Below the pieces are notes generated by a model, which worked only from the letters and a program-made list of their open reading frames with translations, had not been told where the DNA came from and did no database searches. From assembly GCA_017353825.1 (NCBI GenBank), contig JAFMSC010000001.1, forward strand, positions 1 through 37,548: a stretch of 37,548 nucleotides of DNA. Direction: 5' to 3'. The translations under genes and the position numbers were made by a program. This document shows positions 1-37,548 of the stretch, in pieces; position 1 is the stretch's first letter; every line of letters starts with the position of its first letter. Origin of the DNA: Hyphomicrobiaceae bacterium. Lineage in GTDB: Bacteria > Pseudomonadota > Alphaproteobacteria > Rhizobiales > Hyphomicrobiaceae.

Positions 1-258
1 CCGCTGCTGTTCGCGCTCTCCCTGCACGGGTTCATCGTCGGCCAGCCGTTCCGGTTGCGGCCCCTGCGCCAGGCCATCAGGCCCTGTGTGCAGCACAAGC
101 ACAAGGACCAGATCTGGTTCACGGGTGCCCACGACATCGCCCAGCATTGCTTTGCCATGGAGCGGCATCATTCCGGGCAGCCTCGAGGCGGCCGCCTGGG
201 GCAAAGCCGGCGACGCCACGCGGACGGCGAGCTAGCGTGCCCCGCGGCGCCTTATTAG
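1..258 (+). CDS. C-terminal fragment of a polysaccharide-deacetylase / PuuE-like fold protein (5' end outside window)
   Basis: Frame 1 is open from base 1 to TAG at 256-258. 'PLLFALSLHGFIVGQPFRLRPLRQAI...KDQIWFTGAHDIAQH' resembles the conserved C-terminus of PuuE-type deacetylase-fold proteins (from memory). The last ~30 aa look atypical. Confidence 0.45.
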   Translation, partial: PLLFALSLHGFIVGQPFRLRPLRQAIRPCVQHKHKDQIWFTGAHDIAQHCFAMERHHSGQPRGGRLGQSRRRHADGELACPAAPY

Positions 259-285
259 GTCGGGCGTAGCACCCCAATCCGACCT
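256..285. repeat. REP-like hairpin (AGGTCGG-N15-CCGACCT) directly after the upstream stop codon
   Basis: 7-bp inverted repeat seen directly. The loop 'gcgtagcaccccaat' resembles the GGCGAAGCCCGYAATC motif at 13051 and 37457. Confidence 0.35.
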
Positions 286-286
286 C

Positions 287-320
287 GCTGGGCTGCCCTC
301 CTTGCTGGGCTGCCCTCCTT
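287..320. repeat. Tandem repeat, 17 bp x2 (GCTGGGCTGCCCTCCTT)
   Basis: Two perfect adjacent copies in the convergent spacer. Confidence 0.95.
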
Positions 321-373
321 CATGCGGGTCCCACCGGCCTGATCGAGGGCGACCGGCTTGACTGCGATCGCCA

Positions 374-1348
374 TCAATGGAGGCTGGCGCGGCGTGCGGC
401 CGTGGCTTCCGCGGTGGTGAGCGTCGGCTCGACCGCGCCCATGCGGCCGCCCAGCCAAGCGGCAAGCGCGCCGAGAAGGAGGGCAAGGGAGCCGAACAAG
501 GCGCCGCGCGAGACCGCGGTAGCGGCCATTTGAGCGGCAGACGCAGCCTGCTCCTTCGCCACGTTGATGGCCTGGCGGTACTGCTCATCGTAGCGTCCGA
601 GCTGGGTGCGCGCCTGATCGGCGGGCACGCCCTGGGCCTTGGCGAGTGCCTGGACGGCGCGCTCGCGGGCGTCCTGGGCCTGGGCCGGATCGGACGTGAC
701 AGCGGAGCGCACGGCCGATACGGCCGCGTCCTTGAGGGCCGCTGGGTCGTTGCCGCCGCTGGCACCGCGAATGGCCTTCTCGATGCTCGCAAATGGGTCG
801 GCGGTGCGCGACACTCCGGGGGCTGCCGCCTGGAGGGCCGCCTGCGCGGCGGTGCCCACGGCCTGCGTGGCCCCGCCCGAGAGGCTGGCGAGCGTCCAGA
901 AGGCGCCGCCCAGGATCGCCCCGATCGCCGTGGTAAGCATGGCGAACATCAAGAGGGTGGAGAGTGCCCAAGCCGTAAGGCCATGCCACCCGCCTGTCTG
1001 CTTGCGCTGTCCGGACAGGCGCCCGGCGGCATAGCCGCCCACCAGCGCGGAGATGATGCCCGATAAGATCCCCCACAGCCCCGCGCCAATCGAGAACGAG
1101 GCGGCGGAGGGATTGGCGCCGCCGGCGGGATCGAAGGCGGAGGCTCCGAGGCCGATGCCGATCAGATTGAGGATCGACTGGGTGGCGAGGGCCAGCACCA
1201 CGCCGGCCAGCACGGCGCCCCAGCAGACGCGGTTGCTGAGGATGGTGCGCATGTCGTCTTCCGGCGTCACGCCGGTGGCATAGGCTGCGTCCGGTTCGCC
1301 GCGGGGCCGGGCGGGCTCTTGGGCGGTCTCTGGCTGGATGGAGGCCAT
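374..1348 (-). CDS. Integral membrane protein, function unknown
   Basis: ORF 374..1807 trimmed to the internal ATG (CAT at 1346-1348). The upstream part is Pro/Arg-rich and runs through intergenic tandem repeats. From MASIQPE... there are several hydrophobic helices (e.g. WGAVLAGVVLALATQSILNLIGIGLG, LTAWALSTLLMFAMLTTAIGAILGGAFW), an Ala/Gln-rich soluble stretch and a C-terminal helix (ALFGSLALLLGALAAWLGG). Confidence 0.7.
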   Translation of the reverse strand: MASIQPETAQEPARPRGEPDAAYATGVTPEDDMRTILSNRVCWGAVLAGVVLALATQSILNLIGIGLGASAFDPAGGANPSAASFSIGAGLWGILSGIISALVGGYAAGRLSGQRKQTGGWHGLTAWALSTLLMFAMLTTAIGAILGGAFWTLASLSGGATQAVGTAAQAALQAAAPGVSRTADPFASIEKAIRGASGGNDPAALKDAAVSAVRSAVTSDPAQAQDARERAVQALAKAQGVPADQARTQLGRYDEQYRQAINVAKEQAASAAQMAATAVSRGALFGSLALLLGALAAWLGGRMGAVEPTLTTAEATAARRASLH

Positions 1349-1444
1349 GATCGTGCTCCGAGCTTGGCTAAAGGCTTTGAGGGGAGAATGCCCGTTTCCA
1401 AGCCCGGTTCCGTCGAGCCCGCGCAGGCGGGGTTCAAGATGCTC

Positions 1445-1523
1445 AAGGTGGCCCCAAAGGTGGCCCCAAGGTGTCCCCAAGGTGCCCCCCCAAGGTGCCC
1501 CCAAGGCGCCCCCAAGGCGCCCC
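1445..1523. repeat. Tandem repeat, ~7 copies of an 11-13 bp unit AAGGTGSCCCC (minus strand GGGGSCACCTT)
   Basis: Read directly: caaggtggcccca/aaggtggcccc/aaggtgtcccc/aaggtgccccccc/aaggtgccccc/aaggcgccccc/aaggcgcccc. Lies in the divergent spacer 1349-1713. Confidence 0.95.
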
Positions 1524-1545
1524 ATGTTCGTGTGCCCGTGCGCAT

Positions 1546-1587
1546 GAGAATTGCCGGGGAACAAAGCAGAATTGGCGGGGAACAAAG
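1546..1587. repeat. Tandem repeat, 21 bp x2 (AGAATTGSCGGGGAACAAAGC)
   Basis: Two adjacent copies differing at one base. Confidence 0.95.
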
Positions 1588-1713
1588 CGCGACCGCTCAG
1601 GTTGTCCAAGGGTCCGCCCGCGAGGCGGTTCGGCGGGGTTGGGAACCTGTAGGCCGCGGAGCGTGACGGGCATCCACGTTCCGGCTGCGGCCGGCTTCGG
1701 AAAGCGAGGCGAC

Positions 1714-2205
1714 GTGCACGGGATAGGGTCGGCGGCTGTGCTGGCGGCGGGTTTGGCGTGGAGCGTGGCCGCCGCCGATCAGACTGTGGAGGCGGGGCTC
1801 CTTTCATGCCACGTGTCCGACCCGGTCGAGGCCGAGGGGGGCGATACTGGGCAGGTGCGGCGCCTCCTTTGCGACTTCAAGCCGAAGAACGGAGCGGAGG
1901 AAACCTATACGGGCAAGGTGCAGGTGGCGGCGAGATCGCCCGAGGAAAAGCGCACGCTGCTGTGGATGGTTAAGATGACGTCGGCACAGCCCTGGCCTCC
2001 AGGGTTCCTCCAGCAGAGTTATGCGGCCGACCCAAAGACGCCCGCGGGGCAGATCCCCGACCTGATCGGCCAGGTGAACGCGGGTATCGTGCTCCAGTCG
2101 ATGACCGAGAGGAAGGAGGGCAGCGCCAGTGCGGGGGAGAAATCACCGGCAGCCGCCTTCGCCGTGCTCGGGGCGGAACTCAATCTGAAATCCACGACCG
2201 GCTGA
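1714..2205 (+). CDS. DUF992-like small secreted protein
   Basis: Signal-peptide-like start (GSAAVLAAGLAWSVAAA), then 'LLSCHV...LLCDF...YTGKV...LLWMV...LNLKS', a pattern I associate with alphaproteobacterial DUF992 proteins. GTG at 1714 has GAGG 4-5 nt upstream. Start is uncertain (ORF is open from 1471). Confidence 0.65.
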   Translation: MHGIGSAAVLAAGLAWSVAAADQTVEAGLLSCHVSDPVEAEGGDTGQVRRLLCDFKPKNGAEETYTGKVQVAARSPEEKRTLLWMVKMTSAQPWPPGFLQQSYAADPKTPAGQIPDLIGQVNAGIVLQSMTERKEGSASAGEKSPAAAFAVLGAELNLKSTTG

Positions 2206-2213
2206 GGATGCCG

Positions 2214-3245
2214 TCAACGCCAGCCGAGGGCGGGGGCGACGTGGGTGAGGATGGCCTCTATGACGTGGGCGTTGTAGGCGACGCCCAGCTGGTTGGGGAC
2301 GGTGAGGAGCAGCGTATCGGCCTCGGCGATGGCCTCGTCCTCGGCCAGCTGAGTGGCGAGGACGTCCGGCTCGGCGGCGTAGCTGCGTCCGAAGATGGCT
2401 CGCGTCTTAGGGTCGATGAAGCCGATTTGGTCCTGGTCCTCCCTGGAGCCACCGAAGTAGGTGCGGTCGCGGTCGTCAACAAGGGCGAAGATGCTGCGGC
2501 TCACCGACACGCGGGGCTCGCGCGCGTGGCCCGCCGACTTCCAGGCCTCGCGGAAGGCGCGGATCTGAGCGGCCTGCTGAATGTGGAAGGGGCGGCCGTC
2601 CTCATCGTTCTTGAGCGTGGAACTCTGCAGGTGCATGCCGAGCTTGGCGGCCCAGATGGCGGTGGCATTGGAGCCGGCGCCCCACCAGATGCGCTCGCGT
2701 AAGCCCTCCGAGTGCGGCTCGACGCGCAGGAGCCCCGGCGGATTGGCAAACATGGGCCGCGGGTTGGGCTTGGCGAAGCCCTGGCCGCGCAGCACGTCCA
2801 GGAACACCTCGGCGTGATGCCGGCCCATGTCGGCGTCGGTCTGGCCCTCGGGCGGGGCGTAGCCGAAGTAGCGCCAGCCGTCGATCACCTGTTCTGGCGA
2901 GCCGCGGCTGATGCCGAGCTGCAGGCGCCCGCCAGCAATGAGGTCGGCCGCGCCCGCGTCCTCGGCCATGTAGAGCGGGTTCTCATAGCGCATGTCGATG
3001 ACGGCGGTGCCGATCTCGATGCGGCTGGTCCTGGCGCCGACGGCGGCCAACAACGGGAACGGCGAGGCAAGCTGGCGGGCGAAGTGGTGGACGCGGAAAA
3101 AGGCCCCGTCCGCACCCAGCTCCTCGGCGGCGACGGCGAGATCGATGGACTGCAATAGCGCATCGGCGGCCGAGCGGGTCTGCGAGTGGGGCGAGGGCGA
3201 CCAGTGGCCGAACGACAGGAAGCCGATCTTCTTGTTGGCGGGCAT
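2214..3245 (-). CDS. LLM-class (luciferase-like) flavin-dependent oxidoreductase
   Basis: 343-aa ORF with typical LLM features: 'IGFLSFGHW', 'DLAVAAEELGADGAFFRVHHF', 'RIEIGTAVIDMRYENPLYMAE', 'RLQLGISRGSPE'. High GC3. Confidence 0.88.
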   Translation of the reverse strand: MPANKKIGFLSFGHWSPSPHSQTRSAADALLQSIDLAVAAEELGADGAFFRVHHFARQLASPFPLLAAVGARTSRIEIGTAVIDMRYENPLYMAEDAGAADLIAGGRLQLGISRGSPEQVIDGWRYFGYAPPEGQTDADMGRHHAEVFLDVLRGQGFAKPNPRPMFANPPGLLRVEPHSEGLRERIWWGAGSNATAIWAAKLGMHLQSSTLKNDEDGRPFHIQQAAQIRAFREAWKSAGHAREPRVSVSRSIFALVDDRDRTYFGGSREDQDQIGFIDPKTRAIFGRSYAAEPDVLATQLAEDEAIAEADTLLLTVPNQLGVAYNAHVIEAILTHVAPALGWR

Positions 3246-3411
3246 GGACGAGGGTTCCGGGAGAGATGCGCAAGCGAGCTCTTGAGGAGAAGCGCGTACT
3301 GCCTCGCCGCCGCACTGTAAACCCGGAGTGAGTGGAACGCTGGCAGGGCCGCGAGGATTGTCTTAGGCACTGGCAGATGATGACAGATGATGATGAAGTG
3401 CGTGGCCCCCC

Positions 3412-3465
3412 ATGACGTCCCGCGGTGAAATGACGTCCCGCGGTGAAATGGCGTCCCGTGGTGAG
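3412..3465. repeat. Tandem repeat, 18 bp x3 (ATGACGTCCCGCGGTGAA; third copy degenerate)
   Basis: Seen directly in the 462-bp divergent spacer between the LLM gene and the HAD-NTPase gene. The unit contains the palindrome TGACGTCA-like TGACGTC. Confidence 0.95.
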
Positions 3466-3707
3466 GCGGCCACGTGCGGCTCCCCTTGGGGAGAGGACGT
3501 GAGGCCATCACTTGCGATCGTGCACCGTGCGGGCAGCCGATAAAATCGCACGCGCGCGGACGTAAGTCATTTGGCCGAGTTGGTGAGGGAGCGTCTGTGT
3601 TGGGAAGGCTCCTCATCGGGCCCTTTCGGGACGCCTCCTCCACCCCTTCGCTCTGGAGGTTCATTGCAAACCGCTGAGCATCTCAACATCGTGAGGTTGC
3701 GCCCCCC

Positions 3708-5426
3708 GTGTTCTTTGTGGCCCTAGTGACTGACTACGACGGCACCCTGGCCAAGGACGGTCGGGTGGATGGCGCCACCGTCAAGGCCCTGGAGGAGGTG
3801 CGGCGCTGCGGCCGCAAGCTGGTCCTGGTCACCGGCCGCGAGCTTGCTAGCCTTGAACGCGCCTTTCCGGAGCTAGCTCTGTTCGATCTCGTGGTGGCCG
3901 AGAATGGCGCTCTCATCTTCAACCCGGCCAAGAAGCTTGAGACCCTGCTGGCCGAGCCACCCTCGCAGGCGCTGATCGAACGGCTGCGGGCGCGCGCCGT
4001 GGCGCCGCTGTCGGTGGGCCGTACCATCATCGCCACGCGCGAGCCGCACGAGAAGGTCGTCCTGGAGGCGATCCACGAGCTGGGGCTGGAGCTGCATATT
4101 ATCTTCAACAAGGGCGCGGTGATGGTGCTGCCAGGCAACGTCAACAAGGCCTGGGGGCTCAAGCGGGCGCTGAAGGCGCTGTGCCTGTCGCCGCACAACG
4201 TGGTGGGCATCGGCGATGCCGAGAACGACCAGGCGTTCCTGAGCGCCTGCGGCTGCGCCGCCGCCGTGGCCAACGCGCTGGCGTCGGTGAAGGCGCGGGC
4301 CGACATGGTGGTCTCCGATCACGGCGCCGGCGTCGCGGAGCTAGCCCGGCTCATGACCGAGCACGACCTTGTCGGCTGCCGCCTGAACCTTCCGAGGATC
4401 CGACCCGTGATCGGAACCCTGGCGGACGGCGGGGCGGGTAAGGTCCCCGTGTGCCTCAGTCCGTTCGAGACCCTCCTGATCACCGGCTCCTCTGGCGGCG
4501 GCAAGTCCACCTTGGTGACGGCGCTGCTGGAACAGATGCAGGATCTCGCTTTCCAGTTCTGCGTGGTCGATCCGGAGGGGGACTACTCGGAATTTCCCGA
4601 TGCGGTGGTGGTGGGGGACAGCCGGCAAGAGCCGAGGCTGTCGGAAGTCATGCACCTGCTGGGCAAGCCCGATGTGAGCGTGGTTGTGAACCTGCTGGCC
4701 ATCGACCCCCAGGAGCGGCCGGGCTTCCTCGCCAAGTTCCTGCCCGAAATCGCCAAGCTGCGCTCCCAAACCGGTCGGCCGCATTGGATCGTGCTTGACG
4801 AGGCGCATCACTGCCTGCCAGCCGGCCGCGACGCCGCGCCCATGCTTCCCCGCGAGTTCCCGGCCGCGGTCGCAGTGACGGTGCACCCAGAGGAGGTCGC
4901 CCCGCATTTCCTCAAGACCGTGACGACCGTAGTGGGCGTCGGCGACGGCTCGCTCGCCGCCATCGGGAAGTTCTGCAAGGCGACCGGCCGGCCGCTGCCT
5001 CAGCTGGCCGTTGGGCTCAAGGACGCGGAAGTCCACGTGCTCGGCCGCGAGGGCCCGGTCGAGGTGGTCGCGCCGCGCAAGCCCAAGGAGAAGCAGAAGC
5101 GCCACGCGCGCAAGTACGCCGAGGGCGATCTCGGCGCCGACAAGAGCTTCCGCTTCCGTGGTCCCGACAACGCGCTCAACCTGCGCGCCCAGAACCTGTC
5201 GACCTTCCTGCAGATGGGCGAAGGCGTGGACGACAGGACTTGGCTGCACCACCTGCGCGCCGGCGAGTATTCGAGGTGGTTCCGTAATGCCATCAAGGAT
5301 GATGATCTGGCCGCCGAGGCCGCCGTCATCGAGGCGGACGCGTCGCTGTCGCCGGAGGAGAGTAGAGCGCGCATCAAAGACATCATCGACCGCCGCTACA
5401 CTGCGCCTGCGAAAGAGAAGTGCTAG
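3708..5426 (+). CDS. Fusion protein: N-terminal HAD-IIB-type phosphatase domain + C-terminal HerA/FtsK-like P-loop NTPase domain
   Basis: GTG start. HAD motif I 'LVTDYDGTLA', motif II-like 'LVLVTGR', motif IV 'GIGDAENDQAF'. Then Walker A 'ITGSSGGGKST' and Walker B 'WIVLDEAHH'. Confidence 0.8.
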   Translation: MFFVALVTDYDGTLAKDGRVDGATVKALEEVRRCGRKLVLVTGRELASLERAFPELALFDLVVAENGALIFNPAKKLETLLAEPPSQALIERLRARAVAPLSVGRTIIATREPHEKVVLEAIHELGLELHIIFNKGAVMVLPGNVNKAWGLKRALKALCLSPHNVVGIGDAENDQAFLSACGCAAAVANALASVKARADMVVSDHGAGVAELARLMTEHDLVGCRLNLPRIRPVIGTLADGGAGKVPVCLSPFETLLITGSSGGGKSTLVTALLEQMQDLAFQFCVVDPEGDYSEFPDAVVVGDSRQEPRLSEVMHLLGKPDVSVVVNLLAIDPQERPGFLAKFLPEIAKLRSQTGRPHWIVLDEAHHCLPAGRDAAPMLPREFPAAVAVTVHPEEVAPHFLKTVTTVVGVGDGSLAAIGKFCKATGRPLPQLAVGLKDAEVHVLGREGPVEVVAPRKPKEKQKRHARKYAEGDLGADKSFRFRGPDNALNLRAQNLSTFLQMGEGVDDRTWLHHLRAGEYSRWFRNAIKDDDLAAEAAVIEADASLSPEESRARIKDIIDRRYTAPAKEKC

Positions 5427-5537
5427 CGACGCCGGGGTGGCAGGCGGCGGGTTTGGCCGGTGGAAGACGCGAGCGGGGAGCGAGCCCGTGCTGCCGGGCC
5501 GCGAGCGGGGGCGAGAGAGCAGGCGGTGGACATGCGG

Positions 5538-6584
5538 CTATCGCCGCGTGTAGCCCTTGAGCCGGTCGAGCAGATCCTTGAGCGGGTCGTCGACCCAGGC
5601 GTAGGTGAGAAAGTCGCGGTGGTCGGCGTCCTTAGGAGCGGGCAGGAAGGCGACGCTGCCCGGCCGCAACCGCGGCTCCAGTGACGTGGCAACTGGGATG
5701 TGCCGTCCAGCGAGCACCTTCTGCAGCTGGTCATTGCGTGCCTGGGTGGAGTGCGTGTAGGTGCTCACGAAGAAGGCGGACTTCTGTCTGGCTACCCAGT
5801 CGGCGAAGGTGTCAAGCTCACCGTAGAGGGCGTCGAACAACACCACACCTCGCAGACGGTTACCGATGCCGCCGTGGTGAACGCACGAGGCCGTCGTGAG
5901 GTAGCCGCCGCTGTAGGCCACGATCACCACCGGCATGCTGGCGAACGATCTCACCGAGCGCGGGTCGCCGTGCAGGCGCGCTAGGTACTGCGCGGCCTCA
6001 CCCAGGAAGCGGGCGAAGGCGCCCGGTTCCCAGAACTTGCCGGCGCTGGAGTCGGCGGCGTTGAAGGCGAGCTGCGGCGCCACCAGCGCAGCGTTGATGC
6101 CCGAGGCGGAAATCTGCGCCGGCACCTGCTGGCGCAGATAGACATCGTCGGCGAGCTTGGCACCGTGGCCGTGGAAGAAGACGATGAGGAGGCTCGGCCG
6201 CCGGATGTCGAAGCCCTTGGGCAAGTGCAGCAGCACCTGGCGGTCGCTGTAGGTCTCGTCCTCCCAGTAGATGCGGCCGGCGCCGGTGCGATGGCCGCGC
6301 CGACCGTTCTCGTCCACGTCCAGAAATGGCTTGTTGGTGCGCGGTACCAGCCCGTGATACGGGAACGGGGCCGTCTCGAACTCCACGAGCTTGGAGCGTG
6401 CGCGAGCGAGAGGGCCGCTGCGAGCCTGCACCGGGTAGGGAACGGGGATGCTCTCGACGGCGGTCTCAGTTCGCGCGGCCGGCGCCCCGGCAGCTCTGCC
6501 GGCGACCGCCAGTCCCCCCAAGAGGAGCAGCGCGGCGGCGATCCGCGCGGGGGAACCCCCGTATCTTCCCCTAGGCTCCTGCAA
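5538..6584 (-). CDS. Secreted alpha/beta-hydrolase-like protein, function unknown
   Basis: TTG start (the only in-frame start after an upstream stop). Signal peptide 'RIAAALLLLGGLAVAGRAAGA'. 'LLIVFFHGHG' and 'VVIVAYSGGY' resemble oxyanion and nucleophile-elbow regions of alpha/beta hydrolases. Confidence 0.65.
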   Translation of the reverse strand: MQEPRGRYGGSPARIAAALLLLGGLAVAGRAAGAPAARTETAVESIPVPYPVQARSGPLARARSKLVEFETAPFPYHGLVPRTNKPFLDVDENGRRGHRTGAGRIYWEDETYSDRQVLLHLPKGFDIRRPSLLIVFFHGHGAKLADDVYLRQQVPAQISASGINAALVAPQLAFNAADSSAGKFWEPGAFARFLGEAAQYLARLHGDPRSVRSFASMPVVIVAYSGGYLTTASCVHHGGIGNRLRGVVLFDALYGELDTFADWVARQKSAFFVSTYTHSTQARNDQLQKVLAGRHIPVATSLEPRLRPGSVAFLPAPKDADHRDFLTYAWVDDPLKDLLDRLKGYTRR

Positions 6585-6778
6585 GTCTCACCATCTGAAA
6601 ACGTCTTCCCGAAATCCCTGCCGCACCGGAACGACGCGTCGAGCCTCGAGCCGAACCCGATGCCAATGTCACGCGGGCAGCGCTCAACTAAGCCCCAATC
6701 GTGTCCGAAGCGTGGACATATCCTGGTGATCATGCTTAACGCCTTGCTGCCGCACCCGTTTCGAAAAATGGGCCTGTC

Positions 6779-8149
6779 ATGACCGCTGGACGCTTGGGCA
6801 AGATTGCATCTGGCGGCGCCTCTGAGAAGGCTGCGCCGGTGACGGCGGCGACGGCCGTGGCGTTGGCCGTGGCGAACATGATCGGCATCGGCGTGTTCAC
6901 CAGCCTGGGGTTTCAGGTGCGGGACCTGCCCTCCGGCTTCGCGCTCATCCTGCTGTGGGTGGTGGGCGGCATCATCGCGCTCTGCGGAGGGCTCTCCTAT
7001 GCCGAGCTGGCGACCGCGTTTCCCCGCTCAGGTGGCGAGTACAACCTGCTGTCGCACATTTATCACCGCGCGGTGGGGTTCCTCGCGGGCTGGCTGTCGG
7101 CGACGGTTGGCTTCTCGGCGCCGACGGCGTTGGCGGCCATGGCCTTCAGCGGCTACCTCGTGGGCGCCTGGCCCGGCGGCGTGCCGCCGTGGGTGACGGT
7201 GGCGCTGGCCCTGGCGGTGGTCTGGATCGTCACGCTCGTGCACCTCATCGGCACCAAGGGCGCCAGCACGTTCCAGAACGTGTCCACCCTGTTCAAGGTT
7301 GCGCTTATCGTCGGGTTCATCGCCATGGCCGGCGCCTACGGCCATCGCCAGCCGCTGTCGTTCGCGCCCTCTGCGGGGGACATCTCGCTCATCGTGAGCC
7401 CGCCGTTCGCCGTCAGCCTGGCCTATGTGATGTACTCCTATGCCGGCTGGAACGCCGTGACCTACATTGCCGGCGAGGTGCGCGACCCGCGCCACACGGT
7501 CCCGTTCTCGGTCATCGCCGGCGTCGCCGTCGTTACGCTGCTCTACGTTGCCCTCAACGCCGTGTTTCTCTACACCACGCCGCTGTCCCAGCTCGCGGGG
7601 CAGATCCCTGTGGCTGCCATCGCCGGCCAGCACATCTTCGGCGCCACAGGCGCGCGCATCGTCGATGCGGTCATCTCAATCGGCCTGGTGCCGTCGATCA
7701 GTGCCATGATGTGGCTCGGACCGCGCGTGACCATGGCGATGGGGGAGGACTTCCCGCTGCTGTCAGCCTTCGCGCGCAAGACCCGGAGCGGGGTGCCGGC
7801 ATTGGCCGTCATTTTGCAACTGGCTGTGGTGACTTTGCTACTGTTCACGCAGAGTTTCGAGTCGATCGTCGAGTTCATACAATTTAGTTTAACGATCTCG
7901 TCGTTCCTTACCGTACTGGGCGTCATCGTGCTTCGCTTCACGCAGCCGGCACTGCCCCGCCCCTACAAGGTCTGGGGCTATCCGATCACTCCGCTTCTGT
8001 TCCTGGCCGTGTCGCTGTTCATGATGATCAACCTCGTGCTGGAAAGACCCGCGCAATCACTGACCGGGGTCGGCATTATGCTGTCGGGCTTGATTGTCTA
8101 CGCCGTCTCGGTCAGACATTCCCGCGGTAATATCCCAGGGAGTTCCTGA
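6779..8149 (+). CDS. APC-family amino acid permease
   Basis: 456 aa, about 12 hydrophobic segments. The N-terminal 'ANMIGIGVFTSLGF' and 'LSYAELATAFPRSGGEY' motifs are typical of APC transporters. Confidence 0.9.
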   Translation: MTAGRLGKIASGGASEKAAPVTAATAVALAVANMIGIGVFTSLGFQVRDLPSGFALILLWVVGGIIALCGGLSYAELATAFPRSGGEYNLLSHIYHRAVGFLAGWLSATVGFSAPTALAAMAFSGYLVGAWPGGVPPWVTVALALAVVWIVTLVHLIGTKGASTFQNVSTLFKVALIVGFIAMAGAYGHRQPLSFAPSAGDISLIVSPPFAVSLAYVMYSYAGWNAVTYIAGEVRDPRHTVPFSVIAGVAVVTLLYVALNAVFLYTTPLSQLAGQIPVAAIAGQHIFGATGARIVDAVISIGLVPSISAMMWLGPRVTMAMGEDFPLLSAFARKTRSGVPALAVILQLAVVTLLLFTQSFESIVEFIQFSLTISSFLTVLGVIVLRFTQPALPRPYKVWGYPITPLLFLAVSLFMMINLVLERPAQSLTGVGIMLSGLIVYAVSVRHSRGNIPGSS

Positions 8150-8152
8150 GTC

Positions 8153-9322
8153 ATGCATGCAACCCGGAGAACGGCGCTCTGGCTGGCCACCCGGAGAACG
8201 GTGCTCTGGCTGGTTCTCGCCTTCGTATCGGTCGCACCGCCCGTGTGCGCCGCCGAGACGGACAGGGCCGAGCCGGTCAAGACCGCCGAGACGGCAAACG
8301 ACGTCGCGCGGTTCATCGCCGGGTTGGAGCCGGCCGCGGATTCGCCGCTGGCACCCTTCACGCACGATGCCTCCTGGCAGCAGCACGCCAAGTCGCTGGA
8401 CGCTGCCTGGGCGAGACTGGAGGAGGAGCGCCTGACGAAGATCCGGGCCTGGGCGGTGGCCAATCTGATCGCGCCGCAGCCGGTCGTGCTCTACATGTTC
8501 AGCGGGCCCGATTTCCTCTACCTCGACGCCTTCTTTTCCGACCGCACCACCTATGTGATGAGCGGGCTGGAGCCGATCGGCCAGATCCCCACCATCGAGT
8601 CGGCGCCGCGACGCTCGCTCGGGCCGGCGCTGGCGGGGCTGCGCGCGTCTGTGGGCACCGCGCTCAACTACAGCTTCTTCATCACCAGCCAGATGAAGAG
8701 CAGCCTCGCCGCCACCAGGCTCAACGGCGTGCTGCCCGTCCTCTACCTGTTCCTTGCGCGTTCGGGTAAGACCATCCAGGAAGTTACCCTGATCGGCGTC
8801 GACAAGGATGGCGCCGTGGTCGCGCCCGGCGCGAAAGACGCAACGCCCGGAGTAAAGATCACCTTCGCCGGCCACGACGGGCGCACCCAGACGCTCTACT
8901 ATTTTCAGACCGACCTGTCCGATGGCGGCGTCAAGCACAGCGGGTTCCTCAAGTTCTGCGAGCGACTGGGCCGGGCGGATGTGTTCATCAAGAGCGCTTC
9001 GTACCTGCTGCACACCGATAACTTTGCCATGGTGCGCGGGTTTCTGATCGACCACGCCACAGCCATCGTGCAGGACGATTCGGGCATTCCGGTACGCCAC
9101 TTCAAGGCCCAGGATTGGCAGCTGCGGCCTTTCGGCAAGTATCTCGGGCCGATCGCGGTGTTCTACGGGATGTACCAGAGAGGCCTGAGCGAGGTATTTC
9201 GGCGATCGAACCCACCGAAGCTGGAGTTCGGGGTGGGCTATCGCTGGCGGCCGCAGGAATCCAACCTCCTCCTCGCCGTCAGGACCCCGCTCGACGGCAT
9301 GGCGCAGGAGACCCCCAAGTAG
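8153..9322 (+). CDS. Secreted protein of unknown function
   Basis: ATG lies 3 nt after the permease stop. Signal peptide (LWLVLAFVSVAPPVCAA). Balanced amino-acid composition and high GC3, whereas the overlapping 505-aa minus-strand ORF is Arg/Pro/Gly-rich. Confidence 0.7.
   Translation: MHATRRTALWLATRRTVLWLVLAFVSVAPPVCAAETDRAEPVKTAETANDVARFIAGLEPAADSPLAPFTHDASWQQHAKSLDAAWARLEEERLTKIRAWAVANLIAPQPVVLYMFSGPDFLYLDAFFSDRTTYVMSGLEPIGQIPTIESAPRRSLGPALAGLRASVGTALNYSFFITSQMKSSLAATRLNGVLPVLYLFLARSGKTIQEVTLIGVDKDGAVVAPGAKDATPGVKITFAGHDGRTQTLYYFQTDLSDGGVKHSGFLKFCERLGRADVFIKSASYLLHTDNFAMVRGFLIDHATAIVQDDSGIPVRHFKAQDWQLRPFGKYLGPIAVFYGMYQRGLSEVFRRSNPPKLEFGVGYRWRPQESNLLLAVRTPLDGMAQETPK
8162..8215. repeat. 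In-frame tandem duplication, 27 bp x2, inside the signal-peptide n-region
   Basis: ACCCGGAGAACGGCGCTCTGGCTGGCC / ACCCGGAGAACGGTGCTCTGGCTGGTT, encoding TRRTALWLA/TRRTVLWLV. Confidence 0.95.
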
Positions 9323-9375
9323 GATGGGAGACCACGCGCGCGGGAGGGAACCCGCGCGATCTGTCGCGTTCTCAG

Positions 9376-9435
9376 ATGGGGCCAGAAGGCATGGGCCCAG
9401 AAGGCATGGGCCCAGAAGGCATGGGCCCAGAAGGG
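9376..9435. repeat. Tandem repeat, 15 bp x4 (ATGGGCCCAGAAGGC)
   Basis: Seen directly in the spacer between the 8153 gene and the methyltransferase gene. Confidence 0.95.
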
Positions 9436-9567
9436 GGCCGGAAGGGGTGCGAAGCGGGGGGCTGGGTGAGGGACCAGCTGCTATTGCCGTCGCCGGCGGG
9501 TGTGGGTCCGAGCTTTGAGTCCCAGCTTTGAGCCCTCGCCTGGTCCAAGTCGCTGTCGGAGAGGCAC

Positions 9568-10395
9568 ATGCCACTGCTTACGCTGCGTCCGCGCCTGCCC
9601 GTGGTCCTCTACGTCGCCACCGTCATGGCCGCCGGGACGGCGCTGGCCCAGCCTGCCAAAGAGTACCAGCCCAAGGAAGGGCAGCCCGGCAAAGACGTGG
9701 TCTGGGTGCCCACGGCCCAGGGCCTCATCGACAAGATGCTCGACATGGCCAAGGCGGCCCCCGGTGACTACGTCATCGACCTCGGCTCCGGCGATGGCCG
9801 CACGGTGATCACCGCCGCCAAGCGCGGGATTAAGGCGCATGGCATCGAATACAACCCGGACATGGTGGAGCTGTCCAAGCGCAACGCCGAGAAGGCGGGC
9901 GTGCTCGACAAGGCCACCTTTGCCCATGCCGACATCTTTGAGAGCGATTTCTCTGACGCTACGGTCATCACCCTATTCCTGCTGCCGCAGCTTAACCTGC
10001 GACTGCGGCCCACGCTGCTGAAGATGAGGCCCGGCACCCGCGTTGTCTCGAACACCTTCGATATGGGCGACTGGCCGCCCGAGGAGACCGTGCAGGCTCC
10101 GGGCGAATGCCACGTCTTCTGCCGCGCCCATCTCTGGATTGTGCCCGCGAAGGTGGACGGCGAGTGGCGGCTGGGAGAGGGCGTGCTCACCCTCACGCAG
10201 AAGTATCAGGCCTTCACTGGCAAGCTCACCACCGGCAACGTCGTCGCGCCCATCACCGATGGCAAGCTCGTCGGCGACGCCATCACCTTCACCGCCGGCG
10301 GAACCCATTACGCGGGGCGCGCGACCGGCGTCGCCATGGAGGGGACAGCCAAGGCGGGCAACACAGAGGCGCTGTGGAGGGCCAACCCCTTGTAG
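9568..10395 (+). CDS. Class I SAM-dependent methyltransferase with N-terminal signal peptide
   Basis: GGAGAGG RBS upstream of the ATG. Signal peptide 'LPVVLYVATVMAAGTALA'. SAM motif I 'VIDLGSGDGR', then 'HGIEYNPDMV' and 'ADIFESDFSDATVITLFL'. Confidence 0.85.
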   Translation: MPLLTLRPRLPVVLYVATVMAAGTALAQPAKEYQPKEGQPGKDVVWVPTAQGLIDKMLDMAKAAPGDYVIDLGSGDGRTVITAAKRGIKAHGIEYNPDMVELSKRNAEKAGVLDKATFAHADIFESDFSDATVITLFLLPQLNLRLRPTLLKMRPGTRVVSNTFDMGDWPPEETVQAPGECHVFCRAHLWIVPAKVDGEWRLGEGVLTLTQKYQAFTGKLTTGNVVAPITDGKLVGDAITFTAGGTHYAGRATGVAMEGTAKAGNTEALWRANPL

Positions 10396-10549
10396 GTGTC
10401 CGACGTCTGACGCCCTGACAACGTCCCTCGTCCCGGCCGGCGGGCGAGCCCAAGGCGAACAGCGCTCCGAGCCCTGATCTCGAAGGTTTCTTATCGCCCG
10501 CGATCCGGGATAGCCTCGCCTTCGGCTCGGCGTCGGGGATTATCAGCTG

Positions 10550-11641
10550 CTACTTGACGATCCTGCGCAACAGCACGGTGTTGTCGAACACCAGGCTGAT
10601 CGTCCAGATCCAGCGTGCCCCCATGAACGCCTCAGGATACCGCCAATAGGCGGGAACCCCCACGATGCCGACGTCCTGGTCGAGGTACTCGAAGGCCCTT
10701 GGCCAGGCGGAGTCGTCGAATTCTGGCGCCATCCAGCCGTCGGGGATCGGGTAGTGAATGGCAAAGCAAAACTCCCTGCACGTGGGCATCCTGGCCAGGG
10801 GGTGAATGCGACCTCCAAGGTGCGACGTGTCGTGAATGTTGCCGTACTCGACGACGTCGTCGGGGTGCTGCAGGGGCGCGATATAAAACGACTGCGCCTT
10901 CCAGGTGCTGTCGGTCACGGTGCCATCGGAGAACCGCGCCACGAAGCCGCCGTCGCCGGAATGCCAGGGGTTAGCCTGGAATACCTCCATTCCGAGCCCT
11001 AGCTTGTCCTCCCAGTCCTGAGCCAGCACGGCGATGGTGTAGGGCCGCTTCACGCGGAAGCGAACCACATGCGAGTTGAACGGCGTGTACGGGGTCACGT
11101 CCACGCCGATCAGCTTGCCGTTGATGTAGAGCTCGAAATAGTTGTCGGCCACCAGGAACCCGGTGACGACCTCGCCGTCCTTGTCAATCTCGATGATCGG
11201 CACTTTATTGAGGTCGACCTCGGCCAGGCTTTTCGGCATGACTTTGGTGCATTCGTTGTAGAGGTCGGGAAGCTTGGGCGCGGTTGCATAGTTGGTGGCC
11301 GCCGGCACCGTGAGTTTGGTGCCGTCCTTGGCCGTAATCTCCCCCACCGCGTTCTTGCGCAGGTTCATGCCCGGCTCGGGGAAAGCGCACGGGATCAAGT
11401 CCTCCGTCATCGTTTTCCCCAGGCCCTGCGTGACGATGCGCGTTGGCGGGGGATTGGCCGCGGGCAGTGGCATCTTGGTCGGTGGCTTCGCCTGCTGCGC
11501 CTCAACGGAGGCCGCCGTGAGCAAAGCCGCCATGAGTAAAGCCGCCATGAGCAGAGCCGCCATCAGCAAGGATGCCGCGAGCAAGAGCGGGCTGGGATAA
11601 AGCGCGCCAACGCATGCTCGGACTTGCCCTCGGGCGGTCAT
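10550..11641 (-). CDS. Secreted protein of unknown function (beta-rich)
   Basis: Start moved to the ATG at 11639-11641, which has GGAG 6 nt upstream. Very long hydrophobic leader, then a Trp/Tyr/Asp-rich mature region. No family recognised. Confidence 0.72.
   Translation of the reverse strand: MTARGQVRACVGALYPSPLLLAASLLMAALLMAALLMAALLTAASVEAQQAKPPTKMPLPAANPPPTRIVTQGLGKTMTEDLIPCAFPEPGMNLRKNAVGEITAKDGTKLTVPAATNYATAPKLPDLYNECTKVMPKSLAEVDLNKVPIIEIDKDGEVVTGFLVADNYFELYINGKLIGVDVTPYTPFNSHVVRFRVKRPYTIAVLAQDWEDKLGLGMEVFQANPWHSGDGGFVARFSDGTVTDSTWKAQSFYIAPLQHPDDVVEYGNIHDTSHLGGRIHPLARMPTCREFCFAIHYPIPDGWMAPEFDDSAWPRAFEYLDQDVGIVGVPAYWRYPEAFMGARWIWTISLVFDNTVLLRRIVK
11511..11585. repeat. In-frame tandem repeat, 15 bp x5, inside the signal-peptide hydrophobic core
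   Basis: GCCGCCRTGAGYARA units. On the coding (minus) strand they give LLAAS-LLMAA-LLMAA-LLMAA-LLTAA. Confidence 0.95.
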
Positions 11642-12265
11642 GTGTTCTCCCCTGGCGATTGCACCGCCGCGCGGCCCTCGAGCGGTCGCACCCGGCAAGC
11701 TGACCGGCCAGCCTACAGAGCACCGATGCCATCGGCAAGGTCAGTCTCGATGCTGACGGGAAGATCGCGGAGCAAAGCCATTGCCCATGTTGTCATTGAG
11801 GACACGTCAAAGTTGGATGCCCCGCGGCGGCCGCGAGGGCCGCTTGCGTGGTGCCGGGATCATCAGCAAGGGTCGGCGCCGACTGCGCGGAGCCGAGCGC
11901 CTCCGGACGGACGAGGTGATCGGCTGCCCATCTGGGCTGGCTTGCCGCTGCTCGACGCGGTGCTCCTCCTAGCCCATGACCTCGCGGAGCGCCGTCGTTG
12001 ATGAGGTGATGGATTGTAGGCATCTCGGCCGCCGGCCTCCGACGGGATGTGCCACACCGGCTTCCAGTTGACCCGCTCGCCTCCATCGCCACGGACGTGA
12101 CGCCATGGCACCGCCACGCGCCAGGGCGATCAGGCCTGCCGTCGGCAGTGTGCCCGTCGCGCAACGCCGTTGGGTCGATAGCGGCTGCCCGGCAATCGGC
12201 CCTGGTCAACGCGGCCAAGATTTCGGAAGCTCGCCACAGCTGGGACAAGGGGATTGGGGGGGGCG

Positions 12266-13033
12266 ATGCCGGCTCTGGCTCGCGTCAGCATCTGCGCGGC
12301 GGGACTTGTGGTACTGGCGGCAACGCCTGCTGGTGCGCAGAGTACACCCGACCTGCTCGGTAACCGTTGGCAGGTGGGCGGTCTAGTCTATGTCTCGCCG
12401 AGCTTCGAGGGTTCCAAGTCCTACGACGCCATCGCCTTTCCCTTCATCGCGCCCGGGGACGTCGGCAACGAGGGCTTCGTGCAGATCAAAGGCGCCGACG
12501 ACGTGCGCCTGCGCCTGTTCCATGACGGTGGCTTCGAATTCGGCCCCCTCGCCGGCTATCGCTTCGGCCGCGACGGCGACGATGTTACCAACGTCGCTGT
12601 CGGCGACGTGGATGGCGGCTTGGTGCTCGGCGGCTTCGCCACCTACCGCACTGGGCCCCTGGCCTTCTCCGTTTCCTACCACCACCAGGTGACCGGAGAC
12701 GACACCGGCGGGCTCGTACGTTTCAGTGTGGAGCACACCAGCAGGCTCTCGCCGGCAGTGAACCTCACCGCAAGCGTCGGCACGGACTACGCCAGCGAGG
12801 AGTACATGACGGCCTTCTTCGCCGTGCCGGGTGTATTCGCCCCCGACGCGGGCTTTAAGGACGTCTTCGTGGGCGCAACCGCCACCGTCGACCTCAGCGA
12901 TCGCTGGTCGCTCCACCTCCTCGGCCGCTACTCCCGCCTCATCGGCGATGCCGCCGACAGCCCGATCGTGGAGACAGCGAACCAGCTCTATGGCGGCCTC
13001 GCCCTCTCCTATAAGTTCAATTGGAATCGCTAG
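12266..13033 (+). CDS. MipA/OmpV-family outer-membrane protein
   Basis: Signal peptide 'ICAAGLVVLAATPAGAQ'. 'YVSPSFEGSKSYDAIAFPFI' and alternating beta-strand pattern. C-terminal 'GGLALSYKFNW'. ATG at 12266 is preferred over TTG at 12254. Confidence 0.75.
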   Translation: MPALARVSICAAGLVVLAATPAGAQSTPDLLGNRWQVGGLVYVSPSFEGSKSYDAIAFPFIAPGDVGNEGFVQIKGADDVRLRLFHDGGFEFGPLAGYRFGRDGDDVTNVAVGDVDGGLVLGGFATYRTGPLAFSVSYHHQVTGDDTGGLVRFSVEHTSRLSPAVNLTASVGTDYASEEYMTAFFAVPGVFAPDAGFKDVFVGATATVDLSDRWSLHLLGRYSRLIGDAADSPIVETANQLYGGLALSYKFNWNR

Positions 13034-13040
13034 AGGCGTC

Positions 13041-13098
13041 GGGCGGAGTGGGGCGAAGCCCGTAATCCGCCGACCTGCCAGTCAATGGCGGATTAGCC
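13041..13098. repeat. REP-like palindromic element (GGGCGAAGCCCGTAATCCGCC ... GGCGGATTA)
   Basis: 9-bp inverted repeat TAATCCGCC/GGCGGATTA with a 15-nt loop. Shares the motif GGCGAAGCCCGYAATC with the element at 37455-37525. Confidence 0.45.
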
Positions 13099-13170
13099 TC
13101 GATCCCATCAGTGTGGCCCCCTCAGCGTGGGCCTCTGATCGCCGTGGCCGCAAAGTCGGCGTACCCGACA

Positions 13171-13443
13171 TCACCAGGGAAGAGCGCGCTCTCTTGCCGC
13201 TGCCCAGCAGAGGCGGCGTTCGCAGCCGGCCCTGCCGTGGACCACCGGCCCGATCTCGCTGCGGTCGAGGCCGATGTCCTTGAGGGTGCGGTCGTCGAGG
13301 GCATTGAGGATGGCGACCGTGGCGCACGCCGCCCGTTGCGTCCAGTAGCGCGACCAGGCGTGCTGCGTCCGGCTCAGTATTTTGTAGCCGATCCGGCTCT
13401 GCGTTGTGCGCCCGCTGAGGAGCGTCGATAGCTGCCGTGCCAT
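13171..13443 (-). CDS. DUF1127 domain protein
   Basis: 'LNALDDRTLKDIGLDRSEI' is the hallmark DUF1127 motif. ATG at 13441-13443. Confidence 0.75.
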   Translation of the reverse strand: MARQLSTLLSGRTTQSRIGYKILSRTQHAWSRYWTQRAACATVAILNALDDRTLKDIGLDRSEIGPVVHGRAGCERRLCWAAARERALPW

Positions 13444-13744
13444 GGCTTCTCTACTCCTGTTCCGCTCCCGACATTCCCACTACCGCTGCCGGTTGGCGGC
13501 TCCCTCGCCTCGTTGCCGCCGGCCCGGGCCTCCCTCTGCGCCTCCAAGTCCAGCCGAACTTGCGGAAGCCCGCGCAGGGGGTCTGCACGCGCTCGAGCCC
13601 GAGTGTCACGACGAGTGTCACAACGAGGGGATGACACCTTCGCCTTGGGGTCGACCTCCTGATCGCCCGTCCTGTCCCCATCAAGTCCTGACGGGGGATG
13701 CGCACTTTTTTACTATTCCTCACAAATGCGTGGGTTTGCCGTGA

Positions 13745-13806
13745 TGAGATACGCCGCTATATCAGTGGCGACAAGCGACGATATCTCGCCTCAGGCGTGA
13801 GATAAT
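13745..13806. promoter_or_regulatory. Candidate LysR operator region (dyad ATATC-N16-GATAT plus three GAGATA repeats)
   Basis: ATATC at 13759-13763 and GATAT at 13780-13784. GAGATA at 13746, GAGATATC (palindrome) around 13780-13787, and GAGATAA at 13799. Located just upstream of the LysR start. Motif assignment is speculative. Confidence 0.25.
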
Positions 13807-13810
13807 CTAA

Positions 13811-14881
13811 ATGCCCACCGCCCTGCGCCGCCCGCTGCCGCCGCTCAACGCCTTGCGTGCCTTCGAGGCCACGGCCCGCCACCTGAGCTTCTCCAAGGCC
13901 GCCGAAGAGCTGCACGTCACGCCCGCCGCCCTCAGCCACCAGATCCGGGGGCTTGAGGATCTGTTGGGTCTAAAGCTGTTCCACCGTCGCGCGCGCTCGA
14001 TCGAGCTCACGGAGCCCGCACGCCTCATCTATCCCGGCGTGCACACCGGCTTCGAGGCCATCCGTGGCGCCATGGAGCGGTTGGGTCTCGGCCGCGACGA
14101 TCGCATTCTGGTGGTCAGCTCCACTCCAGGCTTCACAGCCAAGTGGCTGGTGCCGCGGCTTTACCGCTTCCTTGGCGGCCACCCCGACATCGAGACGCGC
14201 ATTAGCGCCAGCGTCGGCTATGCCAATCTCGCCAGTGATGGGGTGGACGTGGGCATCCGGCTGAGCCCCGGCGTGCATCCGGACCTTTATGTCGAGAAGC
14301 TCTCCGACGAATGGCTGCTGCCGCTGTGCAGCCCGCGCCTCCTCAACGGCGAGCGCCCGCTCCGGTCGCCGCAGGACCTTGCACAATTCCCCCTGATCCA
14401 GGTCGACCTGCCGGGCCTCGTGCCGACGTGGGGGGACTGGGCGCGGCTCGCCGGCATCGAAGGCGTCGACACCACGCACGGACTGCGCCTCAACGTTGCC
14501 GACCACGCACTCGATGCTGCCAGCGAGGGCATGGGCGTGGTGCTGGCCTACAAGATGGTGGCTGCGCGCGACATCGCGCGCAAGCGCCTGGTGTCGCCGT
14601 TCGGACCGGAAATGCTCCTGCCGGGCCGCGCCTACTACTTCGTGTGCGCCCGCGGGCGGGAGAAGCGGGCGCCGGTCAAGGCCTTCCGCGACTGGGTGTT
14701 CGCCGAGATGGAGGAGACCCATGCCAGCCTCAAGGACGCGCTGGCGGGATCAGACGCGCGCTCCGACCCTGCGGGCGTGACCCCGGTGGGCCAAGCCATG
14801 GGCATCGGCACCGGCGCATCCCGGCGTTCCGGCAGGCAGCGCAGGGCCGCCAGGCCGGCCGCAGAAGGGGAGCGCGCATGA
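13811..14881 (+). CDS. LysR-family transcriptional regulator (GcvA-like)
   Basis: 'LPPLNALRAFEATARHLSFSKAAEELHVTPAALSHQIRGLE' is a classic GcvA-type HTH, followed by a substrate-binding domain. About 50 aa of extra Ala/Arg-rich tail. Confidence 0.9.
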   Translation: MPTALRRPLPPLNALRAFEATARHLSFSKAAEELHVTPAALSHQIRGLEDLLGLKLFHRRARSIELTEPARLIYPGVHTGFEAIRGAMERLGLGRDDRILVVSSTPGFTAKWLVPRLYRFLGGHPDIETRISASVGYANLASDGVDVGIRLSPGVHPDLYVEKLSDEWLLPLCSPRLLNGERPLRSPQDLAQFPLIQVDLPGLVPTWGDWARLAGIEGVDTTHGLRLNVADHALDAASEGMGVVLAYKMVAARDIARKRLVSPFGPEMLLPGRAYYFVCARGREKRAPVKAFRDWVFAEMEETHASLKDALAGSDARSDPAGVTPVGQAMGIGTGASRRSGRQRRAARPAAEGERA

Positions 14882-15690
14882 CTGACGACCTCTACGGCCG
14901 CTACCAGGCCCTGAAGTTCGCGCGTCCGCGCCCGCGCATCCTTGAGGTGATCCTGTCCAAGCCGGGCAAGCTCAACGCCCTCGACGCCGACGGGCACCGC
15001 GAGCTGGCCGAGGTGTGGCGCGACATCGACCGCGACCCGGACACCTCGGTGGTGCTCCTGCGCGGCGACGGCGGCGTGTTCTCGGCCGGCGGCGACTTGG
15101 GCATGGTTGAGGCGATGACGCGCGACTGGGCCGTTCGCACGCGCGTGTGGAAGGAGGCGAGCGACCTCGTCTACAACGTCATCAACTCTACCAAGCCGGT
15201 CGTGGCTGCGATCGAGGGCCCGTGCGTCGGCGCCGGCCTGGCGGCGGCCATGGTGGCCGACATCACGGTGGCCGGTCGAACGGCGCGCATCATCGACGGT
15301 CACACCCGCCTCGGCGTTGCCGCCGGCGATCATTCAGCCATCGTGTGGCCGCTGCTGTGCGGCATGGCCAAAGCCAAATACTACCTGCTCCTGTGCGAGG
15401 CCGTGACCGGCGAGGAGGCCGAGCGCATCGGCCTCGTCTCCATGCTCGCCGACGATGGCAAGGTCGTGGAGACGGCCCTCGCCGCGGCCGAGAAGCTGCG
15501 CGACCTGCCGCCAGCGGCCGTGCGCTGGACCAAGCACGCGCTCAACAACTGGCTCAGGATGGCTGGGCCTGCCTTCGACGCCTCTCTCGCCATGGAGTTG
15601 ATGGGTTTCTCCGGGCCCGAGGTCCAGGAGGGCCTGGCTGCACTGAAGGAGAAGCGCCAGCCGAAGTGGGAACCCAAGGAGCCGTTCTGA
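14878..15690 (+). CDS. Enoyl-CoA hydratase/isomerase (crotonase) family protein
   Basis: ATG at 14878 overlaps the LysR stop (ATGA). 'NALDADGHRELAEVWRDID', 'VVLLRGDGGVFSAGGDL', 'KPVVAAIEGPCVGAG'. Confidence 0.9.
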   Translation: MTDDLYGRYQALKFARPRPRILEVILSKPGKLNALDADGHRELAEVWRDIDRDPDTSVVLLRGDGGVFSAGGDLGMVEAMTRDWAVRTRVWKEASDLVYNVINSTKPVVAAIEGPCVGAGLAAAMVADITVAGRTARIIDGHTRLGVAAGDHSAIVWPLLCGMAKAKYYLLLCEAVTGEEAERIGLVSMLADDGKVVETALAAAEKLRDLPPAAVRWTKHALNNWLRMAGPAFDASLAMELMGFSGPEVQEGLAALKEKRQPKWEPKEPF

Positions 15691-15741
15691 CAATATTGAG
15701 GCGTCGGATGTCATTGGGACGACGATCGCCGCGCGGGGCCC

Positions 15742-17361
15742 TCAGGGCGAGAAGATATTTGCGATCGCATTGGCGATGGATGGTGTGCCGGAAGGGGCCG
15801 ACGCCACGTACCTCTCGCGCATCGCCGCGATCTCATCGTCGTAGTTCGGCGTGACGAACGGGACGTTCGTGCCGAACAGGATTTCGCCCATGCGCGTGTC
15901 AAGACCATAGAGATCGCCGAAAGTCCGCACGTTGCCTTGGGGGTCGACCAGCACCGTGAAGTACGTCATGTGGACGGGGATCCGAGTGGCGAGCTTGACC
16001 TCGTAGGTTCCCCCGTTCAACAGGCTTGCCACCTGCTGCTCTGACCAGCCCCTGTCTTGAGCGAGCAGAAGCGTTGCAAGTCGTAACGGATCAGCCACGC
16101 GCATGCAGCCGTGGCTCAGGCCGCGGTACGGTCTTGCGAAGAGATCGCGCTCCGTCGCCGGCGTATCATGCATGTAGACGTCGTGCTTGTTGGGGAACAT
16201 GAACTTGATCAAGCCGAGCGGGTTCTTCGGCCCTGGGGGCTGGCGGAACTCGTAGGCACCGATGTTGGCGGTGCTCCAGTCCACTTTATCGGGATCGACC
16301 GGACGGCCTTGGTAGGTGACTTGCAGCTGGTATTCCTCCAACAGGGACCGGGTCGATTGTGTGCCGCCAAAGAGTGCGAGCAGGCCGCCTTGCGAGCGGT
16401 CACGCAGGCGAGGCAGCAGCTCCTTTCTCCTTATTCCGTCGGGGACCCCCCAGCTTGGATGAAAGACGATCATCTTCATATCTGCCGAGAACGCCGGCGT
16501 CGGCCAATCCGGCTGACCCGCGACGATCCGATCCGAGTGGATGATCTCGCCCTTCCTGACGACGCGCGTGGCAAACTCCGGCACATTGTTCCACACATAG
16601 AACCCGCCGAGGTCCGCCGGCAGCCAGCGCCAGCGCTCCATGTTGACGAGGACGCGGGCCAGCAGGACCGTCCTGTCTTGATTTTCCCCGAAGCTTGCAG
16701 TCGCGTGCGAGCCGCGCAGCTTCAAAAGCAGCCGCCGCAACGCCTCGAACTGTTCGTGTTTGGGATGAAGCGACCGCAAATAGTCGTCGGGGGCATGGCT
16801 GGCGGCAATCTCGTTGAGAACCTCCCCGGGTCGGTGAACGGGCAGGGGGTAATCGAGCACCTTGGAGATGTTTGATAGGTTGCCGAACCGTCCGCCGCGT
16901 GCGTAACGCGCGTACTTGAGCACGGCAAACGTGAGGGCCATTTCGGCTCGGGCCGCTGCGTCGGGCGAGACGGGTCCGGCAGGCAGTCGAGGCAAGGCGA
17001 AATCAGTGGCGCGCAGCCCCCAGTCGTCGGCTTTGCGGATCTCATTGATGACGGAATTGCCCCGCTCGGAGAACCCGCGCTCCGCGACCCACAGCAGCGG
17101 CCCATTGTGCGCCTCGTAGAATGCAGTCGCGGCCGCCAGATCCTCGGCATCGCCGGATGCAACGTTGGTGCGACCTGCCAGCTGAGACAGGGCGTTGCGC
17201 ACCGCGGCCAGCGGCGGGGGAGGGGGTATGCGTACGAGACCGACCCGCACTGCCCACGGCATCAATACGCCGGTCAGATGCAGCAAGAGACCAAACGAGA
17301 GCGCGATGGCAGTGGCCGCGACGACACCGCGCCAGAGTCTCACGATTGCCCGTCCCAACAT
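15742..17361 (-). CDS. L,D-transpeptidase family protein (YcbB-like, YkuD catalytic domain)
   Basis: N-terminal anchor, peptidoglycan-binding-like region, and catalytic 'YMHDTP...LSHGCMRV' motif. Confidence 0.9.
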   Translation of the reverse strand: MLGRAIVRLWRGVVAATAIALSFGLLLHLTGVLMPWAVRVGLVRIPPPPPLAAVRNALSQLAGRTNVASGDAEDLAAATAFYEAHNGPLLWVAERGFSERGNSVINEIRKADDWGLRATDFALPRLPAGPVSPDAAARAEMALTFAVLKYARYARGGRFGNLSNISKVLDYPLPVHRPGEVLNEIAASHAPDDYLRSLHPKHEQFEALRRLLLKLRGSHATASFGENQDRTVLLARVLVNMERWRWLPADLGGFYVWNNVPEFATRVVRKGEIIHSDRIVAGQPDWPTPAFSADMKMIVFHPSWGVPDGIRRKELLPRLRDRSQGGLLALFGGTQSTRSLLEEYQLQVTYQGRPVDPDKVDWSTANIGAYEFRQPPGPKNPLGLIKFMFPNKHDVYMHDTPATERDLFARPYRGLSHGCMRVADPLRLATLLLAQDRGWSEQQVASLLNGGTYEVKLATRIPVHMTYFTVLVDPQGNVRTFGDLYGLDTRMGEILFGTNVPFVTPNYDDEIAAMRERYVASAPSGTPSIANAIANIFSP

Positions 17362-17499
17362 CGCCCCCGGGGATTGCGTTCAGCCAATGGCAAACGTGCG
17401 CATCTTCCAGCGCGAAACGGTACTAAGAGTCAAACATGTCTTAGTGGTGCGGATATGGCAGCTCTGGGCGCTCGACCGGAGGTTGAATGTGCCACGTCG

Positions 17500-17560
17500 C
17501 CTTGTTGGGGCCTTGTTGGGGCCTTGTTGGGGCTTGTTGGGGCCTTGTTGGGCCTTGCTG
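17500..17560. repeat. Tandem repeat, 10-11 bp x~5.5 (CCTTGTTGGGG)
   Basis: Seen directly in the 674-bp divergent spacer 17362-18035. Gives GGGG runs spaced by 6-7 nt. Confidence 0.95.
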
Positions 17561-18035
17561 GACGCTTCAGCGCGGCTCACCGCGACGCGGGCAGGGATCG
17601 CCGCCGGGCCCGACGCATGCCAACGTCTCAAGCCGTTTCGCTGCCGAGAGTTGCGCGCGGGAGACGGTATCGGTGTTCGGCGCGCCCCTAGCCGCCGTTG
17701 GCTTCGGCCATGAAGGCCGCGGTCGGCTCCCCGCCCCACACCAATCCGCCAGGCAACTGACGAGGATCGCCCGGACGGGCGGCGCTGGGAGGCGACCCGT
17801 GATGCCTACCACGTCAGCGGCGGCCGGCATTTTGTGGTTGGTCGTCGCCCTATCCGGCGGCGCTGTTCGCCCGGCGCCGGGACGCTGTCGTTCGGCCGCC
17901 CGAGACGATCATGAGGGCTTTTTGCCAGCGCATCGGGTTGGCGTCCTCTTCCAGGTTTCCGGCGGCCTGGGTTGCCCCGCCGAGCGGCGGCGTGCAAGAT
18001 CCGGCACGAGCATGGGCAGGATTAGGGGAGAGGTC

Positions 18036-18788
18036 ATGCACGTCGACTTGAAGGGCAGGCGCGCGGTGGTGACCGGCGGCAGCAAGGGCATCGGCCGGTC
18101 CATTGCGCTTGGCTTGGCCGACGCGGGGGCGGCGGTTTCGATCTGCGCGCGCGGGCGCGGGGCGCTCGACGCAACGGCCGCCGAGATCCGGTCGCGCGGT
18201 GTGACTGCGCACGCGGCCGAGTGCGACCTTGCTGACAGGGCCGCCATCCCGCGCTACATCGGCGCGGCAGCCGATGCGCTGGGCGGCATGGACATCCTCG
18301 TCAACAACGCCTCGGGCTTCGGCGCCACCGACGACGAGGAGGGCTGGGCCCGAAGCCTCGACATCGACGTGATGGCCACGGTGCGCGCCTCGCACGCCGC
18401 CATCGCCTTCATCGAGCGGGCGGGCGGCGGCGCCATTCTCAACATTTCGTCGATCTCGGCATATCACGCGAGCACCCGCACCCCGCCCTATGCGGCGGTG
18501 AAGGCGGCATTGATCAACTACACGCTGTCGCAGGCGCTGTTGCTGGCGCCCAAGCACATCCGCGTGAACGCCATCGCGCCGGGGTCCATCGAGTTTCCCG
18601 GCGGCCTCTGGGAGAAGCGCAAGACGGCGGATCCCAAGCTCTACAACGCCGTCCTGCGGTCGATCCCCTGGGGCCGACTCGGCCGCCCCGAGGAAGTGGC
18701 CAGCGTCGCCGTGTTCCTGGTCAGCGACGCGGCGGCCTGGGTTACCGGCCAGACGCTGATCGTCGACGGCGGCCAGACCCTGGGTTGA
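18036..18788 (+). CDS. SDR-family oxidoreductase
   Basis: ATG at 18036 with AGGGGAGAGG upstream. 'VVTGGSKGIGRSIA' (TGxxxGxG), 'NNAS', 'YAAVKAAL' (YxxxK). The ORF part upstream of 18036 is Arg/Ala-rich. Confidence 0.92.
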   Translation: MHVDLKGRRAVVTGGSKGIGRSIALGLADAGAAVSICARGRGALDATAAEIRSRGVTAHAAECDLADRAAIPRYIGAAADALGGMDILVNNASGFGATDDEEGWARSLDIDVMATVRASHAAIAFIERAGGGAILNISSISAYHASTRTPPYAAVKAALINYTLSQALLLAPKHIRVNAIAPGSIEFPGGLWEKRKTADPKLYNAVLRSIPWGRLGRPEEVASVAVFLVSDAAAWVTGQTLIVDGGQTLG

Positions 18789-18832
18789 GCCCGGCCCCTT
18801 GTGAAGATCACGGTCGACCGGACGTCCGGCCG

Positions 18833-19129
18833 TCAGTCGCTGCAGGGAACGGCGCGAGCGCGGCAGAACCAGCGCCCCCCGCCTTCGCGCCGGGTGCAGC
18901 GCGTTGACTTGTTGATTGCCCGCGACCACAGTGCGAAGTTGCTGCCGATGTTCTCGCTCACCTGACCGCGCCAGTCGGAGCGCGCGGCAATCCCGGTGGT
19001 GGTGGCGAAAATGCCTTCCGATTCGCCGACATAAAAACGCGACGCGCACCTGGCGTCGGCGATGGAGGCCGTGGCCAGCGTCGCGACGACGAGCGCGGCA
19101 GCGCCGTGCAATCCCTTGCGTGCAATCAT
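18833..19129 (-). CDS. Small secreted Cys-containing protein, unknown function
   Basis: 98 aa, signal peptide 'AAALVVATLATASIADA', four Cys in the mature part, high GC3. Confidence 0.55.
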   Translation of the reverse strand: MIARKGLHGAAALVVATLATASIADARCASRFYVGESEGIFATTTGIAARSDWRGQVSENIGSNFALWSRAINKSTRCTRREGGGRWFCRARAVPCSD

Positions 19130-19288
19130 GTTTCTGTCCCTTCAGGCGGGCCCCGGGGTCAGACTTGTCGGCCCTTCCGGGCACCACCAATACGATTGCC
19201 AATGAGGCCCTCAGAGGGCGTCTGACCCGGCCAGAGCTAGCCACGAGCCGTGATGGCTTGCAAGCCGTCTGTCACTGGCCTGAGGGAT

Positions 19289-20086
19289 CTATCCCACGCC
19301 GACCAAAGCCTGCAGCGCGCTGCACGGCGCAACGCCGGCTTGCGGTGCAACCTGAGCCTCGGGATAGCGCAGCGAGGTGCGTACCGTGACCTGCCAGATC
19401 TTGTCGGTGGCAGAGCTCCGCTGCGCGGCGGGCAGCGCCTCCAGACGCTGCCATTCGCGCGCGAAGTCGTACAGACGCGCCCGGCGCGGCCGGTATCCCG
19501 AGTGCGCGACGCCCAGCCGTTCCACATAGTCGGGGTCGGCGAGCTTATCGATCAGACTAGGGCTGACCACCATGAGAACCAGCCTGGCGACCTCGTCGCG
19601 CAGCCCGCTGCCATCGTGGTCCTGCTCCGCGTAGGCGGCAAAGCCGAACAGCGTCTCGTCATCGCGCGTGGGGCGGCCGTGCACGAAATCCATGTTGGCC
19701 GCCGGGTCGAGCCCGGTGATCATGTCCTTGCCCTCGTCCATCATCATGCGATGCGCAACCCAACTCGGAAGGCGCAGGAGGCCCGGATGCTTCGCCGCTT
19801 CCTTGCGCACATGCCGAACGAGGTTGGGGTTTGTGAACCACCTCTCCATGGCCGAGGCGCTGCCCTGGCTGATGATGTGCAGCACGTCTCTGCCAGCCTC
19901 GGCCCTGATGCCGTACATCTCGATCACGATCGAGCTGGAGACGAGATCCTCCCGCCTGAAGCGGACCCAGCCTCGATGCTCCGACCAGCGGCCGATGATG
20001 AAGCTGGCAGCGGCGATGGCCCCGGCGATCACCGCCGACAGGACGCGCGCAAGCTCGCCCGTCAGATCCAGGCCGAAGAGCTGCAC
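19289..20086 (-). CDS. Hypothetical protein with one N-terminal transmembrane helix
   Basis: ORF 19289..20101. GTG at 20084-20086 has GGGGGAGG 5 nt upstream. TM 'VLSAVIAGAIAAASFIIG'. The remaining ~230 aa have balanced composition and no family I recognise. The overlapping plus-strand ORF looks like an antisense shadow. Confidence 0.55.
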   Translation of the reverse strand: MQLFGLDLTGELARVLSAVIAGAIAAASFIIGRWSEHRGWVRFRREDLVSSSIVIEMYGIRAEAGRDVLHIISQGSASAMERWFTNPNLVRHVRKEAAKHPGLLRLPSWVAHRMMMDEGKDMITGLDPAANMDFVHGRPTRDDETLFGFAAYAEQDHDGSGLRDEVARLVLMVVSPSLIDKLADPDYVERLGVAHSGYRPRRARLYDFAREWQRLEALPAAQRSSATDKIWQVTVRTSLRYPEAQVAPQAGVAPCSALQALVGVG

Positions 20087-21134
20087 CGTGGCCTCCCCCA
20101 AACCATGTCAAGAACAGCATGGTGCGGGACATGAGCCTGCACCGACCTTCCCAAGGCGCGGCGAATCTGCGCCAATCCGGGCTTCAGGACAAGGCGCGCA
20201 GCGCCTGGACGGCCCTGGCAGCTGGTCGTCCACGATCGGAGCAAGTTCCAGGCCGCAAAGTTCGTAGCCTCCTTCTATGGGCTTGCCGGCGCGAGCTGTC
20301 GCAAGCCGGCCTCCGAGCCCGACGCCAGCCCGGCCATGGACGAGGCGCGGCTGCGCCACGTCCAACGCACCGGCACGAGGCCGCCCACCGCCGGCAGCAC
20401 CGGGTGCTGATCAAGCGCGGGATCGTGTCGCTAGGCGCGAGGGGACCGGCGGGGACGCCGCGGCGGAGTTCCTTGAAGCGCTGCCGATGTCGGAGGATAC
20501 GGATGGGCGTCGCGCACGCCCCATCGCGCCGCCTATCCCGAGAGCGTCGCGGGCGGGTGGCAACAGAACAAGGAGGAGGTGGCGTTCGCCGACGAGGAGC
20601 GAGGCTCTGGCGGCGGGCGAATTGCGGATTGGTTTGGGGCGGCGCCAAGGGTGCCATACGCGCGCATGCGGGCGAAAGCCGCGCCGGAGGATCGGCGACG
20701 GTCAAGCCGCCGGCCAGGGTTTCAAGCCGCAGCGCAGAAAGCCACGCCCGACCGCCCGAATGTAAACAGAAAATTCTGCAGCGCCTCGGTTAGGTCACGC
20801 TGCAAGGCTTGCCTATCCCGCTCATCCGCGCTCGTCCTTCTCGGGACGAGCCAAGCTTGACCCGTCTGTCCCCAGTCGCTGGGAGCACCTCGCCGCCCCT
20901 TGCGTTCGTTTGCGTCGATCTGTCACAAGCCTGGCGCATCTGGGGACGAGGCGCGATGCCACGGTGAACCGAGGCACGTATAGAGCCGTGCCAGCTTGCA
21001 ACTGTGGCGAGGCTGCCGTCGGTGCGCTGCCATGCAAGCCGAGGCCAAGGTCGAAGCTGGAAGGGTGGGAGCGCGCAGTCGCTTGCGTGAGATAAACCAG
21101 GTGCCGGTTGCTCATACTCCGGGAGGTCCACGTC

Positions 21135-22682
21135 ATGAGCCTGCTTCACGCATGCCGACAGATGGCGCGCCGGAGGTTTGGTATCGAACGCCTCCGCCCC
21201 GAGCAGGAATCGGCGATGAGCGCCGTCATCGAGGGTCGGGACGTGCTTGTGGCGCTCCCCACCGGCTTCGGGAAGTCGCTGATCTATCAGGTTCCAGCTA
21301 TGATCCTCGAGCGGCCGACGGTCGTCATCTCGCCGCTCATTGCGCTCATGGCGGACCAGGAGCGCGCCCTCAAGAGCCGCGGAGTGCCCGTGGTTGCGCT
21401 CCACAGTGCACTGCGCCAGGCCGAGCGTCGCGCCGCGCTCGATAAGCTTCAAGATGGCGGGCGCCTGGTCGTGTTGACCACGCCCGAGACGCTTGAATCG
21501 AGCGCCGCGGCGTCCCTGATCGAGAGCGCCCGGCCCGCGCTCCTGTGCGTGGACGAGGCTCATTGCATCACGGAGTGGGGGCACGACTTCCGGCCGTCCT
21601 ACCTACGGCTCAGCAGCGCGCGCGAGCGGCTGGGCAATCCGCCGGCACTGGCGCTCACGGCGACTGCCACGCCGCGTGTGCGCGAGGATATCGCCGAGCG
21701 GCTCAACCTGCGTGACCCGGTCGTGATCGTCGGTCCGGCGTACCGCGAAAACCTTCGCTTGTCGGTCAACATCGTGACCGACGCGGAGAAATCTCGCGCC
21801 GCCGGCCGCCTCATCCGGGCGTTGCGTCGACCCGGGATCGTTTACTGCGCCACGACGACGGCAGTGGACCAGCTCGCTGGGGTCCTCAAGCGGGTGCGCA
21901 TCCCTGCCGTCAAGTATCATGGCAGGATGCTGGCGGGCGATCGCGCCACCGCCCAGCAGCAGTACATGCGGCCCTCCCGACGCCTGATCATGGTGGCGAC
22001 GAGTGCGTTCGGCATGGGCATCGACAAGCCGAACATCCGCTACATCCTCCATTACCAGTCCCCAGGGTCGCTGGAGCAGTACGTCCAGGAGGTCGGGCGC
22101 GCAGGACGCGACGGCAGGCCAGCACACTGCATCCTCCTGTTCGACGCAGCCGATCTGGAGATCCAGGAGCGGCTGCAGGCGTTGAGCCGGCCGGCCGTCC
22201 GTCACTTGGAACGGCTCGGGGACGCGCTCACCGCCTGGGCGGCCGAGCAGCGGACCCCTACGGCGGCAGCGCTAGCGTACTCGGCGGGCGTGCCGCTGCG
22301 GATCGGCGAGGCGCTGCTGTCGGATCTCGAAGAGGCTGGGCTCGTTGAGCGCGATCAGGAGGGCCATGTCAGCGTGGAGGTCGCGCTCGACACGTTCCGA
22401 GACGGCGCCCGCGATCTCGTGGCCAAGCTGAAGACGTTTCGTTTTGAGGGGGAGCGTCGGCTCAGGACCATCGCCGAATACGCGCGGTCGGGGGAATGCC
22501 GAAGCGTGTTCCTCCGCCGCTATTTCGGGGAGCAGGACCCCCCGCGCTGCGGGACGTGCGATCGCTGCCGGGCCGGCCTTGGCCTGCCTGCGCGTGCCGG
22601 TCCGCCGCGGGAGAGGAGTTCTGCAAGAGGCAGACGCACCCACAACCGGCCAGCGAGAAGGACCGCGGGGCCGCGTCGGTGA
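21135..22682 (+). CDS. RecQ-family ATP-dependent DNA helicase (short form)
   Basis: GGGAGG RBS. 'LRPEQESAM', Walker A 'ALPTGFGKSL', 'LLCVDEAHCITEWGHDFRPSY' (DEAH), 'IVYCATTTAVD', 'VATSAFGMGIDKPNIRYILHY', 'QEVGRAGRDG', and Zn-finger 'CGTCDRC'. Arg-rich tail. Confidence 0.9.
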   Translation: MSLLHACRQMARRRFGIERLRPEQESAMSAVIEGRDVLVALPTGFGKSLIYQVPAMILERPTVVISPLIALMADQERALKSRGVPVVALHSALRQAERRAALDKLQDGGRLVVLTTPETLESSAAASLIESARPALLCVDEAHCITEWGHDFRPSYLRLSSARERLGNPPALALTATATPRVREDIAERLNLRDPVVIVGPAYRENLRLSVNIVTDAEKSRAAGRLIRALRRPGIVYCATTTAVDQLAGVLKRVRIPAVKYHGRMLAGDRATAQQQYMRPSRRLIMVATSAFGMGIDKPNIRYILHYQSPGSLEQYVQEVGRAGRDGRPAHCILLFDAADLEIQERLQALSRPAVRHLERLGDALTAWAAEQRTPTAAALAYSAGVPLRIGEALLSDLEEAGLVERDQEGHVSVEVALDTFRDGARDLVAKLKTFRFEGERRLRTIAEYARSGECRSVFLRRYFGEQDPPRCGTCDRCRAGLGLPARAGPPRERSSARGRRTHNRPARRTAGPRR

Positions 22683-22720
22683 GGGAGGGGCTGTTGCACG
22701 AGGACGGCGGAAGCGATCCC

Positions 22721-22806
22721 CGGTCTCGGCCCGCTCTCGGTTGGCCCCGCTCTCGGTCGGCCCCGCTCTCGGTTGGCCCACTCTCGGTTGGCCCACTCTC
22801 GGTTGG
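22721..22806. repeat. Tandem repeat, 15-16 bp x~5 (GGCCCSCTCTCGGTT)
   Basis: Seen directly, about 40 bp downstream of the RecQ-family stop. Confidence 0.95.
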
Positions 22807-22897
22807 GCTGCGGCGGTAGCGCCGTGTGGCTATGGCGCACGCACCAACCTTGCGCGCTCGATAGCAATGCGGAGATTTCGTTGTCTTGCGCTCGTCC

Positions 22898-23128
22898 TCA
22901 CTGTGGCGGCAGCGGCAGCCGCTTGGGCCAGCGCGTGAAGCAATGCGCGATCCGGCCGCAGTGGACGATGACTTCGCTCAACTGCTGTTCGCTGCCGGGG
23001 GCGTGCTCGATGCGCCAGTTGGGGACGGCGGGCCGGTCGGTGGCGGCGCGGAAGCACGTCCACTCCCATCTGCCGAGACAGATGAGATAGGGCACGCCCC
23101 AGCGCCCGAACGCGATGGTGATGCTCAT
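22898..23128 (-). CDS. Small Trp/Cys-rich protein (76 aa), unknown function
   Basis: ATG at 23126-23128 with AAGGAG 8 nt upstream. About 90 percent G/C at third codon positions when read by eye. No family recognised. Confidence 0.5.
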   Translation of the reverse strand: MSITIAFGRWGVPYLICLGRWEWTCFRAATDRPAVPNWRIEHAPGSEQQLSEVIVHCGRIAHCFTRWPKRLPLPPQ

Positions 23129-23215
23129 TGGCGCGTCTCCTTGCGGTGTGCGCCGACTATGCAAAAAGCAGCGTTACCGGGTGGTTCATGGGCGTGGTTA
23201 CTGTTCGGCTGCGCC

Positions 23216-23458
23216 CTACGCGCGCCGGTCTAGGCGCGACAGCGACGTCTCCGGCGGCTCGCCGCCCTTCCGCGCGCGGCGGAAGGCGGGCTGCGCAAGA
23301 AATTCGCCAGGGACCTGCATCAGCCCGACCGCGTGCAGGCAATCCTGTAGGTTCGCATAGCCCACCAGGGAGACAGCCTGCATCTCTCCGGTGTCGGCGA
23401 GGGCGATCCAGCGCCACTCGCCATTGTGGTCGAGATCGTATTCGTATCTGGTGGACAT
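23216..23458 (-). CDS. DUF1508 (YegP-like) domain protein, single repeat
   Basis: 'YEYDLDHNGEWRWIALADTGEMQAVSLVGYANLQDCLHAV' fits the YegP/DUF1508 repeat (F/Y-x-D-x-x-G-x-W-R-W...G-Y). ATG at 23456-23458. The long ORF 23216..23872 upstream of it is Pro-rich and was rejected. Confidence 0.65.
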   Translation of the reverse strand: MSTRYEYDLDHNGEWRWIALADTGEMQAVSLVGYANLQDCLHAVGLMQVPGEFLAQPAFRRARKGGEPPETSLSRLDRRA

Positions 23459-23684
23459 GGCGGCAATCCTTATCCCAGCGATCGGACCGCCATAGCCGAT
23501 TCGCGCGACCCCGACGCCAACAGGCAACCGCTTTCCCTCCTCCATCTCGAGTTTTCTCGCGAGATCGTGAAGTCGTGAAGTCGTGAAGCCGATCCTGCGA
23601 AGTCGCGCTACGCTTTGCCGCGACTTAGCGCTAGACTCTTCTCTCGGTGACGTCGGGGAGCAGCCTCTGCAAAGGAGGTGTCCC

Positions 23685-24101
23685 ATGACTAGCAAGCTCA
23701 TCATGCTTGCCGGCACCGCTCTGGCTCTGCTCATGATGTCGGCCGCTTCAATCCCGGCTGAGGCTCGCGGCGGCGGGCATGGTTTCGGTGGGGGTGGCGG
23801 GCATGGTTTCGGTGGGGGCGGACCCCAGTTCGGTGGCGGCGGACCCCACTTCGGCAGAAGCGGGCCCCGCATCGGCGACCGGGCCCAGTTCTCTGGCGGC
23901 CCCCGTTTCCAAGCCCACGCCTTCAGGGCGCACCCTCAGTTCTTCCGCAACCGTCACCATCGGCGCGTCTTCATCGGTGCGCCGTTCGCCTTCGGCTACA
24001 ACGACTATGGCGGCGACTGCTTCTGGCTGAGGCGGGAAGCCCTCTATACCGGCAGCCCGTACTGGTGGAGCCGCTACTACGCGTGCATCGGCGCGTACTA
24101 G
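23685..24101 (+). CDS. Secreted glycine-rich protein
   Basis: AGGAGG RBS 5 nt upstream of the ATG. Signal peptide 'LIMLAGTALALLMMSAASIPAEA'. GGGHGFGG repeats. Aromatic/Cys C-terminus 'CFWLRREALYTGSPYWWSRYYAC'. Confidence 0.75.
   Translation: MTSKLIMLAGTALALLMMSAASIPAEARGGGHGFGGGGGHGFGGGGPQFGGGGPHFGRSGPRIGDRAQFSGGPRFQAHAFRAHPQFFRNRHHRRVFIGAPFAFGYNDYGGDCFWLRREALYTGSPYWWSRYYACIGAY
23772..23861. repeat. In-frame tandem repeats inside the Gly-rich gene (24 bp x2, then 21 bp x2)
   Basis: GGCGGGCATGGTTTCGGTGGGGGY x2, then GGACCCCASTTCGG... x2. Confidence 0.9.
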
Positions 24102-24786
24102 CGGAAGTTGGGCGAGGGCGCACTAAGGGCCGGGAGCCTTGAGCTGCCCGGCCCTTTCGATCGGCGGCTCGAGGCTCCAGGAGCCGGTCGGGTGCGGCAC
24201 CATGCAGGGCGGGCAGCAGCCAGGCCAAGCGCCGGCGAGCTCATGCGACAGCGCCCACCACCGGCACGGGTTGCAAGCAGGAACGTAACGCTGCCAGCGG
24301 CGCAATGCTCGGCGCGGGCGTTGCGCATGGCGCTTTCGTGCTGCATGCGCTCCATGAGTTCGAAGGGATTGCGGTCGCCCCGTGCGTGCCGGGCGGATAT
24401 GCGCACGGCCCGCGCCCGGTCGAGCCGTCCGGCCGGCTGCATCTGGCGGTTCTCATTGAAGAACGCGAGCCACCATTTCGCGCGGCAGCCTCATGAAGCC
24501 GGCGAAAAAGCCGGCGAAATCGAAGCGCAAGGCCTTGCCCAACTTTCTCAGGACGGGTCAGCCAGTGCGGGGGCATGGAGGGCAAGATGGGTGACGTGAG
24601 ATGGTGGGGTTCTGTCAAGACCTGTCGATCAGATGCGGCATTCCAATGGCCGGCTCTCGGAACGAAGCAGCTTGCTGGCCTTGCCGTCGGGCCTCGAAAG
24701 ATCCCGTCGTGGCGTAGAGCGCATGCGCGCTCCTCGGACGCCCGCGCGAAACCCGCCCGATCCGGCGATTTTTCACGATCTCACCA

Positions 24787-24884
24787 GGGCCCAGACCACA
24801 GGGCCCAGACCACAGGGCCCAGACCACAGGGCCCAGACCACAGGGCCCAGACCACAGGGCCCAGACCACAGGGCCCAGACCACC
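24787..24884. repeat. Tandem repeat, 14 bp x7 (GGGCCCAGACCACA)
   Basis: Six perfect copies plus one partial copy, ending 15 bp from the ilvH stop codon. Confidence 0.97.
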
Positions 24885-24899
24885 CAGTGTCGGCCTCAC

Positions 24900-25448
24900 T
24901 CACATCCCCTTGGGGCCGCGGGAGATGGCAGCAATGCCGGTGCGCGAGACCTCGACCAGGCCAAGCTCGGTCATGATCGAGATGAACTGCTCGATCTTGC
25001 TGGTGCGGCCCGTCAACTCGAACACGAAGTGCTCGGTGGAGGCGTCGATCACGTTGGCACGGAAGATCTCGGCGAGCCTGAGCGCCTCGATGCGCTTCTC
25101 GCCCCTGCCGGACACCTTCACCAGCACGAGCTCGCGCTCCAACGGCCGGCCGGTCACCGTGAGGTCGACCACGCGATGCACGTTGACGAGCCGCTCCAGC
25201 TGGCTCTTGATCTGACCCAACACCTGCGGCGTGCCGGTGGTGACAATGGTGAAGCGCGAAAGATGCTTCTCGTGCTCGGTCTCCGACACCGTGAGGCTCT
25301 CAATATTGTAGCCGCGCCCAGTGAACAGGCCCGCGATGCGGGCCAGCACGCCCGGTTCGTTGTCGACGACCACGGAGAAGGTGTGCGTGACAGGCACCTC
25401 CTTGCGGTCCTCAAGGAAATAGGCGGAGCCGGGCTGTTTGGTGGACAT
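24900..25448 (-). CDS. ilvH: Acetolactate synthase small (regulatory) subunit
   Basis: 'HTFSVVVDNEPGVLARIAGLFTGRGYNIESLTVSETE' ACT domain. Start set at 'MSTKQPGSAYFLE' (CAT at 25446-25448), which matches the usual N-terminus of alphaproteobacterial IlvH. The 5' ORF extension runs through a tandem repeat. Confidence 0.92.
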   Translation of the reverse strand: MSTKQPGSAYFLEDRKEVPVTHTFSVVVDNEPGVLARIAGLFTGRGYNIESLTVSETEHEKHLSRFTIVTTGTPQVLGQIKSQLERLVNVHRVVDLTVTGRPLERELVLVKVSGRGEKRIEALRLAEIFRANVIDASTEHFVFELTGRTSKIEQFISIMTELGLVEVSRTGIAAISRGPKGM

Positions 25449-25449
25449 A

Positions 25450-25491
25450 GCGGTCTCATTCAGACGGTTCGCGGTCTCATTCAGACGGTTC
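25450..25491. repeat. Tandem repeat, 21 bp x2 (GCGGTCTCATTCAGACGGTTC)
   Basis: Two perfect copies abutting the ilvH start codon, inside the ilvI-ilvH spacer. Confidence 0.95.
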
Positions 25492-25694
25492 GTCATGGCG
25501 CTTGGGGTGGATCCCAACCCGGTAGGCCCATCACTTCGTGGAAGTCCCGGCGAAGCCGATCAATCCGAAGAACGCAAGGGCCTGAAAGCCGCGCGGGTCG
25601 TGCAAGAACAGGCCTCACTCATCTTCTCCGCGAGCGCGGGGTCCATCTTGGACGACGCCTCCGCCAGCCCGTTCGCGCCGTTCAAGGACCGTGG

Positions 25695-27467
25695 CTACAC
25701 CAGCACCTTGCCTTCCGTGCCGATGGCTTCGTCGATCTCCTGCTCGGAGACTTCGGAGCCCAAGAGCATCTCGTTGTGGGCCTTGCCGGAGGGGATCATG
25801 GGGAAGCAGTTGGCGAGCGCGGCGACGCGGCAGTCGAAGATCACCGGCCGGTCGGCCGGCGCATTGAGCATGGCGAGGATCTTGTCGTCCAGCTCGGCGG
25901 GCTTGTCGGCGCGGATGCCGATGCCGCCGTAGGCCTCGGCGAGCTTGACGAAATCGGGCAGGGCCGCGGTGTAGCTCTCCGAGATGCGGTTGCCATGGAG
26001 CAGCTGTTGCCACTGGCGCACCATGCCCATGTACTGGTTGTTGAGGATGAATACCTTCACCGGCAGGCGGTACTGCACCGCCGTGGACATCTCCTGGACG
26101 TTCATCAGGATCGAGGCATCCCCGGCGATGTCTATGACCAGCGACTTGGGGTGCGCCATCTGCACGCCGATGGCCGACGGGAAGCCATAGCCCATGGTAC
26201 CGAGCCCGCCCGAGGTCATCCAGCGGTTGGGCTCTTCGAAGCCGAAGAACTGGGCGGCCCACATCTGGTGTTGCCCCACCTCCGTCGTGATGTAGGTGTC
26301 ACGGTCCCTTGTCAGCGCGTGTAGGCGCTGCAGCGCGTGCTGCGGCATGATGACGTCCGCGCTGTCCTTGTAGGCTAGGCAGTTCTTGGCACGCCAACGG
26401 TCAATCTGGGCCCACCAGGCCTTCAGTGCCGTCTTGTCCACGGTGGCGCCCTTCAAGCGCCAGGTCCGGATCAGGTCCTCCAGCACATAGGCAACATCGC
26501 CGATAATGGGCACGTCCACCTCAACGTTCTTGTTGATGGAGGAGGGGTCAATGTCGATGTGGATCTTCTTGGACCTGGGCGCGAAGGCGTCGAGGCGGCC
26601 GGTGATACGATCGTCGAAGCGGGCGCCGACGCAGACCATCACGTCGCAGTCGTGCATGACGAGATTGGCCTGGTAGGTGCCGTGCATGCCAAGCATGCCA
26701 AGCCACTCCTTGCCCGAGGCCGGGAAGGCGCCGAGGCCCATCAGCGTCGAGGTGACGGGGAAATGGGTGAGCCGCACCAGTTCTCGCAGCAGCTGGCTTG
26801 CCTTGGGGCCCGAATTGATGACGCCACCGCCAGTGTAGAGCACGGGCTTGCGGGCGCGCGCCATCAGCTCCACCGCCTCGGCGATGGCGGCAGGGTCACC
26901 CTTAAGGCGCGGCTGGTAGGTCTTGTGCTTCACGTCCTTTGGGCCGGTGTAGGTGCCGGTGGCGAACTGGACGTCCTTGGGGATATCCACGACCACCGGG
27001 CCGGGCCGACCGCTGCGGGCCACGTAGAACGCCTCGTGCAGCACGCGCGCGAGGTCCTCGACTTTCTTGACGAGCCAGTTGTGTTTGGTGCAGGGCCGGG
27101 TGATCCCGACCGTGTCGCACTCCTGGAACGCGTCGTTACCGATCAGGTGCGTTGGCACCTGGCCGGTGATGCAGACAACGGGCACCGAATCCATGAGCGC
27201 ATCGGTGAGCCCGGTGACGGCGTTGGTGGCGCCGGGCCCCGAGGTGACCAGCACCACGCCGACCTTGCCGGTGGAGCGGGCGTAGCCCTCAGCCGCGTGC
27301 ACCGCCCCACCCTCCTGCCGCACGAGCACGTGCTGGACCTTCTCCTGCTGGAACAACTCGTCGTAGATGGGCAGGACGGCGCCGCCGGGATAGCCGAAGA
27401 GATGCTCGGTCCCTTGGTCGGCCAAGGCGCGGATCACCATTTCCGCGCCCGTCATTCTCATGGTCAT
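25695..27467 (-). CDS. ilvI: Acetolactate synthase large subunit, biosynthetic type
   Basis: 'MTGAEMVIRALADQGTEHLFGYPGGAVLPIYD', 'GPGATNAVTGL', ThDP motif 'GLGTMGYGFPSAIG...DIAGDASILMN'. ATG at 27465-27467 has GGAG 9 nt upstream. The ORF is open to GTG at 27482. Confidence 0.95.
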   Translation of the reverse strand: MTMRMTGAEMVIRALADQGTEHLFGYPGGAVLPIYDELFQQEKVQHVLVRQEGGAVHAAEGYARSTGKVGVVLVTSGPGATNAVTGLTDALMDSVPVVCITGQVPTHLIGNDAFQECDTVGITRPCTKHNWLVKKVEDLARVLHEAFYVARSGRPGPVVVDIPKDVQFATGTYTGPKDVKHKTYQPRLKGDPAAIAEAVELMARARKPVLYTGGGVINSGPKASQLLRELVRLTHFPVTSTLMGLGAFPASGKEWLGMLGMHGTYQANLVMHDCDVMVCVGARFDDRITGRLDAFAPRSKKIHIDIDPSSINKNVEVDVPIIGDVAYVLEDLIRTWRLKGATVDKTALKAWWAQIDRWRAKNCLAYKDSADVIMPQHALQRLHALTRDRDTYITTEVGQHQMWAAQFFGFEEPNRWMTSGGLGTMGYGFPSAIGVQMAHPKSLVIDIAGDASILMNVQEMSTAVQYRLPVKVFILNNQYMGMVRQWQQLLHGNRISESYTAALPDFVKLAEAYGGIGIRADKPAELDDKILAMLNAPADRPVIFDCRVAALANCFPMIPSGKAHNEMLLGSEVSEQEIDEAIGTEGKVLV

Positions 27468-27523
27468 GGGCGGAGACTCCACTCACCCCTCGCGCACTCC
27501 CGCTGCGCGCCGGCGCCACCTGA

Positions 27524-28477
27524 TTATCGGGCGGGGTGGTCTGGGTCAACCCTCTCCAGAATGAATGGAAATTCTGTCGCGATGAATCTTTCCATATCTT
27601 GCTGATAGATATGGTTCCACGCAATCATATTTCGCCTAAGCCAGGTGAGCTGCCGTTTCGCGTACTGGCGCGTGTCGCTCTGGCCTTTGGCGATGGCCTC
27701 CTCAAGGGATATCGTTCCGCGCACATGCGCCGCCAGCCAGGGCACCCCGTGCGCCCGCATGATGGGCAGCTCGGCCGAGAGGCCGAGGTCCATAAGCGCG
27801 CGAACCTCCTCCAGCGCCCCGGCCGCCAGCATGGCGTCGAAGCGGGCGTCGATGCGGGCGCGGTGCCTAACCCGCTCCGGCAGCAGCAGGAGCCGCACCG
27901 TTTCTGCCTCCGCCAGCACCGGCCGGCCGGGTTCGCGCTGCCAGTCGGCCAGCGACCGGCCGGTGCTCTCCAGGATTTCCAAGGCCCGCACGATGCGCTG
28001 CGGGTCGGTGGGCATGAGGCGCGCCGCCATCTCGGGGTCCCGCGCCTTCAGCAGGGCGTGCAACTCATGGGAGGGCCGCCGGGCCGCCTCGGAGCGCCAG
28101 AAGGCACGCACATCGGGGTCCGCCGCCGGGATCGGCGACAAGCCCGCCAACAGGGCCCTGAAATAGAGCCCCGTGCCGCCCACGAGGATCGGCACGCGGC
28201 GCGACGCCCTGGCGTCGGCGATGGCCTTGGCACCGTCAACGGCATAGCGCCCGGCCGAGTAGCCCTCAGCACCGCCGACAAAGCCGTAGAGCGCGTGCGG
28301 CGCACGTGCCTCGTCCTGTGGCGTCGGCCGCGCGGTGAGGATGCGCAACTCGCGGTAGACCTGCATGCTGTCGGCGTTGATGACGGTGCCGGCGAGCCGC
28401 TCCGCCAGGGCAAGTGCCAGCCCCGACTTGCCGCTGGCAGTCGGCCCGGCGATGAGGATGGGGCGGGGGGTGCGCAT
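27524..28477 (-). CDS. miaA: tRNA dimethylallyltransferase
   Basis: 'ILIAGPTASGKSGLALALAERL...INADSMQVYRELRILTARPT' is canonical MiaA. Confidence 0.95.
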   Translation of the reverse strand: MRTPRPILIAGPTASGKSGLALALAERLAGTVINADSMQVYRELRILTARPTPQDEARAPHALYGFVGGAEGYSAGRYAVDGAKAIADARASRRVPILVGGTGLYFRALLAGLSPIPAADPDVRAFWRSEAARRPSHELHALLKARDPEMAARLMPTDPQRIVRALEILESTGRSLADWQREPGRPVLAEAETVRLLLLPERVRHRARIDARFDAMLAAGALEEVRALMDLGLSAELPIMRAHGVPWLAAHVRGTISLEEAIAKGQSDTRQYAKRQLTWLRRNMIAWNHIYQQDMERFIATEFPFILERVDPDHPAR

Positions 28478-28986
28478 GGCGTGGAGTTAGCGCATTTCCT
28501 GGGAGAGATCACCGCTTAGGAGCTCGCCACCAGCACGGAGGGCAGCCCTATCGGCGAGGGCGCGAAATTTAGCCCCCGGTGCGTGTGCTGACCAGCCGTG
28601 CGCGATGGGAGGAAGGCCCGTGGCCGACCTAGTGGCCGACATGGACGTTGCGATCCCGGCGATTTGTCGGAATGCTTGCGCTCGGTTGGCCGCAGGTCTG
28701 CTTGCCGACGTCGCCGGAACCAAGCAAGGCTCGTCCGGTCACATTGCTTGGCCTCATCCTACTGGCAGTAGCCCCGGCATACCTCGCGCTCAAGCTTGCG
28801 CCGGGATCATGATTGGCTTCTACGAGGCCCGTGTTGATGCTCTCGCCAGCAACCTAAGGTCTCCAAGCAACCACGGGCTGGCAAGGCGGCGCTCGAGCAT
28901 CGGCAAGCGCCAGAAGGCGTGGGTGGGTGTCCCCCATTGACAGTCCAAGTCGCCGCACGGGATGGCGCCCCGTCCGGGCCCACAGA

Positions 28987-29026
28987 CCGTGATCGACGAC
29001 GCGTGATCGACGACGCGTGACCGACC
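28987..29026. repeat. Tandem repeat, 14 bp x~3 (CGTGATCGACGACG)
   Basis: Two perfect copies plus a degenerate third copy. Confidence 0.9.
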
Positions 29027-29251
29027 GGCTCGGTGACCATTATTGCGCTCGACCGAACGCGCATCTGGCATCCATCGAGGTGACGCTCGCCGGGGCTTGG
29101 TGGCATCGCCCTTAATCGGGCGGCTTCCCTGCGAACGGCGTATTGCGCCTAATTGATGGGCTCGATGCCCTGTTGTTGGGCGCCTCCACCTACGATCTCA
29201 CCCTGATGCTCCGGATTTTCAGCTGGCACAGGCCTTGCTGCCACCGCGTCC

Positions 29252-29362
29252 AGAGTTGGTGGCTAGGGTTCCGGCCCTGCGGGGCGTCTGGTCCGAGAGC
29301 TGCCGCCCGGCGGTGCCGCATCGCCGCCCGGGTGCACGGCGGGACAAAAGCCCGGGAGACCT
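29252..29362 (+). promoter_or_regulatory. Guanidine-I riboswitch aptamer (ykkC-yxkD class, subtype 1)
   Basis: All three conserved blocks are present in the right order and spacing: GGCTAGGGTTCCGG (29261-), CTGGTCCGAGAG (29288-), and ACGGCGGGACAAAAGCCCGGGAGA (29335-29359). It lies ~75 nt upstream of the ABC substrate-binding gene. A 9-bp hairpin AGGACTGGC/GCCAGTCCT follows (29371-29400) with no U-tract, then RBS GAGGGA at 29423. Confidence 0.85.
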
Positions 29363-29436
29363 CGGTGGCCAGGACTGGCTGCGCTCGGTCTCGCCAGTCC
29401 TCGGTCGGAGCAGCGAACGAACGAGGGATATGACCC

Positions 29437-30498
29437 ATGAAGCGCGTTGCCTCTCTCCTTCTTTCCATGACGCTCGCTGTCGGCGCCGGCTCGCCGGTCT
29501 GGGCGGTGTCGAAGAAGGACTTCAACATCGCGTGGACGATCTATGTGGGCTGGATGCCTTGGCCATATGCGGTCGAGACCGGCATCGTCAAGACGTGGGC
29601 CGACAAGTACGGCATCACCATCAACGTCACGCAGATCAACGACTACGTGGAGTCCATCAACCAGTACACAGCCGGCAAGTTCGACGGTGTGACGTTGACC
29701 AACATGGACGCTCTCACGATCCCGGCCGCAGGCGGGGTCGACACCTCGCTCATGATCGTCGGCGACTTCTCCAACGGCAACGACGGCATCGTGCTCAAGC
29801 AGGGCAAGAGCATCGCCGATATCAAGGGCCAGAAGATCAACATGGTGGAGCTGTCGGTCTCCCATTACCTGCTGGCTCGGGCGCTCGCCGGCGCCAAACT
29901 CAAGGAGGCCGACATCAAGGTGGTCAACACCTCCGATGCCGACATCGTCGCCGCCTTCAAGGCCCCAGACTCGACGGCTGTGGTGACCTGGAACCCGCAA
30001 CTCATGGAGGTGAAGGCCGAGCCCGGCGTAACGCTGGTGTTCGATTCAAGCAAGATCCCCGGCGAGATCATCGACACCATGGGCCTCAACACCCAGACGC
30101 TAAAGGACAACCCCAGCCTCGGCAAAGCGCTCGTCGGCATCTGGTACGAGACCATCGCGCTGATGGCGGACGCTGGCGAGAAGGGCAAGGCGGCGCGGGA
30201 AGCCATGGCCAAGCTATCAGGGACCGATCTCGCCGGCTTCGAGGCGCAGCTCAAGACCACGCGCATGTTCTACACGGCCAAGGATGCCGTGGCCTTCAGC
30301 ACCAGCGACGACCTCGCCAAGACCATGGACCTCGTACGCACCTTCTGCTTCGAGCACAACCTCTTGGGCGACGGCGTAAAGAGCAAGGATGCCATCGGCA
30401 TCGCCTTCCCCTCGGGGCAGGTGCTCGGCAACAAGGCCAACGTGAAGCTGCGCTTCGACGCCTCCTACATGAAGCTGGCGCTGGAGGGGAAGCTCTGA
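29437..30498 (+). CDS. ABC transporter periplasmic substrate-binding protein, NitT/TauT family, urea-carboxylase-associated type (candidate guanidine binder)
   Basis: Signal peptide, then 'FNIAWTIYVGWMPWPYA...KTWADKYGI...QINDYVESINQYTAGKFDGVTLTNMDALTIPAAGGVD...GDFSNGNDGIVLK...ELSVSHYLLARAL', which matches from memory the binding protein found next to urea/guanidine carboxylase genes. Confidence 0.9.
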   Translation: MKRVASLLLSMTLAVGAGSPVWAVSKKDFNIAWTIYVGWMPWPYAVETGIVKTWADKYGITINVTQINDYVESINQYTAGKFDGVTLTNMDALTIPAAGGVDTSLMIVGDFSNGNDGIVLKQGKSIADIKGQKINMVELSVSHYLLARALAGAKLKEADIKVVNTSDADIVAAFKAPDSTAVVTWNPQLMEVKAEPGVTLVFDSSKIPGEIIDTMGLNTQTLKDNPSLGKALVGIWYETIALMADAGEKGKAAREAMAKLSGTDLAGFEAQLKTTRMFYTAKDAVAFSTSDDLAKTMDLVRTFCFEHNLLGDGVKSKDAIGIAFPSGQVLGNKANVKLRFDASYMKLALEGKL

Positions 30499-30711
30499 CC
30501 TCCCTCTCCCCGCGTCACCAATTTTGTCACAGGCTCCTTCAGCGCAAGGTGAGGGCCTGATGAGGGCCAGGTTGAAGGGGCAGCAGTAAACTCCGAGCGT
30601 CGTCTGTGGCTGCCCCTCACCCCCTTGCCCGTTCGCCCGCGGGCGGTTGTTGGGTCGCATACCTGCCTGGACGGTTGAGGGCGAACGGGGAGAGGGTCAC
30701 GGGAGGGCCGC

Positions 30712-31533
30712 ATGCGCCGCGCCATGAACATCGCGCCGGAGCGGACCGGGCGGCTGGCGCTGGCGCTGCTGCCGTTCGCGCTGATCGCCCTCGTCTACGT
30801 GGCGGGCTCCGCGCAGCGGCGGGCGGTGAACCCCAACGACAAGCTGCTGCCGCCGGTTTCGGAGATGGCGGACGCGGTGCACCGGGCGGCGCTTGAGCCG
30901 GACCGGCGCTCGGGCGAGATCGTGCTGTGGACGGACACCTCGGCCAGCTTGGGGCGCCTGGGCGCTGGCTTGGGATTGGCCACGCTGATCGGGCTCACCC
31001 TGGGCCTGGCCATCGGCGTGCTGCCACTGGTGGCGGCGGCGCTGGCGCCGCTCGTCGCCGTCATCTGTATGGTGCCGCCGATGGCCATTCTGCCGGTGCT
31101 TTTCATCGTGTTCGGCCTGGGCGAGCTCTCGAAGGTGGTGCTGATCGTGATCGGCGTGGCGCCGTTCCTGGTGCGCGATCTCGCCTTTGCCGCGGCGCGG
31201 CTGCCCACGGAGCATCTCGTCAAGGCCCAGACGCTCGGCGCCTCCACCTGGCAGGTGGCCACGCGGGTGGTGGCCCCGCAGATCATGCCACGCCTAATCG
31301 AGGCGGTGCGACTGTCGCTCGGGCCCGCATTCCTGTTCCTGATCTCGGCCGAGGCCATCGCCGCCGAGAGCGGGCTCGGCTACCGCATCTTCCTGGTCCG
31401 GCGCTATCTCGCCATGGATACGATCCTGCCCTACGTGGCCTGGATCACGCTCATCGCCTATGCCATGGACCTGGGGCTGGCGCGCCTGTCGCGGGCAGCC
31501 TTCCCCTGGGCTCAAGCAGACGAGGGGCGCTGA
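30712..31533 (+). CDS. ABC transporter permease (NitT/TauT family)
   Basis: GGGAGGG RBS, about 6 TM segments, and an EAA-like loop 'AQTLGASTWQVATRVVAPQIMPRLIEA'. Confidence 0.9.
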   Translation: MRRAMNIAPERTGRLALALLPFALIALVYVAGSAQRRAVNPNDKLLPPVSEMADAVHRAALEPDRRSGEIVLWTDTSASLGRLGAGLGLATLIGLTLGLAIGVLPLVAAALAPLVAVICMVPPMAILPVLFIVFGLGELSKVVLIVIGVAPFLVRDLAFAAARLPTEHLVKAQTLGASTWQVATRVVAPQIMPRLIEAVRLSLGPAFLFLISAEAIAAESGLGYRIFLVRRYLAMDTILPYVAWITLIAYAMDLGLARLSRAAFPWAQADEGR

Positions 31534-32300
31534 TGGGCGCGATCTCGGTGCGCAACGTGTGGGTGGAATACGGCGACCAGATCGTGCTGGAGCGCATCAA
31601 CTTGGAGATCGCTTCCGGCGCGTTCGTGTCGATCGTCGGCCCTTCGGGATGCGGCAAGAGCACGCTCCTGCGCCTCCTCTTGGGGCAGGAAAAGCCCACG
31701 CGCGGCACCATCCTGATCGACGGCAGGCCGCTGCCGGACGAGCCTGGGCCCGATCGCGGTATCGTGTACCAGCGCTATTCGGTGTTTCCGCACCTCACCG
31801 TTCTCGGCAACGTACTCATCGCCTACGAGTTCGCCGGCAGTCGATTGTTGGGCCGGCTCATGGGCCGCGCGCGCCGCGCAGCCATCGACGAGGCCCTTGC
31901 GCTCATCAAGGCTGTCGGATTGGCGCTCCATGCCAAGAAATATCCAAGCACCCTGTCGGGCGGCATGCAGCAACGGCTGGCAATTGCCCAGGCGCTCGCG
32001 CGCAAGCCGCGGGTCCTGCTGCTCGACGAGCCGTTCGGCGCGCTCGATCCGGGCATTCGCGCGCATATGCACGAGCTTATTCGCCCGCTGTGGCGCGAGC
32101 ATGGTATGACCGTCCTCATGGTCACCCACGACATCAAGGAGGGCTTCGCGCTCGGCACAAGGCTCATCGTGCTCGACAAATGGCGCGACGACCCGCAGGC
32201 CGCCGAGCGGTTCGGTGCCGTCATTACATACGATCTCGACCTCACCCGCGACAACGCCGGGCCGGTGCGCTTCTGCAATGAGCCGACCGTCGCAAGCTAA
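31533..32300 (+). CDS. ABC transporter ATP-binding protein
   Basis: ATG overlaps the permease stop (TGATG). Walker A 'GPSGCGKST', signature 'LSGGMQQR', Walker B 'LLLDEPFGALD'. The ORF part upstream of 31533 overlaps the permease and was rejected. Confidence 0.92.
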   Translation: MGAISVRNVWVEYGDQIVLERINLEIASGAFVSIVGPSGCGKSTLLRLLLGQEKPTRGTILIDGRPLPDEPGPDRGIVYQRYSVFPHLTVLGNVLIAYEFAGSRLLGRLMGRARRAAIDEALALIKAVGLALHAKKYPSTLSGGMQQRLAIAQALARKPRVLLLDEPFGALDPGIRAHMHELIRPLWREHGMTVLMVTHDIKEGFALGTRLIVLDKWRDDPQAAERFGAVITYDLDLTRDNAGPVRFCNEPTVAS

Positions 32301-32334
32301 GGGTCGCCGACAGCGGGGACAGATCATTTCGCGC

Positions 32335-32922
32335 ATGGAACCTGTCGAGACTCATAATAGCCGGCTGTTCATTCGTCAGGTTCGCTCCCGTGACGTGGAG
32401 GACGCGCTCGTCTACCGGGACGGCGCAGAGTTCAGCCGCTATCTTCAGCACATCCCTCGCCCTTTCACGCGGCGGCACGCCGAGGCGTCGGGGGCGCGAA
32501 ACAGGGTGGAGCCCTGGGATCGGTCCGCGACCTTTAGGGAGGCGTTGACGGGAACCGTGATAGGCACAGTCAACCTCGATGTTGACCAAACCCACGGTAT
32601 GGCCATGCTGGGCTCCGCCATCGGCCACGCGCAGGGGGGAAAGCGAAGCGGCTGGGAAGCTGCCCCGGCGGCGGTTGGGTGGGGTCTCGGCGCGTTCGAT
32701 CTCGCCAACCTCTGGGGCACGACGGATGTGCGCAATGGGCGTGGGCGGCAGGCCGCTAGGCGATCGCAGCGGCTGATCGAGAAGCTCGCAAGTAGGCGCG
32801 CGGCGACGTTCCTGCCACGGCTGGCTCGCGATGGGCGACCGGATAAGCTCGATCATGGCTCTCCGCGCCCAAGTGCCTCTCAATACCTCAATGCTTGGGT
32901 AGCCCAAGGAGCAGCCGCATGA
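32335..32922 (+). CDS. GNAT-like (RimJ/RimL-type) acetyltransferase ORF, divergent and possibly degenerate
   Basis: 'SRLFIRQVRSRDVEDALVY...EFSRYL', 'VIGTVNLDVD...LGSAIGHAQGGKRSGWEAAPAAVGWGLGAFDLANLW', 'RSQRLIEKL...LARDGRP' follow GNAT topology. The acetyl-CoA motif is altered (GGKRSG where RimJ/L-type GNATs have WGKGxA). Visibly more A/T-ending codons than the neighbours. The stop overlaps the next ATG (ATGA). Confidence 0.5.
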   Translation: MEPVETHNSRLFIRQVRSRDVEDALVYRDGAEFSRYLQHIPRPFTRRHAEASGARNRVEPWDRSATFREALTGTVIGTVNLDVDQTHGMAMLGSAIGHAQGGKRSGWEAAPAAVGWGLGAFDLANLWGTTDVRNGRGRQAARRSQRLIEKLASRRAATFLPRLARDGRPDKLDHGSPRPSASQYLNAWVAQGAAA

Positions 32923-34127
32923 TCTTTGACCGATCAATCTGCCGTTCCCGTAAGGCCGGGCTCAGGCCGCCGCGCGATCAGGCTCCTTGCCACCACCCGG
33001 ACTTCGACAAGCTCAACAGCCAGGGCTGGAAGGCGCTGGAGGCGGAGGCGGGTCTCTCCGAGGACGGTTGGCGCCGCGAGCAGAAGTGGGCGCTCGACAT
33101 GGGGCTGCCGGGTGCGGAGAGCCTCACCGACAGGTCCATCCCAACCTTCGCCCGCGGGGAGCTTCCCCACTTCGCGGGCATCAACACCTTCCTAAAGGCG
33201 CCCTACGTGGAGAACATCCGCGATGTCGGCAAGTACGACGCCGCCGTGATCGGCATCCCCTTCGATGCAGGCACCACCTACCGCCCTGGCACCCGCTTCG
33301 GCCCCCAGGGCATCCGCCGCATCTCGGCGCTCTATACGCCCTACAACTATGAGCTGGGCGTGGACCTCAGGGAGCAGATGACCTTGTGCGATGCCGGCGA
33401 CGTGTTCACCATCCCCGCCAACCTGGAGAAGAGCTTCGACCAGATCACACGCGGGGTGGCGCACGTGTTTTCCTCCGGCGCGCTGCCGTTGATGCTGGGC
33501 GGTGACCACTCGATCGGTTTCCCCTGCGTGCGCGGCATCGCCCAGTGCACATCAAAGAGGATCGGCATTGTGCATTTCGATCGCCACATCGACATCCAGG
33601 AAAAGGACCTGGACGAGCGCATGCACACCACGCCGTGGTACTGGGCCACCAACCTGCCCAACGTGCCCGCCGCCAACCTGGTCCAGCTCGGCATCGGCGG
33701 CTGGCAGGTGCCACGCTACGGCGTGGCAGAGGCGAGGAAGCGCGGCACCAACGTGCTCACCATCGCCGATATCGAGAAGATGGGCCTCGACAAGGCCGCC
33801 GAGATCGCCCTGGAGCTGGCGTGGAAGGACGCCGACGCGGTCTACATCTCCTTCGACGTGGATTCGGTGGACTGCGGCTTCGTGCCAGGGACCGGCTGGC
33901 CCGAGCCTGGCGGCTTTCTGCCGCGCGAGGCACTGAAGCTCTTGGGGCTGGTGGCCGCCGAGGGCATTTGCGGCCTGGAGGTCGTGGAGGTGTCGCCACC
34001 TTACGATACATCCGACATCACCGCTCTGCTTGGTGTGCGCGTGGGCGTTGAGGCGCTGGGCTCGCTGGTCGCCCACGGCAGGCTCGGCAGTCAAAAGGCG
34101 CTCATCGACAATCCGGTCGCGTATTGA
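32919..34127 (+). CDS. Arginase/agmatinase-fold ureohydrolase, long form (candidate guanidine or guanidino-compound hydrolase)
   Basis: AAGGAG sits 7 nt upstream of the ATG at 32919. 'LMLGGDHSIGFP', 'IVHFDRHIDI', 'YISFDVDSVDCGFVPGTGWPEPGG' provide the full His/Asp binuclear-metal ligand set. About 95 aa precede the first conserved block ('FAGINTFLKAPY'), which is longer than in SpeB-type agmatinases. Confidence 0.9.
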   Translation: MIFDRSICRSRKAGLRPPRDQAPCHHPDFDKLNSQGWKALEAEAGLSEDGWRREQKWALDMGLPGAESLTDRSIPTFARGELPHFAGINTFLKAPYVENIRDVGKYDAAVIGIPFDAGTTYRPGTRFGPQGIRRISALYTPYNYELGVDLREQMTLCDAGDVFTIPANLEKSFDQITRGVAHVFSSGALPLMLGGDHSIGFPCVRGIAQCTSKRIGIVHFDRHIDIQEKDLDERMHTTPWYWATNLPNVPAANLVQLGIGGWQVPRYGVAEARKRGTNVLTIADIEKMGLDKAAEIALELAWKDADAVYISFDVDSVDCGFVPGTGWPEPGGFLPREALKLLGLVAAEGICGLEVVEVSPPYDTSDITALLGVRVGVEALGSLVAHGRLGSQKALIDNPVAY

Positions 34128-34135
34128 GGCCCGCC

Positions 34136-34663
34136 ATGCATCGCGATCATGACCACGCCCATGACCACGCCCACCGCCGGAGCGACAGTGATGGCCACCA
34201 CGACCTCGCCCAGGATGACGGCCACCACCACGACCATCGCCACGTAGGGCCCGGCCACAACCACAGGCCTACGCTCAGCAGCGTGGCGCAGTGGCAGGTG
34301 CCGCACCTTCACCCGAACGAGGCCCGACCCAGCACCCAGGGCGAGGCCGACCTCGACCAGGTGGAGGCCGCCTTCATCGAGGGCTTCCTCGCCGCCAGCG
34401 ACCCCACCAGCTTCCTCCGCCTCGCGGGCATCCCCTTCAGCATGACGGCGGGCGACGGCGCGTCGCTGTGGCTCCTGCGCGTGGAGACCGAGGTTGTGGC
34501 CGACATCGGCGCCCTCACGCCGCACCTCGGCGGCGGCTCGTTCCGCTACGACCCGCTGCCAGCCAACCTCGTCTCGCGCCGTCGCCGCCTGCGTTTTGTC
34601 TATTTCGATGGGACCGGGCTGAGGGCCTTGACCTTTGTCGACGTGCGACAGGGAGCCCGATGA
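34136..34663 (+). CDS. Uncharacterised protein with His/Asp-rich N-terminus (candidate metallochaperone)
   Basis: ATG lies 8 nt after the ureohydrolase stop, with GAGG 6 nt upstream. The first 45 aa carry about 17 His ('HRDHDHAHDHAH...GHHDLAQDDGHHHDHRHVGPGHNH'). The remainder is a ~130-aa globular-looking domain with very high GC3. No family recognised. Confidence 0.7.
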   Translation: MHRDHDHAHDHAHRRSDSDGHHDLAQDDGHHHDHRHVGPGHNHRPTLSSVAQWQVPHLHPNEARPSTQGEADLDQVEAAFIEGFLAASDPTSFLRLAGIPFSMTAGDGASLWLLRVETEVVADIGALTPHLGGGSFRYDPLPANLVSRRRRLRFVYFDGTGLRALTFVDVRQGAR

Positions 34664-34718
34664 CGAAGGGCGGCAGGGTGTCGCTGCCGAACGAGGTCGA
34701 CGCCCCTCGCAGTCGCCC

Positions 34719-35219
34719 CTACGCGGCGGCTCCGGCCGCCGGGTGGAACCGGCGCACCGCGAGGAAGCCGAGCGCCAGGAACAGCACCAGCACGGCAATC
34801 TGCGTGACCGCGAATGGCGGCTCGGATTGGGTGGGCGCCAGCGGCTGCAGGATGGCGAGCTTCTGGAATGCCTGCACCACGCCCACGAATACGTTGAGAT
34901 AGAGGGCCGCGACCGCGGTGGCGACGTAGACCCAGCGCCACGCTCCGGAGAGCCGGAAGGCATAAAGCGCGAGCAGCGCCACCGCGAGCAAGACGAGCGA
35001 GATGGTGCCGACCACGTGTGATGGCAGCAGCCCGCTAAAGGGGAACATGAACCCCGTCACACTGGTGAGGAGGGTCGTGGCCAGAAACAGCGCCGTCCAG
35101 CCACCGAGCCTTTGCGAGGCCAGCATGCCGTAGAAAACCACGAGCCCGGAGAGGATCCCCACGAGGCTGATGACGACGTGCAGCGTCGTGAACGCCGAAG
35201 CCGACAACCCCAGGGTCAT
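34719..35219 (-). CDS. Integral membrane protein (about 5 TM), unknown function
   Basis: ATG at 35217-35219 with GGAGG 6 nt upstream. Consecutive hydrophobic helices (e.g. TTLHVVISLVGILSGLVVFYGML, WTALFLATTLLTSVTGFMF, VVGTISLVLLAVALLALYAF). Confidence 0.7.
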   Translation of the reverse strand: MTLGLSASAFTTLHVVISLVGILSGLVVFYGMLASQRLGGWTALFLATTLLTSVTGFMFPFSGLLPSHVVGTISLVLLAVALLALYAFRLSGAWRWVYVATAVAALYLNVFVGVVQAFQKLAILQPLAPTQSEPPFAVTQIAVLVLFLALGFLAVRRFHPAAGAAA

Positions 35220-35439
35220 GGGCACCCTCCGCTAGAGCCCGCAACATAGGCGATTTTCGGGTCAACTTCCACCGGCACCTGGTGGCACCGAGGGGTGGGC
35301 CCGGCGCAATGGGCGATGCGGGGGCCGCCCGGCATAACCTATTGGGGGCTGCCTCTGTTCCCTTGGCGCGGTGGCGAGATATGCTTCGCCCGAAGCCCGC
35401 GCGCGCCTCGTGTGGCAGCTCCCGGAGGGACCCCGAGCA

Positions 35440-36522
35440 ATGAACGAAGACCTGCAATACGCCGTCCTGCACGAGTTCGTCGAACCCGCCCGCCGCAACC
35501 TGCCGCGCGGCAGCTGGGACTACTTGATGGGCGGCGCCGAGACCGAGACCACCCAGGAGCGCAACCGCGCCGCACTCGATTCGCTCGCCTTCCGCCCGCG
35601 CGTCCTGCGCGACGTTGAGAGGGTGGACACGGGCGGCAAGGTGCTCGGTCGGCAGCTGCGCCTGCCGGTGATCCTGGCGCCCATCGGCTCGCTGCAGGAT
35701 GTGGTCGCCGAGGGAGCGGCGGCTCCCACGCGCGCTGCCGCCAAATTTGGCGTGCTGCACATGCTGAGCTCGGCTTCGGCTCCGGGCCTGGAGGCGGTGG
35801 CGGCCGCCGCGCCCGACTATCCCAGGATCTTCCAGCTCTACATCCGCGGCGACCATGACTGGGTGGAGGGCTATATCTCTCGTGCCATCGCCAATGGCTA
35901 CATCGCCCTTGCCCTGACGGTTGATCTCGACCACTACGGCCGACGCGAGCGCGACCTCGCCAAGCGCTTCGAGACCAGCTCGCGGCGGAACCGGCCCGCC
36001 GACCAGTTCCAGGCGCGCTTCTCCTGGGCCGACGTGGCCCGGCTCAAGGCCAAGTTCAAGATTCCCTTCATCCTGAAGGGCATTGCCACGGCCGAGGATG
36101 CCAGGATTGCGCTGGAGCACGGCATCGAGGGCATCTACGTGTCGAACCACGGCGGGCGCCAGCTCGACCACGGCAAAGGCGGGATTGCCGTACTGCCCGA
36201 GGTGGTGCAGGCCGTGGCCGGCCGGGCCGAGGTCTACGTGGACGGCGGCTTCATGCGTGGCTCCGACATCGTCAAGGCCATGGCGCTCGGCGCCACCGCC
36301 GTCGGCATCGGCCGCCTGCAGGGCCTCGCGCTTGCCGCCGGAGGCGAGGCCGCCCTGGTCCGCGCCCTCACACTGCTGCACGATGAGGTCACACGCACCC
36401 TGGGCCTCTTGGGCGTCACCGCTTTCACCGAGCTGAACGCCAGCTACATCGCCCCCGCGACCCCCATCGTGCGCCAGTCCTGGCTCGACAGCGCCTTCCC
36501 GCTCCTGAAGGAGGGCTATTAG
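35440..36522 (+). CDS. FMN-dependent alpha-hydroxy-acid dehydrogenase/oxidase (lactate/glycolate oxidase family)
   Basis: 'AFRPRVLRDV', 'PFILKGIATAEDARIALEHGIEGIYVSNHGGRQLD', 'VYVDGGFMRGSDIVKAMALGATAVGIGR'. Start set at 'MNEDLQ' (ATG at 35440). Confidence 0.9.
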   Translation: MNEDLQYAVLHEFVEPARRNLPRGSWDYLMGGAETETTQERNRAALDSLAFRPRVLRDVERVDTGGKVLGRQLRLPVILAPIGSLQDVVAEGAAAPTRAAAKFGVLHMLSSASAPGLEAVAAAAPDYPRIFQLYIRGDHDWVEGYISRAIANGYIALALTVDLDHYGRRERDLAKRFETSSRRNRPADQFQARFSWADVARLKAKFKIPFILKGIATAEDARIALEHGIEGIYVSNHGGRQLDHGKGGIAVLPEVVQAVAGRAEVYVDGGFMRGSDIVKAMALGATAVGIGRLQGLALAAGGEAALVRALTLLHDEVTRTLGLLGVTAFTELNASYIAPATPIVRQSWLDSAFPLLKEGY

Positions 36523-36594
36523 CGTCTGACTCGTGGCCGTGCGGGTCTAGGCCCACGGCTGCCAGCCATGATCCAAATCGGGAAAAGAACATCC

Positions 36595-36954
36595 ATGCCA
36601 GACCCTGCCGCGCCGGCGCCGCGTATCGCCTTTGATGACTTCCTCAAGATCGACATCCGCGTCGGCACCATCGTCGCGGCTGAGCCGCTGGTCGGCGTGC
36701 GCAAGCCGGCGATCGCTCTCAAGATCGACTTCGGGCCCGAGATCGGCATGAAGAGGAGCTCCGCGCAGATCACCAGCCACTACAGGCCCGCCGGGCTGAT
36801 TGGGCGCCAGGTGGCCGCGGTGGTCAACTTCCCGCCACGCCAAATCGGCAAGTTCATGTCGGAAGTCCTCACGGTGGGCTTCCCGGATGCAACCGGCGAG
36901 GTCGTATTGATCCACCCGGAACAGCCGGTGCCCAACGGCGGCAGGCTCTTCTGA
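36595..36954 (+). CDS. tRNA-binding (EMAP/CsaA-like) domain protein
   Basis: 'FDDFLKIDIRVGTIVAAEP...KPAIALKIDFGPEIGMKRSSAQIT...LIGRQVAAVVNFPPRQIGKFMSEVL'. The upstream ATG at 36568 is also possible. Confidence 0.8.
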   Translation: MPDPAAPAPRIAFDDFLKIDIRVGTIVAAEPLVGVRKPAIALKIDFGPEIGMKRSSAQITSHYRPAGLIGRQVAAVVNFPPRQIGKFMSEVLTVGFPDATGEVVLIHPEQPVPNGGRLF

Positions 36955-37016
36955 GGTCGAGCGGCGCCTCCGGTAGCCCTGCTGCAGAGAGCCACGACTA
37001 CGAGCGAGCCACGACT

Positions 37017-37422
37017 ATGAGCGTCAAGACCTGCTATGGCTGCCGCCACGGAAAGGTCCGCTACCAGGCGGACATCGATCTCAAGCGCCGGTACCGTCAA
37101 GTGCAACGGCTCGATCTGCACCAAAACCCGCGAATGGGGCGTCATCGTCAAGCCCGACGCGTTGCGATGGCTGGCGGGTGAGAACGCCCTGTCGGACGAC
37201 CAGTTCACCACCAACAGCATGCACCATCGGTTCTGCCGCAAGTGCGGTGTACACGCTTCGGCCGCGGCCCTCTCGATAGCCTCGGCGGCGAGGTTTGCAC
37301 GGGTCAATGTGGCCTGCCTCGACAACCTGCATGTCGCGGAACTGGCCGCCGCTCCAGTGCGCTACGCCGATGGGCGCAACAACAACTGGCGGTCGCCTCC
37401 TGCCGAGGTCCGACGCCTTTGA
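37017..37422 (+). pseudogene. GFA-family (glutathione-dependent formaldehyde-activating-like / CENP-V-like) gene with multiple frameshifts
   Basis: Family-like peptides are spread over three frames. 'MSVKTCYGCRHGKVRYQADIDL' is in the frame of 37017. 'SAGTVKCNGSICTKTREWGVIVKPD...HHRFCRKCGV' and 'VNVACLD...APVRYADGRNNNW' are in the frame of 37036. 'RFGRGPLDSLGGEV' is in the frame of 37242. Expected Zn-binding cysteines are replaced (CHCG to CRHG, CNCSIC to CNGSIC). Confidence 0.6.
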
Positions 37423-37454
37423 GCGGTGACAGGCGGACGCGGGGTTTGGCCGGT

Positions 37455-37525
37455 TAGGGCGAAGCCCGCAATCAGCCGGTGCACCGCGAAAGGAACGGCG
37501 GATGGCGCTGTGTTAATCCGCCCCC
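37455..37525. repeat. REP-like element (GGGCGAAGCCCGCAATC ... GGCGGAT-N10-TAATCCGCC)
   Basis: Shares the GGCGAAGCCCGYAATC block and the GGCGGAT(TA)/TAATCCGCC arms with the element at 13041-13098. Confidence 0.4.
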
Positions 37526-37548
37526 ACCCCTTGGCCCTAAGCAGCGTT

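Follow-up and report, generated by a model that had tools for sequence, protein, structure and literature searches.

The leader in front of a guanidine import and hydrolysis operon in a Hyphomicrobiaceae bacterium is likely to be a canonical guanidine-I riboswitch that turns ON the initiation of translation at the first gene. It lies within the window (the whole stretch of DNA that was analysed, 37,548 nucleotides, from an organism with a GC content of 67%) and combines an aptamer of a familiar class with a set of downstream pairings that converge on the Shine-Dalgarno (SD) sequence. All coordinates are those of the window.

The aptamer and its ligand pocket

29252-29360, + strand: guanidine-I (ykkC subtype 1) aptamer with P1/P1a, P2 and P3, given by the full-length RF00442 match.
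29335-29358, + strand: P3 and the ligand pocket, made up of CACGG (29335-29339, with the floor G at 29338), GGGA, an AAAA loop, GCCC and GGGAG (29354-29358), read from the sequence and mapped onto Dickeya dadantii C64, C66, G67, G68 and G83-G87 (PMC5340920).

The whole 37.5-kb window was searched with cmscan against all 4227 Rfam families at their gathering thresholds. The Guanidine-I family (RF00442) matches 29252-29360 on the + strand at E 2.6e-13 and with 82.0 bits, where the gathering score is 63, and the match runs over model positions 1-107 of 107 and is not truncated. Besides RF00442, none of the 4227 families reaches its gathering threshold anywhere in the window. A rival family for the leader was also sought in 28900-29700 with E values up to 10, and the only candidate, a chance-level, unrelated 15-bit match on the opposite strand, was rejected. 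The aptamers of nine relatives score 84-94.5 bits each in the corresponding Rfam check. The first-pass annotation of this region had recognised the guanidine-I class from three invariant ykkC blocks and had proposed a covariance-model search as the means of checking it; all three blocks are found (CTAGGGTTCCG at 29263-29273, CTGGTCCGAGAG at 29288-29299 and ACGGCGGGACAAAAGCCCGGGAGA at 29336-29359), and the search came out above threshold, at 82 versus 63 bits. The aptamer at 29252-29360 is a genuine RF00442 guanidine-I member, above threshold and full length. It is a further example of a well-known, curated and structurally solved class, and there is nothing new in the aptamer itself.

A match to a ykkC model leaves the ligand subtype to be settled, because most of the conserved nucleotides are common to subtype-2 RNAs and guanidine-I RNAs, and ykkC models can catch subtype-2 members as well (PMC5912903). 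[quoted passage not shown] Subtype-2 RNAs have pyrimidines at the equivalents of G67 and A38, and G84/G85 are not strictly kept (PMC5340920). When the window is compared with the roles described for C64, C66, G67, G37/A38 and G84/G85, all mapped pocket positions carry subtype-1 identities: the floor position is a G (29338), the segment CCGAGAG at 29293-29299 contains the AG bulge, and the equivalents of G84 and G85, within GGGAG at 29354-29358, are both G.

These identities, together with a guanidine-specific gene context, bear out the earlier preference for subtype 1. The opposing reading, in which the leader is a subtype-2 ykkC variant (of the ppGpp, PRPP, nucleoside diphosphate or 2d type) or a chance likeness and does not sense guanidine, is effectively refuted. 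Apart from the breadth of the ykkC models, it could draw on the 5' GAGU (29253-29256), which could pair with CUC (29361-29363) in the manner of the subtype-2 P0 helix and of which both sides are invariant. It is contradicted by the floor G and the AG bulge, where subtype 2 has pyrimidines, by the two G residues at the G84/G85 equivalents, and by genes for guanidine import and a guanidinase in place of branched-chain amino acid, purine, NUDIX or phn_DUF6 genes; the E value of 2.6e-13 to RF00442 speaks against both the subtype-2 variant and the chance likeness. A P0-like closure between the conserved 5' GAGU and the 3' CUC is itself speculation, and with both sides invariant covariation is uninformative about it. 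We assign the riboswitch to subtype 1 with high confidence and predict that it binds guanidinium.

The operon and its probable sigma-54-type promoter

29224-29238, + strand: sigma-54-type -24/-12 element, TGGCAC-N5-TTGC (TGGCACAGGCCTTGC), the sole exact match in the window.
29437-30498, + strand: periplasmic substrate-binding protein (SBP) of the guanidine ABC importer, GimA-like, identified by TIGR03427.
30712-32300, + strand: ABC permease (30712-31533) and ATPase (about 31530-32300), identified by Pfam BPD_transp_1 and ABC_tran; the pair is syntenic in all relatives.
32919-34127, + strand: GdmH-type Ni-dependent guanidine hydrolase (guanidinase) of the arginase family, predicted from scores and motifs.
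34136-34663, + strand: conserved His-rich protein, the final gene of the operon, placed after gdmH in relatives; GC3 0.87.

The aptamer sits before genes for guanidine import and hydrolysis, and about 45 related loci show the same gene order by synteny. The regulated operon has five or six genes, which include those for the importer (SBP, permease and ATPase), the GdmH guanidinase and the His-rich protein. A tblastn survey gave 68 related loci, and in 62 of them (63 sequences with the window) the SBP gene has a ykkC motif ahead of it, most of the exceptions having no upstream sequence. In the Hyphomicrobiales relatives the order SBP-permease-ATPase-gdmH-(His-rich ORF) is kept throughout; a few contigs stop before gdmH, and one locus (L052) has no gdmH match. 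In gamma- and betaproteobacterial relatives (L030-L045) the importer is present and gdmH is absent.

The SBP gene matches the NCBIfam equivalog TIGR03427 'ABC_peri_uca' with 551 bits against a cutoff of 334, so that the transporter family named in the first-pass annotation, an importer of the carboxylase-associated type, is correct. The carboxylase route that the name implies is not, since gdmH is encoded instead; a urea/guanidine carboxylase pathway was considered for the downstream genes and is absent, the catabolic gene being gdmH. Comparison of the 32919-34127 product gives 548 bits with Synechocystis GdmH (7ESR/7OI1) and 522 with the Nitrospira inopinata guanidinase (9FEK), and at most 174 bits with guanidinobutyrase, agmatinase and other ureohydrolases. 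In the alignment it retains the motifs GTTYRPG and GTGWPEPGG, which contain the Thr and Trp residues reported to set the guanidine specificity of guanidinase (PMC11410670). These are Thr97 and Trp305 in the numbering of Synechocystis GdmH, which presumes that a tag shifts the deposited chain by 2 residues, an offset that we infer. The protein is a GdmH-clade guanidinase orthologue by these sequence comparisons, with guanidine-hydrolysing activity predicted.

Wherever the sequence of a related Hyphomicrobiales locus reaches far enough, the His-rich gene is found after gdmH, with 49-71% identity. Its product has a His-rich N-terminus (MHRDHDHAHDH...), carries conserved GPGHNH and QWQTPH motifs, and ends in a C-terminal domain of about 100 residues with an invariant PHLGG..FRYDPLP motif. 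It has more than 1700 homologues, every one of them named 'hypothetical', and it matches no Pfam or NCBIfam family; AlphaFold2 predicts the C-terminal domain with confidence, and a search with this fold gave no PDB match (best E 0.56). There are no HypA/HypB-like Ni maturases (GhaA, GhaB) among the genes downstream of the leader. Given the Ni dependence of GdmH and the absence of GhaA and GhaB, it is a reasonable guess that the His-rich protein may deliver Ni to GdmH.

We also note a GNAT-like ORF (32335-32922; Acetyltransf_3, E 4e-9) between the ATPase gene and gdmH, which is present only in the window and has no homologue across the 68 related loci. Its GC3 is 0.70 versus 0.84-0.88 in the adjacent genes, and the ORF ends in a stop codon that overlaps the start of gdmH.

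The sigma-54-type element upstream of the aptamer is matched exactly once in the whole window, where 0.12 matches are expected by chance, and it shows the GG at -24 and the GC at -12 in the spacing that is fixed for such promoters. In 42 related loci the motif TGGCA[CT]-N5-TTGC precedes CTAGGG by 22-25 nt, with a variable spacer to the conserved GAGU leader, and in most loci a T-tract lies just upstream of it. Neither sigma-70 promoters nor intrinsic terminators were found on the + strand around the leader and through the operon. The distance from a sigma-54 -12 element to the transcription start is usually 12-13 nt, and from this the start is predicted at about 29249-29252, at the 5' end of the aptamer and the first nucleotide of the Rfam match. 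Transcription most likely begins from this sigma-54 promoter, which lies 12-13 nt ahead of the aptamer.

An enteric-type NtrC dyad (GCAC-N-GTGC) was not found upstream of the element. A conserved TGCC-N9-GGC dyad, recovered by k-mer comparison and alignment, lies at 29167-29183, some 60 nt before the -24 element, and a GCC(C/T)AA..TGGGC element lies at 29146-29162, the two being placed where an enhancer-binding protein is expected. With a sigma-54 promoter directly before the aptamer, expression would need both an enhancer-binding activator, which probably conveys a nitrogen-limitation signal, and guanidine. Dual control of this kind, by NtcA and a guanidine-I riboswitch, has been shown experimentally in Synechocystis (PMC12704784). 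No literature linking sigma-54, RpoN or NtrC to guanidine riboswitches was found in the searchable library.

Alternative pairings between the aptamer and the start codon

29356-29367, + strand: 5' strand of helix T, GAGACC (29356-29361, overlapping pocket G85-A86-G87) and GGUG (29364-29367), predicted to pair with 29382-29385 and 29387-29392 at -12.3 kcal/mol; this helix is seen when the growing transcript is folded without ligand.
29367-29379, + strand: arm A, the putative anti-anti-SD and 5' arm of the hairpin; A:B pairing is conserved.
29382-29392, + strand: 3' strand of helix T, within the loop of the A:B hairpin, CGCU (29382-29385) and GGUCUC (29387-29392), predicted from pairing energies and the growing-transcript fold.
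29393-29406, + strand: arm B with its anti-SD UCCUCG (29398-29403), complementary to both A and the SD.
29422-29428, + strand: SD region CGAGGGA, segment C, 8 nt before the ATG at 29437; 6 bp with 29398-29403 at -7.4 kcal/mol.

Scans for a terminator-like site with a U-tract are empty in 28800-29700 and on the + strand in 29400-35400, in agreement with the first-pass annotation, which had described the leader as lacking one. That annotation also placed a ribosome binding site GAGGGA before the first gene, and it is located at 29423-29428. The 9-bp hairpin that it described at 29371-29400 exists, with adjusted limits: the core is 29371-29379 paired with 29393-29401, and four extra pairs are formed by 29367-29370 with 29403-29406, which gives a 13-bp form of -22.6 kcal/mol.

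The 75-80 nt from the aptamer to the start codon can be aligned in 40 leaders from Hyphomicrobiales. Two sub-architectures are distinguished among them, and pairing was counted separately in a window-type set of 24 leaders and in a Bradyrhizobium-type alignment (A3) of 17 (16 plus L005). The A:B core is paired in 96.3% of cases in the window-type set, with two compensatory pairs and 25-46% pairing in slid controls, and A:B is 94% paired in A3. B:C is paired at 84.6% in the window-type set, again with two compensatory pairs, and at 96.6% in A3, where a CG-to-UA change is seen in three leaders. In several leaders the three elements change jointly. L020 has GGATCGGC as A, GCTGATCC as B and GGATCG as C; in L005 the elements are ACTGGC, GCCAGT and GGACTGG, and all three co-vary; and L048, L052 and L065 have CC[CT]ATCC as B and GGATGG as C, with three-way covariation of A, B and C. 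Helix T is paired at 76% in the 24 window-type leaders, with changes that are mostly one-sided and a lone two-sided pair change in a single sequence.

The alignments show that the A:B and B:C pairings predicted here are both maintained in the relatives, as mutually exclusive uses of B and partly by compensatory change. The covariation of the platform helices is suggestive rather than decisive, because the leaders are related to one another and show few compensatory changes. The proposal of translational control is supported by this conserved, partly covarying anti-SD:SD pairing. The hairpin itself changes its role, and where the first-pass annotation could be taken to treat it as the repressing structure, A:B is most likely an anti-anti-SD, an element of the ON state.

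We propose that, when guanidine is absent, the 3' strand of P3 (GAG of GGGAG, together with ACC) would pair with the loop sequence GGUCUC to form helix T. Alternatively, the P3 5' strand GGCGGGAC (29338-29345) would pair with GUCUCGCC (29388-29395, the T 3' strand plus 3 nt of arm B), a partner with which it can form 8 bp. Helix T is incompatible with ligand-bound P3, because it uses pocket G85-A86-G87, and T and A:B appear to be topologically exclusive, because T encloses A and adjoins B without a spacer. Helix T would thus enclose arm A and touch the first nucleotides of B, so that the A:B hairpin would be blocked; B would be left free, its UCCUCG would mask the SD sequence CGAGGG, and translation would be OFF. 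Guanidinium would lock P3 and withdraw the 5' strand of T, whereupon A:B would form, the SD would be released and translation would be ON. Rho-dependent polarity may also act on the untranslated leader mRNA, which would agree with all that was observed.

Folding calculations agree with this scheme in part. In three relatives (L002, L012 and L067) the unconstrained minimum free energy structure is exactly T plus B:C. When the window transcript is grown to 29440, the free form folds into an aptamer-disrupting helix plus B:C, and the form with the aptamer blocked folds into A:B; the probability that the SD is unpaired is 0.12 in the free form versus 0.23-0.26 in the blocked form. When 12 nt of coding sequence are included, the window folds into A:B whether it is unconstrained or blocked. 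The computed energies favour A:B (-22.6 kcal/mol) over T plus B:C (-19.7 kcal/mol). Across the equilibrium ensembles of the 40 leaders, blocking only the 24 aptamer nucleotides through GGGAG gives no systematic gain in SD accessibility (0.17 versus 0.17-0.21, the range depending on the 3' boundary; p above 0.4). Accessibility rises only when at least 27 nt are blocked, from 0.17 to 0.35-0.41 (p 1e-6 to 2e-9). It may be that ligand binding to the aptamer fixes the first nucleotides of the linker in place as well, and one possible route is a closure of 3-4 bp with the 5' GAGU (29253-29256), P0-like as in subtype 2. The thermodynamic support for switching is conditional and is not counted as proof.

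The equilibrium results bear on a second reading with the same aptamer, in which the leader acts mainly through Rho-dependent premature termination or polarity and not through direct masking of the SD, the helices controlling a Rho loading site or the coupling of transcription and translation. Equilibrium folding leaves most of the SD paired with and without ligand, which makes a kinetic or coupled mechanism plausible, and the missing intrinsic terminator, the leader length of about 185 nt and the GC content of 67% point the same way. However, a covarying element that is specifically complementary to the SD is a signature of translational control, and a C-rich, G-poor rut-like tract is not evident by eye in 29360-29436. 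We regard Rho as unlikely to provide the main output, and this reading is compatible with the SD-masking explanation and not exclusive of it.

The window copy raises a further question of its own, in that its B:C helix has 6 bp (-7.4 kcal/mol) versus 8-10 bp in relatives and its SD-proximal segment is GAGGGAUAUGACC in place of the GAGGRUUGG of the clade. Given this short helix and the greater stability of A:B over T plus B:C, the window copy would need an OFF state that is set kinetically, during transcription, or else it is leaky. The platform of the window might accordingly have drifted behind an intact aptamer, leaving the switch leaky or nearly constitutive with control mainly at the sigma-54 promoter. 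The persistence of A:B in free and blocked folds once 12 nt of coding sequence are included would suit such drift, as would the window-specific GNAT-like insertion of atypical codon composition in the operon. Against it, the aptamer, A:B and T are fully retained, and the growing-transcript fold to 29440 keeps a difference between the free and bound forms. A 6-bp GC-rich anti-SD helix also suffices in many riboswitches, and we consider drift of this kind improbable. An ON switch on translation initiation is the reading that we prefer for this leader.

Significance and relationship to known systems

A broader interpretation, which we put forward tentatively and think somewhat doubtful as a whole, is that soil Hyphomicrobiales (Xanthobacteraceae and Bradyrhizobium relatives) possess an undescribed two-input gate. 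It would consist of a sigma-54 nitrogen-status promoter, a guanidine-I aptamer at +1 and a terminator-less three-helix relay (T, A, B, then the SD), possibly with a P0-like closure, and would drive an importer-gdmH operon in which a new His-rich family replaces HypA/HypB-type maturases for Ni delivery. Two items within it can be tested, the sigma-54 AND riboswitch logic gate and the uncharacterised His-rich partner of GdmH. The proposed SD-masking relay across this alphaproteobacterial clade is a lineage-specific variant of the output stage and not a new kind of switch, the sigma-54-type promoter is the other detail particular to the lineage, and the importer/guanidinase context is already known from cyanobacteria and comammox Nitrospira. 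Within the clade, the TIGR03427 'urea carboxylase-associated' importer is coupled throughout to an ATP-independent guanidinase route and not to the carboxylase route, a point that matters when guanidine nitrogen cycling in soils is annotated. The leaders also provide a model, built by comparison, in which a riboswitch class viewed as transcriptional is rewired to translational control in GC-rich Proteobacteria.

The aptamers of D. dadantii, Sulfobacillus acidophilus and Burkholderia share with the window the same P1, P2 and P3, three identical blocks and a matching pocket. The characterised guanidine-I switches place the P3 3' strand in an alternative helix and follow ON logic, and the window resembles them in both respects, its own ON logic being that of the proposed mechanism. 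Guanidine-I 'usually operates as a transcriptional ON switch', and the switches studied so far are transcriptional (PMC12186494, a 2025 review). The difference lies in the platform: the characterised switches disrupt an intrinsic terminator (PMC5340920; PMC12186494), whereas the window has no U-tract and has in its place the putative anti-anti-SD, anti-SD and SD relay. The platform is not class-defining, and the absence of a terminator leaves membership in RF00442 standing.

The gdmH-ghaAB/gimABC guanidine assimilation system of Synechocystis sp. PCC 6803 (Funck et al. 2022; PMC12704784), like the window, combines a guanidine-I riboswitch, GdmH and an NMT1-type ABC importer, and it joins transcriptional control by nitrogen status to the riboswitch, as would also be the case in the window. 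In Synechocystis, however, the riboswitch precedes gdmH and the transporter has its own NtcA promoter, whereas the window has a single leader, with the importer first and then gdmH, behind a sigma-54-type promoter. Synechocystis also encodes the HypA/HypB-like GhaA and GhaB, whereas the window has no Hyp-like genes and has an unrelated His-rich protein after gdmH. Comammox Nitrospira (PMC11410670) resembles the window in the order of guanidine-I, transporter and GdmH-type guanidinase and in having no HypA/B-type Ni chaperones nearby, but the transporter there is an APC permease and control is described as transcriptional (PMC11410670), whereas the window has an ABC system. The guanidine carboxylase loci of Pseudomonas and Raoultella (compare L030-L045) share with the window a TIGR03427-type SBP behind a guanidine-I aptamer, but they lack gdmH, use the ATP-dependent carboxylase pathway and have another platform sequence.

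Promoter, leader and candidate activator sites

The aptamer of the guanidine-I riboswitch (29252-29360) is preceded by a perfect sigma-54 promoter element. The features noted around it are as follows.

27524-28477, minus strand: miaA, divergent from the operon
29146-29183, plus strand: two conserved dyad-like elements, GCC(C/T)AA..TGGGC and TGCC-N9-GGC, about 40-80 nt 5' of the -24 element
29224-29238, plus strand: sigma-54 -24/-12 promoter element, TGGCAC-N5-TTGC, directly 5' of the aptamer
29253-29256 and 29361-29363, plus strand: complementary GAGU of the 5' leader and CUC just 3' of the aptamer

The sigma-54 element is retained in 42 related loci and its distance to the aptamer is fixed; from its position, transcription is predicted to start at about 29249-29252. 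The two dyads are candidate activator sites, and neither matches the enteric NtrC consensus.

The GAGU of the 5' leader is kept throughout the clade, and its pairing with CUC is a possible P0-like closing helix, judging from complementarity. Folding models of the leader show a switch only when linker nucleotides, including this CUC, are withheld in the bound state, in which aptamer nucleotides are blocked so as to mimic guanidine binding.

Second guanidine-I motifs are present in several of the related loci recovered by tblastn. In the Bradyrhizobium-type loci L016, L018, L019, L043 and L050 the second motif is near the importer operon on the opposite strand (minus), roughly 0.8-8.7 kb into each locus, and in the Pseudomonas loci L035, L037 and L039 the second copy is about 1.4 kb upstream on the same strand.

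Gaps around and within the operon

Between miaA and the sigma-54 promoter is an unusually long segment of about 750 nt (28478-29223) with no recognisable gene; an ORF at 28605-28940 has no Pfam match and no counterpart among the related loci. Within the operon, the substrate-binding protein and permease genes are separated by a 213-nt gap (30499-30711), on the plus strand of which no terminator-like sites were found.

The guanidinase gene and its neighbours

32335-32922, plus strand: GNAT-like ORF (Pfam Acetyltransf_3, E 4e-9)
32919-34127, plus strand: gdmH, arginase family (548 bits to 7ESR/7OI1)
34136-34663, plus strand: His-rich protein, with motifs MHRDHDHxH..., GPGHNH, QWQTPH and PHLGG..FRYDPLP

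The GNAT-like ORF is inserted downstream of the ABC ATPase gene and runs into gdmH, its stop codon sharing bases with the gdmH ATG (ATGA). It has a counterpart in none of the 68 related loci, and its GC3 is 0.70 where the adjacent genes have 0.84-0.88. It may have been inserted recently or may be decaying.

The His-rich protein gene follows gdmH in those related Hyphomicrobiales loci that reach that far. It has more than 1700 homologues, all named 'hypothetical', with no Pfam or NCBIfam family matched and no PDB fold match found; the protein may work with the guanidinase by delivering Ni to it.

The gdmH product would probably be labelled 'agmatinase' in annotation. By sequence it is an orthologue of the GdmH guanidine hydrolase, with the Thr and Trp specificity motifs retained.

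Follow-up and report, generated by a model that had tools for sequence, protein, structure and literature searches.

A predicted guanidine-scavenging operon of an uncultured alphaproteobacterium and the histidine-rich orphan gene beside gdmH

Layout and control of the operon

The window, the whole stretch of DNA analyzed (37,548 nucleotides from a Hyphomicrobiaceae bacterium), contains a guanidine-I riboswitch aptamer followed by six tightly packed, co-directional open reading frames (ORFs), with all features described here on the plus strand. The aptamer (ykkC subtype 1, 29252..29360) matches the full Rfam model RF00442 with 82 bits (gathering score 63, E = 2.6e-13) and has an intact conserved core. 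The ORFs encode a GimA-like periplasmic substrate-binding protein (29437..30498), a GimB-like ABC permease (30712..31533), a GimC-like ABC ATPase (31533..32300), a degenerate GNAT-like protein (32335..32922), the arginase-fold enzyme GdmH (32919..34127), and an orphan His-rich protein, here named HisR (34136..34663). The ATPase start overlaps the permease stop (TGATG at 31531-31535, read directly from the sequence), the GNAT-like ORF and gdmH meet in ATGA at 32919-32922, and 8 nt separate gdmH from the hisR ATG at 34136. The riboswitch and six-gene layout observed in the earlier note is thus confirmed, and the three junctions cited there are exact.

The leader continues with a GC-rich hairpin assigned to the expression platform (29365..29406; stem of ∼13 bp in the minimum-free-energy fold) and, 3′ of it, the Shine-Dalgarno sequence GAGGGA (29423-29428). 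A terminator scan detects no canonical intrinsic terminator at this hairpin, and a U-tract is missing. Counting the window together with its 84 related loci, 62 of 85 sequences carry the core pattern of the aptamer upstream, on the same strand.

A σ54 (RpoN)-type −24/−12 promoter motif, TGGCACaggccTTGCT (29224..29239), ends 12 nt 5′ of the aptamer. It is the sole match to TGGCAY-N5-TTGCW on either strand of the whole window, where 0.05 matches are expected. Of 61 loci with an aptamer, 43 have the strict motif 36-40 nt 5′ of its core, compared with a background rate of 0.0032 per 90 nt. Transcription from a σ54-type promoter requires an activator, plausibly one that responds to nitrogen limitation; an NtrC-type site was looked for and not found. 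The conserved promoter abutting the aptamer suggests dual control by nitrogen and guanidine. This promoter, the pairing of gdmH with hisR, and the nickel genes of related loci are points missing from the earlier note.

The hydrolase, the importer, and related guanidine systems

GdmH belongs to the Pfam arginase family (251 bits). It scores 548 bits against Synechocystis GdmH (7ESR/7OI1; 64.6% identity) and 522 bits against the Nitrospira inopinata guanidinase (9FEK; 59.8% identity), whereas its next PDB relative, a guanidinobutyrase, reaches merely 174 bits. The ligand motifs GGDH, HFDRHID, and SFDVDSVD and the Trp of GTGWPEPGG are all present. By sequence comparison, the window ureohydrolase is an orthologue of the characterized Ni-dependent guanidine hydrolase (guanidinase) GdmH, in agreement with the enzyme type proposed earlier. 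Rarity of the arrangement is not supported: genomes representing bacterial and archaeal species hold at least 578 relatives of this enzyme.

The binding protein matches TIGR03427 with 551 bits (cut-off 334) and has NMT1 domains, the permease is of the TauC/SsuC type (BPD_transp_1, 60 bits), and the ATPase matches ABC_tran (119 bits). Across related loci the permease is syntenic, and the binding protein is 54-83% identical in most. Its Synechocystis counterpart, GimA, binds guanidine with a Kd of about 97 nM (PMC12704784). Aptamer score, GdmH orthology, and importer family together bear out a guanidine-riboswitch-gated module for import and hydrolysis. The combination of this importer with an arginase-fold enzyme had been taken for a distinct arrangement, but gdmH adjoining the NitT/TauT-type importer GimABC under a guanidine-I riboswitch has already been described in Synechocystis (PMC12704784). 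A riboswitch-controlled operon for guanidine import and splitting to urea is an already-known kind of system.

Guanidine carboxylase operons, for example in Pseudomonas syringae, combine the riboswitch and an ABC importer with a carboxylase, carboxyguanidine deiminase, and allophanate hydrolase. The window shares their riboswitch class and TIGR03427-type importer; they use ATP-dependent carboxylation, whereas Ni-dependent hydrolysis is predicted here, and carboxylase-pathway genes are absent from the window. Pfam scanning of the remaining high-GC3 ORFs in the window gave no hit for urease, carboxylase, allophanate hydrolase, or HypA/HypB, and motif scans of the window found no HypA, HypB, UreG, or CobW signature, in keeping with the absence of carboxylase, HypA/HypB, and urease stated in the earlier note.

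The closest parallels are other GdmH loci. Synechocystis sp. PCC 6803 shares the guanidine-I riboswitch, the GdmH orthologue, and a NitT/TauT-type importer in the cluster, and both systems add nitrogen regulation on top of the riboswitch, through NtcA in Synechocystis (PMC12704784) and, by prediction, through the σ54 promoter in the window. They differ in the promoter itself (σ54-type as opposed to NtcA/σ70) and in gene order, with importer genes first in an apparent single transcription unit in the window. The Synechocystis order is gdmH-ghaA-ghaB, whereas the window lacks the GhaA/GhaB maturase and has the unrelated His-rich orphan 3′ of gdmH. N. inopinata likewise combines a guanidine-I riboswitch with a GdmH-type guanidinase and has no HypA/HypB-type chaperones nearby, but its transporter is an APC-family permease rather than an ABC importer, and no accessory gene is reported for it (PMC11410670), whereas the window has the conserved His-rich partner.

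The GNAT-like ORF

The earlier note counted two added genes of unassigned role, of which only the His-rich ORF holds up as a real accessory gene. The GNAT-like ORF (RimJ/RimL-type) is missing from 84 of 84 related loci; the distance from riboswitch to gdmH is 3.56 kb in the window compared with 2.8-2.95 kb elsewhere. Its GC3 (0.70) falls below that of the neighboring genes (0.84-0.92). It has only 16 homologues (best 58% identity), and no GimC or GdmH match lies beside the two nearest intact ones, on contigs of only ∼1.5 kb. Of 59 positions invariant among the homologues, 17 are substituted in this ORF, whereas each homologue differs at 0-4, and the changes hit the acetyl-CoA loop (WGKGIG to GGKRSG) and a conserved Tyr (Y174H); it also carries a 7-residue insertion.

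These features bear on the proposal that all six genes form a distinct assimilation system for guanidine or a guanidino acid, in which the acetyltransferase modifies substrate or product. In its favor, the reading frame is open, runs in the operon direction, and overlaps the start of gdmH, and the Acetyltransf_3 score (38 bits) exceeds the Pfam threshold. Its absence elsewhere, its sparse homologues, its lost invariant positions, and its GC3 argue against such a role, as does the orthology of the enzyme to guanidine-specific hydrolases, and we regard the proposal as very improbable. The ORF appears to be a decaying, lineage-specific insertion of ∼620 bp that separates gdmH from the ATPase gene; it is probably non-functional, with no conserved role and no place in the guanidine system. 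The earlier interpretation therefore stands for the module and the enzyme type, and falls for the distinct arrangement, the rarity, and the role of this ORF.

HisR and its proposed role in nickel supply to GdmH

The main finding is the His-rich ORF, an apparently undescribed, constant partner of gdmH that is an orphan by database and fold searches. Residues 1-66 of HisR make up a His/Asp-rich tract that is disordered and contains GPGHNH and QWQVPH motifs; a compact α/β domain spans residues 67-175. No match was found in Pfam, NCBIfam, or PDB sequences, and the AlphaFold2 model of the C-terminal domain (pLDDT 87.8) retrieved none in Foldseek. The family comprises 1,438 homologues, all unnamed. 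The view of this ORF as a genuine gene lacking an assigned function is upheld; the gene call of the source itself is truncated to 126 amino acids and omits the His tract. Within the family, the C-terminal folded domain (∼105 amino acids) is well conserved, the GHN motif is almost invariant, and the His-rich tract is kept while varying in length and position, having moved to the C-terminus in the divergent member L078. His-rich tracts can be incidental.

A co-occurrence survey of 84 alphaproteobacterial loci, of the kind proposed in the earlier note, places hisR directly 3′ of gdmH in 83. The reverse search, starting from HisR, finds gdmH upstream in 73 of 74 informative loci, and four further look-ups agree. 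The pairing holds in loci that have another ABC system as transporter or lack a transporter, and is kept in 14 loci that have no riboswitch; two genuine exceptions (L040 and L099) were found. The median gap is 9 nt, and the two genes overlap in plasmid records, suggesting translational coupling. HisR is thus a constant, near-obligate partner of GdmH in Alphaproteobacteria.

Strict synteny and close spacing also suggest stoichiometric co-production, as would befit a structural or regulatory subunit that, for example, stabilizes the hexamer, gates the narrow substrate tunnel, or inhibits the enzyme, the His tract being secondary. Heteromeric Ni ureohydrolases such as the metformin hydrolase α/β complex are known, and GdmH of the window's clade carries ∼30 extra, conserved amino acids at its N-terminus. 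However, the enzymes of Synechocystis and Nitrospira work as homohexamers with no such subunit, a catalytic core at 65% identity should need no new one, and the relocated tract of L078 argues for selection on the tract itself. We consider a subunit role improbable.

The genes around related loci point to nickel. A HupE/UreJ nickel permease gene lies directly 3′ of hisR in 13 loci, and in at least seven a NikR regulator gene abuts the start of gdmH or overlaps it. Motif patterns for HypA, HypB, and CobW gave no hit in 164 loci or the window, a result that covers ∼10 kb per locus, with Pfam added in three, and leaves room for such genes elsewhere in the genomes. Published work indicates that activation of GdmH, MefH, and DmgH needs co-encoded HypA/HypB. 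The N. inopinata guanidinase is active when produced in E. coli, with partial occupancy of 0.42 Ni per subunit, and comammox guanidinase loci contain no Ni chaperones (PMC11410670), so a dedicated chaperone is not strictly required.

Aminobacter and Pseudomonas metformin hydrolase operons, hypA-hypB-mefHαβ-hupE, similarly join a GdmH-related Ni-dependent ureohydrolase to nickel-handling genes, HupE among them, but pair HypA/HypB with a heteromeric enzyme, whereas the window has a single enzyme gene and the orphan HisR; a "naturally His-rich HypB" is also mentioned (PMC11399263). HisR has a flexible His tract and a folded domain and is encoded beside a Ni enzyme, features shared with His-rich nickel chaperones and stores, and in both the tract may be N- or C-terminal. 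Such proteins include HypB with its N-terminal His stretch, UreE with its His tail, Hpn, SlyD, and CooJ. HisR shares no sequence, profile, or fold similarity with them and has no GTPase P-loop; the resemblance is likely one of mode of action and not of family membership.

HisR could act purely as a store or buffer, soaking up Ni2+ that enters, for example via HupE, as Hpn-type proteins do, and protecting the cell or keeping a local pool with no hand-over to GdmH. The low-complexity tract of variable length and position, the adjoining HupE/UreJ genes, and the lack of a GTPase or known chaperone fold are consistent with this, but a pure buffer needs no well-conserved folded domain, and gdmH adjacency, at a spacing suggestive of translational coupling, is near-obligate even in loci with no nickel transporter. 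This reading appears unlikely, if slightly less so than a subunit role. Since the C-terminal domain resembles no known metallochaperone in sequence, profile, or fold, the role of HisR is argued from gene context. We give roughly even chances to the specific proposal that HisR binds Ni2+ through its His tract and GHN motif and serves the dinuclear GdmH site by delivering or buffering nickel.

Taken together, the locus is best explained, with reasonable though not high confidence in the whole, including the HisR role and σ54 control, as a guanidine-scavenging operon. Transcription would start at the leader-abutting σ54-type promoter, and the riboswitch, whose aptamer is confirmed and whose switching is putative, would gate read-through into the genes. 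By homology, the GimABC-type importer would bring in guanidine at low concentration, and GdmH, a strong orthologue of two characterized enzymes, would convert it to urea and ammonium, the urea passing to a urease encoded elsewhere. HisR would take over the job of the cyanobacterial GhaA/GhaB (HypA/HypB-like) pair, but with no GTPase. Most likely, HisR represents a new nickel-delivery or nickel-storage partner of GdmH that replaces the usual helper proteins.

The enzyme, its importer and the GNAT-like ORF

Guanidine hydrolysis by GdmH, an arginase-family guanidine hydrolase, is a nitrogen route that has been recognised only recently, and the enzyme uses nickel whereas its relatives use manganese. 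The gdmH gene of the window lies at 32919-34127 (+), and its product scores 251 bits as an arginase-family enzyme. It is orthologous to characterised guanidine hydrolases rather than to agmatinase, guanidinobutyrase or arginase paralogues, as evidenced by its matches to Synechocystis GdmH (PDB 7ESR/7OI1; 548 bits, 64.6% identity) and to the N. inopinata guanidinase (9FEK; 522 bits, 59.8% identity); guanidinobutyrase, its next PDB relative, reaches only 174 bits. The dinuclear-metal ligand motifs (GGDH at 194, HFDRHID at 219, and SFDVDSVD at 311) and the active-site Trp motif (GTGWPEPGG at 324) align identically or conservatively with 7ESR.

The earlier note placed six co-directional ORFs behind a guanidine aptamer, and both the aptamer and the ORFs (29437-34663) are present, with the three gene junctions that it gave exact in the sequence. 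The first three ORFs form an importer of the GimABC, or TIGR03427, type, GimABC being the guanidine ABC importer of Synechocystis. The binding protein (29437-30498, +) lies above the equivalog cut-off of TIGR03427 (551 bits versus 334), and genes for a TauC/SsuC-like, NitT/TauT-type permease (30712-31533, +) and an ATPase (31533-32300, +; ABC_tran, 119 bits) adjoin it. Guanidine binding by GimA is of high affinity and involves aromatic and Asp residues (W59, W62, F205, D135, and D233; PMC12704784). A W-x-x-W pair in the window protein (W39 and W42) has the spacing of GimA W59/W62, a likeness that is only suggestive. An unusually long spacer (213 nt, 30499-30711, +) separates the binding-protein gene from the permease gene, and the arms of a perfect 11-nt inverted repeat (CCCTCTCCCCG / CGGGGAGAGGG) bracket it, at 30502-30512 and 30686-30696. 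A repeated mobile element was considered for this spacer and rejected, as the arm sequence occurs only once in the window.

The coupling of a carboxylase-type importer to an arginase-fold enzyme, which had been proposed as the central novelty of this module, is an arrangement already characterised in Synechocystis, where gdmH is under a guanidine-I riboswitch and beside the NitT/TauT-type importer GimABC, whose binding protein has a Kd of ~97 nM for guanidine (PMC12704784). Nor is the arrangement rare. At least 578 relatives of the window GdmH occur among genomes representing bacterial and archaeal species, and the best 80 of these are 75-91% identical and all alphaproteobacterial, including Xanthobacteraceae, Bradyrhizobium, Mesorhizobium, Sinorhizobium, and Ancylobacter. 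The module belongs to the known GdmH guanidine-assimilation system and represents a new version of it in Alphaproteobacteria. What is new is that GdmH has a conserved partner of orphan status, the His-rich protein HisR, which its context links to nickel and which stands in place of Hyp-type maturases.

The window, which seems to be an entire metagenomic contig of 37,548 bp, lacks urease, carboxylase and Hyp genes, as had been noted from the sequence alone, and it has no allophanate hydrolase gene. Its remaining genes include ilvIH, miaA, and genes for a RecQ-type helicase, a LysR regulator, an amino-acid permease, and an FMN-dependent dehydrogenase, among others. A 582-aa stop-to-stop ORF at 3678-5426 (+) matches both HAD-type hydrolases and the HerA/DUF87 P-loop domain, an unusual combination that is unrelated to the guanidine finding. 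Among the related gdmH-hisR loci (designated L), urease genes recognised by UreG or UreC motifs lie in the flanks of L013, L040, L052, L064, and L081, as well as L158 and L163-L165, which fits urea as the product handed on. Rfam also matches a 5_ureB_sRNA in L013 and a ROSE element in L068.

The fourth ORF of the operon (32335-32922, +) is GNAT-like, of the RimJ/RimL kind, by a modest match to Acetyltransf_3 (PF13302; 38.4 bits versus a Pfam threshold of 25.4); the PF00583 match present in all its homologues is missing. It had been counted as an accessory gene of the module, a role ruled out by synteny, sequence decay and codon usage. None of the 84 related genome loci has a counterpart, and the ORF is as long as the excess in riboswitch-to-gdmH distance, which is 3.56 kb in the window versus 2.8-2.95 kb in typical loci. 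Homologues number just 16 among 5.8 billion protein clusters and reach 58% identity at most; neither of the two closest intact copies has a GimC or GdmH match alongside, on contigs of only ~1.5 kb. At 17 of 59 columns invariant in ten homologues the window protein is substituted, compared with 0-4 for each homologue left out in turn. Its acetyl-CoA pyrophosphate-binding loop is not intact (WGKGIG to GGKRSG), and it carries a 7-residue insertion and Y174H. GC3 is 0.70, versus 0.84-0.92 in the neighbouring genes. We read the ORF as a probable recent insertion that is decaying with its frame still open; it is incidental to the module.

A σ54 motif and the riboswitch

The Guanidine-I aptamer (Rfam RF00442, ykkC subtype 1) at 29252-29360 (+) is a full-length match in a covariance-model scan, covering model positions 1-107 of 107 at 82 bits versus a gathering score of 63. 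Guanidine as its ligand would be consistent with the genes downstream. The expression platform of this class is typically an intrinsic terminator, which guanidine disrupts on binding. A strong GC hairpin without a U-tract follows at ~29365-29406, and a terminator scan found no canonical intrinsic terminator after the aptamer.

A σ54 -24/-12 motif, TGGCACaggccTTGCT (TGGCAC-N5-TTGCT), lies at 29224-29239 (+), 12 nt before the aptamer. With its GG and GC elements at the exact -24/-12 spacing it is the single match in the window, where 0.05 are expected. Of 61 loci with an aptamer, 43 have the strict pattern (TGGCAC-N5-TTGCW) at the same place, -36 to -40 relative to the aptamer core, compared with a background rate of 0.0032 per 90 nt, and ~8 further aptamer-bearing loci are one mismatch away from it; the Ancylobacter-type and Sinorhizobium loci lack the motif. 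From this promoter, transcription would begin with the aptamer's first nucleotides. The motif and the aptamer together imply a putative two-layer control in which guanidine sensing is joined to an activator-dependent promoter, plausibly one that responds to nitrogen limitation. A parallel exists in Synechocystis, where expression is also under the nitrogen regulator NtcA (PMC12704784), so that NtcA plus riboswitch there corresponds to a σ54 motif plus riboswitch here. A conserved NtrC palindrome of the enterobacterial type was not found in the 260 nt preceding the σ54 motif. At ~28988-29016 (+), ~210 nt ahead of that motif, a tandem direct repeat consists of two copies of GTGATCGACGACGC followed by GTGACCGAC; an activator might bind there.

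Riboswitch control is not common to all related loci. Fourteen gdmH-hisR loci lack any Guanidine-I match that reaches the Rfam gathering score, despite ample upstream sequence (L005, L007, L008, L010, L013, L014, L019, L032, L036, L056, L066, L068, L070, and L082), and several of these have a different ABC transporter upstream that is only ~28% identical.

The gdmH-hisR pair

The hisR gene occupies 34136-34663 (+). Homologues identify the ATG at 34136 as its conserved start; the source gene call for the window protein (P0001) uses an internal start and gives a 126-aa product from which the whole His-rich N-terminus is missing. The HisR family comprises 1,438 clusters at 90% identity, none with a Pfam domain and every source name given being "hypothetical protein". 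Clustering at 50% identity reduces it to just 240 clusters, in a set of 1.84 billion representatives. Alignments display a variable, His/Asp-rich N-terminus that typically begins MH(R/D/G)xH, GPGHN and QWQTPH motifs that hardly vary, and a well-conserved C-terminal domain of ~105 aa.

Whether this ureohydrolase clade and the His-rich ORF occur together, a question raised in the earlier note, can be answered from both directions. In searches from GdmH, hisR is immediately downstream of gdmH in 83 of 84 loci, with a median gap of 9 nt and a gap of at most 30 nt in 69 of 83; in searches from HisR, gdmH is directly upstream in 73 of 74 informative metagenomic loci. Four earlier locus look-ups agree (4/4), and two exceptions appear genuine (L040 and L099). 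The pair persists beside the ~28% identical transporter, with no transporter between riboswitch and gdmH in loci such as those of the Ancylobacter type, where the riboswitch lies 100-185 nt upstream of gdmH, and in the 14 aptamer-free loci. The pairing is independent of the rest of the operon. One of the main rival readings to be set beside this pairing is that HisR is a structural or regulatory subunit of GdmH.

Complete plasmid records carry the pair as an "agmatinase family protein" and a "hypothetical protein" whose genes overlap by 11 nt. Sinorhizobium fredii NGR234 has a copy on a megaplasmid. Apparent domain fusions were also encountered among the profile-search matches in public protein sets (P0218, P0245, and P0145) and were rejected as frameshifted or chimeric gene calls. 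The exhaustive profile search returned arginase-HisR proteins of 460 aa and 258 aa whose linkers are out-of-frame translations of gdmH, so these arise by read-through of a frameshift, not by true domain fusion; a fusion of HisR to shikimate kinase looks like a similar chimeric artefact.

Nickel and the role of HisR

GdmH and its relatives MefH and DmgH are nickel enzymes, and their activation relies on HypA/HypB-type proteins encoded with them (PMC12704784, PMC11399263). In the cyanobacterial system these are GhaA and GhaB, encoded beside gdmH, whereas here an orphan, HisR, is encoded downstream of gdmH. Neither the window nor the related loci combine gdmH with HypA/HypB-like maturase genes: a motif scan detected no HypA, HypB or CobW signature in the window, in the 84 genome loci (±10 kb) or in the 80 metagenome loci, and three annotated loci have no Hyp-type Pfam domains.

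What does neighbour the pair in some lineages is nickel transport and regulation. A HupE/UreJ nickel permease gene (PF04955, 173 bits) immediately follows hisR in 13 loci (L035, L037, L039, L041-L043, L045, L046, L049-L051, L064, and L067) and closely precedes the riboswitch in two others (L015 and L053). The pairs that bear it belong to Mesorhizobium, Sinorhizobium, Hansschlegelia, and Methylopila; the window has no HupE/UreJ gene. In at least seven Xanthobacteraceae loci without a riboswitch, a NikR-type regulator gene immediately upstream of gdmH overlaps or abuts its start (L007, L008, L010, L012, L013, L014, and L019), and tblastn locates NikR at further loci (L005, L053, L091, L093, L101, and L163-L165). 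This suggests that control of gdmH-hisR in the NikR loci is nickel-responsive in place of guanidine-responsive. The NikR and HupE genes at related loci also lend indirect support to a probable nickel dependence of the window GdmH.

The His-rich tract is kept across the family. The number of His residues before the GHN motif has a median of at least 7, and 58 of 83 HisR proteins start with MH. A divergent homologue (L078:11214-11618) has no N-terminal His tract and instead carries a His-rich C-terminal tail (HDHAHAHGHDHHHHDHPH). Relocation of the tract to the opposite end of the protein is the behaviour that would be expected of a functional metal-binding module. The second main rival reading, that HisR is a pure nickel store, is to be weighed beside this tract.

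In AlphaFold2 models the N-terminal tract of HisR (residues 1-66) is disordered and precedes a compact α/β C-domain, which modelled alone has a pLDDT of 87.8 and a pTM of 0.72. HisR has no Pfam or NCBIfam relatives, and Pfam searches at E ≤ 1 with 21 diverse members were also empty. Sequence and profile searches of the PDB gave no match, and Foldseek searches of the PDB with the full-length and C-domain models gave nothing significant (best E = 0.15 and 0.32, TM ≤ 0.29). These empty searches place HisR outside the HypA, HypB, UreE, SlyD, and CooJ families, and it contains no GTPase motif. Similarity to the known nickel metallochaperones (HypA, HypB, UreE, UreG, SlyD, and CooJ) is not found; what HisR shares with them is a His-rich tract and a gene adjoining that of a nickel enzyme, which serves as a working feature and not as a criterion of membership.

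The absence of Hyp signatures, the HupE/UreJ and NikR neighbours, and the retention of the His tract across the family are the grounds for reading HisR, from its genomic context, as a GTPase-free nickel-delivery or nickel-buffering partner of GdmH, to which we give roughly an even chance, with the store and subunit readings as its main rivals. A stronger version of the partner reading is put forward tentatively, at slightly below evens: HisR would be the founding member of a family of nickel metallochaperones or insertases that work without a GTPase and have a fold absent from solved structures, and it would be dedicated to GdmH and replace GhaA/GhaB throughout Alphaproteobacteria. If true, this version would explain how GdmH acquires nickel in lineages without Hyp-type maturases at the locus. 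A dedicated nickel factor is probably helpful rather than indispensable, since the N. inopinata guanidinase produced in E. coli is active and partly metallated (0.42 Ni per subunit) and comammox loci lack nickel chaperones, an absence that the study called unexpected (PMC11410670). The GdmH of this clade also has a ~30-residue N-terminal extension with a conserved HHPD motif, ahead of the region that aligns to the crystallised enzymes (window 32919-33010, residues 1-30; also L167:5695-6939), and this extension may matter for the docking of HisR or for metal transfer.

No mention of the His-rich gene was found in the open literature searched. It is of practical consequence that the pair goes publicly under the two names given above and that the gene call in the window drops the His tract. 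HisR, a small protein paired with gdmH in soil and rhizobial Alphaproteobacteria that number in the hundreds, is a concrete candidate for a GTPase-free supply of nickel to GdmH. How GdmH acquires its nickel is now a directly testable question, and heterologous use of an alphaproteobacterial GdmH, for example for guanidine detoxification in engineered strains, may need HisR.

Follow-up and report, generated by a model that had tools for sequence, protein, structure and literature searches.

Guanidine hydrolases of the GdmH family are nickel-dependent enzymes that were described in 2022 and characterised between 2022 and 2024. To our knowledge, nickel acquisition by enzymes with an arginase fold is known only for helpers of the HypA/HypB type. 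The best-scoring described relative of the enzyme discussed here is the Ni2+-dependent GdmH of Synechocystis sp. PCC 6803 (Sll1077, PDB entries 7ESR/7OI1), which is encoded at a locus with a guanidine-I riboswitch and a NitT/TauT-type ABC importer whose GimA protein, encoded within that locus, has a KD for guanidine of ~97 nM (PMC12704784). The guanidinase of Nitrospira inopinata (9FEK) also lies behind a guanidine-I riboswitch, but the comammox locus has an APC permease, no ABC importer and no known chaperone, and the mechanism by which the comammox enzyme acquires nickel is explicitly left unresolved (PMC11410670). Characterised GdmH, MefH and DmgH need nickel chaperones for full activity (PMC12704784, PMC11399263), whereas crystals of the N. 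inopinata guanidinase had a mixed Ni/Mn site and no chaperone is known from comammox genomes (PMC11410670). Not every member of the clade, then, depends on nickel or needs a chaperone. Here we followed up an earlier note, made from the sequence alone, on a 37,548-nucleotide stretch of DNA from a Hyphomicrobiaceae bacterium (the window), and found a locus that resembles that of Synechocystis in its enzyme, riboswitch and importer and differs from it in what follows the enzyme gene.

The first finding is that the ORF at 32919..34127 on the + strand encodes a protein that, judged by its sequence, is a GdmH orthologue and an ordinary member of this known family. The 402-aa frame runs from an ATG at 32919 to a TGA at 34125-34127, with AAGGAG 8 nt 5' of the ATG, a start position that is the same in homologues of 401-403 aa and a codon-position GC (.64/.46/.87) typical for real genes in the window. 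Two minus-strand ORFs that overlap it were treated as non-coding, one (33552..34094) because it lies wholly inside gdmH on the opposite strand and the other (34091..34963) because of its atypical codon-position GC. The product matches the Pfam Arginase family (PF00491, 2.8e-74) and has all six ligands of the binuclear metal centre, in GGDHS (residues 194-198; His197), FDRHID (residues 220-225; Asp221, His223 and Asp225) and FDVDSVD (residues 312-318; Asp313 and Asp315), as the earlier note had stated. A phmmer search of the PDB placed Sll1077 first (7esr/7oi1, 8e-164, 548 bits) and the N. inopinata guanidinase next (9fek, 1e-155, 522 bits), far ahead of GbuA (4e-50, 174 bits). Identity is 65% to Sll1077 (357 residues) and 60% to the N. 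inopinata enzyme (364 residues), N-terminal helices included, against 33-36% to GbuA, GpuA and proclavaminate amidinohydrolase (PAH). The phylogeny for which the earlier note had called gave the same grouping: the GdmH clade, with the window enzyme in it, split from GbuA, GpuA and PAH with bootstrap support of 100/100 (neighbour joining, 297 columns); the outgroup set of this tree was small, and with SpeB and arginase the comparison was of scores only.

The active site points in the same direction. All ten residues flagged for the N. inopinata guanidinase (PMC11410670), namely its metal ligands H182, D207, H209, D211, D299 and D301 together with T105, H222, W313 and E344, are conserved in the window enzyme, where the last four correspond to Thr120, His236, Trp327 and Glu357. 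Thr120 and Trp327 are equivalent to T97 and W305 of Sll1077, the published specificity residues, and Trp327 sits within a GTGWPEPGG motif that Sll1077 shares. By contrast, GbuA, GpuA and PAH, which have the arginase fold and the same six ligands, carry DAH, GTGT and DP where the window enzyme carries DRH, GTGW and DC. Several of these features had been singled out in the earlier note as unusual, a description that survives for one of them only. Arg222, which replaces the Ala of DAHxD found in GbuA, GpuA and PAH, occurs in all 15 GdmH-clade sequences examined, Sll1077 among them, and is, like Trp327 and the N-terminal extension from residue 30, a hallmark of GdmH. Cys319 in DSVDCGF is the exception: this position is Pro in GbuA, GpuA and PAH and Ala in Sll1077 and the N. 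inopinata enzyme, and it is Cys in 145 of 146 alphaproteobacterial relatives, which makes it a mark of the alphaproteobacterial subclade alone.

The N-terminal extension, estimated in the earlier note at ~95 aa, is real, since the Pfam domain begins at about residue 107 and the alignments with GbuA, GpuA and PAH, which have no such extension, start at about residue 79 (at 79 for GbuA). Most of it is nevertheless shared with the solved guanidinases, whose alignments begin at query residue 34 (7esr) and residue 30 (9fek). The stretch at residues 35-61 is GWKALEAEAGLSEDGWRREQKWALDMG. Because the Arg, the Trp and the extension from residue 30 are common to Sll1077 and the N. inopinata enzyme, we regard the window protein as an orthologue of these and not as a new long-form variant. 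Nothing in the solved chains corresponds to the first ~29 residues; within the first ~30 lies an HHPDF motif that is kept in alphaproteobacterial relatives and, together with Cys319, distinguishes the window enzyme from Sll1077.

Public databases label homologues of this protein "agmatinase" or "agmatinase family protein", and the top NCBIfam names for it are agmatinase models, which would suit a classical SpeB of the polyamine pathway. Such an assignment is extremely improbable. Both curated agmatinase cutoffs are missed (TIGR01230, 159.8 against 174.3; NF002564, 205.2 against 302), E. coli-type agmatinase structures score only ~114 bits, and the motifs in the window are DRH and GTGW, not DAH and GTGT. 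Moreover, Sll1077, which had been annotated in the same way, does not act on agmatine (PMC12186494). The curated cutoffs, the score gaps and the phylogeny rule out assignment as a classical agmatinase, GbuA or GpuA, and the view taken in the earlier note that a role in polyamine synthesis is not to be expected agrees with these results and with the guanidine-I riboswitch context described below. A second alternative is that the enzyme acts not on free guanidine but on a substituted guanidine such as methylguanidine, dimethylguanidine, agmatine, a guanidino acid or taurocyamine. Substrate shifts are easy in the arginase superfamily, DmgH and MefH are Ni-dependent relatives with substrates of this kind (PMC11399263), and two features, Cys319 and the first ~30 residues, set the alphaproteobacterial subclade apart from the characterised enzymes. 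Against this, the window enzyme keeps the Thr and Trp that close the pocket and give it specificity for guanidine (PMC11410670), the 60-65% identity is to two characterised guanidinases, metformin-hydrolase subunits score only ~125 bits, this class of riboswitch senses free guanidine and the locus has a GimA-type transporter; we consider a substituted substrate improbable. Taken with the regulatory context, the homology, phylogeny and specificity residues support guanidine hydrolase activity, the candidate function put forward in the earlier note, over that of an agmatinase or guanidinobutyrase. The binuclear centre, held by His197, Asp221, His223, Asp225, Asp313 and Asp315, would by homology contain Ni2+, and a bridging hydroxide activated by this centre would attack free guanidinium to yield urea and ammonium in a pocket that Thr120 and Trp327 would close, such that unsubstituted guanidine alone fits.

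The surroundings of gdmH are those of a guanidine-assimilation operon, in which gdmH would come fifth among the ORFs and fourth among the conserved genes. The guanidine riboswitch that the earlier note had placed ahead of the gene is there: a guanidine-I (ykkC) aptamer (Rfam RF00442) at 29252..29360, on the same + strand, matches the model over its full length (positions 1-107 of 107) with 82 bits, above the gathering score of 63, and an E-value of 2.6e-13. Between it and gdmH lie 3.56 kb with the three genes of an ABC transporter and one GNAT-like ORF, all on the + strand. The binding protein (29437..30498; Pfam NMT1 and NMT1_2) scores 551 bits against TIGR03427 (ABC_peri_uca), for which the cutoff is 334; the permease (30712..31533) is assigned from BPD_transp_1 (3.2e-16) and from synteny with related loci; and the ATPase (31533..32300; ABC_tran, 3.5e-34) has an ATG, checked directly, that overlaps the permease stop codon. 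The 618 nt between the ATPase gene and gdmH hold an insertion unique to the window locus, the 195-aa GNAT-like ORF (32335..32922; Acetyltransf_3, 4.2e-9), whose stop codon overlaps the gdmH ATG. With an atypical codon-position GC (.56/.70/.70) and no counterpart in any of the 88 other loci compared, it is probably a decaying insertion outside the conserved system, and its absence from those loci rules it out as a component. In 62 related loci the riboswitch is likewise followed by the ABC transporter and then by gdmH, and in 10 further ones it lies directly 5' of gdmH. The order in the window differs from that in Synechocystis, where the riboswitch is followed by gdmH, ghaA and ghaB and gimABC has its own promoter; NtcA control, a cyanobacterial trait, is not expected for the window locus. 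Along the whole operon the + strand showed no terminator-like hairpin, and folding of 29330..29445 in search of an expression platform yielded z = -0.3, with no terminator of the U-tract kind. Given the 3.56-kb distance and the GNAT-like insertion, it is from synteny only that we infer riboswitch control of gdmH. The genes would be transcribed together: guanidine bound by the riboswitch would turn on expression of the operon, the GimABC-like importer would take up guanidine and GdmH would hydrolyse it.

The second finding, and the new element at this locus, is a histidine-rich gene that is obligately linked to gdmH and lies immediately downstream of it. In Synechocystis the place after gdmH is taken by the HypA/HypB-like GhaA and GhaB, whereas in the window it is taken by a 175-aa protein with no Pfam or NCBIfam match (34136..34663, + strand), which gives the window enzyme, unlike the comammox guanidinase, a dedicated candidate accessory gene. 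The codon-position GC of this gene is.75/.48/.87, and GAGG precedes its ATG by 6 nt. The partner lies directly 3' of gdmH on the same strand in 77 of 77 genome loci and 73 of 73 metagenome loci, counting those whose contig permits the test. The linkage extends to Mesorhizobium, Stappia and a divergent Roseibium-type subfamily in which the partner is only 35% identical and GdmH 76% identical. Apparent GdmH-partner fusions among long representatives (P0324, P0343 and P0364) were set aside since their sequences look like frameshifted gene calls. The protein begins with a tail in which 15 of the first 57 residues are His (across the family the median is 15 His in ~43 residues), and next comes a GHN motif that does not vary; the protein also has a QWQxPH motif and a C-terminal alpha/beta domain of ~105 aa, for which the AF2 model has a pLDDT of 86.6. 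A Pfam scan of the whole family alignment (E<=1) found no match common to its 30 members, a profile search of the PDB returned nothing at E<=10, and Foldseek, run twice with partner models, the second time with the model of pLDDT 86.6, gave no match (best E-values, 0.48 and 0.65). A COMMD-like fold suggested by the first Foldseek run (probability <=0.21) was discarded because its weak matches did not rank high with the better model. Membership in the HypA, HypB, UreE, SlyD or CooJ families was likewise rejected, there being no sequence or fold match, and our literature search found no described link between a His-rich protein and a guanidine hydrolase, although an earlier mention in Funck et al. 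2022 is possible.

The position and composition of this protein make it a candidate for a dedicated nickel-delivery or maturation factor. It occupies the same niche, beside a Ni-dependent ureohydrolase, as GhaA/GhaB and as the HypA/HypB proteins of metformin/dimethylguanidine hydrolase operons, but it has neither the zinc-ribbon domain of HypA nor the GTPase domain of HypB/CobW; with no Pfam match of any kind, whatever function it has would be NTPase-independent. HypA and HypB/CobW domains are absent from the 29 window ORFs scanned, as are nickel chaperone, urease and nickel transporter genes elsewhere in the window, and no HypA or HypB gene lies within ~5-8 kb on either side in nine annotated loci. 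Genes of the HupE/UreJ family, putative Ni permeases, are often near HypA/HypB-type accessory genes and near the partner alike, and one adjoins in Mesorhizobium, Ancylobacter and Bosea loci. Together with the His-rich partner itself, this context suggests that the window GdmH may depend on Ni2+. Histidine-rich nickel metallochaperones and storage proteins include UreE, with its His-rich C-terminal tail, CooJ, the Bradyrhizobium HypB, with its His-rich N terminus, and Hpn. The partner resembles this group in combining a disordered His-rich tract and a small folded domain and in its place beside the gene of a nickel enzyme. The resemblance is one of function only: there is no detectable kinship in sequence or fold, and the partner differs in its N-terminal tract followed by GHN and QWQxPH. 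We propose that it may be the dedicated metal-loading factor of the alphaproteobacterial GdmH lineage, replacing the GhaA/GhaB of cyanobacteria, in which the His-rich tail would serve to trap or store Ni2+ while the GHN motif and the C-terminal domain would dock on apo-GdmH for metal handover.

The partner could also be something other than a nickel-insertion factor beside a genuine guanidinase, for example a general metal buffer or store, a subunit that regulates or stabilises the GdmH hexamer, or a factor working with Mn, Zn or Co. Histidine-rich tails bind Zn, Co and Cu too and are not selective for a single metal, and the partner resembles neither HypA, HypB or UreE nor any fold solved so far. 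The N. inopinata guanidinase, moreover, has a mixed Ni/Mn site and is active with no chaperone known for it (PMC11410670). These points are countered by a gene pairing that is strict in both directions and survives strong divergence of the partner sequence, by the operon position that the partner shares with cyanobacterial ghaA/ghaB (PMC12704784) and by the adjoining HupE/UreJ-family genes in several relatives, and we hold such a role to be rather unlikely, if by no means negligible. Our proposal of a nickel-loading factor has a more ambitious form, in which the partner would found a new NTPase-independent class of nickel metallochaperones or maturation factors for dinickel ureohydrolases, with a C-terminal domain whose fold has no detectable relative in the PDB, in place of GhaA/GhaB in the alphaproteobacterial GdmH lineage; this we put forward tentatively, as a reading that could well be correct and falls somewhat short of an even chance. 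The overall account, a GdmH-type guanidine hydrolase at 32919..34127 within a riboswitch-led assimilation operon and with a proposed metal-loading partner, is very probably the right explanation of the locus.

The enzyme extends the known guanidinase family to soil and marine Alphaproteobacteria, for which our literature search found no guanidinases, although here too an earlier mention in Funck et al. 2022 is possible; by itself it adds little. Its wider consequence concerns annotation, since almost certainly thousands of the proteins that databases list as "agmatinase" are guanidinases, and this bears on how soil nitrogen cycling is annotated. The partner can be tested directly as a possible second means of inserting nickel, one without a GTPase, in a lineage in which HypA/HypB-type helpers are not seen near the gdmH loci, and it may serve as a tool for obtaining fully metallated guanidinase in heterologous hosts.

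The first outcome of this analysis is that the arginase-fold enzyme encoded at 32919..34127 on the + strand, proposed in an earlier note as a candidate guanidine hydrolase, appears from its sequence to be just that, but as a further member of the already known GdmH family. The ORF (ATG 32919 to TGA 34127, 402 aa) is preceded by an AAGGAG Shine-Dalgarno sequence 8 nt 5' of the ATG, shares its start codon position with homologues of 401-403 aa, has codon-position GC (.64/.46/.87) like that of the real genes of the window (67% GC), and its product matches Pfam Arginase at 2.8e-74. In a phmmer comparison with all PDB sequences, the best match is Sll1077 from Synechocystis (7ESR/7OI1; 548 bits, E 8e-164), followed by the Nitrospira inopinata enzyme (9FEK; 522 bits), with lower scores for the guanidinobutyrase GbuA (174 bits), proclavaminate amidinohydrolase PAH (167 bits), the guanidinopropionase GpuA (153 bits), metformin hydrolase subunits (~125 bits) and E. 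coli-type agmatinase (~114 bits). Both top matches are biochemically characterised: Sll1077 is a Ni2+-dependent GdmH specific for free guanidine (PMC12186494, PMC12704784), and 9FEK is the comammox guanidinase (PMC11410670). Sll1077 shares 65% identity with the window enzyme over ~360 residues and the N. inopinata enzyme 60%; between these two references it is 67.5%. [quoted passage not shown] A phylogeny, as the earlier note had suggested, points the same way. A neighbour-joining tree of 297 well-aligned columns places the window enzyme with the two characterised guanidinases and 12 homologues from Alphaproteobacteria, apart from GbuA, GpuA and PAH (100/100 bootstrap support), and the alphaproteobacterial sequences form a separate subclade, also at 100/100. 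By homology to these two solved and assayed guanidinases, we propose with high confidence that guanidinium would be attacked by a hydroxide bridging the two metals of the centre, most probably both nickel, to yield urea and ammonium, and that Thr120 and Trp327 would keep out substituted guanidines. An agmatinase identity was considered and rejected, the protein scoring below both curated NCBIfam agmatinase cutoffs. Public sources annotate its homologues as agmatinase, and 7ESR/7OI1 and 9FEK are both deposited as "agmatinase 2," a label that is, judging from these comparisons, a mis-annotation for this enzyme family. The literature that we searched yielded no paper on alphaproteobacterial guanidinases, although an earlier mention may exist.

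Membership of this clade also changes how the features that had been singled out as unusual should be read. All the cited motifs are present: GGDHS (containing His197), FDRHID (Asp221, His223 and Asp225), FDVDSVD (metal ligands Asp313 and Asp315), the residues Arg222, Cys319 and Trp327, and the GWKALEAEAG...ALDMG segment (residues 35-61). However, because the enzyme groups with characterised guanidinases, the Arg in DRH, the Trp in GTGW and, from residue 30 on, the N-terminal extension resolve as hallmarks of the GdmH clade. Likewise, the Cys that replaces Pro after the DxD block is real but not specific to this gene. Cys319 (DCGF) is kept in 145/146 alphaproteobacterial relatives, whereas the position is Ala in Sll1077 and the N. 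inopinata enzyme and Pro in classical enzymes, and it is a hallmark of the alphaproteobacterial subclade. An HHP[DNS][FY] motif within the first ~30 residues, here HHPDF (32991..33005, + strand; residues 25-29), is found in 144 of the same 146 relatives. Together with Cys319, it seems to mark the GdmH subclade that has the His-rich partner discussed below, and docking or metal handover could take place there.

The genomic context is that of a putative guanidine-responsive operon. As the earlier note had supposed, a guanidine riboswitch lies ahead of gdmH on the same strand, a full-length guanidine-I aptamer at 29252..29360 (Rfam, 82 bits versus a gathering score of 63). It is followed, all on the + strand, by genes for a substrate-binding protein (29437..30498; TIGR03427, 551 bits versus a cutoff of 334), an ABC permease (30712..31533) and an ABC ATPase (31533..32300), then gdmH and, last in the run, the His-rich ORF (34136..34663). 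In Synechocystis, the genes of the equivalent transporter, GimABC, neighbour gdmH, and the KD of GimA for guanidine is ~97 nM (PMC12704784). We scored 160 related genome and metagenome loci with an exact-match aptamer motif. Of these, 62 show the order riboswitch, ABC transporter, gdmH, and 10 (several of them Ancylobacter) have the riboswitch directly upstream of gdmH; the motif was not found in 24 whose upstream sequence spans 4.5 kb or more, another 62 have too little upstream sequence to judge, and two are without a scorable same-strand GdmH match. No terminator-like hairpin was found on the + strand from 28900 to 35300. Between the ATPase gene and gdmH lies a GNAT-like ORF of 195 aa (32335..32922, + strand; Pfam Acetyltransf_3, 4e-9), the stop codon of which overlaps the gdmH ATG. 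This Arg/Ala-rich ORF, with atypical codon-position GC (.56/.70/.70), has no equivalent at the DNA or protein level in the other 88 loci compared, where the interval is ~78 nt versus 618 nt in the window, and is probably a decaying insertion. It may affect riboswitch control of gdmH, and is the sole reason why that control is, in the window, still something we infer. Downstream, the next gene is on the opposite strand and converges on the operon end; it encodes a multi-pass membrane protein of 168 aa (34719..35225, - strand), has a strong coding signature and gives no hit in Pfam. Four other window ORFs of 270-390 aa with clean coding signatures (8153..9322, +; 10550..11698, -; 5538..6584, -; 19289..20101, -) have no Pfam match at E<=1e-4, and one of them lies immediately downstream of the gene for an APC-family amino-acid permease (6779..8149). 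In a Hyphomicrobiales MAG (locus L013), a 5' ureB sRNA match (14475-14761; Rfam, 86 bits) is found ~4 kb further downstream than the gdmH-partner pair. It implies that this guanidinase locus has urease genes as neighbours, in keeping with a pathway from guanidine via urea to ammonia.

The second finding is that gdmH and the gene for the His-rich partner are strictly linked. Starting from the partner in 80 species genomes, 77 have a GdmH orthologue immediately upstream of it and in the same orientation, the other three falling outside the test with a contig end <700 nt from the partner gene. Starting from GdmH in 80 metagenome loci, the partner is directly downstream in all 73 that are testable (450 nt or more of sequence beyond gdmH), as it is in look-ups in Mesorhizobium, Stappia and one further contig of 4 Mb (3/3). 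Roseibium-type bacteria have a divergent partner subfamily, its C-terminal domain 35% identical to that of the window protein, beside a GdmH 76% identical to the window enzyme, and the position is the same in 3/3 look-ups (four distinct loci). Since these counts agree, the pairing is two-directional and has been kept through strong divergence of the partner. The Roseibium-type loci (L169-L173) have an extra small ORF of 69-74 aa without Pfam match directly after or overlapping the partner gene end (for example, L170 8462-8674; L171 5774-5983; L173 8494-8718); the window, with its next gene on the other strand, has no equivalent.

The partner itself is a protein of 175 aa for which our searches gave no known family or fold. 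Its ORF starts 8 nt past the gdmH stop codon, with GAGG 6 nt ahead of the ATG and a clean coding signature (codon-position GC.75/.48/.87). The N terminus (MHRDHDHAHDHAH) has 15 His within the first 57 residues, followed by invariant GHN and QWQxPH motifs and a C-terminal domain of ~105 residues with invariant SFLRL..PF, LLRVE and P.LGG..RYDPLP motifs. There is no match in Pfam or NCBIfam, none common to members when the whole alignment was scanned with Pfam at E<=1, and none for the family profile among PDB sequences at E<=10. AlphaFold, given a 91-sequence alignment, confidently models the C-terminal domain (pLDDT 86.6, pTM 0.71), predicted as a pair of helices that pack against a sheet with a long hairpin, for which the best Foldseek match in the PDB is poor (E 0.65, TM 0.31); an earlier, weaker model also found nothing. 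Among 1.84 billion proteins, this small family has 242 representatives at 50% identity; at 90% identity it comprises 1721 clusters, each without a name or "hypothetical." Its named source genomes are all alphaproteobacterial, namely Bradyrhizobium, Ancylobacter, Pseudolabrys, Xanthobacteraceae, Geminicoccaceae, Bosea, Mesorhizobium, Stappia and Roseibium/Labrenzia.

What might such a protein do? We infer with moderate confidence that it is a dedicated metal-loading factor for GdmH, because of the strict linkage, its composition, its operon niche, the HupE genes near related loci and the lack of recognised chaperone genes close by. Its niche is that of ghaA/ghaB, the HypA/HypB-like maturase genes beside cyanobacterial gdmH (PMC12704784), and of hypA/hypB in metformin-hydrolase operons (PMC11399263), and no HypA or HypB/CobW domain was found in the scanned window ORFs or nine annotated loci. 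A HupE/UreJ-family gene (PF04955, a putative Ni permease) is a neighbour of the gdmH-partner pair in several related loci (L085 9789-10391; also L032, L044, L059, L064, L068, L069 and L081), following the partner in Mesorhizobium and shortly preceding the riboswitch in Ancylobacter and Bosea, unlike in the window, which has none; Ni-dependent metformin-hydrolase operons encode a HupE homologue to which nickel uptake is ascribed (PMC11399263). The disordered His-rich tail would gather Ni2+, and the GHN/QWQxPH segment and folded domain would dock onto apo-GdmH. Several points speak against this role: the partner is not similar to any chaperone known so far, His-rich tracts bind metals without being metal-specific, and the comammox guanidinase works, under-metallated, without a known helper (PMC11410670). 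That the partner is instead something other than a Ni-insertion factor is rather unlikely. As to the metal-loading role, it is a serious but tentative possibility that the partner represents a new kind of nickel chaperone, one that needs no GTPase and whose fold has no relation to any in the PDB. In the literature searched, no publication connects a His-rich protein with guanidine hydrolase, although an earlier mention may exist. The enzyme is thus ordinary, and it is the linked His-rich gene that offers a concrete lead, cheap to test, on how ureohydrolases acquire nickel.
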